Part shown: positions 1 through 64,000 of the stretch, piece by piece
How positions within the stretch are numbered: the stretch's first letter is position 1
Layout of the letters: each line of letters opens with the position of its first letter
NCBI GenBank assembly: GCA_965227515.1
Contig: CBDDFZ010000001.1
Location: forward strand, 288,001-352,000
Source: Alphaproteobacteria bacterium
Lineage (GTDB): Bacteria > Pseudomonadota > Alphaproteobacteria > CALKHQ01
Length of the DNA: 64,000 bases
Direction: 5' to 3'
Made by a program: the position numbers and the translations under genes
Notes under the pieces: generated by a model
The model's database searches: none
The model's input: the letters and a program-made list of their open reading frames with translations, nothing else
Told to the model about the DNA's origin: nothing

Positions 1-68
1 TTGTGCCCCACCTCCTCGTGGCGGGCGACCACCTGGGCCAGTTTCTCGGATAGATCGGATCCCGTCAT
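1..68 (-). CDS. prfA: Peptide chain release factor 1, 5' end only (runs off window)
   Basis: Minus strand reads MTGSDLSEKLAQVVARHEEVGH with a GAGGAG RBS. The position right after hisS matches the usual alphaproteobacterial hisS-prfA order. Confidence 0.7.
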   Translation of the reverse strand, partial: MTGSDLSEKLAQVVARHEEVGH

Positions 69-78
69 CGCCGGCTCC

Positions 79-1341
79 TCAGGCCCCGCCGTTCGCGCCG
101 GAGGACGCCACAAGTGCCGCCAGTCCATCCAGCGCCACCTGCTGCTCGACGCCGGTATCCAGGTTGCGGAACGTCGCCGCGCCCGCCGCGACCTCGTCCT
201 CGCCCAGGATGACGGCGGCCCACGCATCGACCTTGTTGGCGTGCTTCATGCGTCGTTTCATGTTGCCGCGATAGGCGACGTCGACCGCGAAACCATCAGC
301 GCGCAGCCGTTCGGCCACCTCCACCGCGGCGCGCGCTTGCGCTTCGCTCACCGGCATCACGGCGATGGGGCGGGTGGCCTCTGGCACGCCGGCCGACAGC
401 ATCGCCAGCCGCTCGATGCCCGCCGCCCAGCCGACGCCGGGCGTCGGCGGGCCGCCCATGGTCGGGATCAGGCCGTCGTATCGGCCGCCGGCCAGCACGG
501 TGCCCTGGGCGCCAAGCCCGTCGGAGATGAACTCGAACGCAGTGTGGCCGTAATAGTCCAGGCCGCGCACCAGCTTCGGATCGAGCGCGTAGTCGATGCC
601 GTGGGCGTCGAGGCCGTCGCGGACCCGCGCGAAGAAGTCGGTGCTCTCCTGGTTCAAATAGTCCTGGTAGGACGGCGCGTCGGCGACAAGCGCGCGGTCG
701 CCCTCGTCCTTGCTGTCCAGGATGCGCAGGGGATTGCGCTCCAGCCGGGTCTGGCTGTCGGCGGAAAGCCTGGACGCCAGCGGGCGCAGGAACGCCACCA
801 GCGCATCGCGATAGGCGGTGCGGCTGGCGACATCGCCCAGCGAGTTCAGGTGCAGCCGGATATTGCCCTCCAGCCGCAGCGCCGCCAGCAGGCGGGCGCC
901 GACCGCGATCACCTCGACGTCGCCCTCCGGCTCCGGCACGCCGATCAGTTCGACGCCGACCTGGTGGAACTGGCGCAGGCGGCCCTTCTGCGGCCGCTCG
1001 TAGCGGAACATCGGCCCGGCATAGAAGAACTTGCACGGCACCTGCTGGGCCAGCCCTTCCGACATGAACATCCGCGCCACGCCGGCGGTGTTCTCCGGCC
1101 GCAGGGTGACGCTGTCGCCGCCGCGGTCGTCGAACGTGTACATCTCCTTGGTCACCACGTCCGTCGCCTCGCCCAGGGTGCGTTGGAACACCTCGGTGAA
1201 CTCGACGATGGGCGTCGACACCGCGTGGTAGCCATAAAGTGCCGCCACCGCGCGCGCGGTGTCGATCACGTGCCGGTGGCGGCGCTCGGCCTCCGGCAAC
1301 AGGTCGTGCATGCCGCGGACGGATTGCGGTTTGGATGCCAT
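79..1341 (-). CDS. hisS: Histidine--tRNA ligase
   Basis: Motifs RGMHD, LRPENTA, FRYERPQKGRLRQFHQ, LVRGLDYY, GGRYDGL. Confidence 0.98.
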   Translation of the reverse strand: MASKPQSVRGMHDLLPEAERRHRHVIDTARAVAALYGYHAVSTPIVEFTEVFQRTLGEATDVVTKEMYTFDDRGGDSVTLRPENTAGVARMFMSEGLAQQVPCKFFYAGPMFRYERPQKGRLRQFHQVGVELIGVPEPEGDVEVIAVGARLLAALRLEGNIRLHLNSLGDVASRTAYRDALVAFLRPLASRLSADSQTRLERNPLRILDSKDEGDRALVADAPSYQDYLNQESTDFFARVRDGLDAHGIDYALDPKLVRGLDYYGHTAFEFISDGLGAQGTVLAGGRYDGLIPTMGGPPTPGVGWAAGIERLAMLSAGVPEATRPIAVMPVSEAQARAAVEVAERLRADGFAVDVAYRGNMKRRMKHANKVDAWAAVILGEDEVAAGAATFRNLDTGVEQQVALDGLAALVASSGANGGA

Positions 1342-1415
1342 GGGTTCAGAAGGTCCTGTCGATCAGATCGGCCGCGACGCGGGCGCCCGCGCCAAACCGG
1401 CGGCGCAGACTATAC

Positions 1416-2558
1416 CTATTCGGCCGCGATGGGCGAGCCCGCCGGTTCGCCGCCCGTTTCGGCCTCGGCCTCGATCTCGGCCGCGCGTTTCTCCACAAGG
1501 TCGACCAGATGGTCGACGACCGCCGGGTCCTGCAGCCGGTGGTGGGGCACGCCGCCGATATAGACCTGGTGTGTGCCGCGCCCGCCGCCGGTGAAGCCGA
1601 TGTCGGTCTCGCGCGCCTCGCCCGGCCCGTTGACCACGCAGCCGATGACCGACAGCGTGACCGGCACGGTGATGTGGGCAAGCCGTTGCTCCAGCGCCGC
1701 CACCGTCTCGATGACGTTGAACTGCTGGCGCGCGCAGGACGGGCAGGACACGATGGTGACGCCGCGCCGCCGGAGCCCCAAGGACTTCAGGATCTCGTAG
1801 CCGGCGCGCACCTCCTCCACCGGGTCGGCGGACAGCGAGACGCGGATGGTGTCGCCGATGCCGGCCCACAGCAGGCTGCCGATGCCGATGGCGGACTTGA
1901 CGGTGCCGCCCAGCGTGCCCCCCGCCTCGGTGATGCCCAGGTGCAGCGGGTAGTCGCAGGCGTCGGCCAGCCCCTGATAGGCGGCGACGGCCAGGAACAC
2001 GTCCGATGCCTTGACGCTGATCTTGGTCTCGAAGAAGCCCTGGTCCTCCAGGATGCGGGCATGGTCGAGCGCGCTTTCGACCATCGCCTCCGGGCACGGC
2101 TCGCCGTACTTCTCCAAGAGGTCGCGCTCCAGCGAGCCGGCGTTGACGCCGATCCGCATGGAGCATCCATGATCGCGCGCGGCGGCCACCACTTCGCGCA
2201 CCCGCGCGGCGCTGCCGATGTTGCCGGGGTTGATGCGCAGGCAGGCAGCACCCGCCTCCGCCGCCTCGATCGCCCGCTTGTAGTGGAAATGGATGTCGGC
2301 GACGATCGGCACCGGCGACGCCTTGACGATGGCCGGCATCGCAGCGGTCGCGTCCTCGTCCGGGCAGGAGACGCGCACGATATCCGCGCCGGCCTCGGCC
2401 AGCGCGCGCACCTGTGCGACGGTCGCGCCTACGTCCCCGGTGACGGTGTTGGTCATCGACTGCACGGTGATCGGCGCATCGCCGCCGACGGCAACCGGTC
2501 CGACCATGATCTGCCGGCTCTTGCGGCGGATGATGTCGCGATAGGGTCTGACGCTCAT
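1416..2558 (-). CDS. ispG: 4-hydroxy-3-methylbut-2-en-1-yl diphosphate synthase (GcpE)
   Basis: [30 protein letters not shown], and Fe-S motifs SCPSCAR...GCVVNGPGE. Confidence 0.98.
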
Positions 2559-2755
2559 GTTCCGCTATTCCTGCTGGGCCTGTTCCTGTTGGGGCGGTTG
2601 CTATCGGGGCTGTGCCTGTTGGCACCGGCCGCCGGCCCCGTCCCCAAGACCTGTGCCATCCACCATATGTGCCGCCTCATAGCACTTATCCAGTCCGTGT
2701 GCGAACATGCGCCGCCAGATCGTCCCTCGCAGCTGCCAAATCGACGTGTACTGCG

Positions 2756-2781
2756 GGAACCATCGGAGCCTTGCCGGTGTT
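2756..2781 (+). promoter_or_regulatory. Possible EcfG (general stress sigma) promoter
   Basis: GGAAC-N18-GTT upstream of the 2871 ORF. Spacing is at the long end of the consensus. Confidence 0.4.
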
Positions 2782-2870
2782 GAGGTATGGCCCCAAGTGC
2801 CAAGGATGCCCCGAATACGCCGGATACCCCGAATGCCTCGCTCCGATGAGAGGCCCGAAAGGAGGACGTC

Positions 2871-3269
2871 ATGAACGACATCCGCACCGCACCTCGCCAC
2901 CGCCGGTCAAGGCACCGGCTGGTCGCGGCACTGGCCCTTGCCCCAATGCTCGCCGCCGGCAGCGCATTAGCCGCCGGCAGCGCATTGGCCCAGGATGGCG
3001 GCCCCGACATCATCTGGCCCGGCGTTGACATCAACATCGGCAGCGATGGCTCGATAACTGTGGGCACGCCGGACTATGAACCCCAGCCCGATGGCGGCAA
3101 CGGCAGCCAGGGCCGCGGCAACGGGAACGGCGTGGAAGTACCGCCGGGCCACATGCCGCCCGCCGGCATGTGCCGCGTGTGGTACCCGGACCGGCCGGCC
3201 GGCCACCAGCCGCCTGCGAGCAGCTGCGCGGTCCCGGTGCCTCCCGGCGCGTTCCTGGTCTACGGGTAG
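2871..3269 (+). CDS. Small secreted Pro/Cys-containing hypothetical protein
   Basis: Strong GGAGG RBS, signal peptide (ALA-QD), C-terminal VPPGHMPPAGMCRVWYPDRPAGHQPPxxxC motif. Confidence 0.8.
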   Translation: MNDIRTAPRHRRSRHRLVAALALAPMLAAGSALAAGSALAQDGGPDIIWPGVDINIGSDGSITVGTPDYEPQPDGGNGSQGRGNGNGVEVPPGHMPPAGMCRVWYPDRPAGHQPPASSCAVPVPPGAFLVYG

Positions 3270-3398
3270 CGCGGCCATACAATTACCGCGCGAACGAGTC
3301 CACTTGGCTCGATGCGGACATCGGAATGCGTTGCTGTGACTGAGGTGGCCCGCCGAGAGGCGGAAACGGCGGACCTTGGGATACGACCGACCTTGGGG

Positions 3399-4760
3399 TC
3401 AGCCTGTACTGCCGCCCTGTAGCTGTAACGGATCGAGCGAGACGTTGCGCATCACCTGGCCCGGCTGGCCCAGCAACGGCAGCGCGCCGCCATCGACGAT
3501 GAACTCCAGCCCGCCGGCATTGCCCATGCGCAGCAGCAGGCCGTCGCGGTTCGGCACCTTGTAGATCTCGCCTTCGCGCAGAAGCCGGGTGAACACCTCG
3601 GAGCCGCCGGCATCCTTGATCTGGATCCAGCAGTCGGACACGGCCCGCAGGATGACCCGGGAGTCGGTGTTGACCTCGCCATAGACATGGGTCGCCGATG
3701 CCTCGATGGCGCTGACATCCGCCGTGGCGCCGCCGGTCGACGCGACGTCGACATCGCCCTCGACCTCGGCCGCCAGATCCTCGGGCACGTTACCGCGGCC
3801 GGCGGCCGGGAAGCCCAAATCATGCGGCGAGATGGTGTGATTGTCGCGATCCAGCGGCTGGCCGGCGCTCAGCACATCGGCAGAGTGCGGCACCGCCTCC
3901 GACGGCTGGTCCAGCGACGGGGCGGTCTGGGTGCCCGGCACCGGTGCCGCCATCGCCGTGTTCAGCGAGAACAGCGGCTCCGACACATCGCCCGCCACGC
4001 CGACCATGTCCTTCGGATCGGCGCCGGCGGTCATCACATTGCCCATGCCGGCGGTCTGGCTCATTTCTTCCGGCCCGGTGTCCGGCAACGCGGCAGCGCC
4101 GCTGAGCGCATTGGCATCGATGCCACGCGACAACCGCGGGTCGTCGGCCGCCACATCGGCATAGGCCAGCAGCGGATCGCCGGCACTGAGCGACTCGACG
4201 CCGCCGCCCGGCGTCATCATCGGGCTGTCATTGCCGGTGCCCGTCGCCTGCTCGACCTGCTCGATCAGGTGTTCCGGCACATCGGCCACGGTGACCGGAC
4301 GGTCTTCCGATTCGCCGCCAAGATATTGCCACGCGCCGTAGCCGCCGATGGCCACCAGCAGCGCGATCACCAGCATCGCGGTCGCCGGCAACCGGCTTTC
4401 CGACACCGGCTCGGGGAACACCAGGGCGCACGGCGCGCGATATTCGGAACGCTCGTTGCGGAACCGCCGGACCACCTCGTCGCCGTCGAGGCCGAAGTGC
4501 TCCGCGTAGCTGCGCAGAAATCCTATGACGTAAGGCGTACCGGGCAGCTCTTCGAACCGCCCTTCTTCGATGGCCTGTAAGTAGACAACACGAATGCGCA
4601 GCACATTGGCCACGTCCCGCAAGCTCTGGCCATAGTGGACACGCGCTTCGCGCAGGGATTGTCCGACTGTGACTGGCGTTTCGCCCGGCTCTTGTCTTAA
4701 GGCGTTGTTATCGGAACGCCCTTCGCCTACGGGAAGGGAATTCAAGTCATGTGCCGGCAT
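3399..4760 (-). CDS. rodZ: RodZ-family protein (HTH, TM helix, C-terminal DUF4115-like domain)
   Basis: VGQSLREAR...YLQAIEEGRFEELPG...GFLRSYA HTH, one TM helix, C-terminal WIQIKDA...GNAGG. Sits upstream of ispG. Start uncertain (4760 or 4787). Confidence 0.9.
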   Translation of the reverse strand: MPAHDLNSLPVGEGRSDNNALRQEPGETPVTVGQSLREARVHYGQSLRDVANVLRIRVVYLQAIEEGRFEELPGTPYVIGFLRSYAEHFGLDGDEVVRRFRNERSEYRAPCALVFPEPVSESRLPATAMLVIALLVAIGGYGAWQYLGGESEDRPVTVADVPEHLIEQVEQATGTGNDSPMMTPGGGVESLSAGDPLLAYADVAADDPRLSRGIDANALSGAAALPDTGPEEMSQTAGMGNVMTAGADPKDMVGVAGDVSEPLFSLNTAMAAPVPGTQTAPSLDQPSEAVPHSADVLSAGQPLDRDNHTISPHDLGFPAAGRGNVPEDLAAEVEGDVDVASTGGATADVSAIEASATHVYGEVNTDSRVILRAVSDCWIQIKDAGGSEVFTRLLREGEIYKVPNRDGLLLRMGNAGGLEFIVDGGALPLLGQPGQVMRNVSLDPLQLQGGSTG

Positions 4761-4992
4761 ACCCTCGCACCCATCACCCCTTCTCAAAGCACAACCGAAC
4801 CCCGATAGTCGCCCCTCCGCGGCCGACCGATCAGGCTACCCCTGTCCGGTGCACCCCTCGCCCCCGACTAGCGCCGTTCCCTCATCGCACTGTTATCGCT
4901 CGTGTCCGAACGTCTTTACCTTAGAAAATGCCGAGGGAAACCCGACCACCGATGTTGCTACCTTATCGCAGCCGAAAACGCAAAATCAAAGT

Positions 4993-7266
4993 CTAAATCC
5001 GCACGCCATGGTCCAGCGCAAACGACCGCAGATGGTTGCGCAGACTGGCGTTGGCGCTGTCCAGCAGATGGGCCAGATATGGGGTGAGCGCATGGGTGTC
5101 CAGACTGCGGACCAGGGTGCGCACCGCGCCCACCGATGACGGCGACATCGAGAAGTTCCGCACCCCCAGTGCGATGCAGGCCATGACCTCAAGCGGATGG
5201 CCCGCCATCTCGCCGCAGATCGCCAGCGGCACGCCGGCGCGGCGGCAGGCCGCGGCGATGTTGGCGATCATGCGCAGCGCTGGCGGCGCCAGCACATCGT
5301 AGCGGTTCGCCACCGTCGAGCTCGACCGGTCGGCGGCGAAGATGAACTGCATCAAATCGTTGGTGCCGACCGAAATGAAATCGACATAGGCGAGGATGGT
5401 GTCGAGCTGGAAGATCAGCGACGGCACCTCCAGCATCACCCCGACTCGCAACGGCGCCGGCACCGCGCCCCCCGTCGCGGCCAGGCGCTCGACTTCGCGG
5501 TCCAAGATGCCGCGGGCCTGCACCAGCTCGGCGACATCGGTCACCATCGGGAACATCAGCGACAAGGGCCCGCCATCCGCGGCCATCAGCATGGCGCGCA
5601 GTTGCGTGCGCAGGATCGCCGGGCGGTCCAGCGAGACGCGGATCGCGCGCCAGCCCATGGCCGGGTTCTCGTCGCCGGACGACCCCGCCCGAAAGTAGGG
5701 CAGCGACTTGTCGCCACCGACGTCCAGGGTGCGGAAAGTGATCGGACGCCCGCCGGCCGACTCGATGACGCGCCGATAGATCGCCTGCTGCTCCTCCAGG
5801 TTCGGAAACGAGCTGCGCACCATGAAGGCGATCTCGGTCCGGTAGAGGCCCACCCCGTCGGCGCCGGTGCGGTCCAGATGCGCCATGTCGGCCAGCAGGC
5901 CGGCGTTCAGGAACAGGCCGATCTTCTCGCCATCCACGGTAACCGCCGGCTGGTTGCGCTCGGCCTCGTACTGCGCCCGCTGGCGGTCGAGCGTGGCCAG
6001 GCTTTCCTCCACCACGCTCAGCACGTCCTCCGACGGGCGCAGCAGCACCTGGGCGGTATTGCCGTCGACCACGATCGCGTCGCCCGAATCGGACTGCGCC
6101 AGCACGCCGCGCGCACGGCCCACCATCGGGATATCCAGCGCGCGGGCGACGATGGCCGCGTGGCCGGTGGGCGATCCCTCCTCCAGCACCACGCCGGCCA
6201 GCTTCTCGCTGACGAAGTCGAGCAGCTCGGCCGGGCTGATATCACGCGCGACGATAATGGCGTTGTCCGGCAAGTCGTCGACCGTCACCTGCTGGCCGCT
6301 GAGATGCAACAGCAGCCGGCTGTTCAGCTCGTCCAGGTCCAGCATGCGTTCGCGCAGATAGGGGTCGGTGATCTGGGTCATCCGCGCCCGGGTGTCGTCG
6401 CTGACGCGGCGCACGGCGGCTTCGGCGGTCAGGCCGGTGTTGATCGCCTCGGTGATGCGGCGCAGCCAGCCCCGGTCATGGGCGAACAGGCGATAGGCGG
6501 CCATCACTTCGGTGTGCTCGCCGACCGCCGTCGCCACCTCCAGGCGCTCCATCAACGCGTCGATCGAGCGCCGCAGGCTGTCGACCGCTTCCTCCAGCCG
6601 CGCTAGCTCCGCCTCGCGATCCTCGGCGACCAGCTTTTCGACATCGGGCCGGCGGCGGTGCATCCACGCGGTGCCGACCGCAAGCCCGCCGCTGAGTGCG
6701 ACACCGGCGATGCGGGCCGGCCGCGTGTCCAGCCCGTCCACCACCTGCTGCTCGCGCGGGTCGATCAGCTCGCCGGCGGCGATCAGCTCCGCCAGCACCA
6801 TCGCGATGGTTTCCAGCGTCTCCAGCTCTTCGTCGGTATAGGTGCGCGGCGAGCGGTTCTGCACCACCAGCACCCCGGTCACCCGCCCGCTGCGCAGGAT
6901 CGGCACGCCGATCAGCGAATGGAACGGCGCCTCGCCGGTTTCCGGCCGAAAGGCGAACTGGGGATGGTTCTGGGCCTCGCTGAGCCTGAGCGGGCGGGCG
7001 CGGGCGGCGATGTCGCCGACCAGGCCCTCGCCGACCTGAAGCCGGGTCTGGTGCACCGCCGATTGCTGCAGGCCCTCGGTGGCGAACAGCTCCAGCACGC
7101 TGCCGGCGCGCAGGATGTAGACCGAGCACACCTCGGCCACCATCTCGCCGGCAATCATCTGGGTCACGCGGTCCAACCGCGCCTGCGCCGATTCCGGCGC
7201 CGCCATCAGGTTGCGCACCCGCTGCAGCAGGCGTCGCGATGCGGCCCAGGAGCCTGAGACAGCCAT
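4993..7266 (-). CDS. ptsP: PTS-Ntr enzyme I (GAF domain + PEP-protein phosphotransferase)
   Basis: N-terminal GAF (EVCSVY, LELFATEGL), phospho-His motif GHAAIVARAL, GVGLYRTE, FRTLDVGGDK, SVGTNDL. Confidence 0.97.
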   Translation of the reverse strand: MAVSGSWAASRRLLQRVRNLMAAPESAQARLDRVTQMIAGEMVAEVCSVYILRAGSVLELFATEGLQQSAVHQTRLQVGEGLVGDIAARARPLRLSEAQNHPQFAFRPETGEAPFHSLIGVPILRSGRVTGVLVVQNRSPRTYTDEELETLETIAMVLAELIAAGELIDPREQQVVDGLDTRPARIAGVALSGGLAVGTAWMHRRRPDVEKLVAEDREAELARLEEAVDSLRRSIDALMERLEVATAVGEHTEVMAAYRLFAHDRGWLRRITEAINTGLTAEAAVRRVSDDTRARMTQITDPYLRERMLDLDELNSRLLLHLSGQQVTVDDLPDNAIIVARDISPAELLDFVSEKLAGVVLEEGSPTGHAAIVARALDIPMVGRARGVLAQSDSGDAIVVDGNTAQVLLRPSEDVLSVVEESLATLDRQRAQYEAERNQPAVTVDGEKIGLFLNAGLLADMAHLDRTGADGVGLYRTEIAFMVRSSFPNLEEQQAIYRRVIESAGGRPITFRTLDVGGDKSLPYFRAGSSGDENPAMGWRAIRVSLDRPAILRTQLRAMLMAADGGPLSLMFPMVTDVAELVQARGILDREVERLAATGGAVPAPLRVGVMLEVPSLIFQLDTILAYVDFISVGTNDLMQFIFAADRSSSTVANRYDVLAPPALRMIANIAAACRRAGVPLAICGEMAGHPLEVMACIALGVRNFSMSPSSVGAVRTLVRSLDTHALTPYLAHLLDSANASLRNHLRSFALDHGVRI

Positions 7267-7280
7267 GGCTACAGCCGCCG

Positions 7281-8348
7281 CTAACCGGCCGCGTTGTCGG
7301 CCTGGGTGCGTACCTGCAGACTGGTCGCCGCTTGGTCGACCAGCTCGGCGAGAATGTCGGACGTGGGCTGCTCGGCGGTGACCATGCCGACGCTCTGGCC
7401 GGCCATCACCGACCCGAACTCCACGTCGCCCTCGATCACGGCGCGGCGCAGCGCGCCGCCCCAGAACTGCTCCACCTCGTATTGCGCGGCTTTCAATTCC
7501 TTTGAGCCGTCGTCAATGGCGCGCAGCATCGCGCGCTGGGTCTCGGCGAAGTCGATGGTGGCCTTGTTGGCGAGCGCGCGCACCGGAATGACCGGCAGCC
7601 GCGGATCGAGCTGGACCGAGGCCACGGCATCGCGCGCGCTGGCGCGGATGAACGCCTGCTTGAACTTGGGATGGGCAATCGATTCGGTGGCGCAGACGAA
7701 GCGGGTGCCGAGCTGGCAGCCCGCCGCCCCCATTTCAAGGTAGGACACGATCACCTCGCCGCGGCCGATACCACCGGCGACGAATACCGGCACGTCGCCG
7801 ATATAGGGCAGGATCTCCTGCGCCAGCACGCCGGTCGCCACCGGGCCGATGTGGCCGCCGGCCTCGTTGCCCTCGATGATCAGGGCATCGGCGCCCGACT
7901 TCACCAGCTTGCGCGCAACCGCCAGCGACGGGGCGAAGCACAGCACCTTGGCGCCGGCACTCTGCGCCCGCTCGATGGTCGCCGCGCGCGGAAGGCCGCC
8001 GGCCAGCACGATGTGGCTGACCTTGACGTCGACGCAGGTCTCGATCAGCTCGTCGATCAGGTGGCTGAGCAGGATCAGGTTGACGCCGAACGGCTTGTCG
8101 GTCAGCGCCCGCGTGGCGGCGATCTCGTCGGCCAGCATCTTCCCCGACATGGCGCCCGACGCCAGCACCCCGAAGCCGCCACCATTGGAGATGGCGGCAA
8201 CCAGATTGCGCTCCGACACCCAGGTCATGGCCCCGCCCAGGATCGCGTAGTCGCAGCCCAGGAACGCACGGCCGCGCGCCCACAGGCTGTCCAGCCTGCG
8301 GCGGGCGTCGGCCGTCGGCGGCGCGGCCATGGCGGTGGGCTGGCTCAC
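7281..8348 (-). CDS. Nitronate monooxygenase / FabK-like flavin oxidoreductase
   Basis: ILGGAMTWVS, EGNEAGGHIG, AGGIG, GTRF, GSVMAGQSVG. Confidence 0.9.
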   Translation of the reverse strand: MSQPTAMAAPPTADARRRLDSLWARGRAFLGCDYAILGGAMTWVSERNLVAAISNGGGFGVLASGAMSGKMLADEIAATRALTDKPFGVNLILLSHLIDELIETCVDVKVSHIVLAGGLPRAATIERAQSAGAKVLCFAPSLAVARKLVKSGADALIIEGNEAGGHIGPVATGVLAQEILPYIGDVPVFVAGGIGRGEVIVSYLEMGAAGCQLGTRFVCATESIAHPKFKQAFIRASARDAVASVQLDPRLPVIPVRALANKATIDFAETQRAMLRAIDDGSKELKAAQYEVEQFWGGALRRAVIEGDVEFGSVMAGQSVGMVTAEQPTSDILAELVDQAATSLQVRTQADNAAG

Positions 8349-9565
8349 GCCGCGTCCAGCCCGTAGGCACTGTGCAGCGTGCGCACGGCAAGCTCGGTGT
8401 ATTCGGCGCCGATCAGCACGCTGACCTTGATCTCCGAGGTGGAGATGACCTGGATGTTGATGCCCTTGTCGGCGAGCGCATGGAACATGGTCTGCGCGAC
8501 GCCGGCATGGCTGCGCATGCCGATGCCGATGACCGAGACCTTGCTGACGTCCTGGTCGGCGACCAGGCGCTGGTAGCCGAGGCCATCCTGCTTGGTCTCC
8601 AGCACCTGCACCGCCTCGTCTAGGTCGGTGTCGTTGACGGTGAAGGTCAGGTTGGTGACCTTGCCGTCCTCCGAAATGTTCTGGACGATCATGTCGACAT
8701 TGATGCTGGACTCCGCCAGCGGGCCGAAGATGGCGGCCGCGATGCCGGGACGGTCCGGCACGCCGACCAGCGTGATCTTGGCCTCGTTGCGGCTGTACGC
8801 CACGCCCGTGACGACCTGCTGTTCCACGATTTCGTCCTCGTCTACCACCAGGGTGCCGTCGCTGTCGTCGAAGCTTGAGCGGACGTGCACCCGGACCCGT
8901 TCTTTCATTGCCAGTTCGACGGAGCGGGTCTGCAATACCTTGGTGCCCGACGAAGCGGATTCCAGCATCTCCTCGTAGGTGATCTTATCCAGCTTGCGGG
9001 CCCGCGTCACGATGCGCGGATCGGCGGTATAGACCCCGGCCACGTCGGTATAGATGTCGCAGCGGTCGGCATCGAGCGCCGCCGCCAGCGCCACCGCGCT
9101 GGTGTCGGAGCCGCCGCGGCCGAGCGTGGTCACCCGGCCGTCCGGCCCGATGCCCTGGAACCCCGGCACCACCGCCACCCAGCCGGCGCCGAACGTGCCC
9201 TCGATGCCGGTGCGGTCGATGCCCTCGATCCGCGCCTTGGAATGCACCGCATCGGTATGCACGGGAAGCTGCCAGCCGAGCCAGGAGCGCGCCGGCACGC
9301 CGATGGTCTTCAGCGCCAGGGCCAACAGCCCGCTGGTCACCTGTTCGCCGGTCGCGACCACCACGTCGTATTCGCGCCCGTCCTCGCGGCCCGCCATGTC
9401 GCCGACCAGCCCGATCAGCCGGTCGGTCTCGCCGGCCATCGCCGACACCACGACCGCGACCTCGTGGCCGGCGTCGTGCTCGCGGCGCACGCGCTCCGCC
9501 ACCGCGCGGATGCGTTGAATGTCGGCCACCGAAGTGCCGCCGAATTTCATCACGAGGCGAGCCAT
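8345..9565 (-). CDS. lysC: Aspartate kinase
   Basis: MKFGGTS, VVVSAM, TTLGRGGSDTSAV, two ACT domains, ISTSEIKVS. Confidence 0.97.
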   Translation of the reverse strand: MARLVMKFGGTSVADIQRIRAVAERVRREHDAGHEVAVVVSAMAGETDRLIGLVGDMAGREDGREYDVVVATGEQVTSGLLALALKTIGVPARSWLGWQLPVHTDAVHSKARIEGIDRTGIEGTFGAGWVAVVPGFQGIGPDGRVTTLGRGGSDTSAVALAAALDADRCDIYTDVAGVYTADPRIVTRARKLDKITYEEMLESASSGTKVLQTRSVELAMKERVRVHVRSSFDDSDGTLVVDEDEIVEQQVVTGVAYSRNEAKITLVGVPDRPGIAAAIFGPLAESSINVDMIVQNISEDGKVTNLTFTVNDTDLDEAVQVLETKQDGLGYQRLVADQDVSKVSVIGIGMRSHAGVAQTMFHALADKGINIQVISTSEIKVSVLIGAEYTELAVRTLHSAYGLDAA

Positions 9566-9761
9566 GGGGAAGGTTGTAGCCTGGGCCAGTGTGGGGTCGG
9601 GTTCAGGGTTCTTAATACGCACCGGCGCCTATATTGATGTGCAGCATGGCGCAAGAAATTGCACATGCGGCACATGGCCCCGGTCGCGCCAGGGCCGGTT
9701 GAGCGCGGGCGGCGGCTATCCATACTGAGAGTCGGGGGGCGGCGCAAGCGGGGTGAGAGGC

Positions 9762-10523
9762 ATGCAGGGCAATACCGCACAGCACGACAACGGCACCGTC
9801 GACGCCAACGAGGCGGCCAAATTCGCCGCCATCGCCGCCGAATGGTGGGATCCGAACGGCAAGTTCCGGCCCTTGCACCGGTTCAACCCGACCCGGCTGG
9901 AGTTCATCCGCGCCCGGGCCTGCAATCATTTCGTCCGCGACCCGGCGCGGCTGGACGCACTGGCCGGGCTCAAGGTGCTCGACATCGGCTGCGGCGGCGG
10001 GCTGATCGCCGAGCCGATGGCGCGAATGGGCGCCGAGGTGACCGGCATCGACGTGACGGCGCGCAGCATCGCGGTCGCCCGCCACCATGCCGAGGCGCAG
10101 GGGGTCGACGTCACCTACCGCGAGGCGACGGCGGAGGCGCTGGCCGAGGAAGGGGCGCGCTTCGACCTGGTGCTGACGCTGGAAGTCGTCGAGCACGTGG
10201 CCGACGTGGACCTGTTCCTGCACGCCGCCGGCAGCCTGGTGGCACCGGGCGGCATGCTGATCGCCGCTACCCTGAACCGGACCAAGCGCGCCTTCGCCTT
10301 TGCCATCGTCGGCGCGGAATACGTGCTCGGCTGGCTGCCGCGCGGCACCCACGACTGGCGCAAGTTCGTGAAACCGTCGGAGATGGCGCGCGGGCTGCGC
10401 ACGGCAGGGCTGTCGCCCGTGGAGGTGACGGGCGTCGTCTACAACCCGCTGTCGGGCGAATGGCGCCTCAACCCGCGCGACGTGGCGGTCAACTACATGA
10501 TGGTCGCGACCCGCCCGGTGTGA
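9762..10523 (+). CDS. ubiG: Ubiquinone biosynthesis O-methyltransferase
   Basis: WWDPNGKFRPLH, LDIGCGGG, EVVEHV, GTHDWRKF. Divergent from lysC, as is usual. Confidence 0.96.
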   Translation: MQGNTAQHDNGTVDANEAAKFAAIAAEWWDPNGKFRPLHRFNPTRLEFIRARACNHFVRDPARLDALAGLKVLDIGCGGGLIAEPMARMGAEVTGIDVTARSIAVARHHAEAQGVDVTYREATAEALAEEGARFDLVLTLEVVEHVADVDLFLHAAGSLVAPGGMLIAATLNRTKRAFAFAIVGAEYVLGWLPRGTHDWRKFVKPSEMARGLRTAGLSPVEVTGVVYNPLSGEWRLNPRDVAVNYMMVATRPV

Positions 10524-10570
10524 TTTCGGCTGGCCGGCCCTGCTCGTCGGCACTAGACTGCGTTTGCCTA

Positions 10571-10719
10571 TCCAAGTGCGGCTAGGGTTCCGTCACAGCG
10601 GCGCAAGACCGTCGCTGTGGGCCTGGACCGAGCGCCGTTATGAGCCGACGTCTCCAAGAGCACCGCTTTGGCGACACCGCGGCAGACACCTTAAGGACCA
10701 AAAGGCCAGGGGGGTTGGA
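10571..10719 (+). promoter_or_regulatory. ykkC-fold riboswitch aptamer, subtype-2-like (not guanidine-I)
   Basis: AAGTG-CGGCTAGGGTTCCG-[hairpin]-CTGGACCGAGCGCCG-[P2]-ACACCTTAAGGACCAAAAGGCCAGGGG, flanked by TCCAA/TTGGA pairing. It lies in the 5' leader of a transporter gene. Confidence 0.85.
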
Positions 10720-10766
10720 CGGGCGCGCTGACGCGCGCCTGCAACCCAAAGCCCCTGAGGTGGCTC

Positions 10767-11624
10767 ATGTCTGTTCCTGGCCTGCTGCTCGTTCTTGCCG
10801 CCGCCATCTGCCACGCGACCTGGAATTTCCAGGTCAAGAGGATCGGCGGCGGACCCGAACTGGTCTGGCTGTTCTCGGTCATCAGCACGGTCGTCTATCT
10901 GCCGATCGCCGTCATCGTGGTCATCGTCGACGAACCGGCCTTCACCGGCTGGCAGTTGGCGTTCATTGCCGGCAGCGCATGCCTGCACATGGCCTATTTC
11001 CTGCTGCTGCAACAAGGTTACCGGCGGGGCGACCTGTCGCTGGTCTACCCCACGGCGCGCGCCACCGGCCCGCTGCTGTCGACAGCGTTCGCGGTGGTCG
11101 TGCTCAGCGAGACGCTGACCGTCCAGGCTGCCATCGGCGCGACAGTGGTCGTCGTCGGCGTGGTGTGCCTGAGCGGCGGACTGCGGCGCGGGGCCCGCAA
11201 GCTCGCGATCTCGCTCGGCTTCGGTGTTGCCATCGGCTGCCTGATCGCGACCTATACGGTTTGGGACGCCTATGCGGTCACCGCGCTGATGGTGCCGCCG
11301 CTGCTGATGGACTATGGGTCGGGCGCATTGCGCGCGGCGGCGCTGGCGCCCTGGGGCATTCGCCGCTGGGAACAGGTCAGGCGGCACTGGCGCGACCACC
11401 CGGTCGCCGTGCTCGCCATCGCGCTGTTCAACCCGCTGGCCTACATCCTGGTCCTGTATGCGCTGACCTTCACGCCCGTGGTCTACGTGGCGCCGACACG
11501 CGAGCTCAGCGTGGTGATCGCGGTCATCATGGGGTCTGTGCTGCTGGGCGAGGGCGACCTTCGCCGCCGCCTGCTGTGGGCGACCGTCATCCTGGCCGGC
11601 GTCAGCCTGCTGGCAACCGGATAG
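10767..11624 (+). CDS. EamA/DMT-family transporter
   Basis: About 10 hydrophobic segments in two repeats. HATWN and GDLSLVYPTAR..GP motifs, and YVAPTRELSV. Confidence 0.92.
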   Translation: MSVPGLLLVLAAAICHATWNFQVKRIGGGPELVWLFSVISTVVYLPIAVIVVIVDEPAFTGWQLAFIAGSACLHMAYFLLLQQGYRRGDLSLVYPTARATGPLLSTAFAVVVLSETLTVQAAIGATVVVVGVVCLSGGLRRGARKLAISLGFGVAIGCLIATYTVWDAYAVTALMVPPLLMDYGSGALRAAALAPWGIRRWEQVRRHWRDHPVAVLAIALFNPLAYILVLYALTFTPVVYVAPTRELSVVIAVIMGSVLLGEGDLRRRLLWATVILAGVSLLATG

Positions 11625-11747
11625 ATCGGGATCAGCTTACGCTGAATCTGCCCCAGCCCTCTCCCCCACCCGGCCACCCAGCAGGATACTCTCGTGGGTG
11701 GCCGGGTGGGGGAGAGGGTCGGTGCCGACTCAAATGATCATGCTCTA
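11622..11747 (+). mobile_element. Family-A MITE/REP-like element (~126 bp), copy 1
   Basis: Ends TAGATCGGGATCA...TGATCATGCTCTA. Internal ~25-bp stem CCCTCTCCCCCACCCGGCCACCCA/TGGGTGGCCGGGTGGGGGAGAGGG. Four more copies in the window. Confidence 0.9.
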
Positions 11748-11757
11748 GCGGAGGCCC

Positions 11758-12312
11758 TCAGGCCCAGAACCCGGCGGGCGCGCCGCGCCAGGGCGGGGCG
11801 AGGCCGTCGATGGCGGCCAGTCGCGGGCAGTCCTCGGCATGGGCGCCCGGCAGGTAGCCGATGCCGATCAGGAACGAGCCGGTGATCTCGCCGCCGGTGA
11901 ACTTGAAGGTCTTCTTGAACAGCTTGACCCAGTCCTCCTTGCGACGCGGGTGATGGGCGGCGAGCCAGGCGGCGAACCCGCCATGGCTGTCGCGCAGGCC
12001 CTGGACGACGCGCGCATTATGGATCGCCGCGTTCACCTTCAGCGCGTTGCGCACCACGCCGGGGTCGGCGAGCAGGCGCTCCCGGTCGGCCTCGTGGAAC
12101 GCCGCCACCTTGTCGACGTCGAACCCGGCATAGGCGGCCGCCAGGCTGGCACGCTTTTGCAGCACCAGGCCCCAGTTCAGCCCGGCCTGGGTGATTTCCA
12201 GCATCAGGCGCTCGAACAGCCTGGTCTCGTCGGTCTCGGGCACGCCGTACTCGGCGTCGTGATAGGGGCCGTGCAGCGGGTTGGCAGCGGCATAGGCGCA
12301 ATAGCCGGACAT
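11758..12312 (-). CDS. tag: DNA-3-methyladenine glycosylase I
   Basis: YHDAEYG, LFERLMLEITQAGLNW, VVRNALKVNAAIHNA, FKFTG, terminal H..DC. Confidence 0.92.
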   Translation of the reverse strand: MSGYCAYAAANPLHGPYHDAEYGVPETDETRLFERLMLEITQAGLNWGLVLQKRASLAAAYAGFDVDKVAAFHEADRERLLADPGVVRNALKVNAAIHNARVVQGLRDSHGGFAAWLAAHHPRRKEDWVKLFKKTFKFTGGEITGSFLIGIGYLPGAHAEDCPRLAAIDGLAPPWRGAPAGFWA

Positions 12313-12407
12313 CGGGCAGCTCTCGGTCGGGTGACGGGCGGGGTGGATATGACCATCGCCCAACCCTCCTGACAACATGGCGTCAGGAGGGTATGACCGG
12401 GCACGCG

Positions 12408-12977
12408 CTACCAGTCGTACGGCTCGATGTCCTGCGCCTCGATCAGATAGCCGGCGCTGGCGATCTCGGTGTCGATGGACGACGCGGTCAGAATGCCGGT
12501 GACATAGACCGCCTCGAACAGGTCATCGACCTGATAGGGCTTCTTGGTGGTGACATAGACAAGCTGGTTCGGCGGCGGCGGCGGCACGTGGATGCAGGCC
12601 CCGATATAGGGGACCAGGATGAACTCGGTCACCCCGACACCGGCGAAGTCGAACGGCACCACGAAGCCCGGCAGCCTGACCACCTCGCCATTGTACTGGG
12701 TCACGACCTGGTTGCCGTAGGCCTCCAGCGTCTGCATGGCCTGGACGTCGTCGTGCTGCATGATGCCCAGCCCCTCCAGGATGCGGTCGATCTCCGCATC
12801 CTCGGGCAAAAGGTCGTCCCAGGTGATGACAATGGGCAGGTCGTCGGCCTGCGCATTGCCCGTCGCCAAGACTGCGGTGGCCGCGATCAGCGCCGCCGCG
12901 CATGTTCGAACGGTTCGGTTGCGAATGGTTCGGTCGGGGACCATGCGTTCTCTCCCAGGCTGAGGAATATCAGACAC
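12408..12977 (-). CDS. DUF3299-like exported protein (ZrgD-like)
   Basis: ITWDDLLP, VRLPGFVVP, EFILVPYIGACIHVPPPPPNQLV. True start may be 12944. Confidence 0.88.
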   Translation of the reverse strand: MSDIPQPGRERMVPDRTIRNRTVRTCAAALIAATAVLATGNAQADDLPIVITWDDLLPEDAEIDRILEGLGIMQHDDVQAMQTLEAYGNQVVTQYNGEVVRLPGFVVPFDFAGVGVTEFILVPYIGACIHVPPPPPNQLVYVTTKKPYQVDDLFEAVYVTGILTASSIDTEIASAGYLIEAQDIEPYDW

Positions 12978-14226
12978 GGACGGTCATGCCGTCCGCCAGC
13001 GACAGTCGATAGGCGCGATAGGTCGGCGCCAGCCCGATCACCGTGCCGGCCGCGACGATGATCGCCAGCATCATGAGCTCGAACCCGGCCGGCGGCGCGA
13101 TCTGAACGTAGAGCCCGAACTCGGCGTCGATCCACGGGCGGGCGGCGAACAGGCCGGCATAGAGCAGCAGGGTGCCGGCGATCACCCCCGCCACCGAGAT
13201 CATGAACGCTTCCAGCGTCAGCAACCCGGCCACGATGTGCGGCCGCGCGCCGACCGCGCGCAGGATCGCCATCTCGCGCCGGCGCTCGTTCAGCGTGGAC
13301 AGGATCATGATCATCATCCCGATCAGCGCGGTCAGCACCACCATCGCGGAAACAAGCCCCAGCGCAGTCTCGGCGGTGGAAATGAGGCCCCACAGCTCCT
13401 GCAGCGCCACCCCGGGCAGGATCGCCAGCAATGGCTCCTCCGGGTACTCGTTGATCGCGCGCTGCACGCCGAACACGGCCATCCGCGACGCCATGCCGAC
13501 CATCGCCGCGGTAACGGCCTTCGGCGTCAGGTCCATCTCGCGCACCCGGTCCGCTGGTACGCCGGGACCGATTTGCGCGCCGGACCGCCAATCGACATGG
13601 ATCGCCTCGATCGCCTCCAGGCTGACGAACACGGTGCGGTCGACCGGCGTGCCTGTCTTGGCCAGCACCCCGGCGACGCGGAACGGCTTGTCGTCGTGCT
13701 CGGCGAAGCTGCCGGCACCGATGCCATGCGCCACGACAATGGGCGCGTCGACCCGATAGCCCAGGTCGGCGGCGACGTCCGCGCCGAGCACGGCGTCGAA
13801 CAGGTCGTCGAACACACCACCCTCGTCGAACGCCAGCGCGCGGCCGCCACGGTATTGATAGCGTTCGAAGAACGCCTGGCTCGTGCCCATCACCCGGAAG
13901 CCGCGATGGCTGTCGCCGAGGGAGATCGGCACGATCCATTCCACCCCCTCCATCGCGGCGATGTCCTGATAGCTCTCCCAGGTGATGTTGTTGGTGGCGT
14001 TGCCGATGCGGAACACGGCGTAGAGCAGCAATTGCACCGGCCCGCTGCGCGCGCCGACGATCAGGTCGGTGCCTGAGATGGTGTCGGCAAAGCTCTGGCG
14101 GGCGCCGAGGCGGACCTTCTCCACACCCAGGAACAGCGCCGTGCTGAGCGCGAGCGCCAGGATCGTCAGGCCCACCGTCAGCCAGCGGGTGCGCAGGGAG
14201 CGCATGGCCAGTCGCAGCAGAATCAT
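12970..14226 (-). CDS. ABC transporter permease, MacB/FtsX-like (ZrgC-like)
   Basis: DLIVGARSGPVQLLLYAVF, PISLGDSHRGFRVMGT, LNERRREMAILRAVGA. Confidence 0.92.
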   Translation of the reverse strand: MILLRLAMRSLRTRWLTVGLTILALALSTALFLGVEKVRLGARQSFADTISGTDLIVGARSGPVQLLLYAVFRIGNATNNITWESYQDIAAMEGVEWIVPISLGDSHRGFRVMGTSQAFFERYQYRGGRALAFDEGGVFDDLFDAVLGADVAADLGYRVDAPIVVAHGIGAGSFAEHDDKPFRVAGVLAKTGTPVDRTVFVSLEAIEAIHVDWRSGAQIGPGVPADRVREMDLTPKAVTAAMVGMASRMAVFGVQRAINEYPEEPLLAILPGVALQELWGLISTAETALGLVSAMVVLTALIGMMIMILSTLNERRREMAILRAVGARPHIVAGLLTLEAFMISVAGVIAGTLLLYAGLFAARPWIDAEFGLYVQIAPPAGFELMMLAIIVAAGTVIGLAPTYRAYRLSLADGMTVRV

Positions 14227-14930
14227 GTGCCGCCTCCAGTGACGATGTCCTCCAGCCTGACGACCTTGTCGAAATGGGGCGCGAGGCCCTCGTCGTGGCT
14301 GACCATCAGCAGGCTGGCATCCGCCGCCGCCAACTGCCGTAACAGCACATCCAGGAACGCATCGCGGGCGCGAGTGTCCAGGGCGGACGTCGGTTCGTCG
14401 GCGACGATCAGCCCGGGTGCGCCGATCAAGGCACGCGCCGCCGCCACCCGCTGTTGCTGGCCGACGCTGAGGCGGCTGGCGGGCCCGGCGGTTGCCAGGT
14501 CCGACGCAATGCCGAGCGCGTCCAGCAGCGCCAGAGCCTGCTGGCGAACATCCGCCGGCGCCGCCCCCATTTGGCGCCGGCGCTCCGGCGCGAAACGCAG
14601 CGCCAGAAGCACGTTGTCCAATCCCGACACGAACGGGATCAGATTGAACATCTGAAAGATCACGCCGATATGCTCGGCGCGGAAGCGGTCGCGACGGGCC
14701 GCCGACATTGCAGACAGCGCCTGCCCCAGCACCGTGACTTCGCCGTGGCGCGGCGCGTTGATGCCGCAGATCAGGCCAAGCAGTGTCGACTTGCCGCTGC
14801 CCGACGGCCCCACCAGCAGCAGGCGCTCCCGCCGCGCGACGTCGAGTGCTTTCACATCCAGCGAGAAACCGTGGCGACGCTGCCAGCGGAAATGCACATC
14901 GCGCAGGGCAAGTGCGGCGCCGTCAACCAC
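14223..14930 (-). CDS. ABC transporter ATP-binding protein (ZrgB-like)
   Basis: GPSGSGKST, LSVGQQQRV, ADEPTSALD. Confidence 0.93.
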   Translation of the reverse strand: MVDGAALALRDVHFRWQRRHGFSLDVKALDVARRERLLLVGPSGSGKSTLLGLICGINAPRHGEVTVLGQALSAMSAARRDRFRAEHIGVIFQMFNLIPFVSGLDNVLLALRFAPERRRQMGAAPADVRQQALALLDALGIASDLATAGPASRLSVGQQQRVAAARALIGAPGLIVADEPTSALDTRARDAFLDVLLRQLAAADASLLMVSHDEGLAPHFDKVVRLEDIVTGGGT

Positions 14931-14963
14931 CGGTCTGCTCGGCCGCGCGCCGCGCCGGGCCGG

Positions 14964-15653
14964 CTAGATCGAACCGGTCAGGTCGAGAACCGGGTTGTCG
15001 CGCTCGACCTCATAGCCGAAGGAGCCGGCCGCCGACAGCATCTGCACGTCCAGTTCGACCGCATTCGGAAACGCGTCGAAGTAGGCGAAGTCGATGCTCG
15101 TGATGACCTCGACCTCGGCACACGCCAGTTCGTAGGCGGCGCGAAACTCGGTGTGGCTTTCCTCATGCTCGGCATGCTCGTCCGCGTGATCGTCGCCATG
15201 GTCGTCATGGTGCTCATCGGCATGTTCATCATGGTAATCGTCGTCATGATCCTCGGCGTGCTCATCCGCGTGATCGTCGTCGTGTTCGTCCGCGTGATCC
15301 TCATGATGGTCGTCGTCATGGTCGTCCTCTCCGACCAGTGTCGCCCGCGCGTCGACCACTTGGCAGCCCGCCGCCTCCGGCAACACGAACAGGTCCAACG
15401 GTCGCGCCAGCACCGCGATGGCGTCCTCGATGAGCGCCCGGTCCTCATCCGTTTCGGCGGGGTGCTCGAAGCCGACGATATCCGCGCCGGGCGCCTCAAG
15501 CTCGATGAAGACATGGTGGCCTTCGACCGCGATGTTGAAGGTGCCGTGGCCGTGCTCATGAGCGCCAAGCTCGCGGGACGGCTCCTCCGCGCTGGCGACG
15601 TTCGTGATGGCCGCAACCGCGCCGGCAGCGATGAACAATGAACGCGTCGACAT
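14964..15653 (-). CDS. zrgA: DUF2796 / ZrgA-like His-rich periplasmic zinc-uptake protein
   Basis: Signal peptide, AHEHGHG, DIVGFEH, long His/Asp/Glu tract, HTEFRAAYELAC, upstream Zur-like box. Confidence 0.85.
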   Translation of the reverse strand: MSTRSLFIAAGAVAAITNVASAEEPSRELGAHEHGHGTFNIAVEGHHVFIELEAPGADIVGFEHPAETDEDRALIEDAIAVLARPLDLFVLPEAAGCQVVDARATLVGEDDHDDDHHEDHADEHDDDHADEHAEDHDDDYHDEHADEHHDDHGDDHADEHAEHEESHTEFRAAYELACAEVEVITSIDFAYFDAFPNAVELDVQMLSAAGSFGYEVERDNPVLDLTGSI

Positions 15654-15685
15654 CTTCGATCTTCCCCTGATGGCACCGTACAATT

Positions 15686-15737
15686 GGGCAGTCGGGCAGT
15701 CGGCCATTCGGCCATTCGGCCATTCGGCCATTCGGCA
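15686..15737. repeat. 8-bp tandem repeat in the zrgA leader
   Basis: (GGGCAGTC)2(GGCCATTC)4 followed by a partial unit. Confidence 0.9.
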
Positions 15738-15770
15738 ATCTAGTGACCGGTGCGCGCTGCGTCGCGTGAA

Positions 15771-15790
15771 TGTTATGTTATTACATAACA
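15771..15790. promoter_or_regulatory. Zur box
   Basis: Palindrome TGTTATGT-TATT-ACATAACA upstream of a zinc-uptake-type operon. Confidence 0.8.
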
Positions 15791-15880
15791 GACACATGGT
15801 GTTGCAAGGGCGATGTTTCGGCAGCCGGCAATCGGGGAGGTTATCGTCGCGATGCCACCCGGGCAGATTACGGTGGAATA

Positions 15881-15959
15881 CGGTGACAGTTTACTAATTA
15901 CTTCTCAGGGAATGCGCAGATGACCTAGGGGGGCGGTTGTAATTAGTAAACTGTCACCG
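15881..15959. repeat. Perfect 21-bp inverted repeat pair (REP/MITE-like)
   Basis: CGGTGACAGTTTACTAATTAC (15881-15901) and GTAATTAGTAAACTGTCACCG (15939-15959). Confidence 0.9.
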
Positions 15960-15970
15960 AAATATTGCTG

Positions 15971-16615
15971 TCAGCTCGATGCGAAGCCGGTTACGGCGTC
16001 CGCCGCCTCGTCCCAGGCCTGGTCGGCGGTGCGGCCGCTGCGTTTCAGCGGCTTCAGGTCGTGGTCGCCGCCCTCGATCCAGGTGACACTCACCGCCTCT
16101 GAGAGCGAATAAGCGGTGACCTCGTCAGGTCGGCCGAACGGGTCGCGGGTGCCTTGCACGATCAGGGTCGGCGTGCGCTGGCCCTCCAGGTGCGCGGTGC
16201 GGGTCTTCTCCGGCTTGCCGGGCGGGTGGAACGGGTAGCCGAGACAGGCGACGCCAACGATGGGCAGGCCGTCATCGGCGAACGGATCGGCGACCATGGA
16301 GGCCACCCGGCCGCCCATCGACTTGCCGCCAATGACGATGCGTGCGTCCGGCCTGGCCGCGGCAACATTCTCGACCACCGCGCGGAAGCGCTCGGTCAGC
16401 GCCGGCATCCGGTCCGGGCCCTTCTTCTTGCCCTCGGTGCGGCGCGCCGCCATGTAGGCGAACTCGAACCGCACCACCGCAAGCCCGCGTTCGGCGAGGC
16501 GCGCGGCGATACCGGTCATGAAGGGGCTGTCCATCGGGGCGCCGGCGCCGTGGGCCAGCACGACGACCATCGCCGCATCGGCGGGCCCGTCGACCAGCAG
16601 GTCACCGGCCAGCAT
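15971..16615 (-). CDS. Alpha/beta hydrolase (COG3571-like)
   Basis: LAHGAGAPMDS, GGKSMGGR nucleophile elbow, GYPFHPPGKPEK, QGTRDPFG, GDHDL. Confidence 0.9.
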   Translation of the reverse strand: MLAGDLLVDGPADAAMVVVLAHGAGAPMDSPFMTGIAARLAERGLAVVRFEFAYMAARRTEGKKKGPDRMPALTERFRAVVENVAAARPDARIVIGGKSMGGRVASMVADPFADDGLPIVGVACLGYPFHPPGKPEKTRTAHLEGQRTPTLIVQGTRDPFGRPDEVTAYSLSEAVSVTWIEGGDHDLKPLKRSGRTADQAWDEAADAVTGFASS

Positions 16616-16621
16616 GGGACG

Positions 16622-17143
16622 CTAGCGCTTGCGGAAGGCGTCCAACGCCACGACGTTGTCGTCGCCCGACGCGGCGTCGCCGTCTTCGGCGATCTCCAGG
16701 TCCGACGTGGGCTGGTCCCCGCCCTGCTGATCCTCGGTCTTGGTCTCGGCCAATTCGTCGGACATGCCGAGCTTGGCCGTGCCATCGGCGGACTCGCCCT
16801 TGAACTGCAGGCCGAAATTGACCGATGGGTCGGCAAACCCGGTCAGCGCGGCGAACGGCACCACCAGGCGCTCGTGGTGCTTGTTGAAGCTGAGGGTGAC
16901 CGCGAAATGGTCTTCCAACACCTCCAGGCCCCAGAACTTGTGCTGGAGCACGATGGTCATCTCCTCCGGGTACTTGGCGACCAGGAAGTCCGCGATGTCC
17001 ACGCCGGGCGCGGAGGTGCGGAATGTGATGTAGAGGTGGTGATTGCCCGGCAGCCCGTCTTCCGCCACCGTTTCCAGCGTGCGGCGCACCACCCCGCGCA
17101 GGGCGTCTTCGACAAACGTGTCATAGCGGATCAGCGGCGTCAT
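16622..17143 (-). CDS. sspB: ClpXP adaptor SspB (alphaproteobacterial type)
   Basis: ALRGVVR, LPGNHHLYITF, YPEEMTIVLQH, FADPSVNFGLQF, C-terminal VVALDAFRKR. Adjacent to ssrA. Confidence 0.93.
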   Translation of the reverse strand: MTPLIRYDTFVEDALRGVVRRTLETVAEDGLPGNHHLYITFRTSAPGVDIADFLVAKYPEEMTIVLQHKFWGLEVLEDHFAVTLSFNKHHERLVVPFAALTGFADPSVNFGLQFKGESADGTAKLGMSDELAETKTEDQQGGDQPTSDLEIAEDGDAASGDDNVVALDAFRKR

Positions 17144-17198
17144 CGACCGGGCGGCTCCCGTGAGTTTCTGCGGGCGCGCCGGCGGCCGCGCCAAATCA

Positions 17199-17476
17199 GT
17201 GGGGGGCTTCTGTTGCCCGGCGCCCCCCGAAACCGCGCTTACCTAAATTTAGGCAGCGAGTGCGATTTCGTTATCGTTCGCACCTAGGTTTTGGCCCGAT
17301 AACGGCGGTACCATGCCGGGCGAAAGCACTGTCTTTACACGCACGTCGATCCTGTTTCGCCCCCATGATGCGCCCTGGAAACCCGGGCGGATAATGGTGG
17401 AGGCGCCGGGTACTGCCCCCGGGTCCGCAACGCTTATTTCACAGACCGTTTATCGCCATAGCCGAGCAAGCCCGGC
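17199..17476 (-). ncRNA. ssrA: Two-piece (circularly permuted) tmRNA
   Basis: Minus strand: T-arm/acceptor 3' end ...CCCGGCGCCTCCACCA (ends 17395), a 30-nt intervening segment, then GGGGGCGAAACAGGATCGAC (starts 17364). Tag ORF ANDNEIALAA* at 17281-17249. TATAAT -10 at 17488-17483. Confidence 0.95.
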
Positions 17477-17610
17477 AGTAAGATTATAAAGGACGTTTTG
17501 CGGTGATTTAAAGGCCCGAGGGCGTTCGGCGGGCCGAAATGCGATTCGGCACGCCGGGACTCGCATTGCTATAGTCGCCACCCGTTCCGCCGCAAGATCA
17601 CGAGTCGCCC

Positions 17611-18630
17611 GTGCCCCTCACATCGCTCGAACAAGAGGAAATCGACCGCCAGCGCGCCCAGTCCGCCGCCACCCGGCGTATGTGCGTGCCGGCACTGGAG
17701 GAGGAGCTGTTCTCCGCCATCCCGGTGCTGGACCACGGGTTCGTGCGGGTGGTCGACTACATGGGCAGCGACGAGGCGGTGGTGCAGGCGGCGCGCGTGT
17801 CCTATGGCAGCGGCACCAAGCAGGTCTCCAACGACCGCGGGCTGATCCGCTATTTGATGCGCCACCGGCACACCACGCCGTTCGAAATGTGCGAGATCAA
17901 GTTCCATGTGAAGCTGCCGATCTTCGTCGCCCGCCAGTGGATCCGGCACCGCACCGCCAACGTGAACGAATATTCCGCCCGCTATTCCCGCATGGACCGG
18001 GAGTTCTACGTGCCGGATGCGGACTATCTGAGCGGCCTGATCGCGGGCAAGAAGGCCGACGAGCGCCAGTTGAAGCTGTTCGGCGGCGAGGAAGCCGCGG
18101 CCCCCACCGCCACCGGGCTGCAATCGACCACCAACAAGCAGGGCCGCGAGACCGGCCTGGATGTCGAGGAGGTGGGCGACGCCATCGGCAAGATCGACCG
18201 CATCTCGAAGCAGGCGTACGGCACGTACACCACGCTATTGAACGAGGACGAGCGCGGCCGCAAGAAGGACGAGAATCGCACCGGCCTGGCGCGCGAGCTG
18301 GCCCGCATGGTACTGCCGGTCAACGTCTATACCCAGTGGTACTGGAAGATCGACCTGCACAATCTGCTCCATTTCATCAGCCTGCGCGCCGACGCCCACG
18401 CGCAATACGAGATCAGGGCCTATGCCGATGTGCTGGCGGACGTGACCAAGAAGTGGATGCCGCTGACGTTCGAGGCGTTCGAGGACTATGTGCAGGGCGC
18501 CGCCAACCTGTCGCGCGGCGCGCTCGACGTGGTGCGCCGCCTGCTCGCCCGCGAAGAGGTGACCCAGGAGAACAGCGGGCTCACCAAGCGGGAATGGCTG
18601 GAACTGAAGGCCCAGGGGCTGGTCGGTTAG
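17611..18630 (+). CDS. thyX: FAD-dependent thymidylate synthase with an internal insertion
   Basis: [51 protein letters not shown]. Confidence 0.97.
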
Positions 18631-18753
18631 AGCATGATCAATTAAGTCGGCACCGGCCCTCTCCCCCACCCGACCGCCCACGAAAGTATCCTGCTGGGTG
18701 GCCGGGTGGGGGAGAGGGCTGGCGCAGATTCAGCGTAAGCTGATCCCGATCTA
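18628..18753 (-). mobile_element. Family-A MITE copy 2 (inverted)
   Basis: Near reverse complement of 11622-11747. Begins at the thyX TAG stop. Confidence 0.9.
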
Positions 18754-18779
18754 AAAGACTCAGCCGCCCCGGTCGCGAC

Positions 18780-19487
18780 CTACATCTTCATATCGAACAG
18801 CAGGAACTCGGAATCCTCGTCCTCGCTGGCGATATCGAACGTCCCGGGCTCCTTGATCGCAGCGCCGTCGCCGTCGAACAGCGGCTCCCCGGCCACCGTC
18901 AGCGATCCGCGGATGAGCTGAATCCAGGCGCCACGTCCCGGCGCCAGCTCATGGGATACCCGGTCTCCCGGCCCCAGGATCGAGGCATAGAGCGCAACGT
19001 CGCGATGGATGGTGACCGAGCCGTCCCTGCCGTCATGCGAGCCGACCAGCCGCAGCCGGCCCCGCTTCTCGTCCTCCGCAACCGAGATCTGCTCATAGCC
19101 GGGAGCCAGGCCCTTGCGTTCCGGCAGGATCCAGATCTGCAGGAAATGCGCCTCGTCGATATCGGAAGCGTTGTACTCGCTGTGGCGGATGCCGGTGCCG
19201 GCCGACATGCGTTGCACATCGTCCGGGCGGATCACCGACCCATTGCCCTCGCTGTCCTGGTGGCGCAGCGCGCCATCGATCACGTAGGTGACGATCTCCA
19301 TATCGGCGTGAGGATGGGTGGGAAAGCCCTGCCCCGGCGAGACGCGGTCCTCGTTGATCACGCGCAACGGCCCGAAACCCATGTGGGCCGGGTCGTGATA
19401 GTGGCCGAAGGAAAACGTGTGCTTGGACGTCAGCCAGTCGAACCGGGCGGTGCCACGCGCATCGGCGTGCCTGAGTGTGAGGTCCAT
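18780..19487 (-). CDS. Pirin-family protein (YhhW-like)
   Basis: WLTSKHTFSF, GFPTHPHADMEIVTY, HQDSEGN, MSAGTGIRHSE, FLQIWI. Start set at MDLTLRH after a GGGAG RBS. Confidence 0.93.
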   Translation of the reverse strand: MDLTLRHADARGTARFDWLTSKHTFSFGHYHDPAHMGFGPLRVINEDRVSPGQGFPTHPHADMEIVTYVIDGALRHQDSEGNGSVIRPDDVQRMSAGTGIRHSEYNASDIDEAHFLQIWILPERKGLAPGYEQISVAEDEKRGRLRLVGSHDGRDGSVTIHRDVALYASILGPGDRVSHELAPGRGAWIQLIRGSLTVAGEPLFDGDGAAIKEPGTFDIASEDEDSEFLLFDMKM

Positions 19488-19612
19488 CGCGTTGTCTCCC
19501 GCATCCGGCGGCCACACGACGGCCGCGCCGGGCAGGAGATGTGATCGGCGCCGCGCCAAGTCAACGGGTGGGCGTGCGGGCCGGCGCCGACTCAGCGCAA
19601 GCGAAAAACGAG

Positions 19613-19777
19613 CTAGTGTGGTGGTTTCGAAGTTCGCCATACAACTGCGGTGGTACTTGCGCGAACTTCGAAACCGAAAACCACACTAGAAACAATATGT
19701 TGCTAGTGTCCCAATCGAATCTGAAGTTCGATCGAGGCCAGCAGATACTGTTACGAACTTCAGGTTCGGGACACTAG
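19613..19777. mobile_element. Tandem pair of CTAG-ended palindromic elements (family C)
   Basis: CTAGTGTGGT..TTCGAAGTTCGC...GCGAACTTCGAA..ACCACACTAG (19613-19689) and CTAGTGTCCC..CTGAAGTTCG...CGAACTTCAG..GGGACACTAG (19703-19777). Confidence 0.85.
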
Positions 19778-21585
19778 CCAGCTTCGCGCAGCAAGGGCGT
19801 AGGTGCCGGCCCCGGCGCCAGCGACACCCGGTTGCGGCCGCCGTTCTTGGCGGCATAGAGGGCCGCGTCCGCCTCGGCCAGCAACGCATCGAGATCGCGC
19901 TCGTCGTACGGACCCGCCACAACCAGGCCCAGCGAGGCGGTCACCACCCCGTCGGTGCCCTGCTCATGGGGAATGCCGCGCGCCTGCAGGCCGGTGCGAA
20001 TGCCCTCGGCCAGGCCCACCGCATCGGGCTGGGCGGACACCTTGAATGCGACCGCGAACTCCTCGCCGCCCAGGCGAACCGCCAGATCCTGCTCGCGCCG
20101 CAGGCTGGCGCGCAATGTCGCGCCCACCTCCACCAGCACAACGTCGCCGGCGGCGTGGCCATAGGTGTCGTTGTAGGCCTTGAAGTTGTCGACATCGATC
20201 GCCGCGATGGCAAACAGCGAACCTTCCGCGCGGGTTTGCGCCAGCAGCGCCGGCCCGTCCTGGTTGAACCGCCGCCGGTTGCCGAGCCCGGTCAACTCGT
20301 CGATCAGCGACAGGTCGCGGAACCGCTTGTGCGCGGAGATGTCCTGCCAGATGACCGTGTAGCCGACGGTCTCGTCCTTGCGGCGCAGCGGCGAGATGAC
20401 GGCCTGCGCCCAGAGGGTCTCGCCGTTGGCGCGCCGCAATTCGACCTCGTCGGACCACGGGTCGCTGCCGTCGCCGAGCCCGGACAACGCGCGATCGGCC
20501 CAGCCCGCGCCCTCCTCCGGCATCCGGGCAATGTCCGACAGGCGCGGACCCACGATGTCGGCCGCGTCGCAATCCACCGCCAGGCACAGGGCGTTGGTGG
20601 CTTCGGTCACCACGCCGTCCGCGTCCAGGCGCGCGCTCATCACATGCTCGTCGAGGCTTGCCACCGCGCCCTGCACATGGCCGACCCGGCGTACCATCCG
20701 GCACAGCAACAGCGCCGCGCCGACCAGCAACAACGCACCGCAGCCGATGCCGACCCACAGCCACGGCGAAACGAACACGCTCTCCTCGAAGGTCACGCGG
20801 AACCAGCGCCGCCAGATCTCGTCCTTCTGTGCCGGGCTGATGGCGGCGAATGCCTTGTCCAGGCTGCTGGCCAGTGCCGCGTCCTCGGCGCGCACGACCA
20901 TGACGACCTCGCCCAGAACCGGCAGTTCGCCATTGATCTTGATATTGGTGATCGCGGCCTGGGCCATGAAGTAGCTGACGATGGGCAGATCGGCGACGAA
21001 TGCATCCCACCGTCCGGTCGCAATTCCCGTCAGGGCCTCGTCGGGCGGCACGAATTGGCCATCCTCGCCAACGCCGTGGCGGCGCAGCTCCTCCAGGGCC
21101 GGGGGCGTTCCGACAATGTCGAGGCCGGCCAGATCGGCGAAGTCGCCCACAAACGGGGCATCGGCCGCGGTGACGACGACGGTCGGAAACGTCAAGTAGG
21201 CCCCGGTCGCGATGGCCCAGCCGTCGCTCAGCGCCTTGTTGTTGGTCATGGAGTGGGAGACCAGCGCGACGTCGCCATTCTCCAGCGCCTGCATGGTGCG
21301 GCGGTGGGAGCGATGGGTGCGCAGCACCAACTCGAACTCGACCCCCAGCATCTCGCTGGCGGCAGCCAGATAGTCGCCGGCAACGCCGCTCAGGTCGCCG
21401 CCTTCATCATCGAAGATGACGATCGGAGCAAAGAAATCGCTGGCAACGGGAATGACGGGATGATCGGACAACCAGGCGCGTTCCGCGTCGGTCAGGTCCA
21501 ATGTGTTCGCAGAGGCCGCCGGGACGCCCAACATCGCGACAGCCGCCAACAACGACGCACAGGCGCCGATGGTTTTTCGTGTCAT
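19774..21585 (-). CDS. Diguanylate cyclase (periplasmic SBP-like sensor, TM, PAS, GGDEF)
   Basis: Signal peptide, LTDAERAWL SBP-type start, TM helix, PAS/PAC, DELTGLGNRR, DVDNFKAYNDTYGH, RxxD I-site and RLGGEEF. Confidence 0.93.
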   Translation of the reverse strand: MTRKTIGACASLLAAVAMLGVPAASANTLDLTDAERAWLSDHPVIPVASDFFAPIVIFDDEGGDLSGVAGDYLAAASEMLGVEFELVLRTHRSHRRTMQALENGDVALVSHSMTNNKALSDGWAIATGAYLTFPTVVVTAADAPFVGDFADLAGLDIVGTPPALEELRRHGVGEDGQFVPPDEALTGIATGRWDAFVADLPIVSYFMAQAAITNIKINGELPVLGEVVMVVRAEDAALASSLDKAFAAISPAQKDEIWRRWFRVTFEESVFVSPWLWVGIGCGALLLVGAALLLCRMVRRVGHVQGAVASLDEHVMSARLDADGVVTEATNALCLAVDCDAADIVGPRLSDIARMPEEGAGWADRALSGLGDGSDPWSDEVELRRANGETLWAQAVISPLRRKDETVGYTVIWQDISAHKRFRDLSLIDELTGLGNRRRFNQDGPALLAQTRAEGSLFAIAAIDVDNFKAYNDTYGHAAGDVVLVEVGATLRASLRREQDLAVRLGGEEFAVAFKVSAQPDAVGLAEGIRTGLQARGIPHEQGTDGVVTASLGLVVAGPYDERDLDALLAEADAALYAAKNGGRNRVSLAPGPAPTPLLREAG

Positions 21586-21668
21586 GCGCAAGGCCCGCAC
21601 CGTCTCCCACACATCCGGTTGAGCGTTTGGTATCGGCTTGAAACTTGTTCTCCAGGCATGCCGCCAAA

Positions 21669-21676
21669 ATGGTTAA
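21669..21676 (-). promoter_or_regulatory. CtrA half-site-like motif TTAACCAT
   Basis: Exact TTAACCAT on the minus strand upstream of the diguanylate cyclase. Confidence 0.4.
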
Positions 21677-21775
21677 GAAATTGCTGACGACAGCGCCAAA
21701 CAGGCCCCGCGACGTTAAGAATTGCGCCGATGGGAAATGGATGCGTCCCGCGACCACCGCCCGGCTAGCGGACCG

Positions 21776-23113
21776 CTACACCCACGGGCAGTGGGTGGTG
21801 CCGGAACCGAAAGCGCGGCCCTCGGCGAACCGCGCCATGGCGAATGGCTCCAGGTCGGCGACATTGGCGCCGTTGACGATGTGGTCGGCCACCAGCTTGC
21901 CGACGCCGGTCATCTTGAATCCGTGGCCTGAGTCCGCGATCATGTAGACGTTGTCGCGCACCCAGTCGAACACCGGCACGTTGTCGGCGGTGAAGGCGCC
22001 GATGCCGCCGGACATCCGGTCCTTGAACTGGGGACGGATGCCCTTGAAGCGGTCCATGAACATGCCCATGCAGGCGGTGATGTAGTCCGGGAACTCGGCC
22101 CCCGGCTGGTACTCGGCATTGGCGTGGCCGTAGGGCTCGGTGTTGGCGTTCGGGCCGACCTCCACCGGCATCGCGCCGCCCTGAATGCCCGGCCGCTCCA
22201 TCCGCTCGGTGCCGTTCTTCCAGTAGATGTAGACGTTGTCCTTGATTTCGTCGCCCGAGGTCGGGTCGACGACCGGCGTGTTCATCAGCTCGATATGCAG
22301 CACCGGCGGATTGAGGCCGCGCGCGGTGGCATAAGGGCCGTCATAGTAGATCTCGCCCTCCTCCAGCCGCCAATAGGTCCAGGCGTCCTTGCCCGCGACA
22401 TGGCTGCCGTCGCGGTAGCCGACATCCATCGTCATCGGCAGGCCGAGCTTCTCCCAGTGCAGCGGCGTCCACGGCCCCAGCCCCAGCACCACCGCGTCGC
22501 ACGCGATCCGCCCCTTGTTGGTGACGACGGCGGAGACCCGGTTGTTGGCGAGGTCGTACTCCTCCACCTCGACGCCGGAGAAGATGCGCACGCCGTGGCG
22601 TTCGCACAGCTCGGTCAGCCCCTTCACCATCTGGGCGGTGCCGGCATATCCCGACAGCCGCTCGTGGATCACCACGTCGATGGAGTGGTGGTTGAAATCG
22701 GGCCACAGGCTCGACAGGTGGTCGCGCGCCTCCTTGCCGACGTAGAGGTCGGATGTATAGCCCGCCGCCTGCTGGCTGGCGTGCATGCGCTCGTAATCGC
22801 CGATCTGGTTCGACTCGCCGCAGGAGACATAGCCCACCTGCTGGAAGCCCAGGCGCACCGGGTCGTAGTTCCACACGTCGACCGAATGCTTGATGATCGG
22901 GTGCAGTGCCTCGGTCATGTAGAAGCCGCGCACGCAGCCGCAGGCCACCCCGGTGGACCCGGCCCCCGGCGCCGACTTGTCGAGCACGATGACGTCGGCG
23001 CCCGAGCCGCCGCGCTTCTCCAGCGCCATGGCCATGTGCCACGCCGTCGACAGGCCATGGACTCCGGCGCCGACGATGGCGTAGCGGACGGACGACGGCA
23101 GGCTATCGGTCAT
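21776..23113 (-). CDS. FAD-dependent oxidoreductase, sarcosine oxidase beta / DAO family
   Basis: IVGAGVHGLSTA, GSTGVACG, FTADNVPV, DSGHGFK. Confidence 0.88.
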   Translation of the reverse strand: MTDSLPSSVRYAIVGAGVHGLSTAWHMAMALEKRGGSGADVIVLDKSAPGAGSTGVACGCVRGFYMTEALHPIIKHSVDVWNYDPVRLGFQQVGYVSCGESNQIGDYERMHASQQAAGYTSDLYVGKEARDHLSSLWPDFNHHSIDVVIHERLSGYAGTAQMVKGLTELCERHGVRIFSGVEVEEYDLANNRVSAVVTNKGRIACDAVVLGLGPWTPLHWEKLGLPMTMDVGYRDGSHVAGKDAWTYWRLEEGEIYYDGPYATARGLNPPVLHIELMNTPVVDPTSGDEIKDNVYIYWKNGTERMERPGIQGGAMPVEVGPNANTEPYGHANAEYQPGAEFPDYITACMGMFMDRFKGIRPQFKDRMSGGIGAFTADNVPVFDWVRDNVYMIADSGHGFKMTGVGKLVADHIVNGANVADLEPFAMARFAEGRAFGSGTTHCPWV

Positions 23114-23167
23114 GTCTATGCTCCGGCCGGCGTTGTAGGGGCCGGCATTGCTATGGGATCGCTGGCT

Positions 23168-24235
23168 CTAGAGTTTGCCCGTAAACGACTGGTTGTGGGC
23201 GCGCAAGGTCGCATCGCTGCCGAACGCGAAGTGCTTCGACATATCGACCGAGAACTGGCTGGCGACCGTGGTGCGGCCCAGCGCCTCGGCCATCTGGCGG
23301 GTGTGGTGCGGGCCGTTGCCGCAGCAGATACCGAGATAATTGATGCCGGCGGCATAGGCCGCCTTGGCGAATTCCCCGATCTCGTAGCGATTGCAGGTGA
23401 ACGGGTCGAGCGCGACCGGGAACGGGCGGTCGTCCGGAATGCAGTGGCAGCCCGGGTCGCGCAGCGACTGGAAGGTCGGCTCGGCCTCGTGAGTGCGATA
23501 GGGCACCGGCAACGCCGCCACATGGCAGCTCACCGCCTGACGCACCGCCAACGCGTGGGGCAGCATGGTGTCCGGCCCGCGATGGCAGTTGACGCCGACC
23601 ACGTCCGCGCCGGCGTCCTGCAGCTTCAGGCATGCCGTCGCCGGGTCGTCGCCATCGCGCATCACCCCTTCGCGGTGGACGGACATGGTAACCACCGACG
23701 GCACCTGGGCTGTCAGCATGACTTCCAGCGCGATCAGGGCCTCCTCAAGGTAGGAGAAGGTCTCGCCGACGATGAGGTCGACCCCGGCCTCGACCGCCCA
23801 GCCGACCTGCTCCTCGAAGATGTCGCGGACCACGCGCCGGGTGCCGTCGTCGGCCGGATCGAACACGTTGGTGTTGCAGATGTTGCCGGCGACCAGCGGG
23901 GCTTCCCCGGCAAACTCGTCGGCGACCTCCTTGGCGATGGCCAGCGCCTGCCGGTTCAGCGGCTCCAGCAGGTCTTCCTTGCCGATCAGCCGCAGCTTCT
24001 CGCGGTGGCCGTAATAGGTGAATGCCTCAACGATGTCCGACCCGGCGCGCACGAACTCGCGGTGCAGTTGCTTCACCGCTTCCGGGTCGGTCAGCACCAC
24101 CTCCGGCACGAACGGTCCGGCCTGCACATAGCCGCGGCGCTCCAACTCGAACAGATAGCCCTCGGCGCAGATCACCGGCCCGTCATTCAGCCGCTCCATC
24201 AGGCCGCGTTTGACGACTTCGACAGATACACTCAT
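23168..24235 (-). CDS. bhmT: Betaine--homocysteine S-methyltransferase-like protein
   Basis: EGYLFELERRGY, EFVRAGSD..EAFTYY, Zn ligands GVNC and GICCG. Confidence 0.85.
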   Translation of the reverse strand: MSVSVEVVKRGLMERLNDGPVICAEGYLFELERRGYVQAGPFVPEVVLTDPEAVKQLHREFVRAGSDIVEAFTYYGHREKLRLIGKEDLLEPLNRQALAIAKEVADEFAGEAPLVAGNICNTNVFDPADDGTRRVVRDIFEEQVGWAVEAGVDLIVGETFSYLEEALIALEVMLTAQVPSVVTMSVHREGVMRDGDDPATACLKLQDAGADVVGVNCHRGPDTMLPHALAVRQAVSCHVAALPVPYRTHEAEPTFQSLRDPGCHCIPDDRPFPVALDPFTCNRYEIGEFAKAAYAAGINYLGICCGNGPHHTRQMAEALGRTTVASQFSVDMSKHFAFGSDATLRAHNQSFTGKL

Positions 24236-24430
24236 GGTCTGGCCCCCAAGCGCAAGGCGCCGCCCGATCACACTTGCGGCGCACGAATTCTGGGGCGGGG
24301 CGTTACCACCTATCGCTTTGGCGCAACAACATAAATCAAGTATCCGACAGGAAAATTCTCACCCGAATGCAACTATGTGTCGGTTTGGGACTATGATCGG
24401 TCGCAAGCGGCAAAGTGGGTGGAGGCGAGA

Positions 24431-25759
24431 ATGACGCCAAGCAACGGCACAGGCGACGATCTGCCAGGCGACAATCTGCCAGGCGACGATCTGAACGACC
24501 TGCTCGGCGCGATGGTCGAGGCGACCGATGCGCGGAAGGCCGCGCCCGCGGCACCGTCCCTGCACGACGTGGTGCGCGCCCTCAACAGCCTGCGCACGGG
24601 CCTGCCCGGTGCGGCGCCGACCGTGGCGCGCGGCCTGGTGGAAGAGGCGCTGGGCGCGGTGGAGCGGGTCTGCGACACCCAAGTCGCCCAGGTGACCGGC
24701 GATATCAGGTTTCGCGATCTGGCCGGGCGTTGGCGCGCGTTGGCGGCAATGGTGGATTGCGCCGGCGACGGCGGCCCGGCGAAGGTGCAAGTGCTGTCGG
24801 CGACGGCGGCGGAATGGCGCCACGACGCGACCGCCGGCGAGTTCGACGACACCGCCCTGTTCGCCCGCCTCTACATCGACCCCTACATGGCCGACGCCGA
24901 CCCGTTGTCGGTGCTGGTGATCGACGAGACGTTCGGCCAGCGCCCCGACGAGATCGCGGTGCTGTCGGCCGCCATGCAGTCGGCGGCGACCGCCCACACG
25001 GTCGTGCTGGCAACGGCCGACCCGGCCTTTTTCGGCGCCAACGACCTGTCCAGCCTCACCGGCGGCGGGCGCATCGGGCAGGTGCTGGCGGGGCCGCAAG
25101 CGATCGCCTGGCGCGGCCTGCGCGAGGCGCCGGAGGCGGGGCATCTGGGCCTGGTCGCCAGCGGCGCCACACTTGCGGATGGCACCGAGATCACCGGCGC
25201 GATGGCGGCCGGCATCGCCATTGCCGCCGGCGTAGCGGCCACCGGCTGGCCGGCCTATGCCTGGCCGGAGGCGGACGCGCCGGGTGCGTCGCTGGTGGTC
25301 GACCTCGACGACCGCGATGCCGGCGACCTCGCCGAGCACGGCATCATCCCGCTGGCCGACGGGGCAACGGGCGGGGTCGCCCCCGGTGCCCTGCCGTCGG
25401 CGATGAAGCCGACCCACTACCGCGACGCCCAGGCCAACGTGCTGGCACGGGCCATGGCCCAGCTCGCCTACACCATGGCGATTTCGCGCTATGCCCAGGC
25501 GATCAAGCTGATGGCGCGCGACGGCACGCTGGCCGGCGATGCGATGACGATGAGTGCCGCGGCCGGCGCCTGGCTCACCGGCTACGTGGCGGAAAGCCCC
25601 GAAGCCGAGCACCCGCTGACCGAAGGCTCGGTCAGCATCGTTGCCGTGCCCGACGCGCCCGGCGCCTTCGATGCCGAGATCGCGCTCAAGCCCGGGCTTG
25701 GGTTCGGCCGCCAGACCGCGACTTGCCAGCTCACCTTGCCGCTGCCGGACCCGGTTTGA
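24431..25759 (+). CDS. Diverged type VI secretion contractile-sheath large subunit (TssC/VipB-like), orphan
   Basis: F..L...WRAL..MVD, KVQVL, EFDDTALF..LY, AH..VLA.ADPAFFG, GIIPL, KP.HY, AQL.Y.MAISRYA..IK, HPL.E..V....PD.PG.F follow the TssC motif order. GGAGG RBS. Confidence 0.75.
   Translation: MTPSNGTGDDLPGDNLPGDDLNDLLGAMVEATDARKAAPAAPSLHDVVRALNSLRTGLPGAAPTVARGLVEEALGAVERVCDTQVAQVTGDIRFRDLAGRWRALAAMVDCAGDGGPAKVQVLSATAAEWRHDATAGEFDDTALFARLYIDPYMADADPLSVLVIDETFGQRPDEIAVLSAAMQSAATAHTVVLATADPAFFGANDLSSLTGGGRIGQVLAGPQAIAWRGLREAPEAGHLGLVASGATLADGTEITGAMAAGIAIAAGVAATGWPAYAWPEADAPGASLVVDLDDRDAGDLAEHGIIPLADGATGGVAPGALPSAMKPTHYRDAQANVLARAMAQLAYTMAISRYAQAIKLMARDGTLAGDAMTMSAAAGAWLTGYVAESPEAEHPLTEGSVSIVAVPDAPGAFDAEIALKPGLGFGRQTATCQLTLPLPDPV
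24450..24493. repeat. 15-bp tandem repeat x3 (GDDLP/GDNLP) in the TssC-like N-terminus
   Basis: CAGGCGACRATCTGC repeated. Confidence 0.85.
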
Positions 25760-25806
25760 GGGTTGCCGTAGCGAGTGGCATTAATGCCGGCTAATCTCCG
25801 CCGGCC

Positions 25807-26817
25807 ATGAATTCGTTCACCTACATCGCCCGGCGGCTGGCCCTGGCGGTGCCCACGTTGCTGGGCGTCGCCATCATCACCTTCATCGTGCTGCGCGTGG
25901 TGCCCGGCAACCCGATCGCGATGATGATCCCGCCCGGCGCCACCGAGGCCGACATCGCCCGGCTTGAAGCGCTCTACGGCTTCGACCGGTCGATCTTCGC
26001 CCAGTTCGGCATCTGGATCGCCGATGCGGTGCAGGGCGACTTCGGCACCTCCATCAGCCTGCGCGCCGATGTGATGGACCTGGTGCTGCACGCGCTGCCG
26101 GCGACGCTGGAGCTGTGCCTGCTGGCGATCCTGATCGCGATGGGGCTGGGCGGCGGGCTGGCCGTGGTCGGCGCGCGCTTCGGCGGCTGGGCGGAAGCCG
26201 TCATCGACGGCGTTGTCGCGTTCGTGCAGTCGATCCCCGATTTCCTGTGGGGCCTGCTGCTGATCCTGCTGTTCGGCGTGCTGTTCTTCGACATGCCGAT
26301 CTCGATGCGCCACGACCCGCGCGCCGCCATCGACACCGCGACCCAGTTCTACTTGCTCGAGAGTATCGTCACCGGCCGCTTCGCGCTGACCGGCGACCTG
26401 CTGCGCCATCTGATCATGCCGGCCGCCGCACTGGCATTGCCGCTGGCGGCGGTGATCGCGCGCGTCCTGAAGTCGTCGCTGAAAGAGGCGCTGACCCAGG
26501 ACTACGTGATGCTGGCGCGGGTGAAGGGCCATGGCCGCTGGGCGGTCGTGATCGGCCAGGCGCTGCGCAACGCGGCGATCCCCACCGTCACCCTGACCGG
26601 GGTGCAGTTCACCTTCCTGGTCGGCGGCACCGTGCTGATCGAGAAGATCTTCTCCTATCCCGGCATCGGCGGCATGGCCATCGACGCCGTGATCAACCGC
26701 GACCTGCCGCTGATCCAGGGCCTGGTGCTGATGTTCGCGGTGCTGTTCATTGCGGTCAATCTTGCCATCGACCTCACCTACGCCGTGCTGAACCCGAGGC
26801 TGCGCCATGCGCAGTGA
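25807..26817 (+). CDS. Peptide/nickel ABC transporter permease (DppB-like)
   Basis: PGNP, GDFGTS, LPATLEL, QDYVMLARVKG, EKIFSYPGIG, RDLPLIQG. Confidence 0.93.
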   Translation: MNSFTYIARRLALAVPTLLGVAIITFIVLRVVPGNPIAMMIPPGATEADIARLEALYGFDRSIFAQFGIWIADAVQGDFGTSISLRADVMDLVLHALPATLELCLLAILIAMGLGGGLAVVGARFGGWAEAVIDGVVAFVQSIPDFLWGLLLILLFGVLFFDMPISMRHDPRAAIDTATQFYLLESIVTGRFALTGDLLRHLIMPAAALALPLAAVIARVLKSSLKEALTQDYVMLARVKGHGRWAVVIGQALRNAAIPTVTLTGVQFTFLVGGTVLIEKIFSYPGIGGMAIDAVINRDLPLIQGLVLMFAVLFIAVNLAIDLTYAVLNPRLRHAQ

Positions 26818-27700
26818 GGCCACTGCTATTGCACCGGTGCGGCTGCCGCCCAGACGCGGGGCGCTGGCCGCCGCGCTGACCAACCCGCGGGTGCTGATCG
26901 GCGGCACCATCATGCTGGCGCTGGCCGTGGTCGCCATCGCGGCACCCTGGCTGGCGCCGCGCGACCCGCTGGAGCAGGACTTCATCTCGTTCTTCGCCGC
27001 CCCGTTCTGGATGGACGGCGCCTACCCGGAGTTCATCCTCGGGACCGACAGCCTGAGCCGCGACATCCTCTCCCGCCTGATCCACGGCACCCGGGTGGCG
27101 CTGACCGTCGCGGTGATCGCGGCGACGCTGGCCTGCCTTCTTGGCACCGTCCTCGGCATGCTGGCCGGCTATTTCGGCGGCAAGGTCGACATGGCGATCT
27201 CCCGCCTGGTCGACATCTGGATGGCGTTCCCGCCGGTGCTGCTGTCGGTGGTGCTGGTGGCGGTGATCGGCGCCGGCCTGAACGCGGTGATCATCGCCAT
27301 CGTGGTGGTGGACTGGACCCGGTTCTGCCGCGTGGTGCGCGCCGAGGTGATGGTGCAGCGCGCCCAGGACTACGTGACGTCGGCGCGGACCATCGGGCTC
27401 GGCGGCTGGCGCGTCCTGGTCGGCGAGATCCTGCCCAATGTGGCGCCGCTGCTGATCGTGCTGCTGACCCTGGAGATGGGCATCGCCGTGGTGGTGGAGG
27501 CGATCCTCAGCTTCGTCGGCCTTTCCGTCGCCTCCGACGATCCGACCTGGGGCGGGATGATCGCGGAGGGGCGCACCAACATCAACCACGCCTGGTGGCT
27601 GATGGCGTTCCCGATGGCCTGCATCGCGGTGACCGTGATCGCGCTCAACTTGCTGGGCGACGGGCTGCGCCACGCCCTGGATCCCGTACTGCGGCGGTGA
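26807..27700 (+). CDS. Peptide/nickel ABC transporter permease (DppC-like)
   Basis: LGTDSLSRDILSRLIHG, ILPNV, PTWGGMI, NLLGDGLRHALDP. Confidence 0.93.
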   Translation: MRSEATAIAPVRLPPRRGALAAALTNPRVLIGGTIMLALAVVAIAAPWLAPRDPLEQDFISFFAAPFWMDGAYPEFILGTDSLSRDILSRLIHGTRVALTVAVIAATLACLLGTVLGMLAGYFGGKVDMAISRLVDIWMAFPPVLLSVVLVAVIGAGLNAVIIAIVVVDWTRFCRVVRAEVMVQRAQDYVTSARTIGLGGWRVLVGEILPNVAPLLIVLLTLEMGIAVVVEAILSFVGLSVASDDPTWGGMIAEGRTNINHAWWLMAFPMACIAVTVIALNLLGDGLRHALDPVLRR

Positions 27701-27727
27701 CACCCAACCGATAGCCATACCACCAAC

Positions 27728-27876
27728 GTCATGCCCGGGCCGGTCCCCGTCCGTATGGAAGGGGACCGAGTCCCGGGTATCCACGTCTTCTGCGCGCGAC
27801 AACTGAAGACGTGGATGCGCCCTCGGGCTCGGCCGTAGGCCGACCCAAGGACAGGCTCCTCAAGTCCGCGCATGAC
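27728..27876. repeat. Family-B-related REP doublet with nested insertions
   Basis: GTCATGCCCGGGC...CCCGGGTATCCACGTCTTC / GAAGACGTGGATGCGC...CAAGTCCGCGCATGAC, with extra hairpins inside both arms. Confidence 0.8.
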
Positions 27877-28003
27877 AACGAGGGCAGATCACGCAGGTGC
27901 CGAGTTGCTGCGGGCGACACGCAATGGCGGCCAGGGCTCCCGCACCCGCAATCCGTGAAGTGCTGCCATGCACAAAGCGCAATTGACTCGCGCGGCCTTC
28001 TCC

Positions 28004-28017
28004 ATCAACTGATTGAT
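28004..28017. promoter_or_regulatory. Probable TetR operator
   Basis: ATCAA-CTGA-TTGAT palindrome downstream of a TTGACT -35, upstream of the TetR gene. Confidence 0.5.
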
Positions 28018-28054
28018 TTGTTGCGACCGCCTCCATGACGGAGGCGAGGAGGAC

Positions 28055-28720
28055 ATGATGGAACACATCGAAACCGTGGACGATGCCACGGCGGCCGAAG
28101 CCGCGCCGCCCACGCGCTCCAGCAGCGCGCGCAGGCGCAGCGACATCGCCGCCGCCGCCCGTGCTTTGATCGTCGAGCGTGGGTTCGAGGGCCTGCGCAC
28201 CCGCGCCATCGCCGACCGGGTCGGCATCAATGTCGCCACCCTGCACTACCACGTGCCGACCAAGCAGGCGCTGGTCGAACTGGTGGCGCAATCCCTGCGC
28301 GACGAGTTCGCCGCCCAGCACGCCGCGCGCCCGCACGAGGGGCTGTCGCCGCTGGAGCGGCTGACCACCAAGCTCGGCAATTACGAGGAAATCCTGTTCG
28401 AGAAGCCCGACGTCATCCAGGTGTTCGCCGAGCTCGGCTCGCGCGAACGGCGGGACGAGGCCGTGCACGCGGTGATGGAGCGGATGCGCACCCAGTGGCG
28501 GCATCACTTCGCCGATATCCTGCGCGACGGGCGCGCCACTGGCGATTTCCGGCCCGACCTGGACCCGGACAATGCGGCCCTGATGATTATTTCCGCCCTG
28601 GTCGGCGTGCGCAGCCATGGCAAGCAGACCCGCGACGAGTTCCACGCCTTCCTCGACGAGATCGTCCGCGCGGTCGTCAGCCCGGCGGCGGCCACTACCC
28701 TGAACGGGTCCGCGGCCTAG
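28055..28720 (+). CDS. TetR/AcrR transcriptional regulator
   Basis: GFEGLRTRAIADRVGINVATLHYHVPTKQAL HTH. Confidence 0.93.
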   Translation: MMEHIETVDDATAAEAAPPTRSSSARRRSDIAAAARALIVERGFEGLRTRAIADRVGINVATLHYHVPTKQALVELVAQSLRDEFAAQHAARPHEGLSPLERLTTKLGNYEEILFEKPDVIQVFAELGSRERRDEAVHAVMERMRTQWRHHFADILRDGRATGDFRPDLDPDNAALMIISALVGVRSHGKQTRDEFHAFLDEIVRAVVSPAAATTLNGSAA

Positions 28721-30226
28721 ATGGCGGGTCCACCGCAAACCGCCGCGCCGGCCGGGGCGCAAGACCTGTTGCCGGGGCGCTGGATCGCCCACTGCGCCCT
28801 GCTGATGGCCGCGTTCATGAACCTGGTCGACGTGACCATCGTCAACGTGGCGCTGCCGACCTTGCAGACGCACCTGAATGCCTCTCCGGCCGAGCTGGAA
28901 TGGCTGGTCGCCGCCTATGTGCTGGCATTCGCCGTCGGCCTGCTGCCGTTCGGCCGGCTTGGCGATATCGTCGGCCGGCGCCAGGTCTTTCTGTTCGGCG
29001 TGCTTGGCTTCACCGTCTTCTCGGTGATGTGCGGGGCGGCACCCAGCATCGGATGGCTGATCGCCGGCCGGGTGCTGCAAGGGCTGGCGGCAGCGGCTAT
29101 GATGCCGCAGACACTGGCCATCGCCCAGGTGATGTTCCCGCCGCAGGAACGCGGGCTGGCGTTCTCCCTGTTCGGTCTCAACGCCGGCATGGCCGCAGTC
29201 GCCGGGCCGCTGGTCGGCGGGCTGCTGATCGCCGCCGACCTGTTCGGCCTCGACTGGCGGCCGATATTCCTGGTCAACGTGCCCATCGGCATCATCGCGA
29301 TGATTGCCGGCCTGGCGTTGATTCCCAACATCCCGGGCCACCGGGGGCGGATCGACTGGATCGGCATTCCGCTCGGCGCAATTGCCGTGGTGTGCCTGGT
29401 ATTCCCCTTGGTCGAGGGGCGCGGCTTCGGCTGGCCAGTGTGGATATTCGTCATGCTGGCAGTGGCGCCGGTTGCGGCAACGGCCTTCGTGATGTGGCAG
29501 CATCGCCGCGCGCGGCTCGGCCTGCCGCAGTTGTTGCCGGTCGGCCTGTTGCACAATTCCAGCTATATGATCGGTGCCGCGATGACGACGGCGCTGTTCT
29601 CCGCCATGCCGAGCTTCTTCATGTCGTTCGCGATCTTCCTGCAGACCGGTTTCGGCTTCACCGCGTTCCAGTCCGGCTACACCACCGCACCGATGCCGGT
29701 CGGCATCTTTGTCGCCTCGCTGGTCGCCGGGCGCATCGGCAGCCGCGTGTTGCACGGCCGTGTCGCGTTCGGGGCCGTGGCCGTGCTGATCGGCTTCGTC
29801 TGGCTGCGCATCCTGATCGCCGACGTTACCGATAGCGTCAATCACTGGAGTGTGGCGCCGGCGCTGCTGGTGGTCGGTCTCGGCTTGGGCACGGCCATCG
29901 GGGCCATGTTCCAGATGGTGCTGGCGACCGTGCCCGACCGCGATGCCGGCTCGGGGTCCGGCGCGCTGCAATCGTTTCAGCAGGCGGGACTGGGGTTGGG
30001 CGTTGCGGTCGGCGGCGAGATCTTCTTTTCCACCATCGCCGCCAGCGAGGCCGGGCACCATGCCACCTACGTGAGCGCTCTGACCAACGAGATCATCTAC
30101 CAGTTCTGCGCCATGGCCGTGGTCTTGAGCCTGCTCGCGCTGATGTGGTGGCAGGCGAACCGCCGCGGGCCGAAAGAAAGGCAGGGCAGCGAAGGCCGCC
30201 CGACCGTGTCGGCGGTGGAGGCCTGA
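28721..30226 (+). CDS. MFS DHA2 (14-TM) efflux transporter
   Basis: DVTIVNVALPT, GRLGDIVGRR, GPLVGGLL, WRPIFLVNVPIG. Confidence 0.93.
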   Translation: MAGPPQTAAPAGAQDLLPGRWIAHCALLMAAFMNLVDVTIVNVALPTLQTHLNASPAELEWLVAAYVLAFAVGLLPFGRLGDIVGRRQVFLFGVLGFTVFSVMCGAAPSIGWLIAGRVLQGLAAAAMMPQTLAIAQVMFPPQERGLAFSLFGLNAGMAAVAGPLVGGLLIAADLFGLDWRPIFLVNVPIGIIAMIAGLALIPNIPGHRGRIDWIGIPLGAIAVVCLVFPLVEGRGFGWPVWIFVMLAVAPVAATAFVMWQHRRARLGLPQLLPVGLLHNSSYMIGAAMTTALFSAMPSFFMSFAIFLQTGFGFTAFQSGYTTAPMPVGIFVASLVAGRIGSRVLHGRVAFGAVAVLIGFVWLRILIADVTDSVNHWSVAPALLVVGLGLGTAIGAMFQMVLATVPDRDAGSGSGALQSFQQAGLGLGVAVGGEIFFSTIAASEAGHHATYVSALTNEIIYQFCAMAVVLSLLALMWWQANRRGPKERQGSEGRPTVSAVEA

Positions 30227-30231
30227 GCGGC

Positions 30232-31137
30232 GTGGCTTCGATAACCGCACAGCCCACACTGTCGCTGGAAGACGTGCGGCTGAGCGTTGGGCAGGGGCGT
30301 ACGCGTACGACCATCCTGCGCGATGTCTCGCTGGACGTGCGACCCGGCGAGGTGGTCGGGCTGGTCGGCGAATCCGGCGCCGGCAAGACCATGATCGGCC
30401 GGCTGGTGCTGGGCCTGGAACCGAAGGCCGCCTACCTGGAGCACGGCACCGTCACATTCGAGGGCCTTGACCTGCTGGCCGACCATGGCCGCGCGCGGCA
30501 TGCCCTGCTCGGCAAGCGCATCGCCTTGATCCCGCAGGACCCGATGAGCGCGCTGAACCCGGTGCACCGCATCGAACGCCAGCTCTGTGACGTGCTGCGC
30601 ATGCACCTGGGGATGAACGCCGCCAAGGCCAGGGCCCGCGCCCTGGAGCTGCTGGACGCCGTGCACCTGCCGAACCCGGCGCGGGTGCTGCGCCAGTTCC
30701 CGCATGAGCTTTCCGGCGGCATGCGCCAGCGGGTGCTGATCGCCATCGCGTTTGCCTGCGACCCGGCGCTGATCATCGCCGACGAGCCGACGACGGCGCT
30801 GGACGTGACCGTGCAACGCCAGGTGCTGCGCCTGATCCGCGAGATGCAGCACCGGGCCGGCACAGCGATCCTGTTCGTCACCCACGACCTGGGCGTTGTC
30901 GCCAAGCTCGCCGACCGGGTGGTGGTGCTGCACGCCGGGCGGGTGCTGGAGACCGGTGCTACCGAAGACGTGCTCGCCAACCCGGCGCATGCCTACACCC
31001 GTGCCCTGCTTGCCGCCACGCCGCGCTTCGACCGCCCGGCCGACGCGCTGGTCCCGGTCAGCCCCGAACTCAACGCGCAATTGCTGGCCGAGGCGGCAGC
31101 CTCCGATGACGCATTCGTGCAATCCCTCCAGCAATGA
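30232..31137 (+). CDS. Peptide ABC transporter ATP-binding protein (DppD-like)
   Basis: GESGAGKT, QDPMSALNP, FPHELSGGMRQR, ADEPTTALDV, HAYTRALL. Confidence 0.93.
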   Translation: MASITAQPTLSLEDVRLSVGQGRTRTTILRDVSLDVRPGEVVGLVGESGAGKTMIGRLVLGLEPKAAYLEHGTVTFEGLDLLADHGRARHALLGKRIALIPQDPMSALNPVHRIERQLCDVLRMHLGMNAAKARARALELLDAVHLPNPARVLRQFPHELSGGMRQRVLIAIAFACDPALIIADEPTTALDVTVQRQVLRLIREMQHRAGTAILFVTHDLGVVAKLADRVVVLHAGRVLETGATEDVLANPAHAYTRALLAATPRFDRPADALVPVSPELNAQLLAEAAASDDAFVQSLQQ

Positions 31138-31193
31138 CTTCGCCGCTGACCGCTCATACATTGCGTTGACGATTTCCGCGTGAGGGCAGGCCG

Positions 31194-31670
31194 ATGAGCA
31201 CCGATACCCAGACCGCCATTTTTGCCGCCGGCTGTTTCTGGCACCCGGAGGCCGTATTCCGCCAGTTGGAAGGCGTGGTCGAGACCGAGGTCGGCTACAC
31301 CGGCGGGACGGCCCGGAACCCGACCTATGAGCAGGTCTGTTCCAGGACCACCGGCCATGCCGAGGCGGTGCGGGTGGTGTTCGACCCGGCGCGGGTCGGC
31401 TATGAGGAGCTGCTGGACGTGTTCTGGCAGATCCACGACCCGACCCAGTTGAACCGTCAGGGCCCGGATGTCGGCAGCCAATACCGCTCGGCGATCTTCA
31501 CCACCGACGACACGCAGCACGCGGCGGCAGAAGCTTCGATGGCCGCCAAGCAGAGGCATTTCGGCGGCGGCATCGTCACGGAAATCACCCCGGCGACCAC
31601 GTTCTGGCGCGCCGAGGAATATCACCAGCGTTACGAGGACAAGCAGCGCCGCCGCTTCGGGCTGCTTTGA
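31194..31670 (+). CDS. msrA: Peptide methionine sulfoxide reductase A
   Basis: [32 protein letters not shown]. Confidence 0.95.
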
Positions 31671-31692
31671 CCGGTTGCAACAAACAACCATC

Positions 31693-31868
31693 TGTCGTCC
31701 TCGCCCTTGTGGCGAGGACCCATCGTTGTCCAGAAACTCAACAGGTTGAGACGAATCGGCATCTGAACTGGCGGGCGGATGGATGCGACGGTTCACCCAT
31801 CCAGCTTCGAACGGCACTGGCCCGGACCGCCCCACAAATGGGTCCTCGGGACAAGCCCGAGGACGACA
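31693..31868. repeat. Family-B REP doublet (176 bp)
   Basis: TGTCGTCCTCGCCCTTGTGGCGAGGACCCAT ... ATGGGTCCTCGGGACAAGCCCGAGGACGACA. Confidence 0.88.
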
Positions 31869-31930
31869 ATGGTGTGTTTGTCGAGGAGTGTGATTCCGGT
31901 CGGCCCAAGGCCGAGGGTGGCAAGAGTTGC

Positions 31931-32116
31931 CTAACTACCGCCGTTGCCATCGCGCCGCTGGCGGAACGAGCGCCAGAAGTCGTAGATGGCGAGGCCCGCG
32001 CCGATCAGGAACACGACGATCAGGTTGGCTTCGAGCACGAACATGCTGACGATGCCGATGAACCACAGGAAGGCCGCCAGCGAAATGAGCGCCAGGCCGG
32101 CATCCAATCCCTTCAT
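31931..32116 (-). CDS. Small two-TM membrane protein (61 aa)
   Basis: MKGLDAGLALISLAAFLWFIGIVSMFVLEANLIVVFLIGAGLAIYDFW... Its ATG overlaps the amidase TGA, with a GGAGG RBS. Not listed from this start in the ORF track. Confidence 0.8.
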   Translation of the reverse strand: MKGLDAGLALISLAAFLWFIGIVSMFVLEANLIVVFLIGAGLAIYDFWRSFRQRRDGNGGS

Positions 32117-33495
32117 CAGGAAGCCTCCCCGTCCATCAGCGACGCCATGAAGTGGCGCGCGGTGCGCAGCAGTCGACCGTCCTCGCCGGCGCGGCCGACC
32201 AGTTGCACGCCCAGCGGCAATCCATTGGCGCCGGTCATCATCGGCAGCGAGATCGCCGGGGTGCCCAGGAACGTCCATGGCGCGCAGAACACCGGGTTGC
32301 CGGTGGCGCCCAGGCCAAGCGGCGCCTCGCCCGGTGCCGACGGCGTGATGATGGCGTCGTAGCGCTCGAACACCTTCTCCAGGCCGGCGTTCAGGGTGTC
32401 GCGCCAGTCGATGGCGTTCATGAACTGGATGGCGCTGACCTCGCGCCCCTCCGCGAACAGGTCCTTGGTGACCTGGCTCAGCTTGTCGGCGCCGCGCTTC
32501 TCGTAGTGGCCGAGGTTGCGCGCCATGCCGGAGCACATCAGCGCCTGCTGCGCCGGCCACGCCTCGGCGAACACCGGGCCGATATCGACCTCGTCGCAGC
32601 GGTCGCCCAATGCGTCCATCAACTCGGCGAACGCAGCCTTGGTGTCGTCGTCGGCCTCGTCCCAGTGCGGCGTCTTGACGAAGGCGAACAGGGGCTCCAC
32701 CGGCGGTGTCGCGGTCGCGGTCTCATGCAGGCGGGAGGCGGCGCGCGGCTGGGTCGCCGTGTCCGCCGGGTCGAAGCCGAACAGCACGTCGGCGGCCAGC
32801 GCCGCACCGTCCACGTCGCGTGCGAACAGGCCGATGGTATCGAGCTGATGGCACTGCAGCAGCGTGCCGCCACGCCCGATGCGGCCGTGGGTCGGCTTGT
32901 ATCCCACCACGCCGCAGAACGAGGCCGGCCGCACCACCGAGCCCTTGGTCTGGGTGCCGATGGCGAGCGGTACCATGCCGGCGGCCACCGCCGCCGCGGA
33001 GCCGGACGACGAGCCGCCCGGCGTGCGGTTGGGGTCGTGCGGATTGCGGGTCTTGCCCGGCGAGAAGAAGGCGAGCTCGGTCGACACCGCCTTGCCCATG
33101 ATCACCGCCCCGGCGGCACGCAGCCGCGCGGCGACGGTGGAGTCGCGCTTCGGCTGGCGCCCGGCGTCCAGCACCGTGCCGTTCTCGGTCGGCATGTCGC
33201 AGGTGTCGATGATGTCCTTCAGCCCGACCGGAATGCCGTGCAACGCGCCCAGCGGCTGGCCGGTGCCGCGATAGGCATCCAGCGCCTTGGCCTGGTTGAT
33301 CACGTGCTCCGGGTCCAGGTGGGTCCAGGCCTGCACCTGCTCTTCCTTCGCCTCGATCTCGGCGAGGAAGGCGCGGGCGACGTCGACGGCGGAAACCGCG
33401 CCCGTCGCCAGCTTGTCGCGCAGGTCGGCCAGCGGCCAGTTGACCAGCTGCGGATCGACGGGACGTTGAACACTGGGGCGGTGAACGTCAGCCAT
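32116..33495 (-). CDS. Amidase-signature family amidase
   Basis: GIPVGLKD, TPGGSSSGSAAAV, GTQTKGSVVRPASFCG. Confidence 0.93.
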   Translation of the reverse strand: MADVHRPSVQRPVDPQLVNWPLADLRDKLATGAVSAVDVARAFLAEIEAKEEQVQAWTHLDPEHVINQAKALDAYRGTGQPLGALHGIPVGLKDIIDTCDMPTENGTVLDAGRQPKRDSTVAARLRAAGAVIMGKAVSTELAFFSPGKTRNPHDPNRTPGGSSSGSAAAVAAGMVPLAIGTQTKGSVVRPASFCGVVGYKPTHGRIGRGGTLLQCHQLDTIGLFARDVDGAALAADVLFGFDPADTATQPRAASRLHETATATPPVEPLFAFVKTPHWDEADDDTKAAFAELMDALGDRCDEVDIGPVFAEAWPAQQALMCSGMARNLGHYEKRGADKLSQVTKDLFAEGREVSAIQFMNAIDWRDTLNAGLEKVFERYDAIITPSAPGEAPLGLGATGNPVFCAPWTFLGTPAISLPMMTGANGLPLGVQLVGRAGEDGRLLRTARHFMASLMDGEAS

Positions 33496-35635
33496 AGACC
33501 AGCTCCGGTAGCCAATGCACGATCTCCGGGAACACGTAGACGATGATCATCGACAGGAACACCATCATCAGGAACGGCATACAGCCCCGGAAGATCTGGA
33601 CAAGGCGCACGTGTGGCGGCGCGATGCCCTTCAGGTAGTAGGCGGACATCGCCATCGGTGGCGTCAGGAACGACGTCTGCAGGTTCAGTGCCACCAGGAT
33701 GCCGAAGAACAGCGGGTCGATGTCGAAGATCGGCAGCAGCGGCAGGAAGATCGGCACGAAGATGATGACGATCTCGGACCATTCCAGCGGCCAGCCGAGC
33801 AGGAAGATGATGAACTGCGCCAGGATCAGGAAGCACAGGCCGCGCAGGAACGGCAACGCCTCGTCGGAGACCGAGAAGATGTCCTGGAAGAAGATCGCGA
33901 TGCCGTCGATGTGGGTGACCACGAACTCCTCGACGAGCTGCTCGCCGCCGAGGTAGGAGAACACCGACGAGAAGGTCCAGGAGCCGACGAACAGCCAGCA
34001 CACCATTGCCGAGGTGCGCACGGTCAAATAGACCGATTCGCGCATGCCGTCCCACTTGGTGCCGCAGGCGACCGCCGCCACCAGCGGGAAGCCCAAAGTG
34101 AAGGCATCCAGCAGGTGCCACAGCATCGGCGCTTCCGGGTCCGGATGCACGGCCCCGGTGACCAGAATGGCGGCGACCGCCACTGCCAACCCCAGGATTG
34201 CCGCGAAACCGGCAATGCGCAGGAACTGGTTCTCCAGCCGGTTGCTCGCCACATTGCGCGCCAGCCAGTGGAACAGGGTGCCCATCACCAGGAGGATCGC
34301 GCTCAGCCCGAACACGAACGCGGCATAGGTCGCCACGTCGGACAGGGTGTCGCCCAGCGTATACGGCGCCTCCGCCGCTTCCTCGCCCTCGGCGGCCTGG
34401 GCCGCGGCTTCCGCCGCCTCCTCGCCGCCGCCGAACAGCCAGCCGGCGATCTGGGCCACGATCATCACCGCCAAAGCCAACTGGAATGCGCGCATCAGCA
34501 ACGAGCGGACCGTGCCGTCCTGGGCAGCCTTCGCAAGCAAGCCGATCAGCGGCTGGCCCGTGGTCGCGACCAGCAGCGTCAACACCGCCGCGACCGCCAC
34601 CCACAGCCCGGGCGGCCATTCGGTGATGCCCTGCACATAGCCGAAGAACATGCCGGCGAACATGACCAGGATCAGGATGGCAAAGGCGCCGAAGGCGCCG
34701 AAGGCCACGCACGGCAGGAAGCCCAGGCGCGAGCCGCCGATGGACCACGCCGCCCACGGCGGCACGTGCTTGTCGGCGCCGCTGAAGAAGCCGTGCAACT
34801 GGTAGCTCGCGGCCAGCACCAGGCCGCCCAACGCGCCGATCGACGCCGCCTCGGAGGGTGTTGCCAGGCCGAACAGGATCGCGCCCAGCACCGACAGGAT
34901 CAGGATCGCCAGCGGCACGAACGACGTTGCCATCATCCGCATCACCTCACCGCGCGAAACGCCCTCGTAGGTCTCCTTCGGCGGCGGCGGCGCGATCTTC
35001 GGCTGCAGTGCTGCGCGGCCGATGACGTAAACCACGTAGAGCCCGGCCAACAGCGCGCCCGGCAGCAGCGCGCCGGCATAGAGCTGGACGATGGAAACGC
35101 TAGAGGTCGCCGCATAGACGATCAGCATGATCGACGGCGGGATCAGGATGCCCAGCGTGCCGCCGGCACAGATGACGCCGGATGCGAACTGGGTGTCGTA
35201 ACGCGCCTTCAGCATCGCCGGATAGGCGAGCAGGCCCATCAGCGTGATCACCGCGCCGACGATGCCGGTGGCGGTGGCGAACAGCGCGCAGGTGATCAGG
35301 GCGGCGACCGCCATGGAGCCCGGCACGCGCCGGGCGGCGATTTGCAGTGATGAGAACAAACGGGCAACAATATTGGCGCGTTCGACGATGTAGCCCATGA
35401 ACAGGAACAGCGGCACCGCCGTCAGCACGTCGTTCGACATCACCGAGTAGGTCTGGTTGACCAACAGGTTGAACACCCGGTTGTCGAGCAGGTTGTCCAT
35501 GCGGGCGGCGTCGAAATAGGCGTAGTAGCCAAAGCCCACGCCCAGCGCCATCAGGGTGAAGGCAATCGGGAAGCCCAGCATGATCAGGACGATGAAGACG
35601 CCCAGCATCATCACGCCGATGGTGGGATCGCTCAT
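33488..35635 (-). CDS. TRAP transporter large permease (DctM) with a large central insertion
   Basis: AVPLFLFMG, GTLGILIPPSI, ATPSEAA, NLQTSFLTPP. 715 aa. Confidence 0.92.
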   Translation of the reverse strand: MSDPTIGVMMLGVFIVLIMLGFPIAFTLMALGVGFGYYAYFDAARMDNLLDNRVFNLLVNQTYSVMSNDVLTAVPLFLFMGYIVERANIVARLFSSLQIAARRVPGSMAVAALITCALFATATGIVGAVITLMGLLAYPAMLKARYDTQFASGVICAGGTLGILIPPSIMLIVYAATSSVSIVQLYAGALLPGALLAGLYVVYVIGRAALQPKIAPPPPKETYEGVSRGEVMRMMATSFVPLAILILSVLGAILFGLATPSEAASIGALGGLVLAASYQLHGFFSGADKHVPPWAAWSIGGSRLGFLPCVAFGAFGAFAILILVMFAGMFFGYVQGITEWPPGLWVAVAAVLTLLVATTGQPLIGLLAKAAQDGTVRSLLMRAFQLALAVMIVAQIAGWLFGGGEEAAEAAAQAAEGEEAAEAPYTLGDTLSDVATYAAFVFGLSAILLVMGTLFHWLARNVASNRLENQFLRIAGFAAILGLAVAVAAILVTGAVHPDPEAPMLWHLLDAFTLGFPLVAAVACGTKWDGMRESVYLTVRTSAMVCWLFVGSWTFSSVFSYLGGEQLVEEFVVTHIDGIAIFFQDIFSVSDEALPFLRGLCFLILAQFIIFLLGWPLEWSEIVIIFVPIFLPLLPIFDIDPLFFGILVALNLQTSFLTPPMAMSAYYLKGIAPPHVRLVQIFRGCMPFLMMVFLSMIIVYVFPEIVHWLPELVYG

Positions 35636-36336
35636 GTCCGGTTGGGTCCGCTCTTGTCTGGATTGTTTTCGTTATCGGGCGATCCGCCCGGCGCAGCCGC
35701 GTCCTCGTCCCGCGTCAAGCCGGAGGGCACATCCACCGCCTCGCTGCCATGCAGCAGCACGTCGCGGGTCTTCTCGTCCAGGAGCTGCTGCTCCATCTCC
35801 TCGACGTCGGCGGCCTTCGGCGGCCAGTAGCCTTGTTGGATGCAGATGATGCAGCGGAAGACCTGGGCGATGCCCTGCAGCACCAGCAGGGCGCCGGCGG
35901 CCGGCATCACGGTCTTGAACTGGAAGATCGGCACGTTGGCCGGGCTCATGACGCTGACTTCGCCGGCATTGTTGTTGTAGCCCCAGGACTTGTCGGCGTA
36001 TTCCCACCCGGCGAACACCAGCGCCAGCACGCCGGGGAAGAAGAACAGCACGTAGAGGATGCATTCCATGATCGCCTGGGTCCGCGGCTTCCACAGGCGG
36101 TAGAACACATCGGCGCGTACGTGCCCGTCGCGCGACAGGGTGTACGCGCCGGCCATCATGAACAGCGTGCCGTACATCATGTACGAGATGTCGAACGCCC
36201 AGGACGTCGGGTCGCGCAGCAGATAGCGCACGAACACCTCGTAGGCGACACCCAGCGTCATGATCATGATGCACCAGGCGAACGCCTTGCCGAACCAGGA
36301 CGACAGTTTGTCGGCGAATGCGATGTAGGCTCTCAT
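35632..36336 (-). CDS. TRAP transporter small permease (DctQ)
   Basis: YEVFVRY, PTSWAFD, GHVRADV. Four TM helices. Confidence 0.92.
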   Translation of the reverse strand: MRAYIAFADKLSSWFGKAFAWCIMIMTLGVAYEVFVRYLLRDPTSWAFDISYMMYGTLFMMAGAYTLSRDGHVRADVFYRLWKPRTQAIMECILYVLFFFPGVLALVFAGWEYADKSWGYNNNAGEVSVMSPANVPIFQFKTVMPAAGALLVLQGIAQVFRCIICIQQGYWPPKAADVEEMEQQLLDEKTRDVLLHGSEAVDVPSGLTRDEDAAAPGGSPDNENNPDKSGPNRT

Positions 36337-36662
36337 CTTGGGTCTACGAGCGTACGCTTCTCACAGGTGACAGGTGACGATATCGACGGACGGCGCGAAA
36401 CGGCGACGCCCGCCGGGTGACAAGTACGAACACTGGCAGCGGCGATCCAGATCGGCGCCGGGTGGGGGAAGTTGGCCGGCAACGAGCTTGGCCCGCGGGG
36501 GTTGTTGCGCAAAGCGCGCGCCGGTTGCAACAAAATTTCGGCCTGCCCGCGAAATGCGGGATCAATGTTGCGTGTCGTGCGCCGGCCCTGCCGCCGCCGG
36601 CGGCAGGGGTACAAAGGCACCGTCACCCACACGATCGACGGCCGTCCGCCGCCGGTTGCCGA

Positions 36663-38006
36663 TCAGCCGAGCTCGTCCTCCCAGGCCGCCTGGGCGTCGC
36701 CCAGCGCTTCCTCGGGCGTCTTGTTGCCGGCGATCATTTCCGCCAGCTCGTCGCTCAGCGTGTTCATCAGCTTCGGCGTCTCCGGGATGGTCGGCCACGG
36801 GAACGCATTGCTGATCGCCTGCTCCACCGCGTCGGCCTGCAACGGCGCGAACTCGCGATACGCCTCCATCGCAGAATGGCGGATGGGATCGACGCCGGTC
36901 TTGTTGTTGGTCAGCACGTCGATATGGGTTTCCTTGCTGCCCGCCATGCGGACGAATTCCCACGCCATGTCGACGTTGTGCGACCCGGAGGAAACGCCGA
37001 ACCCGAAGCCGGCATTCATCGCCGGGCGGTGCACGGTGTTGTTGCCGCCCACCGGCATCGGCACCACGCCCCACTTGTCGACGATTGAGCTCTGCTCGGG
37101 GTCCTGCGCCCAGGTGCCCATGTCGGTCCAGAACTCGATCATGCCGCCCTGGCCGCCCAGGAACACCGGGATCGAGTTGCCGAACTCGGTCTCCGCCGGG
37201 GTCGGCAGAGCATAGGGCGCCGCATCCAGGATCGCCTGTGCGGCGCCGATGGCGGCGTCGGTGGTCAGCGCCGGTGCGCCGTTGGAGTCCAGGAAGTCGC
37301 CGCCGAAGCCGCCGAGCCGGTTGGCATAGGTGGAGCAGATGATAATCGGCACCTTCAGGCCCATGATGATGCAGCCATAGATGCCGTCGCCGCTCTCCGC
37401 CTCGGTGATCGCCTTGGCGACCGCGGTGTACTCGGCCCAGGTGGTCGGCGGGGTCTGGCCGTTCCGCTCCAGGATTTCGGCATTGTAGAACAGCACGTGG
37501 GTGTCGCCGTCATAGGGCAGGCCATAGCGGCGGCCGTCGACCAGCGTGTAGGCGTCGTAGAGTGCGCCGAGATAGTCGTCGGGATCGAGGTCGGCGTCGG
37601 CGGCGATGCGGTCGGTCACGTCCAGCAGCACGCCGTCGCGCGCCAGCGCTTCCTTGTCGGCGTACCAGTACTCGAACACGTCCATCTCGTTGGCGCCGGA
37701 CACCACGTCCAGGGTCGCCTGCGCGGTGATCTGGTCGTAGGGCACCTTCACCGCCTCGACGGTGGCGCCGGTCAGCTCGGCGAACGCGGCCGACAGCGGG
37801 TCGATCGAGCCGGCATGCGGGTTGATGACCATGAATCGCAGCGTCTCGCCGGAGAAATCGGCGGCGCGGCCCAGCTTCATCAGCGCCGGGTTGGCGAGCA
37901 ACGGCCCGGCCAGCGCGGCCGAGGCAGCACCGCGCACGAACCGGCGGCGGGTCACCCCGGTGTTTTCGGCAGGGGCATTCAACAGGTTGGACAGTCTGCT
38001 CGTCAC
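36663..38006 (-). CDS. Tat-exported sugar-type ABC substrate-binding protein
   Basis: TRRRFV Tat motif, YGLPYDGD..LFYN, PPTTWAEY. GTG start after GGAGG. Confidence 0.88.
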   Translation of the reverse strand: MTSRLSNLLNAPAENTGVTRRRFVRGAASAALAGPLLANPALMKLGRAADFSGETLRFMVINPHAGSIDPLSAAFAELTGATVEAVKVPYDQITAQATLDVVSGANEMDVFEYWYADKEALARDGVLLDVTDRIAADADLDPDDYLGALYDAYTLVDGRRYGLPYDGDTHVLFYNAEILERNGQTPPTTWAEYTAVAKAITEAESGDGIYGCIIMGLKVPIIICSTYANRLGGFGGDFLDSNGAPALTTDAAIGAAQAILDAAPYALPTPAETEFGNSIPVFLGGQGGMIEFWTDMGTWAQDPEQSSIVDKWGVVPMPVGGNNTVHRPAMNAGFGFGVSSGSHNVDMAWEFVRMAGSKETHIDVLTNNKTGVDPIRHSAMEAYREFAPLQADAVEQAISNAFPWPTIPETPKLMNTLSDELAEMIAGNKTPEEALGDAQAAWEDELG

Positions 38007-38202
38007 GATCTCTTCCTCCCGTGCGACGGTCATGTCGATGGGCCTTTGCGGCCCTTGGCGCGAACCATAGTACAGTCGGCGCGCGGTGTGTACACCCGCG
38101 ACGCGGTCTCCCCGCTTTGGCCTGCGGTATGGCTGTTGCATCGCAAAACGATGCGCTACAAGCGCGCGACTCACTCAAAACTCGGCAAGGCGGGGACCTG
38201 GA

Positions 38203-38967
38203 ATGAACGTAGATGGACATGCGGCGCTGGTGACAGGCGGCGGATCGGGCATGGGGGCCGCGACGGCGCGGGCGCTGGCGGCGGCAGGCGCCAAGGTGGC
38301 GTGCCTGGACGTGAACATGGAGGCCGCCAATGCCGTGGCCGGCGAAATCGGCGGCATCGCGGTCGAATGCAATGTCGCCGACGCCAAGAGCGCGGAAGAT
38401 GCGGTGGCCGCGGCGCGCGACGCCCATGGCCCGGCGCGCGTGCTGATCAACTGTGCCGGCATCGCCACCGGCGCGCGCCTGGTGGGGCGCGACGGGCCGC
38501 ACGACTTCGACCTGTTCGCGCGCACCATCAACATCAACCTTTTGGGCTCGTTCAACCTGATGCGGCTGGCCGCGACCGATATGGCCGGCATGGACACGCT
38601 GAACGAGGATGGCGAGCGCGGCTTCGTCATCAACACCGCGTCGGTCGCGGCATTCGACGGCCAGATCGGCCAGGTCGCCTACAGCGCGTCCAAGGGCGGC
38701 ATCGTCGGCCTGACCCTGCCGGCGGCCCGCGAGCTGGCGAAATTCGGCATTCGCGTGGTCACCATCGCGCCCGGCATCATCGGCACGCCCATGATGTCCG
38801 GTCTGCCGCAAGACGTGCAGGACAGCCTGGCCACCCAGATCCCGTTCCCGTCGCGCCTGGGCCGGGCCGACGAATATGCCTCGCTGGTCATGCACATTGC
38901 CGGGAACGAGCTGATCAACGGCGAGACCATTCGGCTGGACGGCGCCATCCGCATGGCGCCGAAATAG
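38203..38967 (+). CDS. SDR, 3-hydroxyacyl-CoA dehydrogenase type 2 (HSD10-like)
   Basis: TGGGSGMG, NCAGI, ERG..INTASVAAFDGQIGQ.AYSASKGG, INGETIRLDG. Confidence 0.92.
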   Translation: MNVDGHAALVTGGGSGMGAATARALAAAGAKVACLDVNMEAANAVAGEIGGIAVECNVADAKSAEDAVAAARDAHGPARVLINCAGIATGARLVGRDGPHDFDLFARTININLLGSFNLMRLAATDMAGMDTLNEDGERGFVINTASVAAFDGQIGQVAYSASKGGIVGLTLPAARELAKFGIRVVTIAPGIIGTPMMSGLPQDVQDSLATQIPFPSRLGRADEYASLVMHIAGNELINGETIRLDGAIRMAPK

Positions 38968-39078
38968 GTCGTCCCGCACCCGACGCCGCGGCGCGCTCGA
39001 TTGCCGTGGCAACGGAAACCTTATGTTAGCGCCGCCATGCCACCTTGGGGCCAGGCCAGGTAGCCCCAAGGGTCAGGT

Positions 39079-39969
39079 ATGACCGTCTTCTTGCGCATGA
39101 TGCGTTCGACCCTCGCCATGCCGGTGCTAGCCACCGGCATGGCGGTGGGTGCGACGCAGGCCGGGCCCGCCTGGGCCGAGTCGCCGCTGGCGGTCCGCGA
39201 CTCGTTCTGCGGCATCCGCCGCGAACTGGTGCCCACCTCCGTCGACCCCCAGCTTCACTTCTTCGGGCACGACGACCGGTCGCTGGTCGACAGCAGCCAG
39301 TTGCCATGGCGCGCCGTCGGCCTCGTCGTCTCTTCGGCCACCACCCAGTGCAGCGGCGTGCTGATCGACGATGACGTCCTGCTGACCGCCGCCCATTGCG
39401 TGACCGACGCCAACGGCCGGCCGGTGCCGAGCAACAACATCCAGTTCTATGCCGGCGTGCGCGACCGCACCTATCAGGCCACCGCCGCCGTGGTCGACAT
39501 CGTGGTGCCCGGAGCCTACCGGGGCCGCGAGGGCGACATGGCCCATGACTGGGCGCTGTTGGAACTGGCCACGCCGATCGGCGCTGAGATCGGCTACATC
39601 GAGATCTGGCGGCCGGATTCCGTCGCCGTCCTCGGCACCGGCGGCTCCAACGGCCAGCAGGTCGCCCAGGCAGGCTACAGCATCGACCTGCCGTTCTCGC
39701 TCAGCGCGCACCGCGGCTGCTCCATTGGCAACGTGTTCGCCAACGGCACCTTCGCCCATGACTGCGACACCCTGCCGGGCGATAGCGGCTCGCCGCTGTT
39801 TCTCAGCCAGGACGGCCGCGAGTACGTGGTCGCCATCGACGTGGCGGCGGAGTGCGACACCGACGGCCGGGTGGTGCGCAACATCGCGGTCGACGTGCGT
39901 GGCTTCTACGAGGCCTATCGCAGCCTCGCCGGCCGCCCCACCGCCCGGGTGATTCGGCTGGGCGAATGA
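39079..39969 (+). CDS. Secreted trypsin-like (V8/Glu-endopeptidase-like) serine protease, paralog 1
   Basis: Signal peptide, CSGVLI, TAAHC, DWAL, CDTLPGDSGSP triad. Confidence 0.9.
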   Translation: MTVFLRMMRSTLAMPVLATGMAVGATQAGPAWAESPLAVRDSFCGIRRELVPTSVDPQLHFFGHDDRSLVDSSQLPWRAVGLVVSSATTQCSGVLIDDDVLLTAAHCVTDANGRPVPSNNIQFYAGVRDRTYQATAAVVDIVVPGAYRGREGDMAHDWALLELATPIGAEIGYIEIWRPDSVAVLGTGGSNGQQVAQAGYSIDLPFSLSAHRGCSIGNVFANGTFAHDCDTLPGDSGSPLFLSQDGREYVVAIDVAAECDTDGRVVRNIAVDVRGFYEAYRSLAGRPTARVIRLGE

Positions 39970-40002
39970 AGCGATGGTTAGAGTCAGCGATGGTTAGAGT
40001 CA
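39970..40002. repeat. Perfect 16-bp tandem duplication
   Basis: (AGCGATGGTTAGAGTC)2A between the two protease genes. Confidence 0.9.
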
Positions 40003-40144
40003 TGGAGGCCGATCCATGTTAATGACGGGCCGGCGCCGATAACGCCAATATGATCGCTTGAGTCCGCGACAGCGGCGCTCGGTCGCGCTATCTGCTCGCG
40101 CAATTGTTGCCTGGTCGAACTGCGTGCCGCCCCCGGACCCCGCC

Positions 40145-40951
40145 ATGCGTGTTGCCATTCTTGTTGTGCGCTGCCGAGTGTGGCTTGCGGCCGGGCTGCT
40201 GGCGCTCTGGCCGGGCGGCGCCTGGGCGCAGGAGTTGCGCCAGTTCTTCGGCGCAGACGACCGCATGTTCGTGGACGCCAGCGCCTATCCGTGGCGCGCC
40301 ATCGGGCAGGTGCGCATGCAAAGCGGCGCCACATGCACCGGTGTGCTGGTCGAAACCAACCTGGTGCTGACCGCCGCCCACTGCTTCTTCGACGACAACG
40401 ACCCCGAACGGCGCGACGAGGCGGTCAGCTTCGTCGCCGGGCTCGATGGCAACAGCTATGTGGCGCTGGCCAGCATCGGGTCGGTCTTCCTGGCGCCTGA
40501 ATTCAACAACCTGACGTTCTCGCGCAGCCCCAATGCCGACGGGCTGGACTGGGCGTTCGCCATGCTGGACGACGACATCGGTACCGAGATCGGCTTCATC
40601 CGGGTGCTGCGGCTGAGCGAGGGCGAGCTGCACGCGGTGGCCGACGGGGGCTGGCTGACCGTCATCCAGTCCGGCTACGGCTACGACCATCCGCGCCAGC
40701 AGATGGCGCACATCGGCTGCCGCATCGTGCGCATCTACGACGACAACACCATCCACCACGAGTGCGATACCGTGGTCGGCAACTCCGGCTCGCCGCTGTT
40801 CGTGAAGCTCGGCGACGAGTACTTCGTCATCGCCATCGACTCCAAGCAGTACTTCAACCTGGACGGGCCCTACGATTTCAACACCGCGGTCGACGCGCGC
40901 GGCATCTATCCGCACTACTACGTGATGACGCAGGTGTTCGGCGCGGATTAG
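40145..40951 (+). CDS. Secreted trypsin-like serine protease, paralog 2
   Basis: Signal peptide. FFG.DDR..VD....PWRA shared with paralog 1. TAAHC, DWAF, GNSGSP. Confidence 0.9.
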   Translation: MRVAILVVRCRVWLAAGLLALWPGGAWAQELRQFFGADDRMFVDASAYPWRAIGQVRMQSGATCTGVLVETNLVLTAAHCFFDDNDPERRDEAVSFVAGLDGNSYVALASIGSVFLAPEFNNLTFSRSPNADGLDWAFAMLDDDIGTEIGFIRVLRLSEGELHAVADGGWLTVIQSGYGYDHPRQQMAHIGCRIVRIYDDNTIHHECDTVVGNSGSPLFVKLGDEYFVIAIDSKQYFNLDGPYDFNTAVDARGIYPHYYVMTQVFGAD

Positions 40952-41050
40952 GGGACTTTTGGGTCCGAGTTGGCGCAGGCAGGGCGATCTGGTCTAATTC
41001 GTGCCGCCACGCGACAGCCCGCCGCCACAACACTTCGCTGAGAGCGCGTC

Positions 41051-42733
41051 ATGCCGAACCCCGCCACCCCCGCCGCCGACAGCGGCTATCGCCTGCGCAA
41101 CGAGCGCCAGTTCATCGACGATGAGGGCCTGCGCTCGCCCCTGGCGCGCACGGTTGCGGGCAACAGGTCGGGCGAAGACGCATCGGTGCTGCTGGACGAC
41201 GCGCAGATCGCGCATCTCCTGGCCAATGGCTACCTGACCCTGACGCCCCGCCTGCCGGCCGCGTTCCACGCCAACGTATTCGCGCGCTTCCTGGAGATCG
41301 CCGGGCGCGACAGCGACAGCGACACCGGCAACAACATCCTGCCGCTGGTGCCGGAGGTGCATTGTCTGTGGGAGGACCCGGTGGTGCGCGGCGCGCTCGA
41401 CAGCGTGCTCGGCCCCGACAATTGGTTCCTACACCCGCACCGCGCCTTGCACTCCAACCCGCCCGGCACGGCGCCGCAGGTTTTCCACCACGACACCTAC
41501 TGGGGCTATAAGCGCAAGGTGCACAACCACCACCCCTGGTGGGTGATGATCATGTACTACCCGCAGGCGATCTATCCCGAGATCGGGCCAACCGGCGTGG
41601 TGCCAGGCACCCACACCATCGCCCAGCGGCTGGACGACATCGACCAGATCGAGGTGCCCGGCGAAGGCGCCGGCGGCACCTGCATGCTGATCCACTTCGA
41701 CCTGTGGCATCGCAAGATGGAGAACTTCACCGACCTCGACCGCTACATGCTGAAGTGCCAGTTCGTCCGCCTGCGCCCGCCGGAAGCCCCGACCTGGAAC
41801 AACAGCAGCCATGACTGGCAGGCGCCGCGCAGCCAGCCGGCCTATGCGATGGAGCCGGTCTGGCGGGAACACTGGGCATGGCTGAGCGGCCGCGCCGGCA
41901 CCCACGCGCCCTCACCGGAGGCGACCGGCGACCTCGACGTCGGCGAACTGCGCCGGGGGCTGGCCGACACGGACCCGGCGCGGCGGCGCGAAGCCATTGC
42001 CGACATCGCCCGGCAGGGTGCGGCGGGCACGCCACTCATTCCCGATCTGGCCGATTTGCTGAACGATCCGTCGGAGCCGGTCGGCCTGTCGGCGGCCTAT
42101 GCGCTCGGCGCGCTGGGCAAGGCCGCCGTGCCTGCACTCGTCGCAGCCATGCAGGCCAATGACGGCGAGAACGTCGACGATGCCCGCGTCTTCGTCGACG
42201 AGGGGCAGAAGAGCGAACTGGAGATGCAGGCCCGCAATGCGGCCCACGGTCTCGTCGCGGTCGGCAGGGACGCAGCACCCGCGCTGATCGACGCCTACAA
42301 GGGCGCGCGGCCCCGGCTGCGCAAGTACATCGCCTTCGCGCTCGGCGAGATCCGTGACGACAGCGCCGCCGCCCGCAGCGTGCTGATCCGGGCGGCCACG
42401 GACGCCGACGACAATGTGCGCATGAACGCCGTCGAGGCGCTGGGGCTGCAAGACGCCTCGCCCGGGATCATCGCGGCACTGGCAACGTCACTGACGGACG
42501 AGGTCGACGAGGTGCGGTTCAACGCGGCGCTGGCGCTGGCACGTCACGGTCCGGCCGCGGAACCCGCCACCGACGCCCTGCTGGCGGCTCTGGACGACGG
42601 CAACCGCTACGTGCCCGGTTACGCCATCGAGGCGTTGGAGCGGATCGGCACCCCGCGCGCGACCCAGGCGCTGCTAACGCATCTGAAGGGCGCGCGCTGG
42701 TGCCCGCTGACCAGCAACAACAGTTTGTTCTGA
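41051..42733 (+). CDS. PhyH-like Fe(II)/2OG dioxygenase fused to HEAT repeats
   Basis: Facial-triad candidates FHHD and LWH, GPTGVVPGTH. The C-terminal half has repeated A..ALG...A.PAL...L.D....VR HEAT units. Confidence 0.85.
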   Translation: MPNPATPAADSGYRLRNERQFIDDEGLRSPLARTVAGNRSGEDASVLLDDAQIAHLLANGYLTLTPRLPAAFHANVFARFLEIAGRDSDSDTGNNILPLVPEVHCLWEDPVVRGALDSVLGPDNWFLHPHRALHSNPPGTAPQVFHHDTYWGYKRKVHNHHPWWVMIMYYPQAIYPEIGPTGVVPGTHTIAQRLDDIDQIEVPGEGAGGTCMLIHFDLWHRKMENFTDLDRYMLKCQFVRLRPPEAPTWNNSSHDWQAPRSQPAYAMEPVWREHWAWLSGRAGTHAPSPEATGDLDVGELRRGLADTDPARRREAIADIARQGAAGTPLIPDLADLLNDPSEPVGLSAAYALGALGKAAVPALVAAMQANDGENVDDARVFVDEGQKSELEMQARNAAHGLVAVGRDAAPALIDAYKGARPRLRKYIAFALGEIRDDSAAARSVLIRAATDADDNVRMNAVEALGLQDASPGIIAALATSLTDEVDEVRFNAALALARHGPAAEPATDALLAALDDGNRYVPGYAIEALERIGTPRATQALLTHLKGARWCPLTSNNSLF

Positions 42734-42759
42734 GTCGCGCTCCCCGCAACCAAAGATTA

Positions 42760-42935
42760 TGTCGTCCTCGGCCTTGTGCCGAGGACCCATTCATGAGCGA
42801 GACACAAGCCCCCCTCATGTAGTCGGCTCCTGTGGGGCAGCGTCAGCCGGACGACCGCCACAACGACGGAGCACAATCTCAACCTGTTGATTCCTTGGCC
42901 ATAAATGGATCCTCGGGACAAGCCCGAGGATGACA
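42760..42935. repeat. Family-B REP doublet (176 bp)
   Basis: TGTCGTCCTCGGCCTTGTGCCGAGGACCCAT ... ATGGATCCTCGGGACAAGCCCGAGGATGACA. Confidence 0.88.
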
Positions 42936-42956
42936 ATTTGGGAATATGAGGGGTGT

Positions 42957-43769
42957 TCAACTCCCCAGAACGGTGGCCAGTCCGGTTTCGTCCAGTTCCT
43001 CGGGCGTGAAGAAATACATCTCGTTCCATGGGGTGGCGAGCGCCGGGCGCCACGCATCGGGGTCGACGCCCAGATCCTCCAGGTGCTGCATGCAGGCCGC
43101 GGCGAGCTGCTGGCCACGCCGCAGCCCTTCCACCGTGTCGCCGACGCCCTGCTGGGTGATGTAGACGCGGTGGACGCCGATCCAGCTCGTCGCGTCCGCC
43201 CGCCGCGCGACCCCGCCGGCAAACGCCAGCGGGCAGGCCGAGGCACAGAGCCCGTCCGGCTCGACCAGCGTGTCCAAGCCGCGCTCGCGGATGTAATTGC
43301 CCATCGCCATCGCCTCCACCAGCACACCGCCGGGGCTGTCCAGCAGCACTTGCTCGGCCGTTTCGCCGTGGCGCTCGTCGAAGGCGATCAACAGGTCGAG
43401 CGTCCCTGAGACCATGCGGCCGCGCGCGACGATGGTGGGCCGGCCGCCGACCTCTTCCAGGGCGAAGGTCATCGCAGCACCCTCGATATCGTTCTCGGAT
43501 GGCGCACGCTCCGGCTCGCCCGGGTGCAGTTCCGGCACGTAGCGGCGCACCTGGTCGCCAGGCACCGGTGGCGGCCCGTCGCCGGGATGGGTGTAGCCGG
43601 GCGGGGTGCGGATGGTCGGCGGCAGCGGGTCGTTGCGGTCGGTCAGCTCGCCGGAGCGGCCGACCGCCTGGGCCATGTCGAAGCCGACCAGCCCCAGGCT
43701 GACGGCAACGGTGCCGGCGGCAATCGCGACGATGGGCGTCGTCTGCCGCAAGCGCGCGAACAGTGCCAT
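42957..43769 (-). CDS. COG3904-like periplasmic protein (ClpP/crotonase-like fold)
   Basis: N-terminal anchor, LDSPGG..EAM..G..IR, CASACPLAFAGG, IGVH. Confidence 0.8.
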   Translation of the reverse strand: MALFARLRQTTPIVAIAAGTVAVSLGLVGFDMAQAVGRSGELTDRNDPLPPTIRTPPGYTHPGDGPPPVPGDQVRRYVPELHPGEPERAPSENDIEGAAMTFALEEVGGRPTIVARGRMVSGTLDLLIAFDERHGETAEQVLLDSPGGVLVEAMAMGNYIRERGLDTLVEPDGLCASACPLAFAGGVARRADATSWIGVHRVYITQQGVGDTVEGLRRGQQLAAACMQHLEDLGVDPDAWRPALATPWNEMYFFTPEELDETGLATVLGS

Positions 43770-43773
43770 CGGC

Positions 43774-45150
43774 TCAGGCCCGCGACTTCGGGTGCTTGGC
43801 GCCGGTCGGCCCGATGGGCGTGACGGTGGATGTTGACGGGACGGGCGATGTTGACGGGACGGGCGATGACGGCGCGACCGGTGCCGGCGCAACCCCCCGC
43901 TCATGCTCGCCGCTTTCGACTTCGCCGTCGGTATCGTCCTTGTCGGGCGCCTTGCGATGGGCGGCACCTTGCAACGCGTTCAGCCGCTCCAGCGCCACCA
44001 GGGCCCGGTTCAGCTCGGCCACGGTGACGTTCTCGGAGACATCGTGGATGCCTTCCTGAGCGCGGATGACGCCATGGATCACCATCAGTATCAGCACCAG
44101 GACCGCCGGCATCATATCGATGGCGATGGCGCCGGCCCATGACGGCACGAACTCGCCGGCGTACATCAACACCGCCTCGGCGGCGCTGACCGGCTCGAAG
44201 CGAAACGGCGCCACATCGGGCCGGGCCAGCACATCGGCGGCGGCGGCCGACAGCGCGGCACTGGTGGTGCCGATGGCCTCCGCGACCGACTCCACCACCG
44301 CCTCCTGGCGCTGGCCGAGGTCGCTCTGGCCGCCGGAGGGCGCGGGACGCACGAAGGTGGTCGCGAAATCGTCGGCGGCGCGGCGCACGGCGGGCGCGAC
44401 CGAGCTTTGCTCCAGCGCGGTGATCACGCCGGTGAGCGCGATCGCCTCCTCGGCGAAGGCGACCGTGCGCTCGTCGATGGGGGCGCCGCTGATGCCCGTG
44501 GTCAGCCGGCGCATGGAGACCAGGTGCTGGCTGCCGCGCTCGAACAGCGCCGCCACCTCCGGCCGGCTCGCCCGGATCTGCTCGGCGAGGTCGGAGAGCT
44601 GGTCGGCGGTCTGGGTCAGCAGCGCCACCACGGTGCCGTGGCCCGACGTGCCGGTCAGCGCGCCACGGCTTTCCTCGCTGGCGGCCATGTCCTCGAAACG
44701 TGCTGCGGCCAACTCCAGGTCGGGCAGCAGGGTCTCGGCGGCCAGCGCATTCTCGTGTGCCTGCTCCAGCCGTTGCTGGTATTCCTCGGTGGCGGTGGCC
44801 AGGTGCTGCTCGACCGCGGCGGAACCCGCCAGCGCGGCCGCGTTCAGCCAGCTCGACATCGCAACGATGGCGACCGAGCCGGCGATCATGCTGGCGATAA
44901 GCCCGACCCGGCTGCTGGTCGACCGCATCGCGGGCAGGAAGCGGATCAGGTAGGCCCAGAAGGCGAAAATCGCCACCGACACGGCAACCGAATAGATGAA
45001 CGCCCCGCCCACCGACAGCACGCCGGTGTCGTCCAGCAGGCCGCGCACGCCCATGTAGGTCCAGTAGCCGCTGCCGGTGGCCAGAATGGCCAGCGCCGCC
45101 GTCGTGGTGGTGTCCAGCGCCTTCAAATTGCGCCTGAGATCGTGGCTCAT
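43774..45150 (-). CDS. Hypothetical membrane protein (3 TM, long helical/coiled-coil region, TM)
   Basis: Good codon usage, hydrophobic N-terminus, Ala/Glu-rich helices. Ends 4 bp before the COG3904-like gene. Confidence 0.8.
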   Translation of the reverse strand: MSHDLRRNLKALDTTTTAALAILATGSGYWTYMGVRGLLDDTGVLSVGGAFIYSVAVSVAIFAFWAYLIRFLPAMRSTSSRVGLIASMIAGSVAIVAMSSWLNAAALAGSAAVEQHLATATEEYQQRLEQAHENALAAETLLPDLELAAARFEDMAASEESRGALTGTSGHGTVVALLTQTADQLSDLAEQIRASRPEVAALFERGSQHLVSMRRLTTGISGAPIDERTVAFAEEAIALTGVITALEQSSVAPAVRRAADDFATTFVRPAPSGGQSDLGQRQEAVVESVAEAIGTTSAALSAAAADVLARPDVAPFRFEPVSAAEAVLMYAGEFVPSWAGAIAIDMMPAVLVLILMVIHGVIRAQEGIHDVSENVTVAELNRALVALERLNALQGAAHRKAPDKDDTDGEVESGEHERGVAPAPVAPSSPVPSTSPVPSTSTVTPIGPTGAKHPKSRA

Positions 45151-45209
45151 GATCGAATGGTCCCCGTCGCCGCGCCGGTCGCCGATGATGCGTGGCAGAA
45201 TGGTGCATC

Positions 45210-45336
45210 TAGAGCGTGATCGCTCAAGTCGGCACCGGCCCGTTCCCCCACCCGGCCACCCACGGCAGCATCCTGATTGGGCGGCCGGGTAGGGGAGTGG
45301 GCAGGCGCCGCTTCAGCGTAAGCTGGTCCGAATCTA
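45210..45336 (-). mobile_element. Family-A MITE copy 3
   Basis: TAGAGCGTGATC..AAGTCGGCACCGGCCC..CCCCCACCCGGCCACCCA...TTCAGCGTAAGCTG..ATCTA. Confidence 0.88.
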
Positions 45337-45392
45337 TGGTGGCGTTTGTGGCGGCAAGGTGGCGCGCCGGCCCGGCTGGCCACGCCGGAGCT

Positions 45393-45986
45393 TCACACGA
45401 GGATGTAGTTCACGATCAGGAATATGCTGGCGCCGGTGGCCATGTAGCCGAGCAACGCCAGCAACCCGTCCTCCGCCACCAGCGCAAGCGCGAAAGCCGT
45501 GATCGCGGCCGCCGGCGCCGCCGCGCCGAAAGGCACGATCTCCAGCGCCGGCAGCATGACCGCCAGCATCACGCAGGCCACCGCCACGCAATAGACGGCC
45601 GGTCCCTTGACGAAGTAGTGCATGCGCGGGCGCAAGAACCTGTCGATCCACTTGGCGGCCGGCTGGACCTTCTTCGCCGCCTTGGCCAGCTTTTTGGCAT
45701 CGACCGAGCGGTTGGAGATGAACCCGGGCAACCAGAAATGGTCCTTGCCGATCAGCAACTGAACCGCGAACAGCAGCACGATGACGCCGAACGCCGTGGG
45801 CACGCCTGGGATACCGCCCACCGGGGTCAGCACGATGACGCCGAAGACCAGCAGAAAAGGGCCGAACGAGCGTCGGCCTATCTCGTCCTGGATGTCGCCG
45901 ATGGAGACCTTGTCGTTGCGGTCGCTGACCGTCTGCAGGCTCTCCAGCACGTCCTCCAGGTCATGCAATCCCTCTCTGTCGGACAT
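45393..45986 (-). CDS. exoD: Exopolysaccharide synthesis ExoD-family membrane protein
   Basis: GRRSFGPFLL, TPVGGIPG, QLLIG...WLP, RPR, EDGL. Confidence 0.88.
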   Translation of the reverse strand: MSDREGLHDLEDVLESLQTVSDRNDKVSIGDIQDEIGRRSFGPFLLVFGVIVLTPVGGIPGVPTAFGVIVLLFAVQLLIGKDHFWLPGFISNRSVDAKKLAKAAKKVQPAAKWIDRFLRPRMHYFVKGPAVYCVAVACVMLAVMLPALEIVPFGAAAPAAAITAFALALVAEDGLLALLGYMATGASIFLIVNYILV

Positions 45987-46033
45987 CGTCAGTCGCTCAT
46001 GGCAAAACGGGTCACGGACCTAACAGGCTGCTA

Positions 46034-46058
46034 AACCGTTTCCGATTGCATTCGTTCC
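46034..46058 (-). promoter_or_regulatory. EcfG-type promoter for exoD
   Basis: Minus strand GGAAC-N17-GTT, about 50 bp upstream of the ATG. Confidence 0.55.
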
Positions 46059-46088
46059 CAGCGCGCAGGCCGCCGATACAACACGGGC

Positions 46089-46472
46089 TCAGGACGCCTC
46101 GACATACGCCTCGCACTCGATCTCGACGGTCAGGCGCGGATCGACCAGTGCCGACACCTCGACCAGCGTGGATGCCGGCCGGTGCTCGCCGAAGAAGCTG
46201 ATGCGCCGCGGGTTGATCGCCGCGCGGTCGCCGATATCGGTCAGGAACACCCGCACCTTGGTCACATGCTCAGGCCCGGCGCCGACGGCGGCCAGGCACT
46301 TCGCCATATCGTCCATCGCCAGGTCGAACTGGGCCACCGTACCGCCCGGCACGTTGCCGTCCGCATCCATGCCGACCAGGCCGGAGACCCACACCACGGG
46401 CCCGGCCCGGGTGACGTGGCAATAGTGGCTGACCGGGGCCATCACCCCCGGCACCATGACGCGCTCGATCAT
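46089..46472 (-). CDS. RidA/YjgF family protein
   Basis: PVSHY, VSG, VTKVRVFLTD, RPASTLVEVSAL..P...VEIECEA. Confidence 0.9.
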   Translation of the reverse strand: MIERVMVPGVMAPVSHYCHVTRAGPVVWVSGLVGMDADGNVPGGTVAQFDLAMDDMAKCLAAVGAGPEHVTKVRVFLTDIGDRAAINPRRISFFGEHRPASTLVEVSALVDPRLTVEIECEAYVEAS

Positions 46473-46530
46473 CGGCTTTGCCTCCCCTTTACATATGGGC
46501 ACGTTTATCCGGCTCGCCGGCAGCGCGGAC

Positions 46531-46610
46531 AAGAAAAAGCCGCCGGGCGGGTGCTCGGCGGCTAAAGTCACAGGGAGAATTCACGTCTTGGGAGACATGG
46601 AGGATCTGAC
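46531..46610 (-). ncRNA. Candidate suhB/MmgR-like small RNA (3' part with terminator)
   Basis: Minus strand CTCCCAAGACGTGAATTCTCCCTGTGACTTTAGCCGCCGAGCACCCGCCCGGCGGCTTTTT: an anti-SD core directly before an intrinsic terminator. 5' end unknown. Confidence 0.6.
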
Positions 46611-46813
46611 GATCCCGCGCGCCCCGGCACTCCAAGTGTGGGACTCGGCCCACCGGGACGTAACGAAATGGATACTCCGTTGGCGGGCGGGGTTGCACCA
46701 GACGCAACATTGCAGGCCGGCCATGCGCTCCACGCATAACTGAAACGCTTAGAATATCCTGGCTGTCAAGTTTTTTGACTGTGTGTCAACGTTTTCATTT
46801 TCGGTGCGGCTGG

Positions 46814-47575
46814 TCAGGTCTTCGAGATCGCATTGCCGCCATCGGCGAACAAGGCCGTGCCGGTAACGAAGCTGGCCTGGTCGGAGGCCAGGAACAGGGC
46901 GGCGCGCGCGATCTCCATCGGGTCGGCGATGCGCTTCAGGGCGTGCAGCGACCTGACGAACGCCATCGTCTCCGGATCGCTGCCGAACTCGCCGGCCATC
47001 GGCGTGTCGGTGCCGCCCGGCAGCAGTGCGTTGACCCGAATGCCCTGGCTGCCGTGCTCAACGGCCAGCGACCGTGCCAGCCCGACGAGCCCGGCCTTGG
47101 CGGCAGCATAGGCCGACATGCCCGGCATGCCCACCGCATGACCGACGAACGACGAGGTGAAGATCAGCGATCCGCCACCGCGCGCCAACATCGCCGGCAC
47201 CTGGTATTTCGCACCCAGAAACGCCGCCGTCAAATTGGTGTCGACCGTGTCGCGCCAATTGGTGAGGTCCATGTCGGCGACGGCGCCCATCCGGCCGAGG
47301 CTGCCGGCATTGTTGAAGGCGACGTCGAGACCGCCGAACCGCGAGGCCGCGAGGTCGACCAGCGCGTTGGCATAGGCTTCGTCGCGCACGTCCCCGGCGA
47401 GTGCGGCCGCCTCGCCACCGGCGTCCGCGATCTCGGCGACCAGCGTGTCAAGCTCGGCCTGCCGCCTGGCGCCGGTCACCACCCGCGCGCCCTCCTGCGC
47501 GAACAGCCGCGCCGCCGCGCGCCCGATACCGCTGCTGGCGCCCGTCACCAGGGCCACCTTGTCCTGAAGTTGCAT
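46814..47575 (-). CDS. Short-chain dehydrogenase/reductase
   Basis: TGASSGIG, NNAG, YAAAK, SFVTG. Confidence 0.93.
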   Translation of the reverse strand: MQLQDKVALVTGASSGIGRAAARLFAQEGARVVTGARRQAELDTLVAEIADAGGEAAALAGDVRDEAYANALVDLAASRFGGLDVAFNNAGSLGRMGAVADMDLTNWRDTVDTNLTAAFLGAKYQVPAMLARGGGSLIFTSSFVGHAVGMPGMSAYAAAKAGLVGLARSLAVEHGSQGIRVNALLPGGTDTPMAGEFGSDPETMAFVRSLHALKRIADPMEIARAALFLASDQASFVTGTALFADGGNAISKT

Positions 47576-47656
47576 GTCCGTCCTCCGCGTTGTCATGCGG
47601 AGGAACGAACCAGTTGGGACCGGCCGCAGCCACCCGGTTCTTGCGTTGTAGGGAGA

Positions 47657-49951
47657 TTACTCCATCCCGCGCGGGCGCTTCTTTTCCGGGTCGTAGAACG
47701 GGAACCGCACCACCGTCGCCGGAATGCGCTTCTGGTGGCCGTCGATCTTGCCGACCTCCACCTCGGTGCCCTCGTCGGCAAACTCCACCGCCATGCGGCA
47801 GAGCGCGACGTTCTTGCCCAGCAATGGCGAGCGGCAGCCGGAGGTGACGACGCCAATCTGGCTGCGCCCGACATGGACGCAGTCGCCATGGCCCGCCGGC
47901 TCGTTGCCGGCCAGTTCCAGCCCGACCAGCTTGCGTTGCGGGCTCGCCTTGCGCTTCTCCAGCGCCGCGCGGCCGATGAAGTCGTCGTCGTTCTTCAGGG
48001 CCACCGTGAAGCCGATGCCGGCTTCGAACGGGTCCACCTGGTCGTCGAACTCATAGCCGTAGAAGATGAGGCCTGATTCGATCCTGAGCACGTCGAGCGC
48101 GCCCAAGCCGAGCGGCGCGATATCGTGGGCCTCTCCAGCGGCGAACACCGCGTCCCACACGGCAGGCGCGTCCTTGGGGTGGCACCACACCTCATAGCCC
48201 AGCTCACCGGTGTAGCCGGTGCGGCTGACCATCACCGGAATGCCGTGGAACCCGCCGATGCGCCCGATGGTGAACTTGAACCAGTCGATCTCGGCCACGG
48301 CGGGCTGCGCCGGCGGCGTCCACACCACCTCGGCCAGCACGTCGCGGCTCTTCGGCCCCTGGACCGCGATGTTGTGGATCTGGTCGCTGGCGCTCTTCAC
48401 CCACACCCGCCAGCCATGCGCCTCGGCCTGTTCGCGCAGCCAGATGCCGCCATAGTGGTCGCCGCCGATCCAGCGGAAGTTGTCCTGGCCCAGCCGGAAC
48501 AGCGTGCCGTCGTCCAGCATGCCGCCGGTCTGGTTGCACATGGCGGTGTAGACGATGCCGCCGGCGGCCAGGCGCTTCACGTTGCGGGTCAGGGTGTACT
48601 GCAGCAGCTCCTCGGCATCTGGTCCGTTCACCTCGAACTTGCGCAACGGCGACAGGTCCATCGCCACCACGCCCTCGCGGCAGGCCCAGTATTCCGCCTC
48701 CAGCCCCTTGTTGTTGAAATGGGTGGGCAGCCAATAGCCGCGATACTCGGTGAAGTTGCGGGTCAGGGCCGAGGTGCGCGGGTGAAACCCGGTTTCCTTG
48801 GTCATCTGCGGTTCGGCGTCTGGTGTCATGCGATAAGCCACGGCGCGTTGGAAAGACTGGTTGGCGGCATAGACCCGGACATGGATGTCGGTGGGCACCC
48901 AGCCATTGGCGGGATCGATGTCGTCGGGACAGGACGAGGAGGCGCAGACCAGGTCGGTGCCGGCGCGGAACAGCACATGGTCGCCGGGGCGCGACCACGG
49001 CTCGTCGACCAGGTACTGGTTGTGCTCGTCGATGGCGGTGTTGAAGAACAGGTTGATCGCGGCCCAGCCCTTGCGCGGCGCCACGCCATAGTCGGCCAGC
49101 GCGGCATTGAAGTTCTCCGAGCAGTTGGCATGGCCGAAATAGCCCATGTCCTCATAGTAGCGCGCCGTGCAGGCGAGCCCGAAGGTGTCGTGCCGGCCGC
49201 AGGTGTCCTGAATCACCTCCAGCGTCGCCTGCATGTCCTGGTCGAAGTATTTGGCGTGCAGGCCCGGCGTCGGGTAGCCGAGCCCGATCAGCGAGCGCGT
49301 GGTGGTGGCGTCCAGCGGCCGCTCGATCCCCTTGTCGAGCAGGCGGGCGTCGAACGCTTGCAGGTCGGAGCATTGCCGGCCCGACACGTCGATGATCTGC
49401 AGGTACTGCCCCGCCTCCACCCGATAGGCGATGGCGGTGGCGGCATCGACCCTGGCCTCGAACACCGGTTCGGCCAGCGGCGGCGGCAGCGGATGCGCCA
49501 CGGTCTCGGTCACCCGGGCGCGGGTGATGGTGACCTTCAGGTCGGTCGGCGGGGCCTGGTCGTGCGGCGACATCGGGCCGCCGGGGGCCGCGACCGCCAG
49601 CGTGCACACACCCTGGGCCGTGAACGCAAGTTCCGCGCCGGGCGGCGAGTCCGCATCGTCGAACGCCCGATGCACCCGCCGGCCCTCGCCATCGCTGGCA
49701 TTGGCGGCGAGCCCCAGCACGCCGGTGTCGCCCGTGCCATCGGGCAGCACGGCGGCCACCAGACACGGCTGGCGGCCCTCCGGGTCGGTCACGCGCACCG
49801 CATCGCCAGCGGCCAGCGCAACGGTCAGCGACCCGCCGCCTTTCACCCGATAGCGCTCCAGCCCGGGCACGAACGGCACCAGTCCGGGCTCGCGCAGGCG
49901 CGGCCGTTCGACTGTCGGTGCAGTGCCTTGCAACTGGGATGCTCCGTTCAT
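47657..49951 (-). CDS. tdm: Trimethylamine N-oxide demethylase (DUF1989 + GcvT aminomethyltransferase)
   Basis: DTCGRHD.F.LAC..RYY..MGY.GH.NCSENFN, SSCPDDID.ANGW.PTDIHVR, DLSPLRKF, SRTGYTGELGYE, PFYDP.K. Start 49951 or 49996. Confidence 0.85.
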   Translation of the reverse strand: MNGASQLQGTAPTVERPRLREPGLVPFVPGLERYRVKGGGSLTVALAAGDAVRVTDPEGRQPCLVAAVLPDGTGDTGVLGLAANASDGEGRRVHRAFDDADSPPGAELAFTAQGVCTLAVAAPGGPMSPHDQAPPTDLKVTITRARVTETVAHPLPPPLAEPVFEARVDAATAIAYRVEAGQYLQIIDVSGRQCSDLQAFDARLLDKGIERPLDATTTRSLIGLGYPTPGLHAKYFDQDMQATLEVIQDTCGRHDTFGLACTARYYEDMGYFGHANCSENFNAALADYGVAPRKGWAAINLFFNTAIDEHNQYLVDEPWSRPGDHVLFRAGTDLVCASSSCPDDIDPANGWVPTDIHVRVYAANQSFQRAVAYRMTPDAEPQMTKETGFHPRTSALTRNFTEYRGYWLPTHFNNKGLEAEYWACREGVVAMDLSPLRKFEVNGPDAEELLQYTLTRNVKRLAAGGIVYTAMCNQTGGMLDDGTLFRLGQDNFRWIGGDHYGGIWLREQAEAHGWRVWVKSASDQIHNIAVQGPKSRDVLAEVVWTPPAQPAVAEIDWFKFTIGRIGGFHGIPVMVSRTGYTGELGYEVWCHPKDAPAVWDAVFAAGEAHDIAPLGLGALDVLRIESGLIFYGYEFDDQVDPFEAGIGFTVALKNDDDFIGRAALEKRKASPQRKLVGLELAGNEPAGHGDCVHVGRSQIGVVTSGCRSPLLGKNVALCRMAVEFADEGTEVEVGKIDGHQKRIPATVVRFPFYDPEKKRPRGME

Positions 49952-50074
49952 GGCGAAGACTATGGGCCAGGCAAGATTGGAATACAAGCGGTCCAAAATT
50001 GGTTTGCAATTGGTCCATTCTGGATCGGGCGCTTGGGGCTTGAGAAGGGTGCTGCGCCATGGCTATCCTGCCCC

Positions 50075-50548
50075 ATGGCCATCGACGAACGCGCGTTGCG
50101 CGATGCGCTGGGCGGATTTTGCACCGGCGTTACAGTAGTGACCGCGCAAACGCCGGAGGGTGAACGGCTCGGCATAACCGTGAGCTCGTTCAATTCGGTA
50201 TCGCTCGATCCGCCGTTGATCCTGTTCAGCCTGGACCTGAAGGCGCTCTCCATCGAGGGCTTTCGCGCCGCCGGCAGCTTCGCCATCAATGTGCTGAGCG
50301 CATCGCAGGAGGATATGTGCCTGCAATTCGCCCAGCCGAAGGGTGACAAGTGGGCCGGGGTCGATTTCCGGTACGGCGAGACCGGCGCCCCCATTCTGGA
50401 CGGTTGCGTGACCACCTTGGATTGCCGCACCTACGCCATCTACGACGGCGGCGACCATCTGATCTTCGTCGGCGAGGTCGTGGACATCGCGACCGACGCG
50501 GCGGTGCAACCCCTGCTCTACTATCGCGGGCGCTTCCACCGGCTGTGA
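50075..50548 (+). CDS. Flavin reductase domain protein (RutF/HpaC-like)
   Basis: LRDALG.FCTGVTVVT, SFNSVSLDPPL, GGDHLIFVGEV, PLLYYRG. Confidence 0.92.
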   Translation: MAIDERALRDALGGFCTGVTVVTAQTPEGERLGITVSSFNSVSLDPPLILFSLDLKALSIEGFRAAGSFAINVLSASQEDMCLQFAQPKGDKWAGVDFRYGETGAPILDGCVTTLDCRTYAIYDGGDHLIFVGEVVDIATDAAVQPLLYYRGRFHRL

Positions 50549-50724
50549 TCGCCAAAGAGCTGCAATCTCGCGGGAAGTCGCCGCGCGATGCGCCAAAATG
50601 ACCGCCAAGAAATGGCTGGTTAATGACAGCCAGTTAATCTAACCATCGCGGTCGCGCACGCCGGTTCATCCCCCGATGAGTCCCTTCCGAAGGGCGAGCG
50701 TGCGCCGTCATGAGGTGAGTGCCG

Positions 50725-52728
50725 ATGTGCGGCTTGGTAGCCGTATTCGATCGATCGGGCCGGCCCGTCGACGACGGTCTGGTGCTTCGCATGCGCGATA
50801 CCATCGTGCACCGCGGCCCCGACGATGCCGGCCTGGCCCATCCGGCGGCCTTCCCAACCTCCTCCACAACGACATCCAGCGACGACGGGACGGACCCCAC
50901 GGTCGCCCTGGGCAGCCGCCGGCTCGCGATCTTGGATCTCAGCGCCGCCGGGCACATGCCGATGGTGTCGGCGGACGGCCGGATGATGCTGGCCTACAAT
51001 GGCGAGATCTACAATTTCGCCACGCTGCGCGCCGAGCTCGAGGCCGAGGGCGTATCGTTCCGCTCCCGTACCGACACCGAGGTGGTGCTGGAAGGCCTGG
51101 CACGACACGGCCCGGCGTATCTCGAGCGGCTGGTCGGCATGTTCGCGCTGGCGGCCTGGGATGCGCGGTCCCAGTCGCTGCTTCTGGCACGCGACCCGGC
51201 GGGCAAGAAGCCGCTCTATACGGCCTGGGCCGGCGACCGGCTCTATGTCGCCTCCGAGATCAAGGCGCTGTTGTGCGCGCCGGAACTGACCCGCGCCATC
51301 GACCCGGTGGCGCTGCAACAGTACATGACGCTGCAATTCGTGCTGCCGCCGCGCACGCTGTTTGCCGGCATCGGCAAGCTGGCGCCCGGCGAGGCGATGG
51401 TGGTGCCGCGCGCGGGCGAGGTCCGCCGGACCCGGTTCTGGCAGCCCTACGGCCATGTCGACCGGGATCGCGACTGGCACGACCATGCCCGGCTGGTCAG
51501 CGACGTGCGCGACGCGCTGGACCGCGCGGTCGCCGAACGCATGGTCGCCGACGTTCCCATCGGCGCCTATCTCAGCGGCGGGCTCGATTCCAGCCTGGTG
51601 GTGGCGCTGATGCAGCGGCACACCGACCGGGCGGTCGATGCCTTCACCATCACCTATCCCGAGCACCCCGACGCCGACGAGCGCGCGTTCGCGCAGATCG
51701 CCGCCGATCATACGGGTGCGCGGCTTCACACGGTGCCGGTCACCGAGGCGAACGCCCTGGATGGCCTGGACGCCTATGCCTGGCACGCCGACGTGCCGAT
51801 CGCCGATCCGGCCGCCGTAAATGCCTTCTGGACCAGCCATGGGCTGCGCACCCACGGCGTGGTCGTGGCGCTGGTCGGCGAGGGCGCCGACGAGCTGTTC
51901 TTCGGCTACCCCGGATATTTCCAGTACCAGCGGATGGCCCGGCTGTGGCGCGCCAACCGATGGCTGCCGCGCCCGCTGCGGCGGCTGGAGGGCGCGGCGC
52001 TGGCCTGGGCGATGGCGCGGACCGGGCGGGCCCGGCACGCCGACGTTGCGCGCCGTCTGGTCGACCTGGACACCATGTTCCTGACCCACGAGACCGGATT
52101 CGACCTGCCTGAGGTGGCGGGGCTGTTGGGGGCGACCTCGCCGACCCTGTCCGCCGGCCCCAGCGCGGGCCACGCCGTCGCGGACCTTCAGGCCGGCTTT
52201 TCCGCCGCGACCGGGGGCGACACCCTGAAGCTGGTCAGCACCACCGACCTGATGGCGCGGGTGGCCGAGAAACTGCTGATGCGGGTCGACAAGATGTCGA
52301 TGGCGCATTCGCTGGAAGCCCGCGCGCCTTTCATGGATCGCCGGCTGATCGACCTGGTGCTGCCGATCCCCGGCGACCTGCGGGGCCGCGCCGCACCGGG
52401 CCGCGCGCCGGAAACCAAGGGCCTGCTGCGCGCGGTGGCCGAGCCGCTGCTGCCGCCCGAGATCATCCGCCGGCCGAAGATGGGCTTCCAGCCGCCGATC
52501 GGCCACTGGCTGGCCACCAGCCTGGGCGACCGGTTCACCGACATCATCGCCAAGGGCCGCATCTTTGCCGACGGCATCTTGCGGCCGGAGCCGTGCAAGG
52601 CGCTGCTCGCCGCCCATCGTGCCGGCGGCGGGCGTCACCAGGTGAAGCTGTGGAACGTGATGTCGCTCGCCCTGTGGTATGAGCGCTTCGGCGTGAACGG
52701 GGTCGTGGGCATGGCCGAGGCGGCGTGA
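50725..52728 (+). CDS. asnB: Class II glutamine amidotransferase, asparagine synthase (AsnB) family
   Basis: MCG N-terminal Cys, HRGPD, RRLAILD, YNGEIYN, LSGGLDSS, GEGADELF.GY, DKMSMAHSLEARAPF. Confidence 0.93.
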   Translation: MCGLVAVFDRSGRPVDDGLVLRMRDTIVHRGPDDAGLAHPAAFPTSSTTTSSDDGTDPTVALGSRRLAILDLSAAGHMPMVSADGRMMLAYNGEIYNFATLRAELEAEGVSFRSRTDTEVVLEGLARHGPAYLERLVGMFALAAWDARSQSLLLARDPAGKKPLYTAWAGDRLYVASEIKALLCAPELTRAIDPVALQQYMTLQFVLPPRTLFAGIGKLAPGEAMVVPRAGEVRRTRFWQPYGHVDRDRDWHDHARLVSDVRDALDRAVAERMVADVPIGAYLSGGLDSSLVVALMQRHTDRAVDAFTITYPEHPDADERAFAQIAADHTGARLHTVPVTEANALDGLDAYAWHADVPIADPAAVNAFWTSHGLRTHGVVVALVGEGADELFFGYPGYFQYQRMARLWRANRWLPRPLRRLEGAALAWAMARTGRARHADVARRLVDLDTMFLTHETGFDLPEVAGLLGATSPTLSAGPSAGHAVADLQAGFSAATGGDTLKLVSTTDLMARVAEKLLMRVDKMSMAHSLEARAPFMDRRLIDLVLPIPGDLRGRAAPGRAPETKGLLRAVAEPLLPPEIIRRPKMGFQPPIGHWLATSLGDRFTDIIAKGRIFADGILRPEPCKALLAAHRAGGGRHQVKLWNVMSLALWYERFGVNGVVGMAEAA

Positions 52729-53864
52729 CGATGCCGCGCCTGCTGGAACCGAAAAACCGGCCGCTGCCGTCCGATATCCGCGAACTGACGTCGGTCCGCT
52801 TCTTCGCCGCGATCTGGGTGGTCATCCTGCACTTCGGGTTCGAGCTGCCGGTCCCGCTGGCGGAGGTCTCGCCGGTGTTCGAGCGCGGCGACCTGGGCGT
52901 CGACCTGTTTTTCATCCTGTCGGGCTTCATCCTGACCCACGTCTACCTGGACGGGTTCGCCGACGGGCGGTTCTCCTACCCGCGCTACATCCTCTACCGC
53001 CTGGGGCGCGTCTATCCGCTGCACCTGGTGACCTTGGCGGCCGCGATTGCGGTCATCGTGCTCGCCCAGGCCATGGGCGTCGCGGCCGAAGGGCCGGTGC
53101 CCTGGGGCGACCTGCCCGCCCACCTGCTGATGATCCACGCCTGGGGCACCACGGGCCAGACCGCCTTCAACGACCCGTCATGGTCGATCAGCGCGGAGTG
53201 GTTCGCCTATCTGGCGACGCCGGTGTTCTTCTTCATCGCGGTCAGGCTGGGGCGGTGGCCCATCGCCTTCGTCGCGGCCGGTGTCGCGCTGGTGCTGGCG
53301 GCCGACCAGTTCGCCAGGTACGTGATCGGCCGGCCGCTGACCCTGCTGATCCTGGACTACGCCGTGTTGCGCATCGCGGTCGAGTTCCTGCTTGGCTGCG
53401 CCCTCTACAAGCTGAGTGCGGCGGTCACATGCACGCGCTGGGTTGCCACGGCAATGGCGGTGGCGTGCGCCGTGGCGGCGCTGGCGCTGCTGCATTTCGG
53501 CGTCGATGCCATCGTGGTCGTGCTGCTGCACGGCGGGCTGGTCTTTGCGCTGTCGCAAATGTCCAAGCACAGCGCGGGCAACCCGATGCGCTGGAACGCG
53601 CTGGTCTACCTGGGCGAGATTTCGTACGCGATCTACATGTGCCACGCACTGGTCGACCGGGTGTATTTCTTCGAGGCCAAGAACCTGCTTGGCTACCCAT
53701 CCGGCCTGCCGCTGCCTTATTGGCTGCCGGCATTTATCGTGCTGTTCGCCGCCGCAGCGATTGCCCATCACTGGATCGAACTGCCCGGCCGCGTGCTCGT
53801 GCGGCGCTGCACCGACCGCTGGTTCCCGAAACGCGACCCCATCAGCACCCAGATCGTGCATTGA
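52725..53864 (+). CDS. Acyltransferase-3 (OafA-like) membrane O-acyltransferase
   Basis: LTSVRFFAA..V...H, GVDLFFILSGF, R..RVYP, WSISAEW..Y, GEISYAIY..H. Confidence 0.92.
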   Translation: MTMPRLLEPKNRPLPSDIRELTSVRFFAAIWVVILHFGFELPVPLAEVSPVFERGDLGVDLFFILSGFILTHVYLDGFADGRFSYPRYILYRLGRVYPLHLVTLAAAIAVIVLAQAMGVAAEGPVPWGDLPAHLLMIHAWGTTGQTAFNDPSWSISAEWFAYLATPVFFFIAVRLGRWPIAFVAAGVALVLAADQFARYVIGRPLTLLILDYAVLRIAVEFLLGCALYKLSAAVTCTRWVATAMAVACAVAALALLHFGVDAIVVVLLHGGLVFALSQMSKHSAGNPMRWNALVYLGEISYAIYMCHALVDRVYFFEAKNLLGYPSGLPLPYWLPAFIVLFAAAAIAHHWIELPGRVLVRRCTDRWFPKRDPISTQIVH

Positions 53865-54020
53865 ACTCTTCTCAGCTTCCGCTGAAGTCTGCGCCAGCCC
53901 TCGCTCATTACCCTGCGGTCGCGCATCCGCGCGCCCTTTTGGCACCCGGCCACCCAGCAGGATATTGTCGTTGGGTGGCCGGGCCGGGCAGAGGGCCGGT
54001 GCCGACTTGAACCGAAAGCC
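53862..54020 (+). mobile_element. Family-A MITE copy 4 (degenerate, with internal insertion)
   Basis: TCAGCTT.CGCTGAAGTCTGCGCCAGCCCT-[~40 bp extra]-CACCCGGCCACCCAGCAGGATA...GAGGGCCGGTGCCGACTT. Confidence 0.8.
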
Positions 54021-54092
54021 AGCTTGGTTCTCGCCTGCCGTCGCGCGACCCACTATGGTGCCGGCGTTTCGCAGATCCAACGCACGCACGGC

Positions 54093-55517
54093 ATGACAAA
54101 CGACAGCAAAGACAACGCCAAGACCCAGGACGACCGCACCGCCAACAAGATGTGGGGTGGCCGGTTCGAGACCGCGCCCGACGCGGTGATGGAGCAGATC
54201 AACGCCTCCATCGGCTTCGACCAACGGCTCTACCGGCAGGACATCGCCGGCAGCCTGGCGCACGCGCGCATGCTGGTGGCCCAGGGCATCATCGGCGCCG
54301 CCGACGGCCAGCAGATCGCAGATGGCTTGGCCGAGATCGAGCGCGAGATTGACGACGGCCAGTTCGCGTTCTCCACCGCGCTGGAAGACATCCACATGAA
54401 CGTGGAGGCCCGGCTGACCGCGCTGATCGGCCCGGCGGCCGGACGGCTGCATACCGCGCGCTCGCGCAACGACCAGGTGGCGACCGACTTCAAGCTGTGG
54501 GTGCGCGACGCCATCGACAATGTCGATGGCCTGCTGGCCGACCTGCAGGCTGCCCTGATCGGGCAGGCCGAAGGCCACGCCGCGACCCTGATGCCGGGCT
54601 ACACCCATCTGCAGACCGCGCAGCCGATCACCTTCGGCCACCACCTGCTGGCCTATGTGGAGATGTTCGGGCGCGACCGGGGCCGGTTCGCCGACGCCCG
54701 CGCACGGCTGAACGAGTGCCCGCTGGGTGCCGCGGCGCTGGCCGGCACCGCGTTCCCCATCGACCGCGCGGCGACGGCGCAGGCGCTGGGCTTCGACCGG
54801 CCCACCGCCAACTCGCTGGACAGCGTCTCGGACCGCGACTTCGCGCTTGAGTTCCTGTCCGCCGCCGCCATTGCCGCCACTCACCTCTCACGCTTCGCCG
54901 AGGAGCTGGTGCTGTGGAGCAGCCAGGAGTTCGGCTTCATCCAGCTTAGCGATGCCTGGACCACCGGCAGCTCGATCATGCCGCAGAAGCGCAATCCCGA
55001 CGCCGCCGAACTGGTGCGCGGCAAGGCCGGGCGCATTATCGGCGCGATGATCGCGCTGATGACGGTGATGAAGGGCCTGCCGATGGCCTATGGCAAGGAC
55101 ATGCAGGAGGACAAGGAGCCGGTGTTCGAGGCCCATGACAGCCTCGCACTCTGCCTGGCCGCCAGCGCCGGCATGGCGCGCGACATCCAGGCCGATCCGG
55201 CGGCCATGCGCCGGTCGCTGGAGCGCGGCTTCCCCACCGCCACCGACCTGGCCGACTGGCTGGTGCGCGAGGCCGGTTTGCCCTTCCGCGAAGCGCACCA
55301 TATTACCGGTCAGGTCGTTCGACTGGCGGAGGAGCGGGGCTGTGGCCTCGCCGACTTGCCGCTGGACGGCTTGCAGGCCATCGAGCCGAAAATCACCGAC
55401 GCGGTCTATGCCGCGCTCGACATCGACCGGGCGGTTGCCAGCCGCAACAGCCTGGGCGGCACCGCGCCCGACCGGGTGCGCGACGCCGCCGCCGCCGCCA
55501 GAAAGAGGTTCCTGTGA
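54093..55517 (+). CDS. argH: Argininosuccinate lyase
   Basis: [35 protein letters not shown]. Confidence 0.97.
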
Positions 55518-56284
55518 AGATCCAGCCCGTAGCGTTCACTGCACATGCAACTGCCGGACAGTCCACTGGGCGCGCGCCGCCGGCCGACGACCTGGTGCTC
55601 TATGAGCTGGCCGGCGTCGAGGGCCGGGTCTTCAGCCCGTTCTGCTGGCGCGCGCGCCTGGCACTGGCCCACAAGGGCCTGGCCTTCACCTGCCAGCCGA
55701 CCGTCTATGCCGAGATCGCCGGTATCGGCGACGGCACCCACAAGACCGTGCCGGTGCTGCAGCACGGCACCACGTTCGTCCACGACAGCGCGGCCATAGC
55801 GGATTACCTGGAGACCAATTGGCCGGACCGGCCCTCGCTGTTCGGCGGCATCGCCGGGCGCGCGCTGACCGACTTCGTGAAGGCGTGGACCGAGTCCGTG
55901 CAGCCGCGCCTGATGCAGATGATCTGCGTCGACATCCACGACCATCTCGATCCCGGCGACCGCGATTATTTCCGCGAAACGCGGCAGCATCGCCTGGGCA
56001 AGGCGCTGGAGGACTGCCAGGGCGCGCGGGACGGCAATATCGAAGCCTACAGGCAGGCATTGCAGCCGCTGCGCGCGGTGCTGGGGGCGCACTCGTTCAT
56101 CGGTGGGGAGGCGCCGCTCTATGCCGACTACATCGTGCTCGCCATGTTCATGTGGGCGCGCTCGGTCAGCCCGTTCCAGGTGCTGGCCGACGACGACCCG
56201 ATCCGCGGCTGGATCGGGCGCTGCCGTGGGCTGATGGGCGAGGTGATGGACGGCACGGTGGGCTATGACGAAACCCTCCGATAA
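55514..56284 (+). CDS. Glutathione S-transferase, LigE beta-etherase-like
   Basis: LYELAG...[43 protein letters not shown]. Confidence 0.82.
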
Positions 56285-57440
56285 AGGAAACCGCCTGGGC
56301 CTCGCGACCCGGGTCATTCACGCCGGCCAAGAGCCCGACCCCACCACCGGCGCCATCATGACGCCGATCTACGCCACCTCCACCTTCGTGCAGGCGAGCC
56401 CCGGCCAGCACAAGGGCTATGAGTACGCGCGCACCGCCAACCCCACCCGCGGCGCGTTCGAGCGCTGTATCGCCGACCTGGAGAACGGGCGGGCCGGCTT
56501 CGCCTTCGCCTCCGGCATGGCGGCGACCGCGACCGTGCTGGAGCTGCTGGACTCAGGCGACCACGTCGTCGCCATGGACGACCTCTATGGCGGCACCTAC
56601 CGGCTGTTCGAGCGCGTGCGCAAGCGCACCGCCGGGCTCGATTTCAGCTTCGTCGACCTGACCGACCCGGCGGCGCTCGACGCCGCGATCAAGCCGAACA
56701 CCCGGATGGTGTGGGTGGAGACGCCGACCAACCCGATGATGCGGCTGGTCGACCTGGCCGCCATCGCCGAGCGCGCCAAGCGGCACAACATCCTGGCGGT
56801 CGCCGACAACACCTTCGCCACCCCGGCGCTGCAGCGCCCGCTGGACCACGGCTTCGACATCGTGGTGCACTCGGTGACCAAGTTCATCAACGGCCATTCC
56901 GACATGGTGGGCGGCGTGGTGGTGGTCGGACCTCGGCCCGAGCTGGCCGAGCAGATGGCGTTCCTGCAGAACGCGGTCGGCGCCATCGCCGGGCCGTTCG
57001 ACAGCTTCCTGGCGCTCAGGGGGGTAAAGACCCTGTCGGTGCGCGTCGACCGCCACAACACCAACGGGCAGGCAATTGCCGCCTTCCTGGAGGCGCACCC
57101 GAAGGTGGAGCAGGTGATCTACCCGGGGCTTGCCAGCCACCCACAGCATGAGCTCGCCAAGCGCCAGATGACCGGCGGGTTCGGCGGCATGATCACCGCC
57201 ACGCTCAGCGGCGGGCTGGACCAGGCGCGCCGCTTCCTGGAGCGGGTGGAGATCTTCGCGCTGGCCGAGAGCCTGGGCGGAGTGGAAAGCCTGATCGAAC
57301 ACCCGGCGATCATGACCCACGCCTCGATCCCCCCGGAGGTGCGCGCCGAACTCGGCATCTCCGACGGGCTGGTGCGGCTGTCCTGCGGCATCGAGGATGT
57401 CGACGACCTGATCGCCGACCTGGAGCAGGCGCTGGCTTAG
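56265..57440 (+). CDS. metB: Cystathionine gamma-synthase/lyase (Cys/Met PLP enzyme)
   Basis: YARTANPTR, FASGMAA, YGGT, ETPTNP, HSVTKFINGHSD, AESLGGVESL. Confidence 0.88.
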   Translation: MTKPSDKGNRLGLATRVIHAGQEPDPTTGAIMTPIYATSTFVQASPGQHKGYEYARTANPTRGAFERCIADLENGRAGFAFASGMAATATVLELLDSGDHVVAMDDLYGGTYRLFERVRKRTAGLDFSFVDLTDPAALDAAIKPNTRMVWVETPTNPMMRLVDLAAIAERAKRHNILAVADNTFATPALQRPLDHGFDIVVHSVTKFINGHSDMVGGVVVVGPRPELAEQMAFLQNAVGAIAGPFDSFLALRGVKTLSVRVDRHNTNGQAIAAFLEAHPKVEQVIYPGLASHPQHELAKRQMTGGFGGMITATLSGGLDQARRFLERVEIFALAESLGGVESLIEHPAIMTHASIPPEVRAELGISDGLVRLSCGIEDVDDLIADLEQALA

Positions 57441-57500
57441 GCCGCGAACTCTCGCGCCGTCGCACCGCCCGGCCGACAGTACTCGGCAAGGCTTCAATCC

Positions 57501-57515
57501 TTAACGACATATTAA
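57501..57515. promoter_or_regulatory. CtrA box
   Basis: Exact TTAA-CGACATA-TTAA (TTAA-N7-TTAA) in an AT-rich patch upstream of the 57644 ORF. Confidence 0.65.
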
Positions 57516-57643
57516 AGCTTGTGATCGCGGTCACAGGCCGCGCTCGAATTGCGGCCGTGGTGTGAAACCTTTTGGGCAAGTGCGGCGACCACTGGATATT
57601 CGGCCCAACAGAGGCCGTAAATAATGAGACGGAGAAGAGACCA

Positions 57644-58027
57644 ATGTTGAAGAAAACCATCACCACCTTTGTCGGCGCTGCTGTGATTACTGCGGCAACT
57701 TCGGCTTCACTGTTCGCAGACAACGGCGCGGCACCCGCCGCCGGCGTGGCGGTCGACCAGGCGGTGGCACCGGCCATCGTCACCGCGAACCCGACGCCGA
57801 CCCTGCCCGACGACGACACGCTAGACCGGTTGGTCGACCTGCTGGGCCCTTCCGTGCCGCGCCCGGATATCGGCAACTTCGCATCGCGGCCCGGCGGCAT
57901 CGACGGCAAGACCTATTGCTGCGACCAGCAGGACAACTGCTACGAGGTCGACCTGCTGACGCTCTGCCCGGCCGACTGGATCAAGACCCACTGCGACGAC
58001 GAAGGCAACTGCGAGGACGAGGAGTAG
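57644..58027 (+). CDS. Small secreted protein with a C-terminal acidic six-cysteine domain
   Basis: GGAG RBS, MLKK-hydrophobic signal peptide, low-complexity linker, YCCDQQDNCYEVDLLTLCPADWIKTHCDDEGNCEDEE. Confidence 0.8.
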   Translation: MLKKTITTFVGAAVITAATSASLFADNGAAPAAGVAVDQAVAPAIVTANPTPTLPDDDTLDRLVDLLGPSVPRPDIGNFASRPGGIDGKTYCCDQQDNCYEVDLLTLCPADWIKTHCDDEGNCEDEE

Positions 58028-58253
58028 TCGTGCCGGCAGCCATCCCTCCCTCTGAGCTGCACCCACGACACAAGGCACCCGGGCGGTCTCCCACCGTCCG
58101 GGTGCACGCATTTGCCCGGTCGGCGACGACCGGTCAGTCGCCCAATCTGGCACTACACGCATTGCCGCATGGCCTTGAGCGCCGCGCCTTGGCAATATCG
58201 CGTCGCGCGCGCCGGCTCGATCCAGGCGCAGCTCACCGCTCGGAGGGACAGAC

Positions 58254-59117
58254 ATGCTCAGAATGGCGCTCCTGCCCGCGACAGCCTTGCTGTGCGTCTC
58301 GGCCCAGTGGGTCACGGCGCAAGCCGACGACCGTTGGATGTCGATCCCGGCGCCGCCGCCGATGCCCGACGCCGCCGAAAGCGGCCTCGCCCCGGTCAAT
58401 GGCATCGAGATGTACTACGCGGTCTATGGCGACGGGGACGGCACGCCGATCCTGCTGGTCCACGGCGGGCTGGCCCATGGCGACGTCTGGGCGGCCCAGG
58501 TGGCCGACCTGATGACCGACCACACGGTCATCGTCGCCGACACCCGCGGCCACGGCCGCTCCAACAATGACGGCAGCGTCTACGCGTACGATCTGTTGGC
58601 CGAGGACTACCTCGCCCTGCTCGACCATCTGGGCGTCGACGCCGTGCACCTGGTCGGCTGGTCCGACGGCGCGAACATCGGCTACACGATCTCCACCGCC
58701 GCGCCCGAGCGCCTGGCCAGCCATTTCGCCCACGCCGGCAACGTTACCCTGGATGGCATCGACCCCGCGGTGGAGACCGACGAGGTGTTCGGCGCCTATG
58801 TCGGCATGATGGCCGCGGACTATGTCGCGATGTCGCCCACGCCGGACGGCTTCGATGCGTTCATCGAGGGGATCGTCGCCATGTGGAGCAGCGAGAAGCC
58901 CGGCGCGTTCGAGGCGCTGGAGGCGGTGACCGTGCCCACCCTGGTGGTGCAGAGCGCATATGACGAGGCGATCCTGATGGAGCACGCCCAGCGTATCGCC
59001 GACACCATCCCCGGTGCCGCGTTGCTGGTGCTGGAGGACGTCAGCCACTTCGCGTCGTTCCAGGCGCCGGACGAATATACGGCGGCGATCCGCGCCTTCA
59101 TTGACGGCTTGGAATAG
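58254..59117 (+). CDS. Secreted alpha/beta hydrolase
   Basis: Signal peptide, LVHGG, DTRGHGRS, GWSDG nucleophile, SHF. Confidence 0.9.
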   Translation: MLRMALLPATALLCVSAQWVTAQADDRWMSIPAPPPMPDAAESGLAPVNGIEMYYAVYGDGDGTPILLVHGGLAHGDVWAAQVADLMTDHTVIVADTRGHGRSNNDGSVYAYDLLAEDYLALLDHLGVDAVHLVGWSDGANIGYTISTAAPERLASHFAHAGNVTLDGIDPAVETDEVFGAYVGMMAADYVAMSPTPDGFDAFIEGIVAMWSSEKPGAFEALEAVTVPTLVVQSAYDEAILMEHAQRIADTIPGAALLVLEDVSHFASFQAPDEYTAAIRAFIDGLE

Positions 59118-59125
59118 GGAGCAAC

Positions 59126-60436
59126 ATGACCGCAAGCCCGATCACCTATCTGCTCTGGAACGACCTCGTCGGCGTCACCCGCACCCGCGGCGTGCCGTCC
59201 GACAGCCTCGACAAGCGGCTGGAGGCCGGCCTCGGCTGGGCCTGCGCCGGCCAGGCGCTGACCCCGTTCGAGGACATCGTCGACAACCCCTGGGGGCCGA
59301 TGGACGAGGCGCGGCAGGTCCCCGACCCCGCCACACGCTTCACCATTCCCGGCGACGAGACGACGCCGCCGATCGACGCGGTGATCTGCGATTCCAGGAT
59401 GGGGCCGGACGAGGATTGGGACTGCTGTACGCGTACGTTCCTGCGCAAGGCGCTGGATGACTTGCACGCGCAGACCGGGCTGAGCCTCAACGCCTGCTTC
59501 GAGCATGAGTTCCTGATCGAAGGCGAAGGGTTCGCGGCCGCGACCCCATTCTCGTTCGCCGCCGCGCGCCAGGCGCACGGCCTGCTCGCCGACATCCAGG
59601 CGGCGTTGATTGCCGCCGGCATCGGTGTCGAGGCGATCGAGCCCGAATACGGCACCGGACAGTATGAGATCAGCACCGCACCGCGCGCGGGCTTGAAGGC
59701 CGCCGACGACGCCCTGGTCGCGCGCGAGGTGATCCGCGAGATCGTGCGCCGGCGCGGCTTGCGGGCGACGTTCACGCCGAAGCCCGGGCCGGAGATGGTC
59801 GGCAACGGCGCGCATGTCCACATCAGCCTGGCCGACAGCGACGGCACCAACACGATCTACGAGCCGAACAGTACGTTTGGCCTGTCGGAAACCGCGCGGC
59901 ACTTTTCCGCCGGCATCCTGCGCCATGTCGATGCGCTGGTCGCATTCACCGCCGCGGCCCCGGTGTCGTACTACCGCCTGGGGCCGCACCATTGGAGCTG
60001 CGGCTTCCGTGCCATGGGCGTGCAGAACCGGGAGGCGGCGATCCGCGTCATCCACGGCACCGCGCGCGATCCCGCCGCCATTGCCGCGGGCACCAACCTG
60101 GAATACCGCCCCATCGACGCGGTCGCGTCGCCCTATCTGGCGCTCGGCGTGCTGGTCCGCGCCGGGCTGGACGGCATCGCCCGCGGCAAGGAGCCGCCCA
60201 AGCCTGCGACCATGGACCCGGCGGAGATGAGTGCGGCCGCCGCCAAGCGCGCCGGCGTGGTGCCGCTGCCGTCGTCCCTGGGCGACGCGCTCGACGCCCT
60301 GGAGAAGAACCGCACCGTGCGCTCGTGGTTCTCAAAGCCGATGCTGGAGACCTACATCGCGCTGAAGCGCTGGGAGATTGCGGCCGCCGAGGACCCCGCC
60401 GCGGACATGTTCCAGCGCTACCGCGACGCGTACTAG
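59126..60436 (+). CDS. Glutamine synthetase-like (gamma-glutamyl ligase) protein
   Basis: FEHEF, EYG.GQYEI, PKP....GNGAHVH.S, NREAAIR, EYRPIDA.ASPYL. Confidence 0.9.
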   Translation: MTASPITYLLWNDLVGVTRTRGVPSDSLDKRLEAGLGWACAGQALTPFEDIVDNPWGPMDEARQVPDPATRFTIPGDETTPPIDAVICDSRMGPDEDWDCCTRTFLRKALDDLHAQTGLSLNACFEHEFLIEGEGFAAATPFSFAAARQAHGLLADIQAALIAAGIGVEAIEPEYGTGQYEISTAPRAGLKAADDALVAREVIREIVRRRGLRATFTPKPGPEMVGNGAHVHISLADSDGTNTIYEPNSTFGLSETARHFSAGILRHVDALVAFTAAAPVSYYRLGPHHWSCGFRAMGVQNREAAIRVIHGTARDPAAIAAGTNLEYRPIDAVASPYLALGVLVRAGLDGIARGKEPPKPATMDPAEMSAAAAKRAGVVPLPSSLGDALDALEKNRTVRSWFSKPMLETYIALKRWEIAAAEDPAADMFQRYRDAY

Positions 60437-60443
60437 TTCTGCC

Positions 60444-61583
60444 ATGCCGATCACCGCACCCACCGACTACATCGACCACCACTGCCATGGCGTGGTGCCG
60501 CACGACCTGGACCGCGCCGGGTTCGAGGCGCTGTTCTCCGAGGCGCACCGGCCGGGCAGCGGCGGGCTGCTGAGCCAGTTCGACAAGCCGCTGGGCCTGA
60601 TGATCCGTCGGTTCTGCGCGCCGGTGCTGGACCTGGAGCCCCATGCGGACCCTGACGCCTATATCGCCCGCCGCCGGGAACTGGGCGTCGCGGAGGTGAA
60701 CCGCCGGCTGGTCGGCGGAGCGGCCATGGCGGCCCTGCTGGTCGATACCGGCCACCGTTCCGATGCGATCCTGGATTGTCCGGCGATGGCCGAGGCGGCC
60801 GGCGCGCCGGCTCTGGAGGTGGTGCGCATCGAGGCGGTGATGGAGGAGGTGGCGCGCGGCGGTCCGGACGCCGCCAGTGCGCTCGACCGCTTCGCCGACC
60901 TGCTGGCCGAGCGATCCGCCGATGCGGTGGGCCTGAAGTCGATCATCGCCTATCGCGCCAGCTTCGATGTCGACCCCAGCCGGCCGCCACGGGCCGCGGC
61001 CGATGCCGCGGTCGGACGCTGGCTGGCGGCCATCCAGACCGACGGCTGGTCGCGGCTGGAGGACCCGGTGCTGCTGCGCCATTGCCTGTGGGTCGGGCTC
61101 GACCTCTGCGCCGAGCGCCGGATGCCGCTGCAACTCCATGTCGGGTTCGGCGACCGCGACATCATCATGCACCGCTGCGACCCGACCGTGTTCACCCGCT
61201 TCCTGGAGGCGGCGGAAGGCCGCGACGTGCCGGTCACCCTGCTGCACAACTACCCGTTCCAGCGCGAGGCCGGCTGGCTCGCCGAGGTGTTCTCCAACGT
61301 CTATTACGACGTCGGCGCGGTGCTGAACTACACCGGGGCCATGGCCCACAGGGTGCTGGCCGACGCGCTGGAGATGGGGCCGTTCACTAAGCAGCTCTAT
61401 AGTTCCGATGCCTTCGGCCTGCCGGAGCTGCACTATCTGGGCCGGGTCCAGTTCGAGCGCGCGCTCACCCGGATCATGGACGAATGGATCGCGGCCGGCG
61501 ACTGCACCGCGGCCGATGCCGAGCGCATCGCCGCGATGATCGCCGGCGGCAATGCCCGGCGGATCTATCGGTTGGCTAGCTGA
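60444..61583 (+). CDS. Amidohydrolase-2 family protein (FluG/NodGS N-terminal-like)
   Basis: IDHHCH, GLKSIIAYR, PLQLHVGFGDRD, LLHNYPF.REAG.LA..F.NVY.D, YSSDA..LPE. Confidence 0.88.
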   Translation: MPITAPTDYIDHHCHGVVPHDLDRAGFEALFSEAHRPGSGGLLSQFDKPLGLMIRRFCAPVLDLEPHADPDAYIARRRELGVAEVNRRLVGGAAMAALLVDTGHRSDAILDCPAMAEAAGAPALEVVRIEAVMEEVARGGPDAASALDRFADLLAERSADAVGLKSIIAYRASFDVDPSRPPRAAADAAVGRWLAAIQTDGWSRLEDPVLLRHCLWVGLDLCAERRMPLQLHVGFGDRDIIMHRCDPTVFTRFLEAAEGRDVPVTLLHNYPFQREAGWLAEVFSNVYYDVGAVLNYTGAMAHRVLADALEMGPFTKQLYSSDAFGLPELHYLGRVQFERALTRIMDEWIAAGDCTAADAERIAAMIAGGNARRIYRLAS

Positions 61584-61609
61584 ATCCGACAGCCTCCTTT
61601 GACATCCCC

Positions 61610-61636
61610 TTGACATCTGTCGCCTGAAAGGCGACA
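61610..61636 (+). promoter_or_regulatory. higBA promoter (-35) and probable antitoxin operator
   Basis: TTGACA (duplicated) followed by the palindrome TGTCGCCT-GAA-AGGCGACA. Confidence 0.6.
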
Positions 61637-61643
61637 TCCACGC

Positions 61644-61928
61644 ATGCGCATAAGGACCATCAGCCACAAGGGCCTGCGCCGCCTGGTGGAGAATGACGAC
61701 CCGCGCGAAATACGTCGCGATCTGGAAGGCAGGGTCAGGCGCGTGGTGACCGCTTTGGTCCTGGCGCACGACATGGCGAGCATTATGGCGCCACCCGGCT
61801 GGCGCCTGCACCAATTGACGGGCGACCGCGCCGGCACATGGAGTATCAGCGTGTCCGGCAACTGGCGCATCACCTTCCGGATCGAGGAAGGCGAAATCGC
61901 CGGTCTGAACCTGGAGGACTATCACTGA
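61644..61928 (+). CDS. higB: HigB-like (RelE/ParE superfamily) toxin
   Basis: I.HKGLRRL, PGWRLHQL.GDRAG.WSISVSGNWRITF, LEDYH. Confidence 0.92.
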   Translation: MRIRTISHKGLRRLVENDDPREIRRDLEGRVRRVVTALVLAHDMASIMAPPGWRLHQLTGDRAGTWSISVSGNWRITFRIEEGEIAGLNLEDYH

Positions 61929-62239
61929 TGAGCGACACGCCGGTCACCATCGGCATGACACCCTGCCATCCCGGCGAGTTCATTCGCGCCGAGGTGCTCG
62001 ACGAATTGCACCTGTCGGTGACCAAGGCAGCACAGCTGCTGGGCGTAGGGCGTCAGGCGCTGTCCGACCTGGTCAATGGCAACCATCGCCTGACGCCGGA
62101 GATGGCGCTTCGGCTGGAGAAGGCCTTCGGACTCGACATGGATACGATGCTGCGCATGCAGGCGTGGTGGGACGCATGCGCCATGCGCGAGCGTGCCGAC
62201 ACCGTCGACGTTCGCCCCTACATGCCTGCAGCGTCGTAA
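61928..62239 (+). CDS. higA: HigA antitoxin (HTH-XRE)
   Basis: HPGEFIR, LSVTKAA..LGV.RQALS.LVNG, LTPEMALRLEKAFG. TGATG overlap with the toxin. Confidence 0.92.
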   Translation: MSDTPVTIGMTPCHPGEFIRAEVLDELHLSVTKAAQLLGVGRQALSDLVNGNHRLTPEMALRLEKAFGLDMDTMLRMQAWWDACAMRERADTVDVRPYMPAAS

Positions 62240-62351
62240 GGGCACGCCAAATCGCCGCGTGCGGGTCGACGCGCTCGGCCGGCATCGCCATATTGGACGC
62301 AATCCCTTCCGGGGTCAGCCAGGACGCCAGAACCGCAATGCCGGAATCGCC

Positions 62352-63515
62352 ATGAACGACACGCCCACGCTCACCACAGCGCGCAACGACGACACCGGTT
62401 TCGGCGCGGCCATCTCCAGTGCGGAGGAAATCGTCGAGGAGGCGCGGCAGGGCCGCATGTTCATCCTGATCGACGATGAGGATCGGGAGAACGAAGGCGA
62501 CCTGATCATTGCCGGCGGCTGCGCCGACGCCGCTGCGATCAATTTCATGGCCAAGTACGGCCGCGGGCTGATCTGCCTGGCGCTGGAGCGCGAGCGGGTC
62601 GAGGCCCTGAAGCTGCCGCTGATGCAGCAGACCAATGCCAGCCGGCTCTCCACCGCCTTCACCGTCTCCATCGAGGCGCGCGACGGCGTGACCACAGGCA
62701 TTTCCGCCGCCGACCGGGCGCGCACAATCGCGGTCGCCATCGACCCGGCGAGCGGGCCCGCCGACATCACCACGCCGGGCCACATCTTCCCTCTGCTGGC
62801 GCGCGACGGGGGCGTGTTGGAGCGCGCCGGCCACACCGAGGCCGCGGTCGACGTCGCACGGATGGCCGGTCAGGGCTCCTCGGCGGTGATCTGCGAGATC
62901 ATGAACGACGACGGCACCATGGCGCGCCTGCCCGACCTGGTGGCGTTCGCGCAGTACCACTCGCTGAAAATCGGCACCATCGCCGACCTGATCGCGTTCC
63001 GGAAGCGCACCGAAAGCCTGGTCGAGCGCGTGTCGGAACAGTCGCTGGACAGCATTCACGGCGGCCATTGGCGCACGCTGATCTACCGCAACCGCATCTC
63101 CGGCGCCGCCCACGTGGCGCTGGTGAAGGGCGAGATCGACCAGGCCACCCCCACCCTGGTGCGGGTGCACGCGCTGAGCGCGCTGCAGGAGGTGCTGGGC
63201 GACACCGCGACCGGGCGCATCGGCGACCTGCAGAACGCCATGCTGATGATCGCGGAAGCCGGACGCGGGGTGGTGGTGCTGATCCGCGACCCCGGCGTCG
63301 ACGACATCGCCGCCCTCGGCAAGACCGACCCGCACGCGCCGAGCACGTCGGAGCTGCGCGACTACGGCATCGGCGCGCAAATCCTGCGCGATATCGGGGT
63401 GCGCGACATGGTGCTGCTGTCGCGCTCGCAGACCACCATCGTCGGCCTGCAGGGCTACGATCTGCAGGTGGTGGAACGGCGCCCGATCCAGGGGCCATAC
63501 GGCGGCGCAGATTAG
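62352..63515 (+). CDS. ribB: 3,4-dihydroxy-2-butanone-4-phosphate synthase with a degenerate GTP cyclohydrolase II-like domain
   Basis: DDEDRENEGD, TAFTVSIEA, PGHIFPL, GHTEA, ICEIM. The C-terminal domain lacks the Zn-binding Cys residues. Confidence 0.93.
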   Translation: MNDTPTLTTARNDDTGFGAAISSAEEIVEEARQGRMFILIDDEDRENEGDLIIAGGCADAAAINFMAKYGRGLICLALERERVEALKLPLMQQTNASRLSTAFTVSIEARDGVTTGISAADRARTIAVAIDPASGPADITTPGHIFPLLARDGGVLERAGHTEAAVDVARMAGQGSSAVICEIMNDDGTMARLPDLVAFAQYHSLKIGTIADLIAFRKRTESLVERVSEQSLDSIHGGHWRTLIYRNRISGAAHVALVKGEIDQATPTLVRVHALSALQEVLGDTATGRIGDLQNAMLMIAEAGRGVVVLIRDPGVDDIAALGKTDPHAPSTSELRDYGIGAQILRDIGVRDMVLLSRSQTTIVGLQGYDLQVVERRPIQGPYGGAD

Positions 63516-63640
63516 GTCTTAATCAGCTTGCGCTGAAGTCTGCGCCAGCCCTCTCCCCCACCCGGCCTCCCAATCAGGATACTGTCGTGGGTGGCCGGGT
63601 GGGGGAGCGGGCCGGTGCCGACAAGATCATGATGCTGACA
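63513..63640 (+). mobile_element. Family-A MITE copy 5
   Basis: TAGGTCTTAATCAGCTTGCGCTGAAGTCTGCGCCAGCCCTCTCCCCCACCCGG...GGCCGGTGCCGAC. Begins at the ribB TAG. Confidence 0.88.
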
Positions 63641-63713
63641 TTGTGATTGCGCGCACACGCGCGGGTCCGCAAACGGCTTGAAAGCGGCACGGCACCACCC
63701 CATCTCTTCTTAG

Positions 63714-63730
63714 TCTGGAATAATTCTAAA
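63714..63730. promoter_or_regulatory. Irr iron control element (ICE)
   Basis: TCTGGAA-TAA-TTCTAAA against consensus TTTRGAA-N3-TTCYAAA, just upstream of dps. Confidence 0.7.
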
Positions 63731-63750
63731 CTAGGAAGAGGAGCACCGCC

Positions 63751-64000
63751 GTGTCGACCCCGACCAACGATCTGCCGCAAGACACCCGCAACACCGTTAT
63801 CGGCATCCTGAATGACCGCCTGGCCGATGCGATCGACCTCGGCCGCCACGCCAAGCAGGCGCACTGGAACATCAAGGGCCCGCACTTCATCGCCCTGCAT
63901 GAGCTGTTCGACCAGGTGCACGCCCACGCCAACGACTATGTCGACCTGATCGCCGAGCGTGTGACCACCCTGGGCGGCAAGGCGGAAGGCGACATCGCCA
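63751..64000 (+). CDS. dps: Dps ferritin-like DNA protection protein, 5' part (runs off window)
   Basis: GTG after GAGGAG. Reads NDLPQDTR...LADAIDL..HAKQAHWNIKGPHFIALHELFD...DLIAERV..LGG. Confidence 0.93.
   Translation, partial: MSTPTNDLPQDTRNTVIGILNDRLADAIDLGRHAKQAHWNIKGPHFIALHELFDQVHAHANDYVDLIAERVTTLGGKAEGDIA

Follow-up and report, generated by a model that had tools for sequence, protein, structure and literature searches.

A Candidate Subtype 2d ykkC Riboswitch Upstream of a phn_DUF6-like EamA Transporter Gene in an Alphaproteobacterium

Introduction

What does the structured leader of an EamA/DMT transporter gene sense, and to which branch of the ykkC riboswitch family does it belong? 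The leader considered here lies in an alphaproteobacterial window of 64,000 nucleotides (the whole stretch of DNA analyzed). It was through other members of the ykkC family that guanidine metabolism and RNA-based sensing of ppGpp, PRPP, and nucleoside diphosphates came to light; subtype 2d is, to our knowledge, the last orphan of the family. Subtype 2d was reportedly put forward as an orphan riboswitch candidate by Nelson in 2017 and by Sherlock in 2018 and 2019.

Published accounts place subtype 2d RNAs next to genes for EamA (phn_DUF6) and TauE transporters and assign no ligand to them (PMC7266159, PMC5912903). The accessible text of two further papers (PMC8457001, PMC6031431) distinguishes the classes by a single pocket position, which is an adenine in guanidine-I RNAs and a pyrimidine in subtype 2; this adenine is given, in the text available, as A46 in S. 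acidophilus numbering and A55 in Burkholderia numbering. Our analysis indicates that the leader is probably a ligand-sensing ykkC riboswitch of the orphan 2d group, controlling a single phn_DUF6-like EamA gene.

Results

The leader adopts a ykkC layout with a subtype 2 pocket

The Rfam Guanidine-I model (RF00442) aligns with the leader over all of its positions (1–107 of 107), with a score of 30.5 bits (E = 7.5e-4 in a scan of 341 nt). The initial annotation had proposed a ykkC fold with non-guanidine signatures, to be checked against a covariance model; the alignment is full length, but its score is under the gathering score of 63 bits, and an Rfam search at that threshold does not report the leader. 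The same holds for all eight of the subtype-2-like representatives tested (8/8), which match RF00442 only, below gathering, at 41–60 bits; no subtype 2d model was found in Rfam. On a model built from relatives of the window RNA (the alpha model), the leader scores 86.1 bits, partly by construction because the window is in the seed; scores of 105.6 and 84.7 bits are reached by two relatives outside the seed. The same genome carries a canonical guanidine-I RNA, preceding an ABC-type binding protein gene, which scores 33.1 bits on the alpha model and 73.9 bits on the Guanidine-I model. As judged from these alignments, the leader's resemblance to ykkC RNAs exceeds chance. Its whole-leader fold is no more stable than that of shuffled sequences (z = −0.85; 35 of 200 shuffles equal or better), so it could not be flagged by thermodynamics alone.

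The secondary structure comprises, in order, P1, P1a/b, P2, and P3, together with CUAGGGUUCCG and the GG.CCGAG.G core of the ykkC fold (Table 1). Every motif and pairing listed in the initial annotation is present where it was placed, including CTAGGGTTCCG at 10582–10592, CTGGACCGAGCG at 10623–10634, and the ACACC...GGCCAGGGG segment at 10686–10712. The P1a/P1b hairpin has 10 bp (10594–10603 with 10610–10619), one of them a G-U pair, and P2 carries an insertion of ∼31 nt relative to the model. P3 is atypical, pairing 10695–10698 with 10704–10707 across one A-G mismatch, with an extension that pairs 10689–10691 with 10711–10713. The whole unit is bracketed by P0, in which TCCAA (10571–10575) pairs with TTGGA (10715–10719) within a longer helix (10566–10575 with 10715–10724) that has 9 of 10 positions paired. 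The diagnostic pocket position is occupied by C10633, within CCGAGCG, a pyrimidine as in subtype 2. As the annotated non-guanidine signatures had implied, the leader departs from guanidine-I in this residue and in having CACCU rather than CACGG at the S-turn; it also departs in its score (30.5 < 63 bits).

Table 1. Features of the leader and of the gene downstream, in window coordinates
Feature	Position	Strand	Basis or description
Candidate riboswitch leader	10564-10725	+	Full-length match to the Rfam Guanidine-I (ykkC) model
Aptamer	~10566-10724	+	P0, P1, P1a/b, enlarged P2, P3, and G-rich tail
P0 5′ strand	10566-10575, core TCCAA 10571-10575	+	Model alignment, duplex prediction
P1 5′ strand	10578-10582, pairs with 10634-10638	+	Alignments to Rfam and relatives' models
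ykkC core	10582-10634	+	CTAGGGTTCCG, P1a/P1b hairpin 10594-10619, CTGGACCGAGCG
Enlarged P2	~10644-10683; pairs 10644-10647 with 10680-10683	+	Model alignments
J2/3, atypical P3, G-rich tail	10686-10714	+	Relatives' alignment
P0 3′ strand	10715-10724, core TTGGA 10715-10719	+	Model alignment, P0 pairing counts, competing fold
Platform hairpin	10720-10741	+	9 bp, 4-nt loop; predicted fold
C-rich competitor strand (CAACC ... CCCCTG)	10742-10757	+	Pairs with 10707-10717
Shine-Dalgarno GAGG; ATG	10757-10760; 10767-10769	+	GAGG starts on the final base of the competitor helix
EamA/DMT transporter, 285 aa, phn_DUF6-like	10767-11624	+	Pfam and NCBIfam profiles

The helices covary among relatives from several phyla

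A pattern scan located relatives of the window RNA in several phyla. Variants were classed by regular expression, with 13 assignments corrected by hand, into alpha (alpha1 and alpha2, the window RNA being an alpha form), beta (Actinomycetota), and gamma groups. We suspect the guanidine-I-like beta form to be closest to the published description of 2d. The core nucleotides are invariant among the relatives. Pairs were counted column by column, against shuffles, in an alignment of 37 sequences. Taking all helices together, standard pairs occupy 90.4% of cells, versus 78.7% in shuffled alignments (0/500) and 29–49% when slid, and 19 of 31 pairs have compensatory changes on both sides. The covariation that the initial annotation had proposed to look for in homologous leaders is thus borne out, and compensatory changes across the 37 sequences support helices P0, P1, P1a/b, P2, and P3. 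P1 is formed by standard pairs in 100% of cells, with both-side changes in 3 of its 5 pairs, and P2 in 83.7% of cells, with both-side changes in 2 pairs. At columns 131/156, the P3 extension has a C-G pair in 32 sequences and a U-A pair in the other 5.

The P0-like helix noted previously covaries as well. Its columns pair in 83.6% of cells, compared to 71.9% after shuffling (0/500), among the 37 relatives, and each of the nine alpha1 leaders (9/9) forms 5/5 pairs through differing sequences. A free-duplex test distinguishes P0 in alpha2 (0/2000 permutations) and is uninformative for alpha1 (871/2000) and gamma (590/2000), since G-rich tails pair with many partners; column-wise counts were therefore used instead. 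The P0 helix and G-rich tail of the alpha form are also features of the polyanion-binding ppGpp, PRPP, and NDP aptamers, a resemblance that would fit the nucleotide-like or phosphorylated ligand suggested in the initial annotation.

The downstream gene encodes a phn_DUF6-like transporter

As annotated, the leader precedes an EamA/DMT transporter gene. Its product matches Pfam EamA at 66.6 bits (cutoff 28.2) in two stretches, corresponding to the two repeats of the family. The best NCBIfam match is TIGR03340 phn_DUF6, with 109.5 bits over positions 3–280 of 281; this falls short of the equivalog cutoff of 288.15 bits, making the protein a phn_DUF6 relative and not an equivalog. No phosphonate genes lie near the transporter gene.

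The association recurs among the relatives. For 74 non-Firmicute variants we picked 71 downstream open reading frames by a GC3 criterion, the DNA being GC rich: 41 encode phn_DUF6-like EamA proteins, 20 fall in a second clade of EamA proteins, and TauE-type proteins account for 5. The second EamA clade is linked to alpha2 only and TauE to beta only, and one phn_DUF6-like clade has members downstream of alpha1, alpha2, beta, and gamma RNAs. RNA sub-architecture follows transporter phylogeny when clades are compared, evidence that RNA and transporter diverge together as one module. More distant transporter homologs (17 loci from relatives in the class, 26%–36% identity) have no ykkC-like leader and were left outside the module. 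Operon partners give no clue to the ligand, as each Pfam family occurs in only 1 of 26 candidate next genes. Downstream association with EamA (phn_DUF6) and TauE matches that published for 2d. The window leader has no branched-chain amino-acid/glutamate, purine biosynthesis, or NUDIX/HAD gene downstream, the contexts of 2a, 2b, and 2c, but does have covarying P0 and a conserved G-rich tail 3′ of P3, structural features of those three subtypes.

The aptamer competes with a helix that ends at the Shine-Dalgarno sequence

The C-rich strand downstream of the platform hairpin can pair with 10707–10717, a segment that runs from the last part of P3 through the G-run into the beginning of the P0 3′ strand. 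The alternative pairing described in the initial annotation, abutting the Shine-Dalgarno sequence, is the minimum-free-energy fold of 10707–10785 (−34.5 kcal/mol, versus −24.3 kcal/mol without the outer pairing), and the Shine-Dalgarno sequence starts on the final base of this helix. The P0 3′ strand takes part in both the aptamer and its competitor, and some of it also lies within the 5′ arm of the platform hairpin; the aptamer helices and the competing helix are mutually exclusive. Alpha1 and alpha2 relatives have an equivalent hairpin immediately 3′ of P0.

A scan of 10400–11800 yielded no terminator-like or sigma-70-like sites, in agreement with the annotated lack of a terminator. Because the competitor helix abuts the Shine-Dalgarno sequence, control in the window is probably translational. 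In all 28 alpha2 relatives the aptamer tail finds a pairing partner downstream (a raw count, without shuffle control), and in 4 of the 28 a U-run directly follows a competing helix made from the aptamer 3′ tail, which argues that ligand turns expression ON. Computed accessibility of the window Shine-Dalgarno sequence is 0.33 in the “free” and 0.45 in the “bound” fold; in several other alpha1 leaders the value does not change between the folds or the order is reversed (the start codon of one leader, L092, is mis-set), and modeling revealed no consistent difference between the two states. Each state is also predicted to contain a local hairpin that covers the Shine-Dalgarno region.

Discussion

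These observations are consistent with a model in which the aptamer and the C-rich strand compete for the same nucleotides. In the absence of ligand, 10707–10717 would pair with 10742–10757 around the platform hairpin, giving a long helix whose end would fall right at the Shine-Dalgarno sequence. Once ligand is bound, P3, the P3 extension, and P0 would retain those nucleotides, the competitor helix would shrink to a short hairpin, and the ribosome-binding region would open, allowing synthesis of a transporter that may export the ligand or a related compound. We infer ligand binding, the ON direction, translational control, and export from these features.

The opposite polarity, with ligand freeing the C-rich strand so that it helps occlude the Shine-Dalgarno region (an OFF switch, or control of an importer), seems to us a rather improbable reading. 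With G-rich sequence in the aptamer 3′ strand as well as in the Shine-Dalgarno sequence, any control has to run through the C-rich strand, and the bound-state fold does predict a hairpin of part of that strand with the Shine-Dalgarno region. Against this, the local hairpin is predicted in either state, the relatives' terminators built on the aptamer 3′ tail imply ON, and the characterized classes of the fold (guanidine-I, ppGpp, and PRPP) are ON switches according to the available part of one paper. It is very improbable that the leader is instead a diverged but ordinary guanidine-I riboswitch, with the EamA protein exporting guanidine: Guanidine-I is the sole Rfam match, yet C replaces the pocket adenine, the ACGG motif is missing, and the 30.5 bits compare poorly with the 73.9 bits of the canonical copy in the same genome. 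One source adds that, for the other subtype 2 RNAs examined, neither guanidine nor ppGpp acts as a ligand. We give equally little credence to the idea that the structured leader responds to no small molecule and is, say, a protein-binding site or a decayed relic; this would accord with a fold no more stable than shuffles, but sequence and structure are kept over several phyla with compensatory changes, and the core nucleotides are invariant and the downstream gene class constant.

A further alternative concerns the boundaries of the class. The P0-bearing alpha form could be a specificity class separate from beta, with a different, perhaps anionic or phosphorylated, ligand. Alpha P0 and the G-rich tail resemble those of Firmicute subtype 2 RNAs, tandem guanine-PRPP examples among them. 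In beta, J2/3 and the 3′ end differ from those of alpha, and P0 was not seen; the second EamA clade occurs with alpha2 only and TauE with beta only. One paper, in its accessible part, names extra 5′ and 3′ conservation for 2a–2c only and describes 2d as most like guanidine-I. We nevertheless think this separation unlikely. The alpha1, alpha2, beta, and gamma RNAs share one phn_DUF6-like transporter clade, suggesting a common or related ligand; alpha2 variants with the U-A P3-extension pair grade into beta sequence; and beta RNAs score 52.8–67.9 bits on the alpha model, well over the 33.1 bits of the canonical guanidine-I RNA. A more specific version, which we offer as doubtful speculation, is that the transporter-linked ykkC variants comprise more than one class, in which alpha would sense an anionic or phosphorylated metabolite exported by the phn_DUF6-like EamA protein and the P0-less Actinomycetota form would respond to a different ligand.

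We thus return to the 2d assignment. The module that the initial annotation called possibly uncharacterized corresponds to the transporter-linked subtype 2 group already in print (2d; PMC7266159, PMC5912903), and the window RNA is probably a further member of that orphan class, whose consensus is known to us from prose description only. The P0-bearing form may differ from the published consensus, and the RNA or its relatives may already be included in Breaker-lab supplementary alignments or in Table S2 of PMC9881157. The annotation's view of the ligand as unknown agrees with the literature up to 2026, in which no ligand assignment for 2d was found, the available parts of PMC12186494 and PMC12873609 included. 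Once identified, the 2d ligand would name the substrate of a widespread, uncharacterized EamA/TauE transporter group. From the window and its relatives come comparative evidence for ON logic and support for P0 in some of the group's members. The window also offers a clean test construct, and the alphaproteobacterium it comes from has a canonical guanidine-I switch as well, which serves as an internal control.

Among known systems, 2d shares with the window RNA the ykkC fold, the pocket pyrimidine, location upstream of a phn_DUF6-like EamA gene, and TauE genes in relatives. It differs from 2d, by the prose description, in its covarying P0, G-rich 3′ tail, enlarged P2, and weak P3. Guanidine-I RNAs (RF00442, subtype 1) have the same P1, P1a/b, P2, and P3 layout, CUAGGGUUCCG, and GG.CCGAG.G core, but the window RNA has a pocket C, CACCU for CACGG, and P0, scores 30.5 versus 63 bits, and precedes an EamA gene, whereas guanidine-I contexts are carboxylase, SMR exporter, and ABC transporter genes. 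The window protein, for its part, contains the two repeats of the EamA family and aligns along the full length of TIGR03340 phn_DUF6. With the ppGpp, PRPP, and (d)NDP riboswitches (2a, 2b, and 2c), the window RNA shares the pocket C, a 5′ AGUG-type junction, ACACC, an end-to-end P0 helix, and a G-rich tail 5′ of the P0 3′ strand. Those riboswitches are mainly from Firmicutes, use intrinsic terminators, and control amino-acid, purine, or hydrolase genes; in contrast, the window RNA is alphaproteobacterial, has no terminator, precedes a transporter gene, and differs from them in its tail and P3 sequences.

An ykkC-Like Leader Precedes the EamA Transporter Gene

The leader of the EamA gene is a genuine riboswitch-like element, rightly recognized as such by the initial annotation, and all of the motifs and pairings claimed for it could be located, as could the EamA/DMT partner in the downstream ORF. 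The top NCBIfam match of the transporter is TIGR03340 (phn_DUF6), aligned over its full length at 109.5 bits, under the cutoff of 288.

Features of the leader and its surroundings, in window coordinates
Feature	Position	Strand	Basis or remarks
P0, extended	10566-10575 with 10715-10724	+	9/10 positions paired (duplex, model alignment)
P0 core, TCCAA/TTGGA	10571-10575 with 10715-10719	+	read in sequence
P1	10578-10582 with 10634-10638	+	read in sequence
Core CTAGGGTTCCG	10582-10592	+	read in sequence
P1b hairpin, 10 bp	10594-10603 with 10610-10619	+	read in sequence
Core CTGGACCGAGCG	10623-10634	+	read in sequence
P2, enlarged	about 10644-10683	+	~31 extra nucleotides (covariance-model alignment)
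Segment ACACC...GGCCAGGGG	10686-10712	+	read in sequence
EamA gene	10767-11624	+	285-aa product, two EamA repeats
Inverted repeat, 23 bp	11657-11679/11697-11719		perfect, 17-nt loop, no U-run
tmRNA, alphaproteobacterial	17198-17515	-	two-piece (permuted), 257.5 bits

At gathering thresholds, Rfam reports only the tmRNA in the window, a match that puts the organism in the Alphaproteobacteria, and not the leader. A permissive scan of 10480–10820 aligns the leader to the whole of RF00442 Guanidine-I (1–107/107; 30.5 bits, E 7.5e-4), which recovers the ykkC fold at full length, but below the gathering score of 63 bits. Such a score is normal for non-guanidine ykkC variants: RF00442 is the sole match of eight representatives of the variant groups, two of which directly follow a purine aptamer, at 41–60 bits, and Rfam 15 holds no separate models for them. 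The weak P3, with one A-G mismatch in the model alignment, and the enlarged P2 explain much of the leader's low score. The whole leader shows no excess stability over shuffled sequence (z −0.85), so the evidence for the fold is comparative, not thermodynamic.

Relatives Fall into Classes with a Patchy Distribution

A pattern uniting both core motifs and carrying the C signature, run against a single genome from each species, gave at least 119 stretches and, with the window, at least 120 sequences, whose sorting into classes, named here for the purpose, included 13 manual corrections. Among the matches listed, together with the window, Firmicute-type RNAs with terminators number 43, and the others are 8 alpha1 (the window itself plus alphaproteobacterial RNAs that resemble it), 31 alpha2 (Chloroflexota, Cyanobacteriota, Acidimicrobiia, Acidobacteriota and Burkholderiales), 12 gamma (Paracoccus and other Pseudomonadota), 22 beta (Actinomycetota) and 4 odd or decayed. 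A ninth alpha1 RNA, L141 (G102:C25:81156-81274), was added later; its core reads CCAAGCG, not CCGAGCG, and escapes exact-pattern scans, so the pattern scan undercounts alpha-type RNAs.

The module is rare and patchy, as judged from three observations. No ykkC-like leader was found at 17 loci of distant transporter homologues (26–36% identity). Of 150 other genomes sampled evenly across the taxonomic class, one (G102) holds an alpha-type RNA, the remaining matches being six canonical guanidine-I elements and one weak match. Three family relatives lack the transporter, yet conserve the upstream aspartokinase-methyltransferase pair.

At beta loci (e.g., L024, L026, L045, L049 and L061), a TANNNT hexamer has its 3′ end ∼7 nt ahead of the earliest conserved nucleotides of the aptamer. 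Were it a −10 element, beta transcripts would begin at the aptamer, making a P0 helix impossible.

Homologous Aptamers Support the Fold, Including P0

We aligned 37 alpha1 and alpha2 aptamers with MAFFT and tested a structure comprising P0, P1, P1a/b, P2, P3 and a P3 extension. Covariation among these homologues bears the structure out: standard pairs occupy 90.4% of cells versus 78.7% in shuffles (0/500 reach the observed value) and drop to 29%–49% when 3′ partners are shifted by 1–3 columns, and 19 of the 31 pairs show changes on both sides. The proposed P0-like bracketing helix also holds, with 83.6% standard pairs versus 71.9% shuffled (0/500), 22%–55% when slid, and 5 bp in all nine alpha1 leaders, whose sequences vary with compensating changes; for P0 alone the measure of both-sided change is not significant (161/500).

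In the P3 extension (columns 131–133 with 154–156; window 10689–10691 with 10711–10713), the CACCU segment pairs with the G-rich tail, and one pair is C-G in 32 of the 37 sequences and U-A in 5. This pairing is incompatible with the long-range C-G pair that closes P3 in the Rfam Guanidine-I model, so P3 may be differently organized in the variants. A covariance model built from the alignment scores the window, itself a member of the seed, at 86.1 bits and two non-seed alpha2 RNAs at 105.6 and 84.7 bits; gamma RNAs reach 61.6–80.1 bits, beta RNAs 52.8–67.9, Firmicute types 43.9–74.8 and the genome's own guanidine-I element 33.1.

A Competing Helix Reaches the Shine-Dalgarno Sequence

The alternative pairing proposed in the initial annotation is the minimum free energy fold of 10707–10785. 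Here 10707–10717, which runs from the last bases of P3 through the G-run into the P0 3′ strand, forms a helix with 10742–10757 around a hairpin at 10720–10741 (−34.5 kcal/mol versus −24.3 without the outer pairing), and this helix stops on the first G of the GAGG Shine-Dalgarno. The helix and the aptamer are mutually exclusive. Relatives share the design: in all leaders folded (28/28 alpha2, 8/8 alpha1 and 12/12 gamma) the tail finds a pairing partner downstream, counts made without a shuffle control.

Four alpha2 leaders (L034, L095, L115 and L128) have a U-run immediately after the helix, giving an intrinsic terminator in which the 3′ tail of the aptamer itself serves as the 5′ arm. A ligand-stabilized aptamer would block terminator formation in these alpha2 relatives, which implies ON logic; the guanidine-I, ppGpp and PRPP classes of the ykkC fold are reported as ON switches. 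A scan of 10400–11800 found no terminator at the window leader, in agreement with the initial annotation, and from this we tentatively infer that control may act at translation initiation. Between the two states, the computed accessibility of the Shine-Dalgarno changes only slightly and in no consistent direction.

RNA Classes and Transporters Diverged Together

For the 74 loci of alpha, beta or gamma type among the matches listed, a downstream ORF could be called in 71 cases. The products comprise 41 phn_DUF6-like EamA proteins (alpha1 8, alpha2 6, gamma 12, beta 15), 20 of a second EamA clade linked only to alpha2, 5 TauE-type proteins linked only to beta, and 5 singletons. A Pfam check of 20 downstream proteins returned EamA for 12 and TauE for 4, the others being MFS, TetR, a nucleotidyltransferase and one without a match. 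phn_DUF6 is the top NCBIfam match in 8/8 representatives of the phn_DUF6-like clade (97–131 bits).

In a tree of 37 of the 41 phn_DUF6-like proteins (those <240 aa were dropped), the transporters group by RNA class: alpha1 (support 100/99), gamma (97/99), alpha2 (91/87) and beta (97/100; 14/15 rows, with one long-branch row outside), with alpha1 and alpha2 as sisters (91/89). RNA and transporter have therefore diverged together, and the presence of all four RNA forms before one transporter clade favors a common ligand or related ones. Alpha2 modules from Chloroflexota (L034), Cyanobacteriota (L029, L056 and L086) and Burkholderiales (L065 and L124) are close kin within one transporter clade, which points to horizontal transfer of RNA and transporter together.

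Gene context gave no clue to the ligand: in 29 of the 55 loci whose transporter ORF is complete, no convincing gene on the same strand follows at short distance, and each Pfam family occurs once among the 26 candidate next genes. In the window, the 23-bp inverted repeat sits in the gap separating the EamA stop codon from tag, a convergent gene for methyladenine glycosylase; possible readings are a bidirectional terminator and a repeat element.

The Leader Probably Belongs to an Orphan ykkC Group

According to two studies, a pyrimidine replaces the pocket adenine (A46; A55 in other numbering) in every subtype-2 RNA reported, and this residue served to separate them from guanidine-I (PMC8457001, PMC6031431). 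The window has C10633 at this position and reads CACCU where guanidine-I reads CACGG, in keeping with the non-guanidine signatures claimed for it. The same genome carries, beyond the window, a canonical Guanidine-I element (G000:C1:127616-127764; L001 1501-1649; 73.9 bits) with CCGAGAG and ACGG, 5′ of a 404-aa ORF whose sequence suggests a periplasmic binding protein of an ABC system; one cell has two distinct sensors. At L031 (5598–5781, −) and L027 (4105–4295, −), a purine aptamer (74 bits) lies directly 5′ of a ykkC-variant aptamer (57–60 bits, RF00442), and these arrays are the tandem guanine-PRPP arrangement of the literature.

The suggestion that the module might be uncharacterized is not supported, as a variant RNA paired with EamA/phn_DUF6 is already published as ykkC subtype 2d. 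In PMC7266159, this orphan class controls transporters annotated EamA (originally phn_DUF6) and TauE; the other subtype-2 RNAs examined in PMC6003355 bind neither guanidine nor ppGpp. Later papers keep 2d as an orphan class, and literature searches reaching to 2026 turned up no ligand for it. The leader is probably a member of this catalogued orphan group, a placement that follows the published prose description. Subtype 2d may include the alpha form, or this form may be an unlisted variant; a separate ligand for it seems unlikely. The locus is of interest as a convenient test case for this orphan class.

One prose account places 2d closest to guanidine-I and reports extra 5′ and 3′ conservation for 2a–2c (the ppGpp, PRPP and (d)NDP classes). 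Compared with that description, the beta group fits 2d best, and the P0 helix and G-rich tail of the window's alpha form recall the ppGpp/PRPP architecture.

Follow-up and report, generated by a model that had tools for sequence, protein, structure and literature searches.

The motif through which proteins bind the bacterial beta sliding clamp (DnaN) is defined as Q-phi-x-[L/M]-[F/L] or Q-phi-x-[L/M]-x-[F/L] (PMC11139829). In the sections of that 2024 review drawn on here, aspartate is described as slightly preferred at position 3, the flanks as tending to be acidic and some motifs as lying in internal loops. The glutamine is considered important, its replacement by Ala, Glu or Gly strongly cutting affinity, yet some binding occurs without it, the Leu-Phe pair is able to bind alone and the delta subunit alone is naturally devoid of the residue (PMC11139829). 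The wild-type motif of Escherichia coli DNA polymerase III alpha is given as QADMF, with mutational data summarised, while in the MutL motif QPLLI (PDB 6E8E) subsite I takes up the leucine together with the final hydrophobic residue, and the proline is thought to keep the glutamine out of subsite II (PMC11139829). The clamp partners covered in these sections act in DNA replication and repair.

Physical coupling of DNA-precursor enzymes to the replisome has been debated for decades, with phage T4, an E. coli hyperstructure and a eukaryotic nuclear complex as the systems concerned. In the eukaryotic case, SHMT1 is reported to interact with PCNA, the idea being that the clamp brings dTMP synthesis to the fork, which would possibly limit uracil misincorporation (PMC2688753); in E. 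coli, impaired ThyA is reported to alter fork organisation (PMC2773459). For bacteria, the portions of these two papers used here yielded no defined tether between DNA-precursor enzymes and the replisome. Here we analyse a flavin-dependent thymidylate synthase, ThyX, encoded in a 64,000-nucleotide stretch of an alphaproteobacterial genome (hereafter the window), in which a loop insertion carries a candidate clamp-binding pentapeptide.

The thyX gene and its genomic context

The gene thyX (17611..18630, + strand) opens with a GTG start codon and encodes 339 aa, as read from the open reading frame and its translation. The product matches Pfam PF02511 (Thy1) with 193.3 bits against a curated cut-off of 24.8 (E 4.9e-57) and covers positions 1-190 of the 191 in the profile; its matches to solved ThyX structures reach E-values as low as 4.9e-72. 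Its translation contains R112-H113-R114...S122, all four residues being invariant in 89/89 sequences, and this segment is the RHR-x7-S signature of ThyX. ThyA (PF00303) was absent from the source genome, which is 99.67% complete, in a profile search that matched 10 of 14 control genomes; ThyX is therefore the only thymidylate synthase found there. As for the wider genome, dnaA and dnaN lie on the smaller of its two contigs (1.45 Mb; C2:387291-390309), and thyX and dnaE on the 4.07 Mb contig.

Upstream of thyX lies a two-piece (permuted) alphaproteobacterial tmRNA gene, ssrA (17198-17515, - strand; RF01849, 257.5 bits), placed between thyX and sspB (16622-17194, - strand; Pfam SspB), which encodes a ClpXP adaptor. 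Adjacency of thyX and ssrA was found in 11 of the 14 relatives' loci searched, with long-loop and short-loop ThyX alike, and the long form is therefore an ordinary orthologue at an ordinary locus. A second, smaller insertion relative to the Thermus enzyme 6j61 was seen at residues 212-222, in a segment that varies among homologues and corresponds to a gap in the protein P0119.

Anatomy, predicted structure and distribution of the loop insertion

Between P135 and Q171 the enzyme carries a lineage-specific loop of 35 residues (136-170; 18016..18120, + strand), as against 7 in most alphaproteobacterial ThyX, so that the net insertion amounts to about 28 aa. The alignment to 6j61_A, the nearest solved ThyX, breaks at this site into query residues 36-137 and 171-317, leaving query residues 138-170 (33 residues) opposite 3 in the chain. 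An initial annotation, made from the sequence alone, had placed an insertion at 18031-18117 and QLKLF at 18067-18081; translation of the open reading frame returns exactly these positions, the former corresponding to residues 141-169 (SGLIAG...PTATG). The same annotation had taken six to eight residues as the usual distance from FYxP to QSxxNxQG, which agrees with the 7-residue loop (type APEQLAA, counted from the conserved Pro to the Gln) found in 25 of 120 close database homologues and in 125 of 224 aligned rows. Its claim of an insertion was correct as far as the enzyme itself goes, but the feature is not private to the window's ThyX: 95 of the 120 homologues hold 29-56 residues at the site, in a search that ranks by shared words and is thereby biased towards insert-bearing proteins.

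The loop falls into three parts, followed by an invariant segment of the enzyme. The N-terminal half (residues 137-153; 18019..18069, + strand) is a predicted helix with AF2 block pLDDT values of 66-75, and the same helix is predicted in the orthologue P0026; its base is conserved at D136 and L140 (0.04 and 0.08 Fitch steps per sequence), the remaining helix being variable. The candidate beta-clamp-binding motif QLKLF follows (Q153-F157; 18067..18081, + strand), delimited by column counts, Fitch steps, a motif census, the published definition and predicted contacts with DnaN. A C-terminal linker (residues 158-170; 18082..18120, + strand), variable and predicted as coil with pLDDT of about 50, is rich in Ala, Pro, Glu and Gly; across inserts the linker composition is A 0.25, P 0.14, E 0.12 and G 0.08, with a net negative charge in 52 of 86. 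It rejoins the enzyme at the conserved Ala169, directly ahead of the loop Q171-S-x-x-N175-x-Q177-G178-R179 (18121..18147, + strand), which is present in both long and short forms and in which Q171, N175, Q177, G178 and R179 are invariant in 89/89 sequences. In general the inserts comprise, in order, a conserved base, a helix that varies and is frequently basic (median of 21 residues on the N side), the motif and a linker (median 13 residues).

In the AF2 monomer model (mean pLDDT 83.1), helix 137-153 gives way to coil from residue 154. Block pLDDT values are 51, 50 and 52 over residues 151-180, falling below 50 at 156-158 and, around the start of the invariant loop, at 168-172 and 174-176. These features bear on the possibility that the insertion is an intramolecular or inter-subunit lid, its Leu-Phe pair resting on ThyX itself and tuning the Q-S-x-x-N-x-Q-G-R loop, with an effect on substrate access or on an oxidase side reaction and no outside partner. 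Such a lid would fit an insertion that ends directly before an invariant loop of low model confidence, as well as the conservation of D136 and L140 at the helix base; the P0026 model, in which the same helix and coil recur with higher values (76 and 67) for the blocks that cover the motif QPDLF (157-161), could likewise mean some packing onto the enzyme. Against it, the motif of the window's ThyX is modelled below pLDDT 50 and lacks secondary structure, and lengths of 29-56 aa with Ala/Pro/Glu/Gly-rich linkers suit a tether better than a fitted lid; this length range also argues, at the level of sequence, for a surface site. In addition, the long and short ThyX forms are told apart by only two core positions, at one of which (V234) the Thermotoga and Thermus enzymes have Val as well; nothing in this comparison therefore points to a docking surface on ThyX that co-evolved. 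The candidate idea that the core surface had co-evolved with the insert was rejected on this count of two positions, and we consider the lid improbable.

The spread of the insertion was assessed in a less biased sample of 401 alphaproteobacterial species genomes, 14 of which gave a single full-length match at E <= 1e-90. The insertion was confirmed in 12 of these 14 (the source genome G000, G001, G002, G031 and eight more), hence in at least 12 of the 401 species, about 97% of the sampled species being without it; of the remaining two, one has a short loop, and for the other the sequence pattern used gave no reading. These 12 species span seven GTDB families. The window's own order contains four genomes only. 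A broader alignment of 224 rows, comprising the query, 119 database proteins and 104 ThyX read from genomic loci, contains the insertion in 99 rows. In a FastTree tree of these rows built after removal of the insertion columns, all 99 insert-bearing rows fall into one clade of 107 rows (local support 99), with eight short-loop rows nested inside, and the insertion trait requires four changes. This pattern fits one gain followed by a few losses, the FastTree topology being weak evidence for the losses themselves; the eight nested rows nonetheless suggest that the insertion can be lost in some lineages.

Among representatives clustered at 50% identity, long and short forms collapse together, and a loop longer than 12 residues is present in only 6 of 150; elsewhere in these ThyX representatives, tails included, a search for clamp-like motifs gave none. 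Two of the representatives depart from the short loop in their own ways, P0138 with an unrelated 73-aa insert at the same loop and P0191 with a 17-aa loop containing KALF. From sequence, the site seems generally permissive for insertions.

Conservation of the motif and its modelled fit to DnaN

The family consensus at the motif is G-Q-x-D-L-F-G, and these are the sole conserved columns within the insert apart from its two ends. Across 76 insert-bearing sequences, the columns read G in 42/75, Q in 57/75, D in 49/76, L in 69/76 (with a further 6 M), F in 60/76 (with a further 14 L) and G in 43/74. Their entropies range over 0.5-2.2 bits (0.50 for L, 0.88 for F and 1.47 for Q), whereas flanking columns lie at about 3 bits. 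On the core tree, with 99 insert-bearing rows, L156 changes at 0.05, F157 at 0.07 and the Gln at 0.13 Fitch steps per sequence; flanking columns change at 0.3-0.5 and the enzyme-core median is 0.071. The motif Leu and Phe evolve as slowly as the catalytic core, and neighbouring columns evolve 4-8 times faster. The pattern Qxx[LM][FL] occurs in 66 of 89 distinct inserts, where 2.96 would be expected from shuffling each insert. An alignment of orthologues had been proposed as a check on whether the motif holds while its flanks vary, and by all three measures it does.

The same figures weigh on the view that the insertion is a tolerated, neutral loop expansion in which the motif survives as a functionless inherited remnant. 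That view could draw on the tolerance of the site for other insertions, such as the unrelated one in P0138, on the short-loop forms nested within the clade and on the fact that most ThyX work without an insertion. It would have to accommodate a Leu-Phe pair that is as slow as the catalytic core beside neighbours 4-8 times faster on the same tree, together with the excess of observed over shuffled matches, and we regard it as very improbable.

Departures from the consensus are of several kinds. Among the 66 inserts that bear the Gln, QPDLF is the commonest variant (19 inserts), and position 2 is often Pro or Ala across the clade. A further 20 of the 89 distinct inserts are without the Gln and keep x-[DESNTGA]-[LM]-[FL], for example MDDLF and WPDLF, and three fit neither pattern, one of them being QPDLI. 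In divergent insert-bearing species from other families, QPDLL, MDDLF, QIDLL, QERLF, QEEMF and CPDLF are kept, with QTMLL and HLDVF as weaker forms. The 20 inserts without Gln, and the Pro at position 2 of the commonest variant, count against a strict reading of the clamp motif.

It had been allowed from the outset that a five-residue match might arise by chance, and the source genome bears this out. Patterns of the form Q[x][DS]LF or QLxLF occur 73 times in its 26,466 six-frame open reading frames of >=100 aa and in 28 of the 7,186 with gene-like GC3. These 28 include ThyX and DnaE; of the other 26, 20 were scanned and belong to unrelated families or to none (GMC oxidoreductase, radical SAM, caspase+YbjN, hemerythrin, glycine cleavage P, AcrB, MFS and others, with five lacking a Pfam family). 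The pentapeptide alone is no more than chance would give and is unspecific; its conservation sets the ThyX motif apart. The Q/LF clamp pattern was not found in DinB, DnaE2 or ImuB of the source genome, and a search for Hda by PF00308 returned DnaA as the sole match.

Three of the other pentapeptide-bearing frames, all outside the window, deserve separate mention. An RNR-like 652-aa frame (C1:3817353-3819308, - strand) with QLGLF was tried as a second dNTP enzyme with the motif and rejected as chance, the Gln being replaced by Arg in 3/3 relatives; the context of QLGLF is Trp-rich and looks folded. The match of this frame to the ribonucleotide reductase barrel domain is partial, and it has counterparts of about 40% identity in the same family only, other relatives matching through a class II enzyme of about 1,230 aa. 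A radical-SAM frame (PF04055; C1:1692191-1693702, + strand) ends in RQLSLF directly before the stop codon, a clamp-binding-like C-terminal pentapeptide, and by its sequence may be a DNA-repair-type protein that uses the clamp. Finally, a Peptidase_C14 (caspase-like) and YbjN protein (C1:2832167-2833528, + strand) carries QSSLFG, the pentapeptide of DnaE, in an interdomain linker, which may be chance.

QLKLF (residues 153-157) fits the published form Q-phi-x-[L/M]-[F/L]. In the source genome, the DnaE segment QSSLFGGG aligns with GQLDLFG of 5fku_A, the strengthened form of the E. coli motif, and with GQFDLFG of 7pu7_A, Mycobacterium tuberculosis DnaE1; the corresponding ThyX segment reads QLKLFGG.

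Fit to the clamp itself was examined by modelling ThyX insert residues 136-170 (76-row alignment) with the DnaN of the source genome (375 aa, contig 2; 28-row alignment), a check that the initial annotation had also suggested. The complex scored 0.68 in 3/3 runs, against 0.03, 0.00 and 0.00 for controls, a result that may reflect memory of solved clamp-peptide complexes, of which there are many. Runs agreed in at least 56% of contacts, with a partner pLDDT of at least 47; among 157 solved complexes 116 attain the score mark, as do 2 of 215 mismatched pairs, a calibration only roughly valid for user-supplied alignments. Predicted contacts join ThyX residues 150 and 152-157 to DnaN residues 177, 179-182, 248, 253, 286, 329, 353, 355, 369 and 371-375. 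The published pocket comprises T172, G174, H175, R176, L177, P242, V247, N320, V344, V360 and M362-R365 (PMC11139829, in the section used here), and 14 of the 17 DnaN contact residues correspond to pocket residues of subsites I and II when equivalences are drawn by residue-pattern matching, with no displayed E. coli alignment (T-D-G-H-R-L 177-182, P-x3-R-V 248-253, N-x-x-Y 329-332 and V-x-M-P-M-R 369-374). In the model, Gln153 and Leu154 pair with subsite II and Leu156 pairs with subsite I, as the canonical register would have it. The model thus speaks for likeness and compatibility, and not for binding as such.

A conserved peptide could also dock a different partner, such as a dNTP-synthesis enzyme, a protease adaptor or another regulator, its likeness to a clamp motif being coincidental. 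Consistent with this, the strictly kept part is only [DS]-L-F, the Gln being missing from the 20 inserts described above, ThyX is not a DNA enzyme, and thyX adjoins ssrA and the adaptor gene sspB. The adjacency to ssrA, however, is found equally with short-loop ThyX (L006, L009, L014 and L045) and therefore does not track the insertion; moreover, Pol III alpha has the same motif, with the same glycines beside it, as its internal clamp motif, and the model seats the ThyX motif in the DnaN pocket in canonical register. To our knowledge, no other bacterial partner is known for G-Q-x-D-L-F-G. A partner other than the clamp accordingly seems unlikely to us.

ThyX as a candidate clamp client among described systems

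The two computational checks that the initial annotation had suggested, motif conservation among orthologues and a model with DnaN, both favour the clamp-binding reading, which remains a prediction. On balance we lean towards QLKLF of ThyX being a functional clamp-binding motif. Besides the departures from the consensus, points that weigh against it are the absence of the insertion from about 97% of sampled alphaproteobacterial species, its apparent loss in some lineages, the low specificity of the pentapeptide by itself, the higher pLDDT over the motif in P0026 and a carrier that acts outside DNA replication and repair. A fuller reading, in which ThyX enzymes of the insert-bearing clade are genuine clients of the beta sliding clamp and their recruitment to it serves a physiological role, is held more tentatively, with confidence somewhat short of even. 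Under the clamp-client reading, a clade of alphaproteobacterial ThyX would have gained, once, a surface loop made of a short helix, a conserved pentapeptide (QLKLF here) and an Ala/Pro/Glu/Gly-rich linker. The pentapeptide would most likely be a beta-clamp-binding short linear motif, docking, according to the model, into the hydrophobic cleft between DnaN domains II and III, where subsite II would accommodate the Gln and its neighbour at position 2, and subsite I the Leu-Phe pair. Tetrameric ThyX, as the cell's only source of dTMP, would in this way be brought to clamps loaded on DNA, either at replication forks or behind them.

The benefit could lie in a local supply of dTMP and a favourable dTTP/dUTP ratio near the fork. 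The product requires two further kinase steps before use, and simple channelling is therefore an incomplete rationale. Alternatively, the clamp could control ThyX activity by way of the invariant loop just after the insertion; because the motif lies 14 residues ahead of that loop, clamp binding might switch on dTMP synthesis where DNA is being made.

In the literature searched, subscription journals and supplements lying outside the search, no paper among the titles listed connects ThyX, or a thymidylate synthase of any kind, with the bacterial clamp, in keeping with the initial annotation, whose author knew of none for ThyX. The words 'thymidylate' and 'ribonucleotide reductase' have no occurrence in the text of the clamp-motif review (PMC11139829). 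If the prediction is true, ThyX would be the first enzyme of bacterial nucleotide biosynthesis to be tied to the replication machinery by a defined peptide, and the old 'replitase' or 'replication hyperstructure' idea would gain a molecular handle. It would also add a client of a new kind to an established docking system, widening the clientele of the clamp from DNA-acting proteins to a metabolic enzyme. Both ThyX and the clamp pocket have been discussed as antibacterial targets.

Among established clamp partners, the closest likeness is to DNA polymerase III alpha, whose internal clamp motif coincides with the ThyX consensus G-Q-x-D-L-F-G, with Gly on both sides and in an internal loop away from the termini. 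The difference lies in the carrier, a metabolic enzyme that does not touch DNA, and in the loop, which is clade-restricted and not universal. MutL QPLLI is likewise internal and has Pro at position 2, as in ThyX QPDLF; however, in the section of PMC11139829 used here, its motif is part of a structured region, its Gln makes no use of subsite II and MutL itself is a DNA repair protein. As a nucleotide-biosynthesis enzyme, ThyX is unlike the replication and repair partners in those sections of the review, a distinction that reflects a shared habit of known members and no mechanistic requirement. Canonical short-loop ThyX (Thermotoga maritima TM0449 in 1kq4/1o26; 6j61) shares the Thy1 fold and the RHR...S signature and is without an insertion at the site, with 3 residues in 6j61 as against 33 in the window's enzyme.

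Among systems that bring precursor synthesis to the fork, the eukaryotic nuclear de novo thymidylate complex (SHMT1/2alpha, TYMS and DHFR) offers a near parallel in the idea that dTMP is made at the fork via the sliding clamp (PMC2688753). As far as the portion of that paper used here describes it, the complex differs in having a ThyA-type TYMS and not ThyX, PCNA as the clamp and a link that runs through SHMT1 and not through thymidylate synthase itself. The phage T4 dNTP synthetase complex and the bacterial 'replication hyperstructure' resemble the present proposal in the physical association of dNTP enzymes with replication that has been proposed for them (PMC2773459). In T4, the link is reported to run through the gene 32 single-strand-binding protein, according to the title of a reference in PMC2773459, whereas for the E. 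coli hyperstructure the part of that paper drawn on defines no direct tether and gives no evidence for an RNR-affected hyperstructure. Compared with the T4 and E. coli proposals, in ThyX both the peptide and its candidate receptor, DnaN, are defined; natural controls exist in same-locus orthologues with the 7-residue loop and in lineages that appear to have lost the insert, and with these three elements in hand the question of coupling is directly testable.
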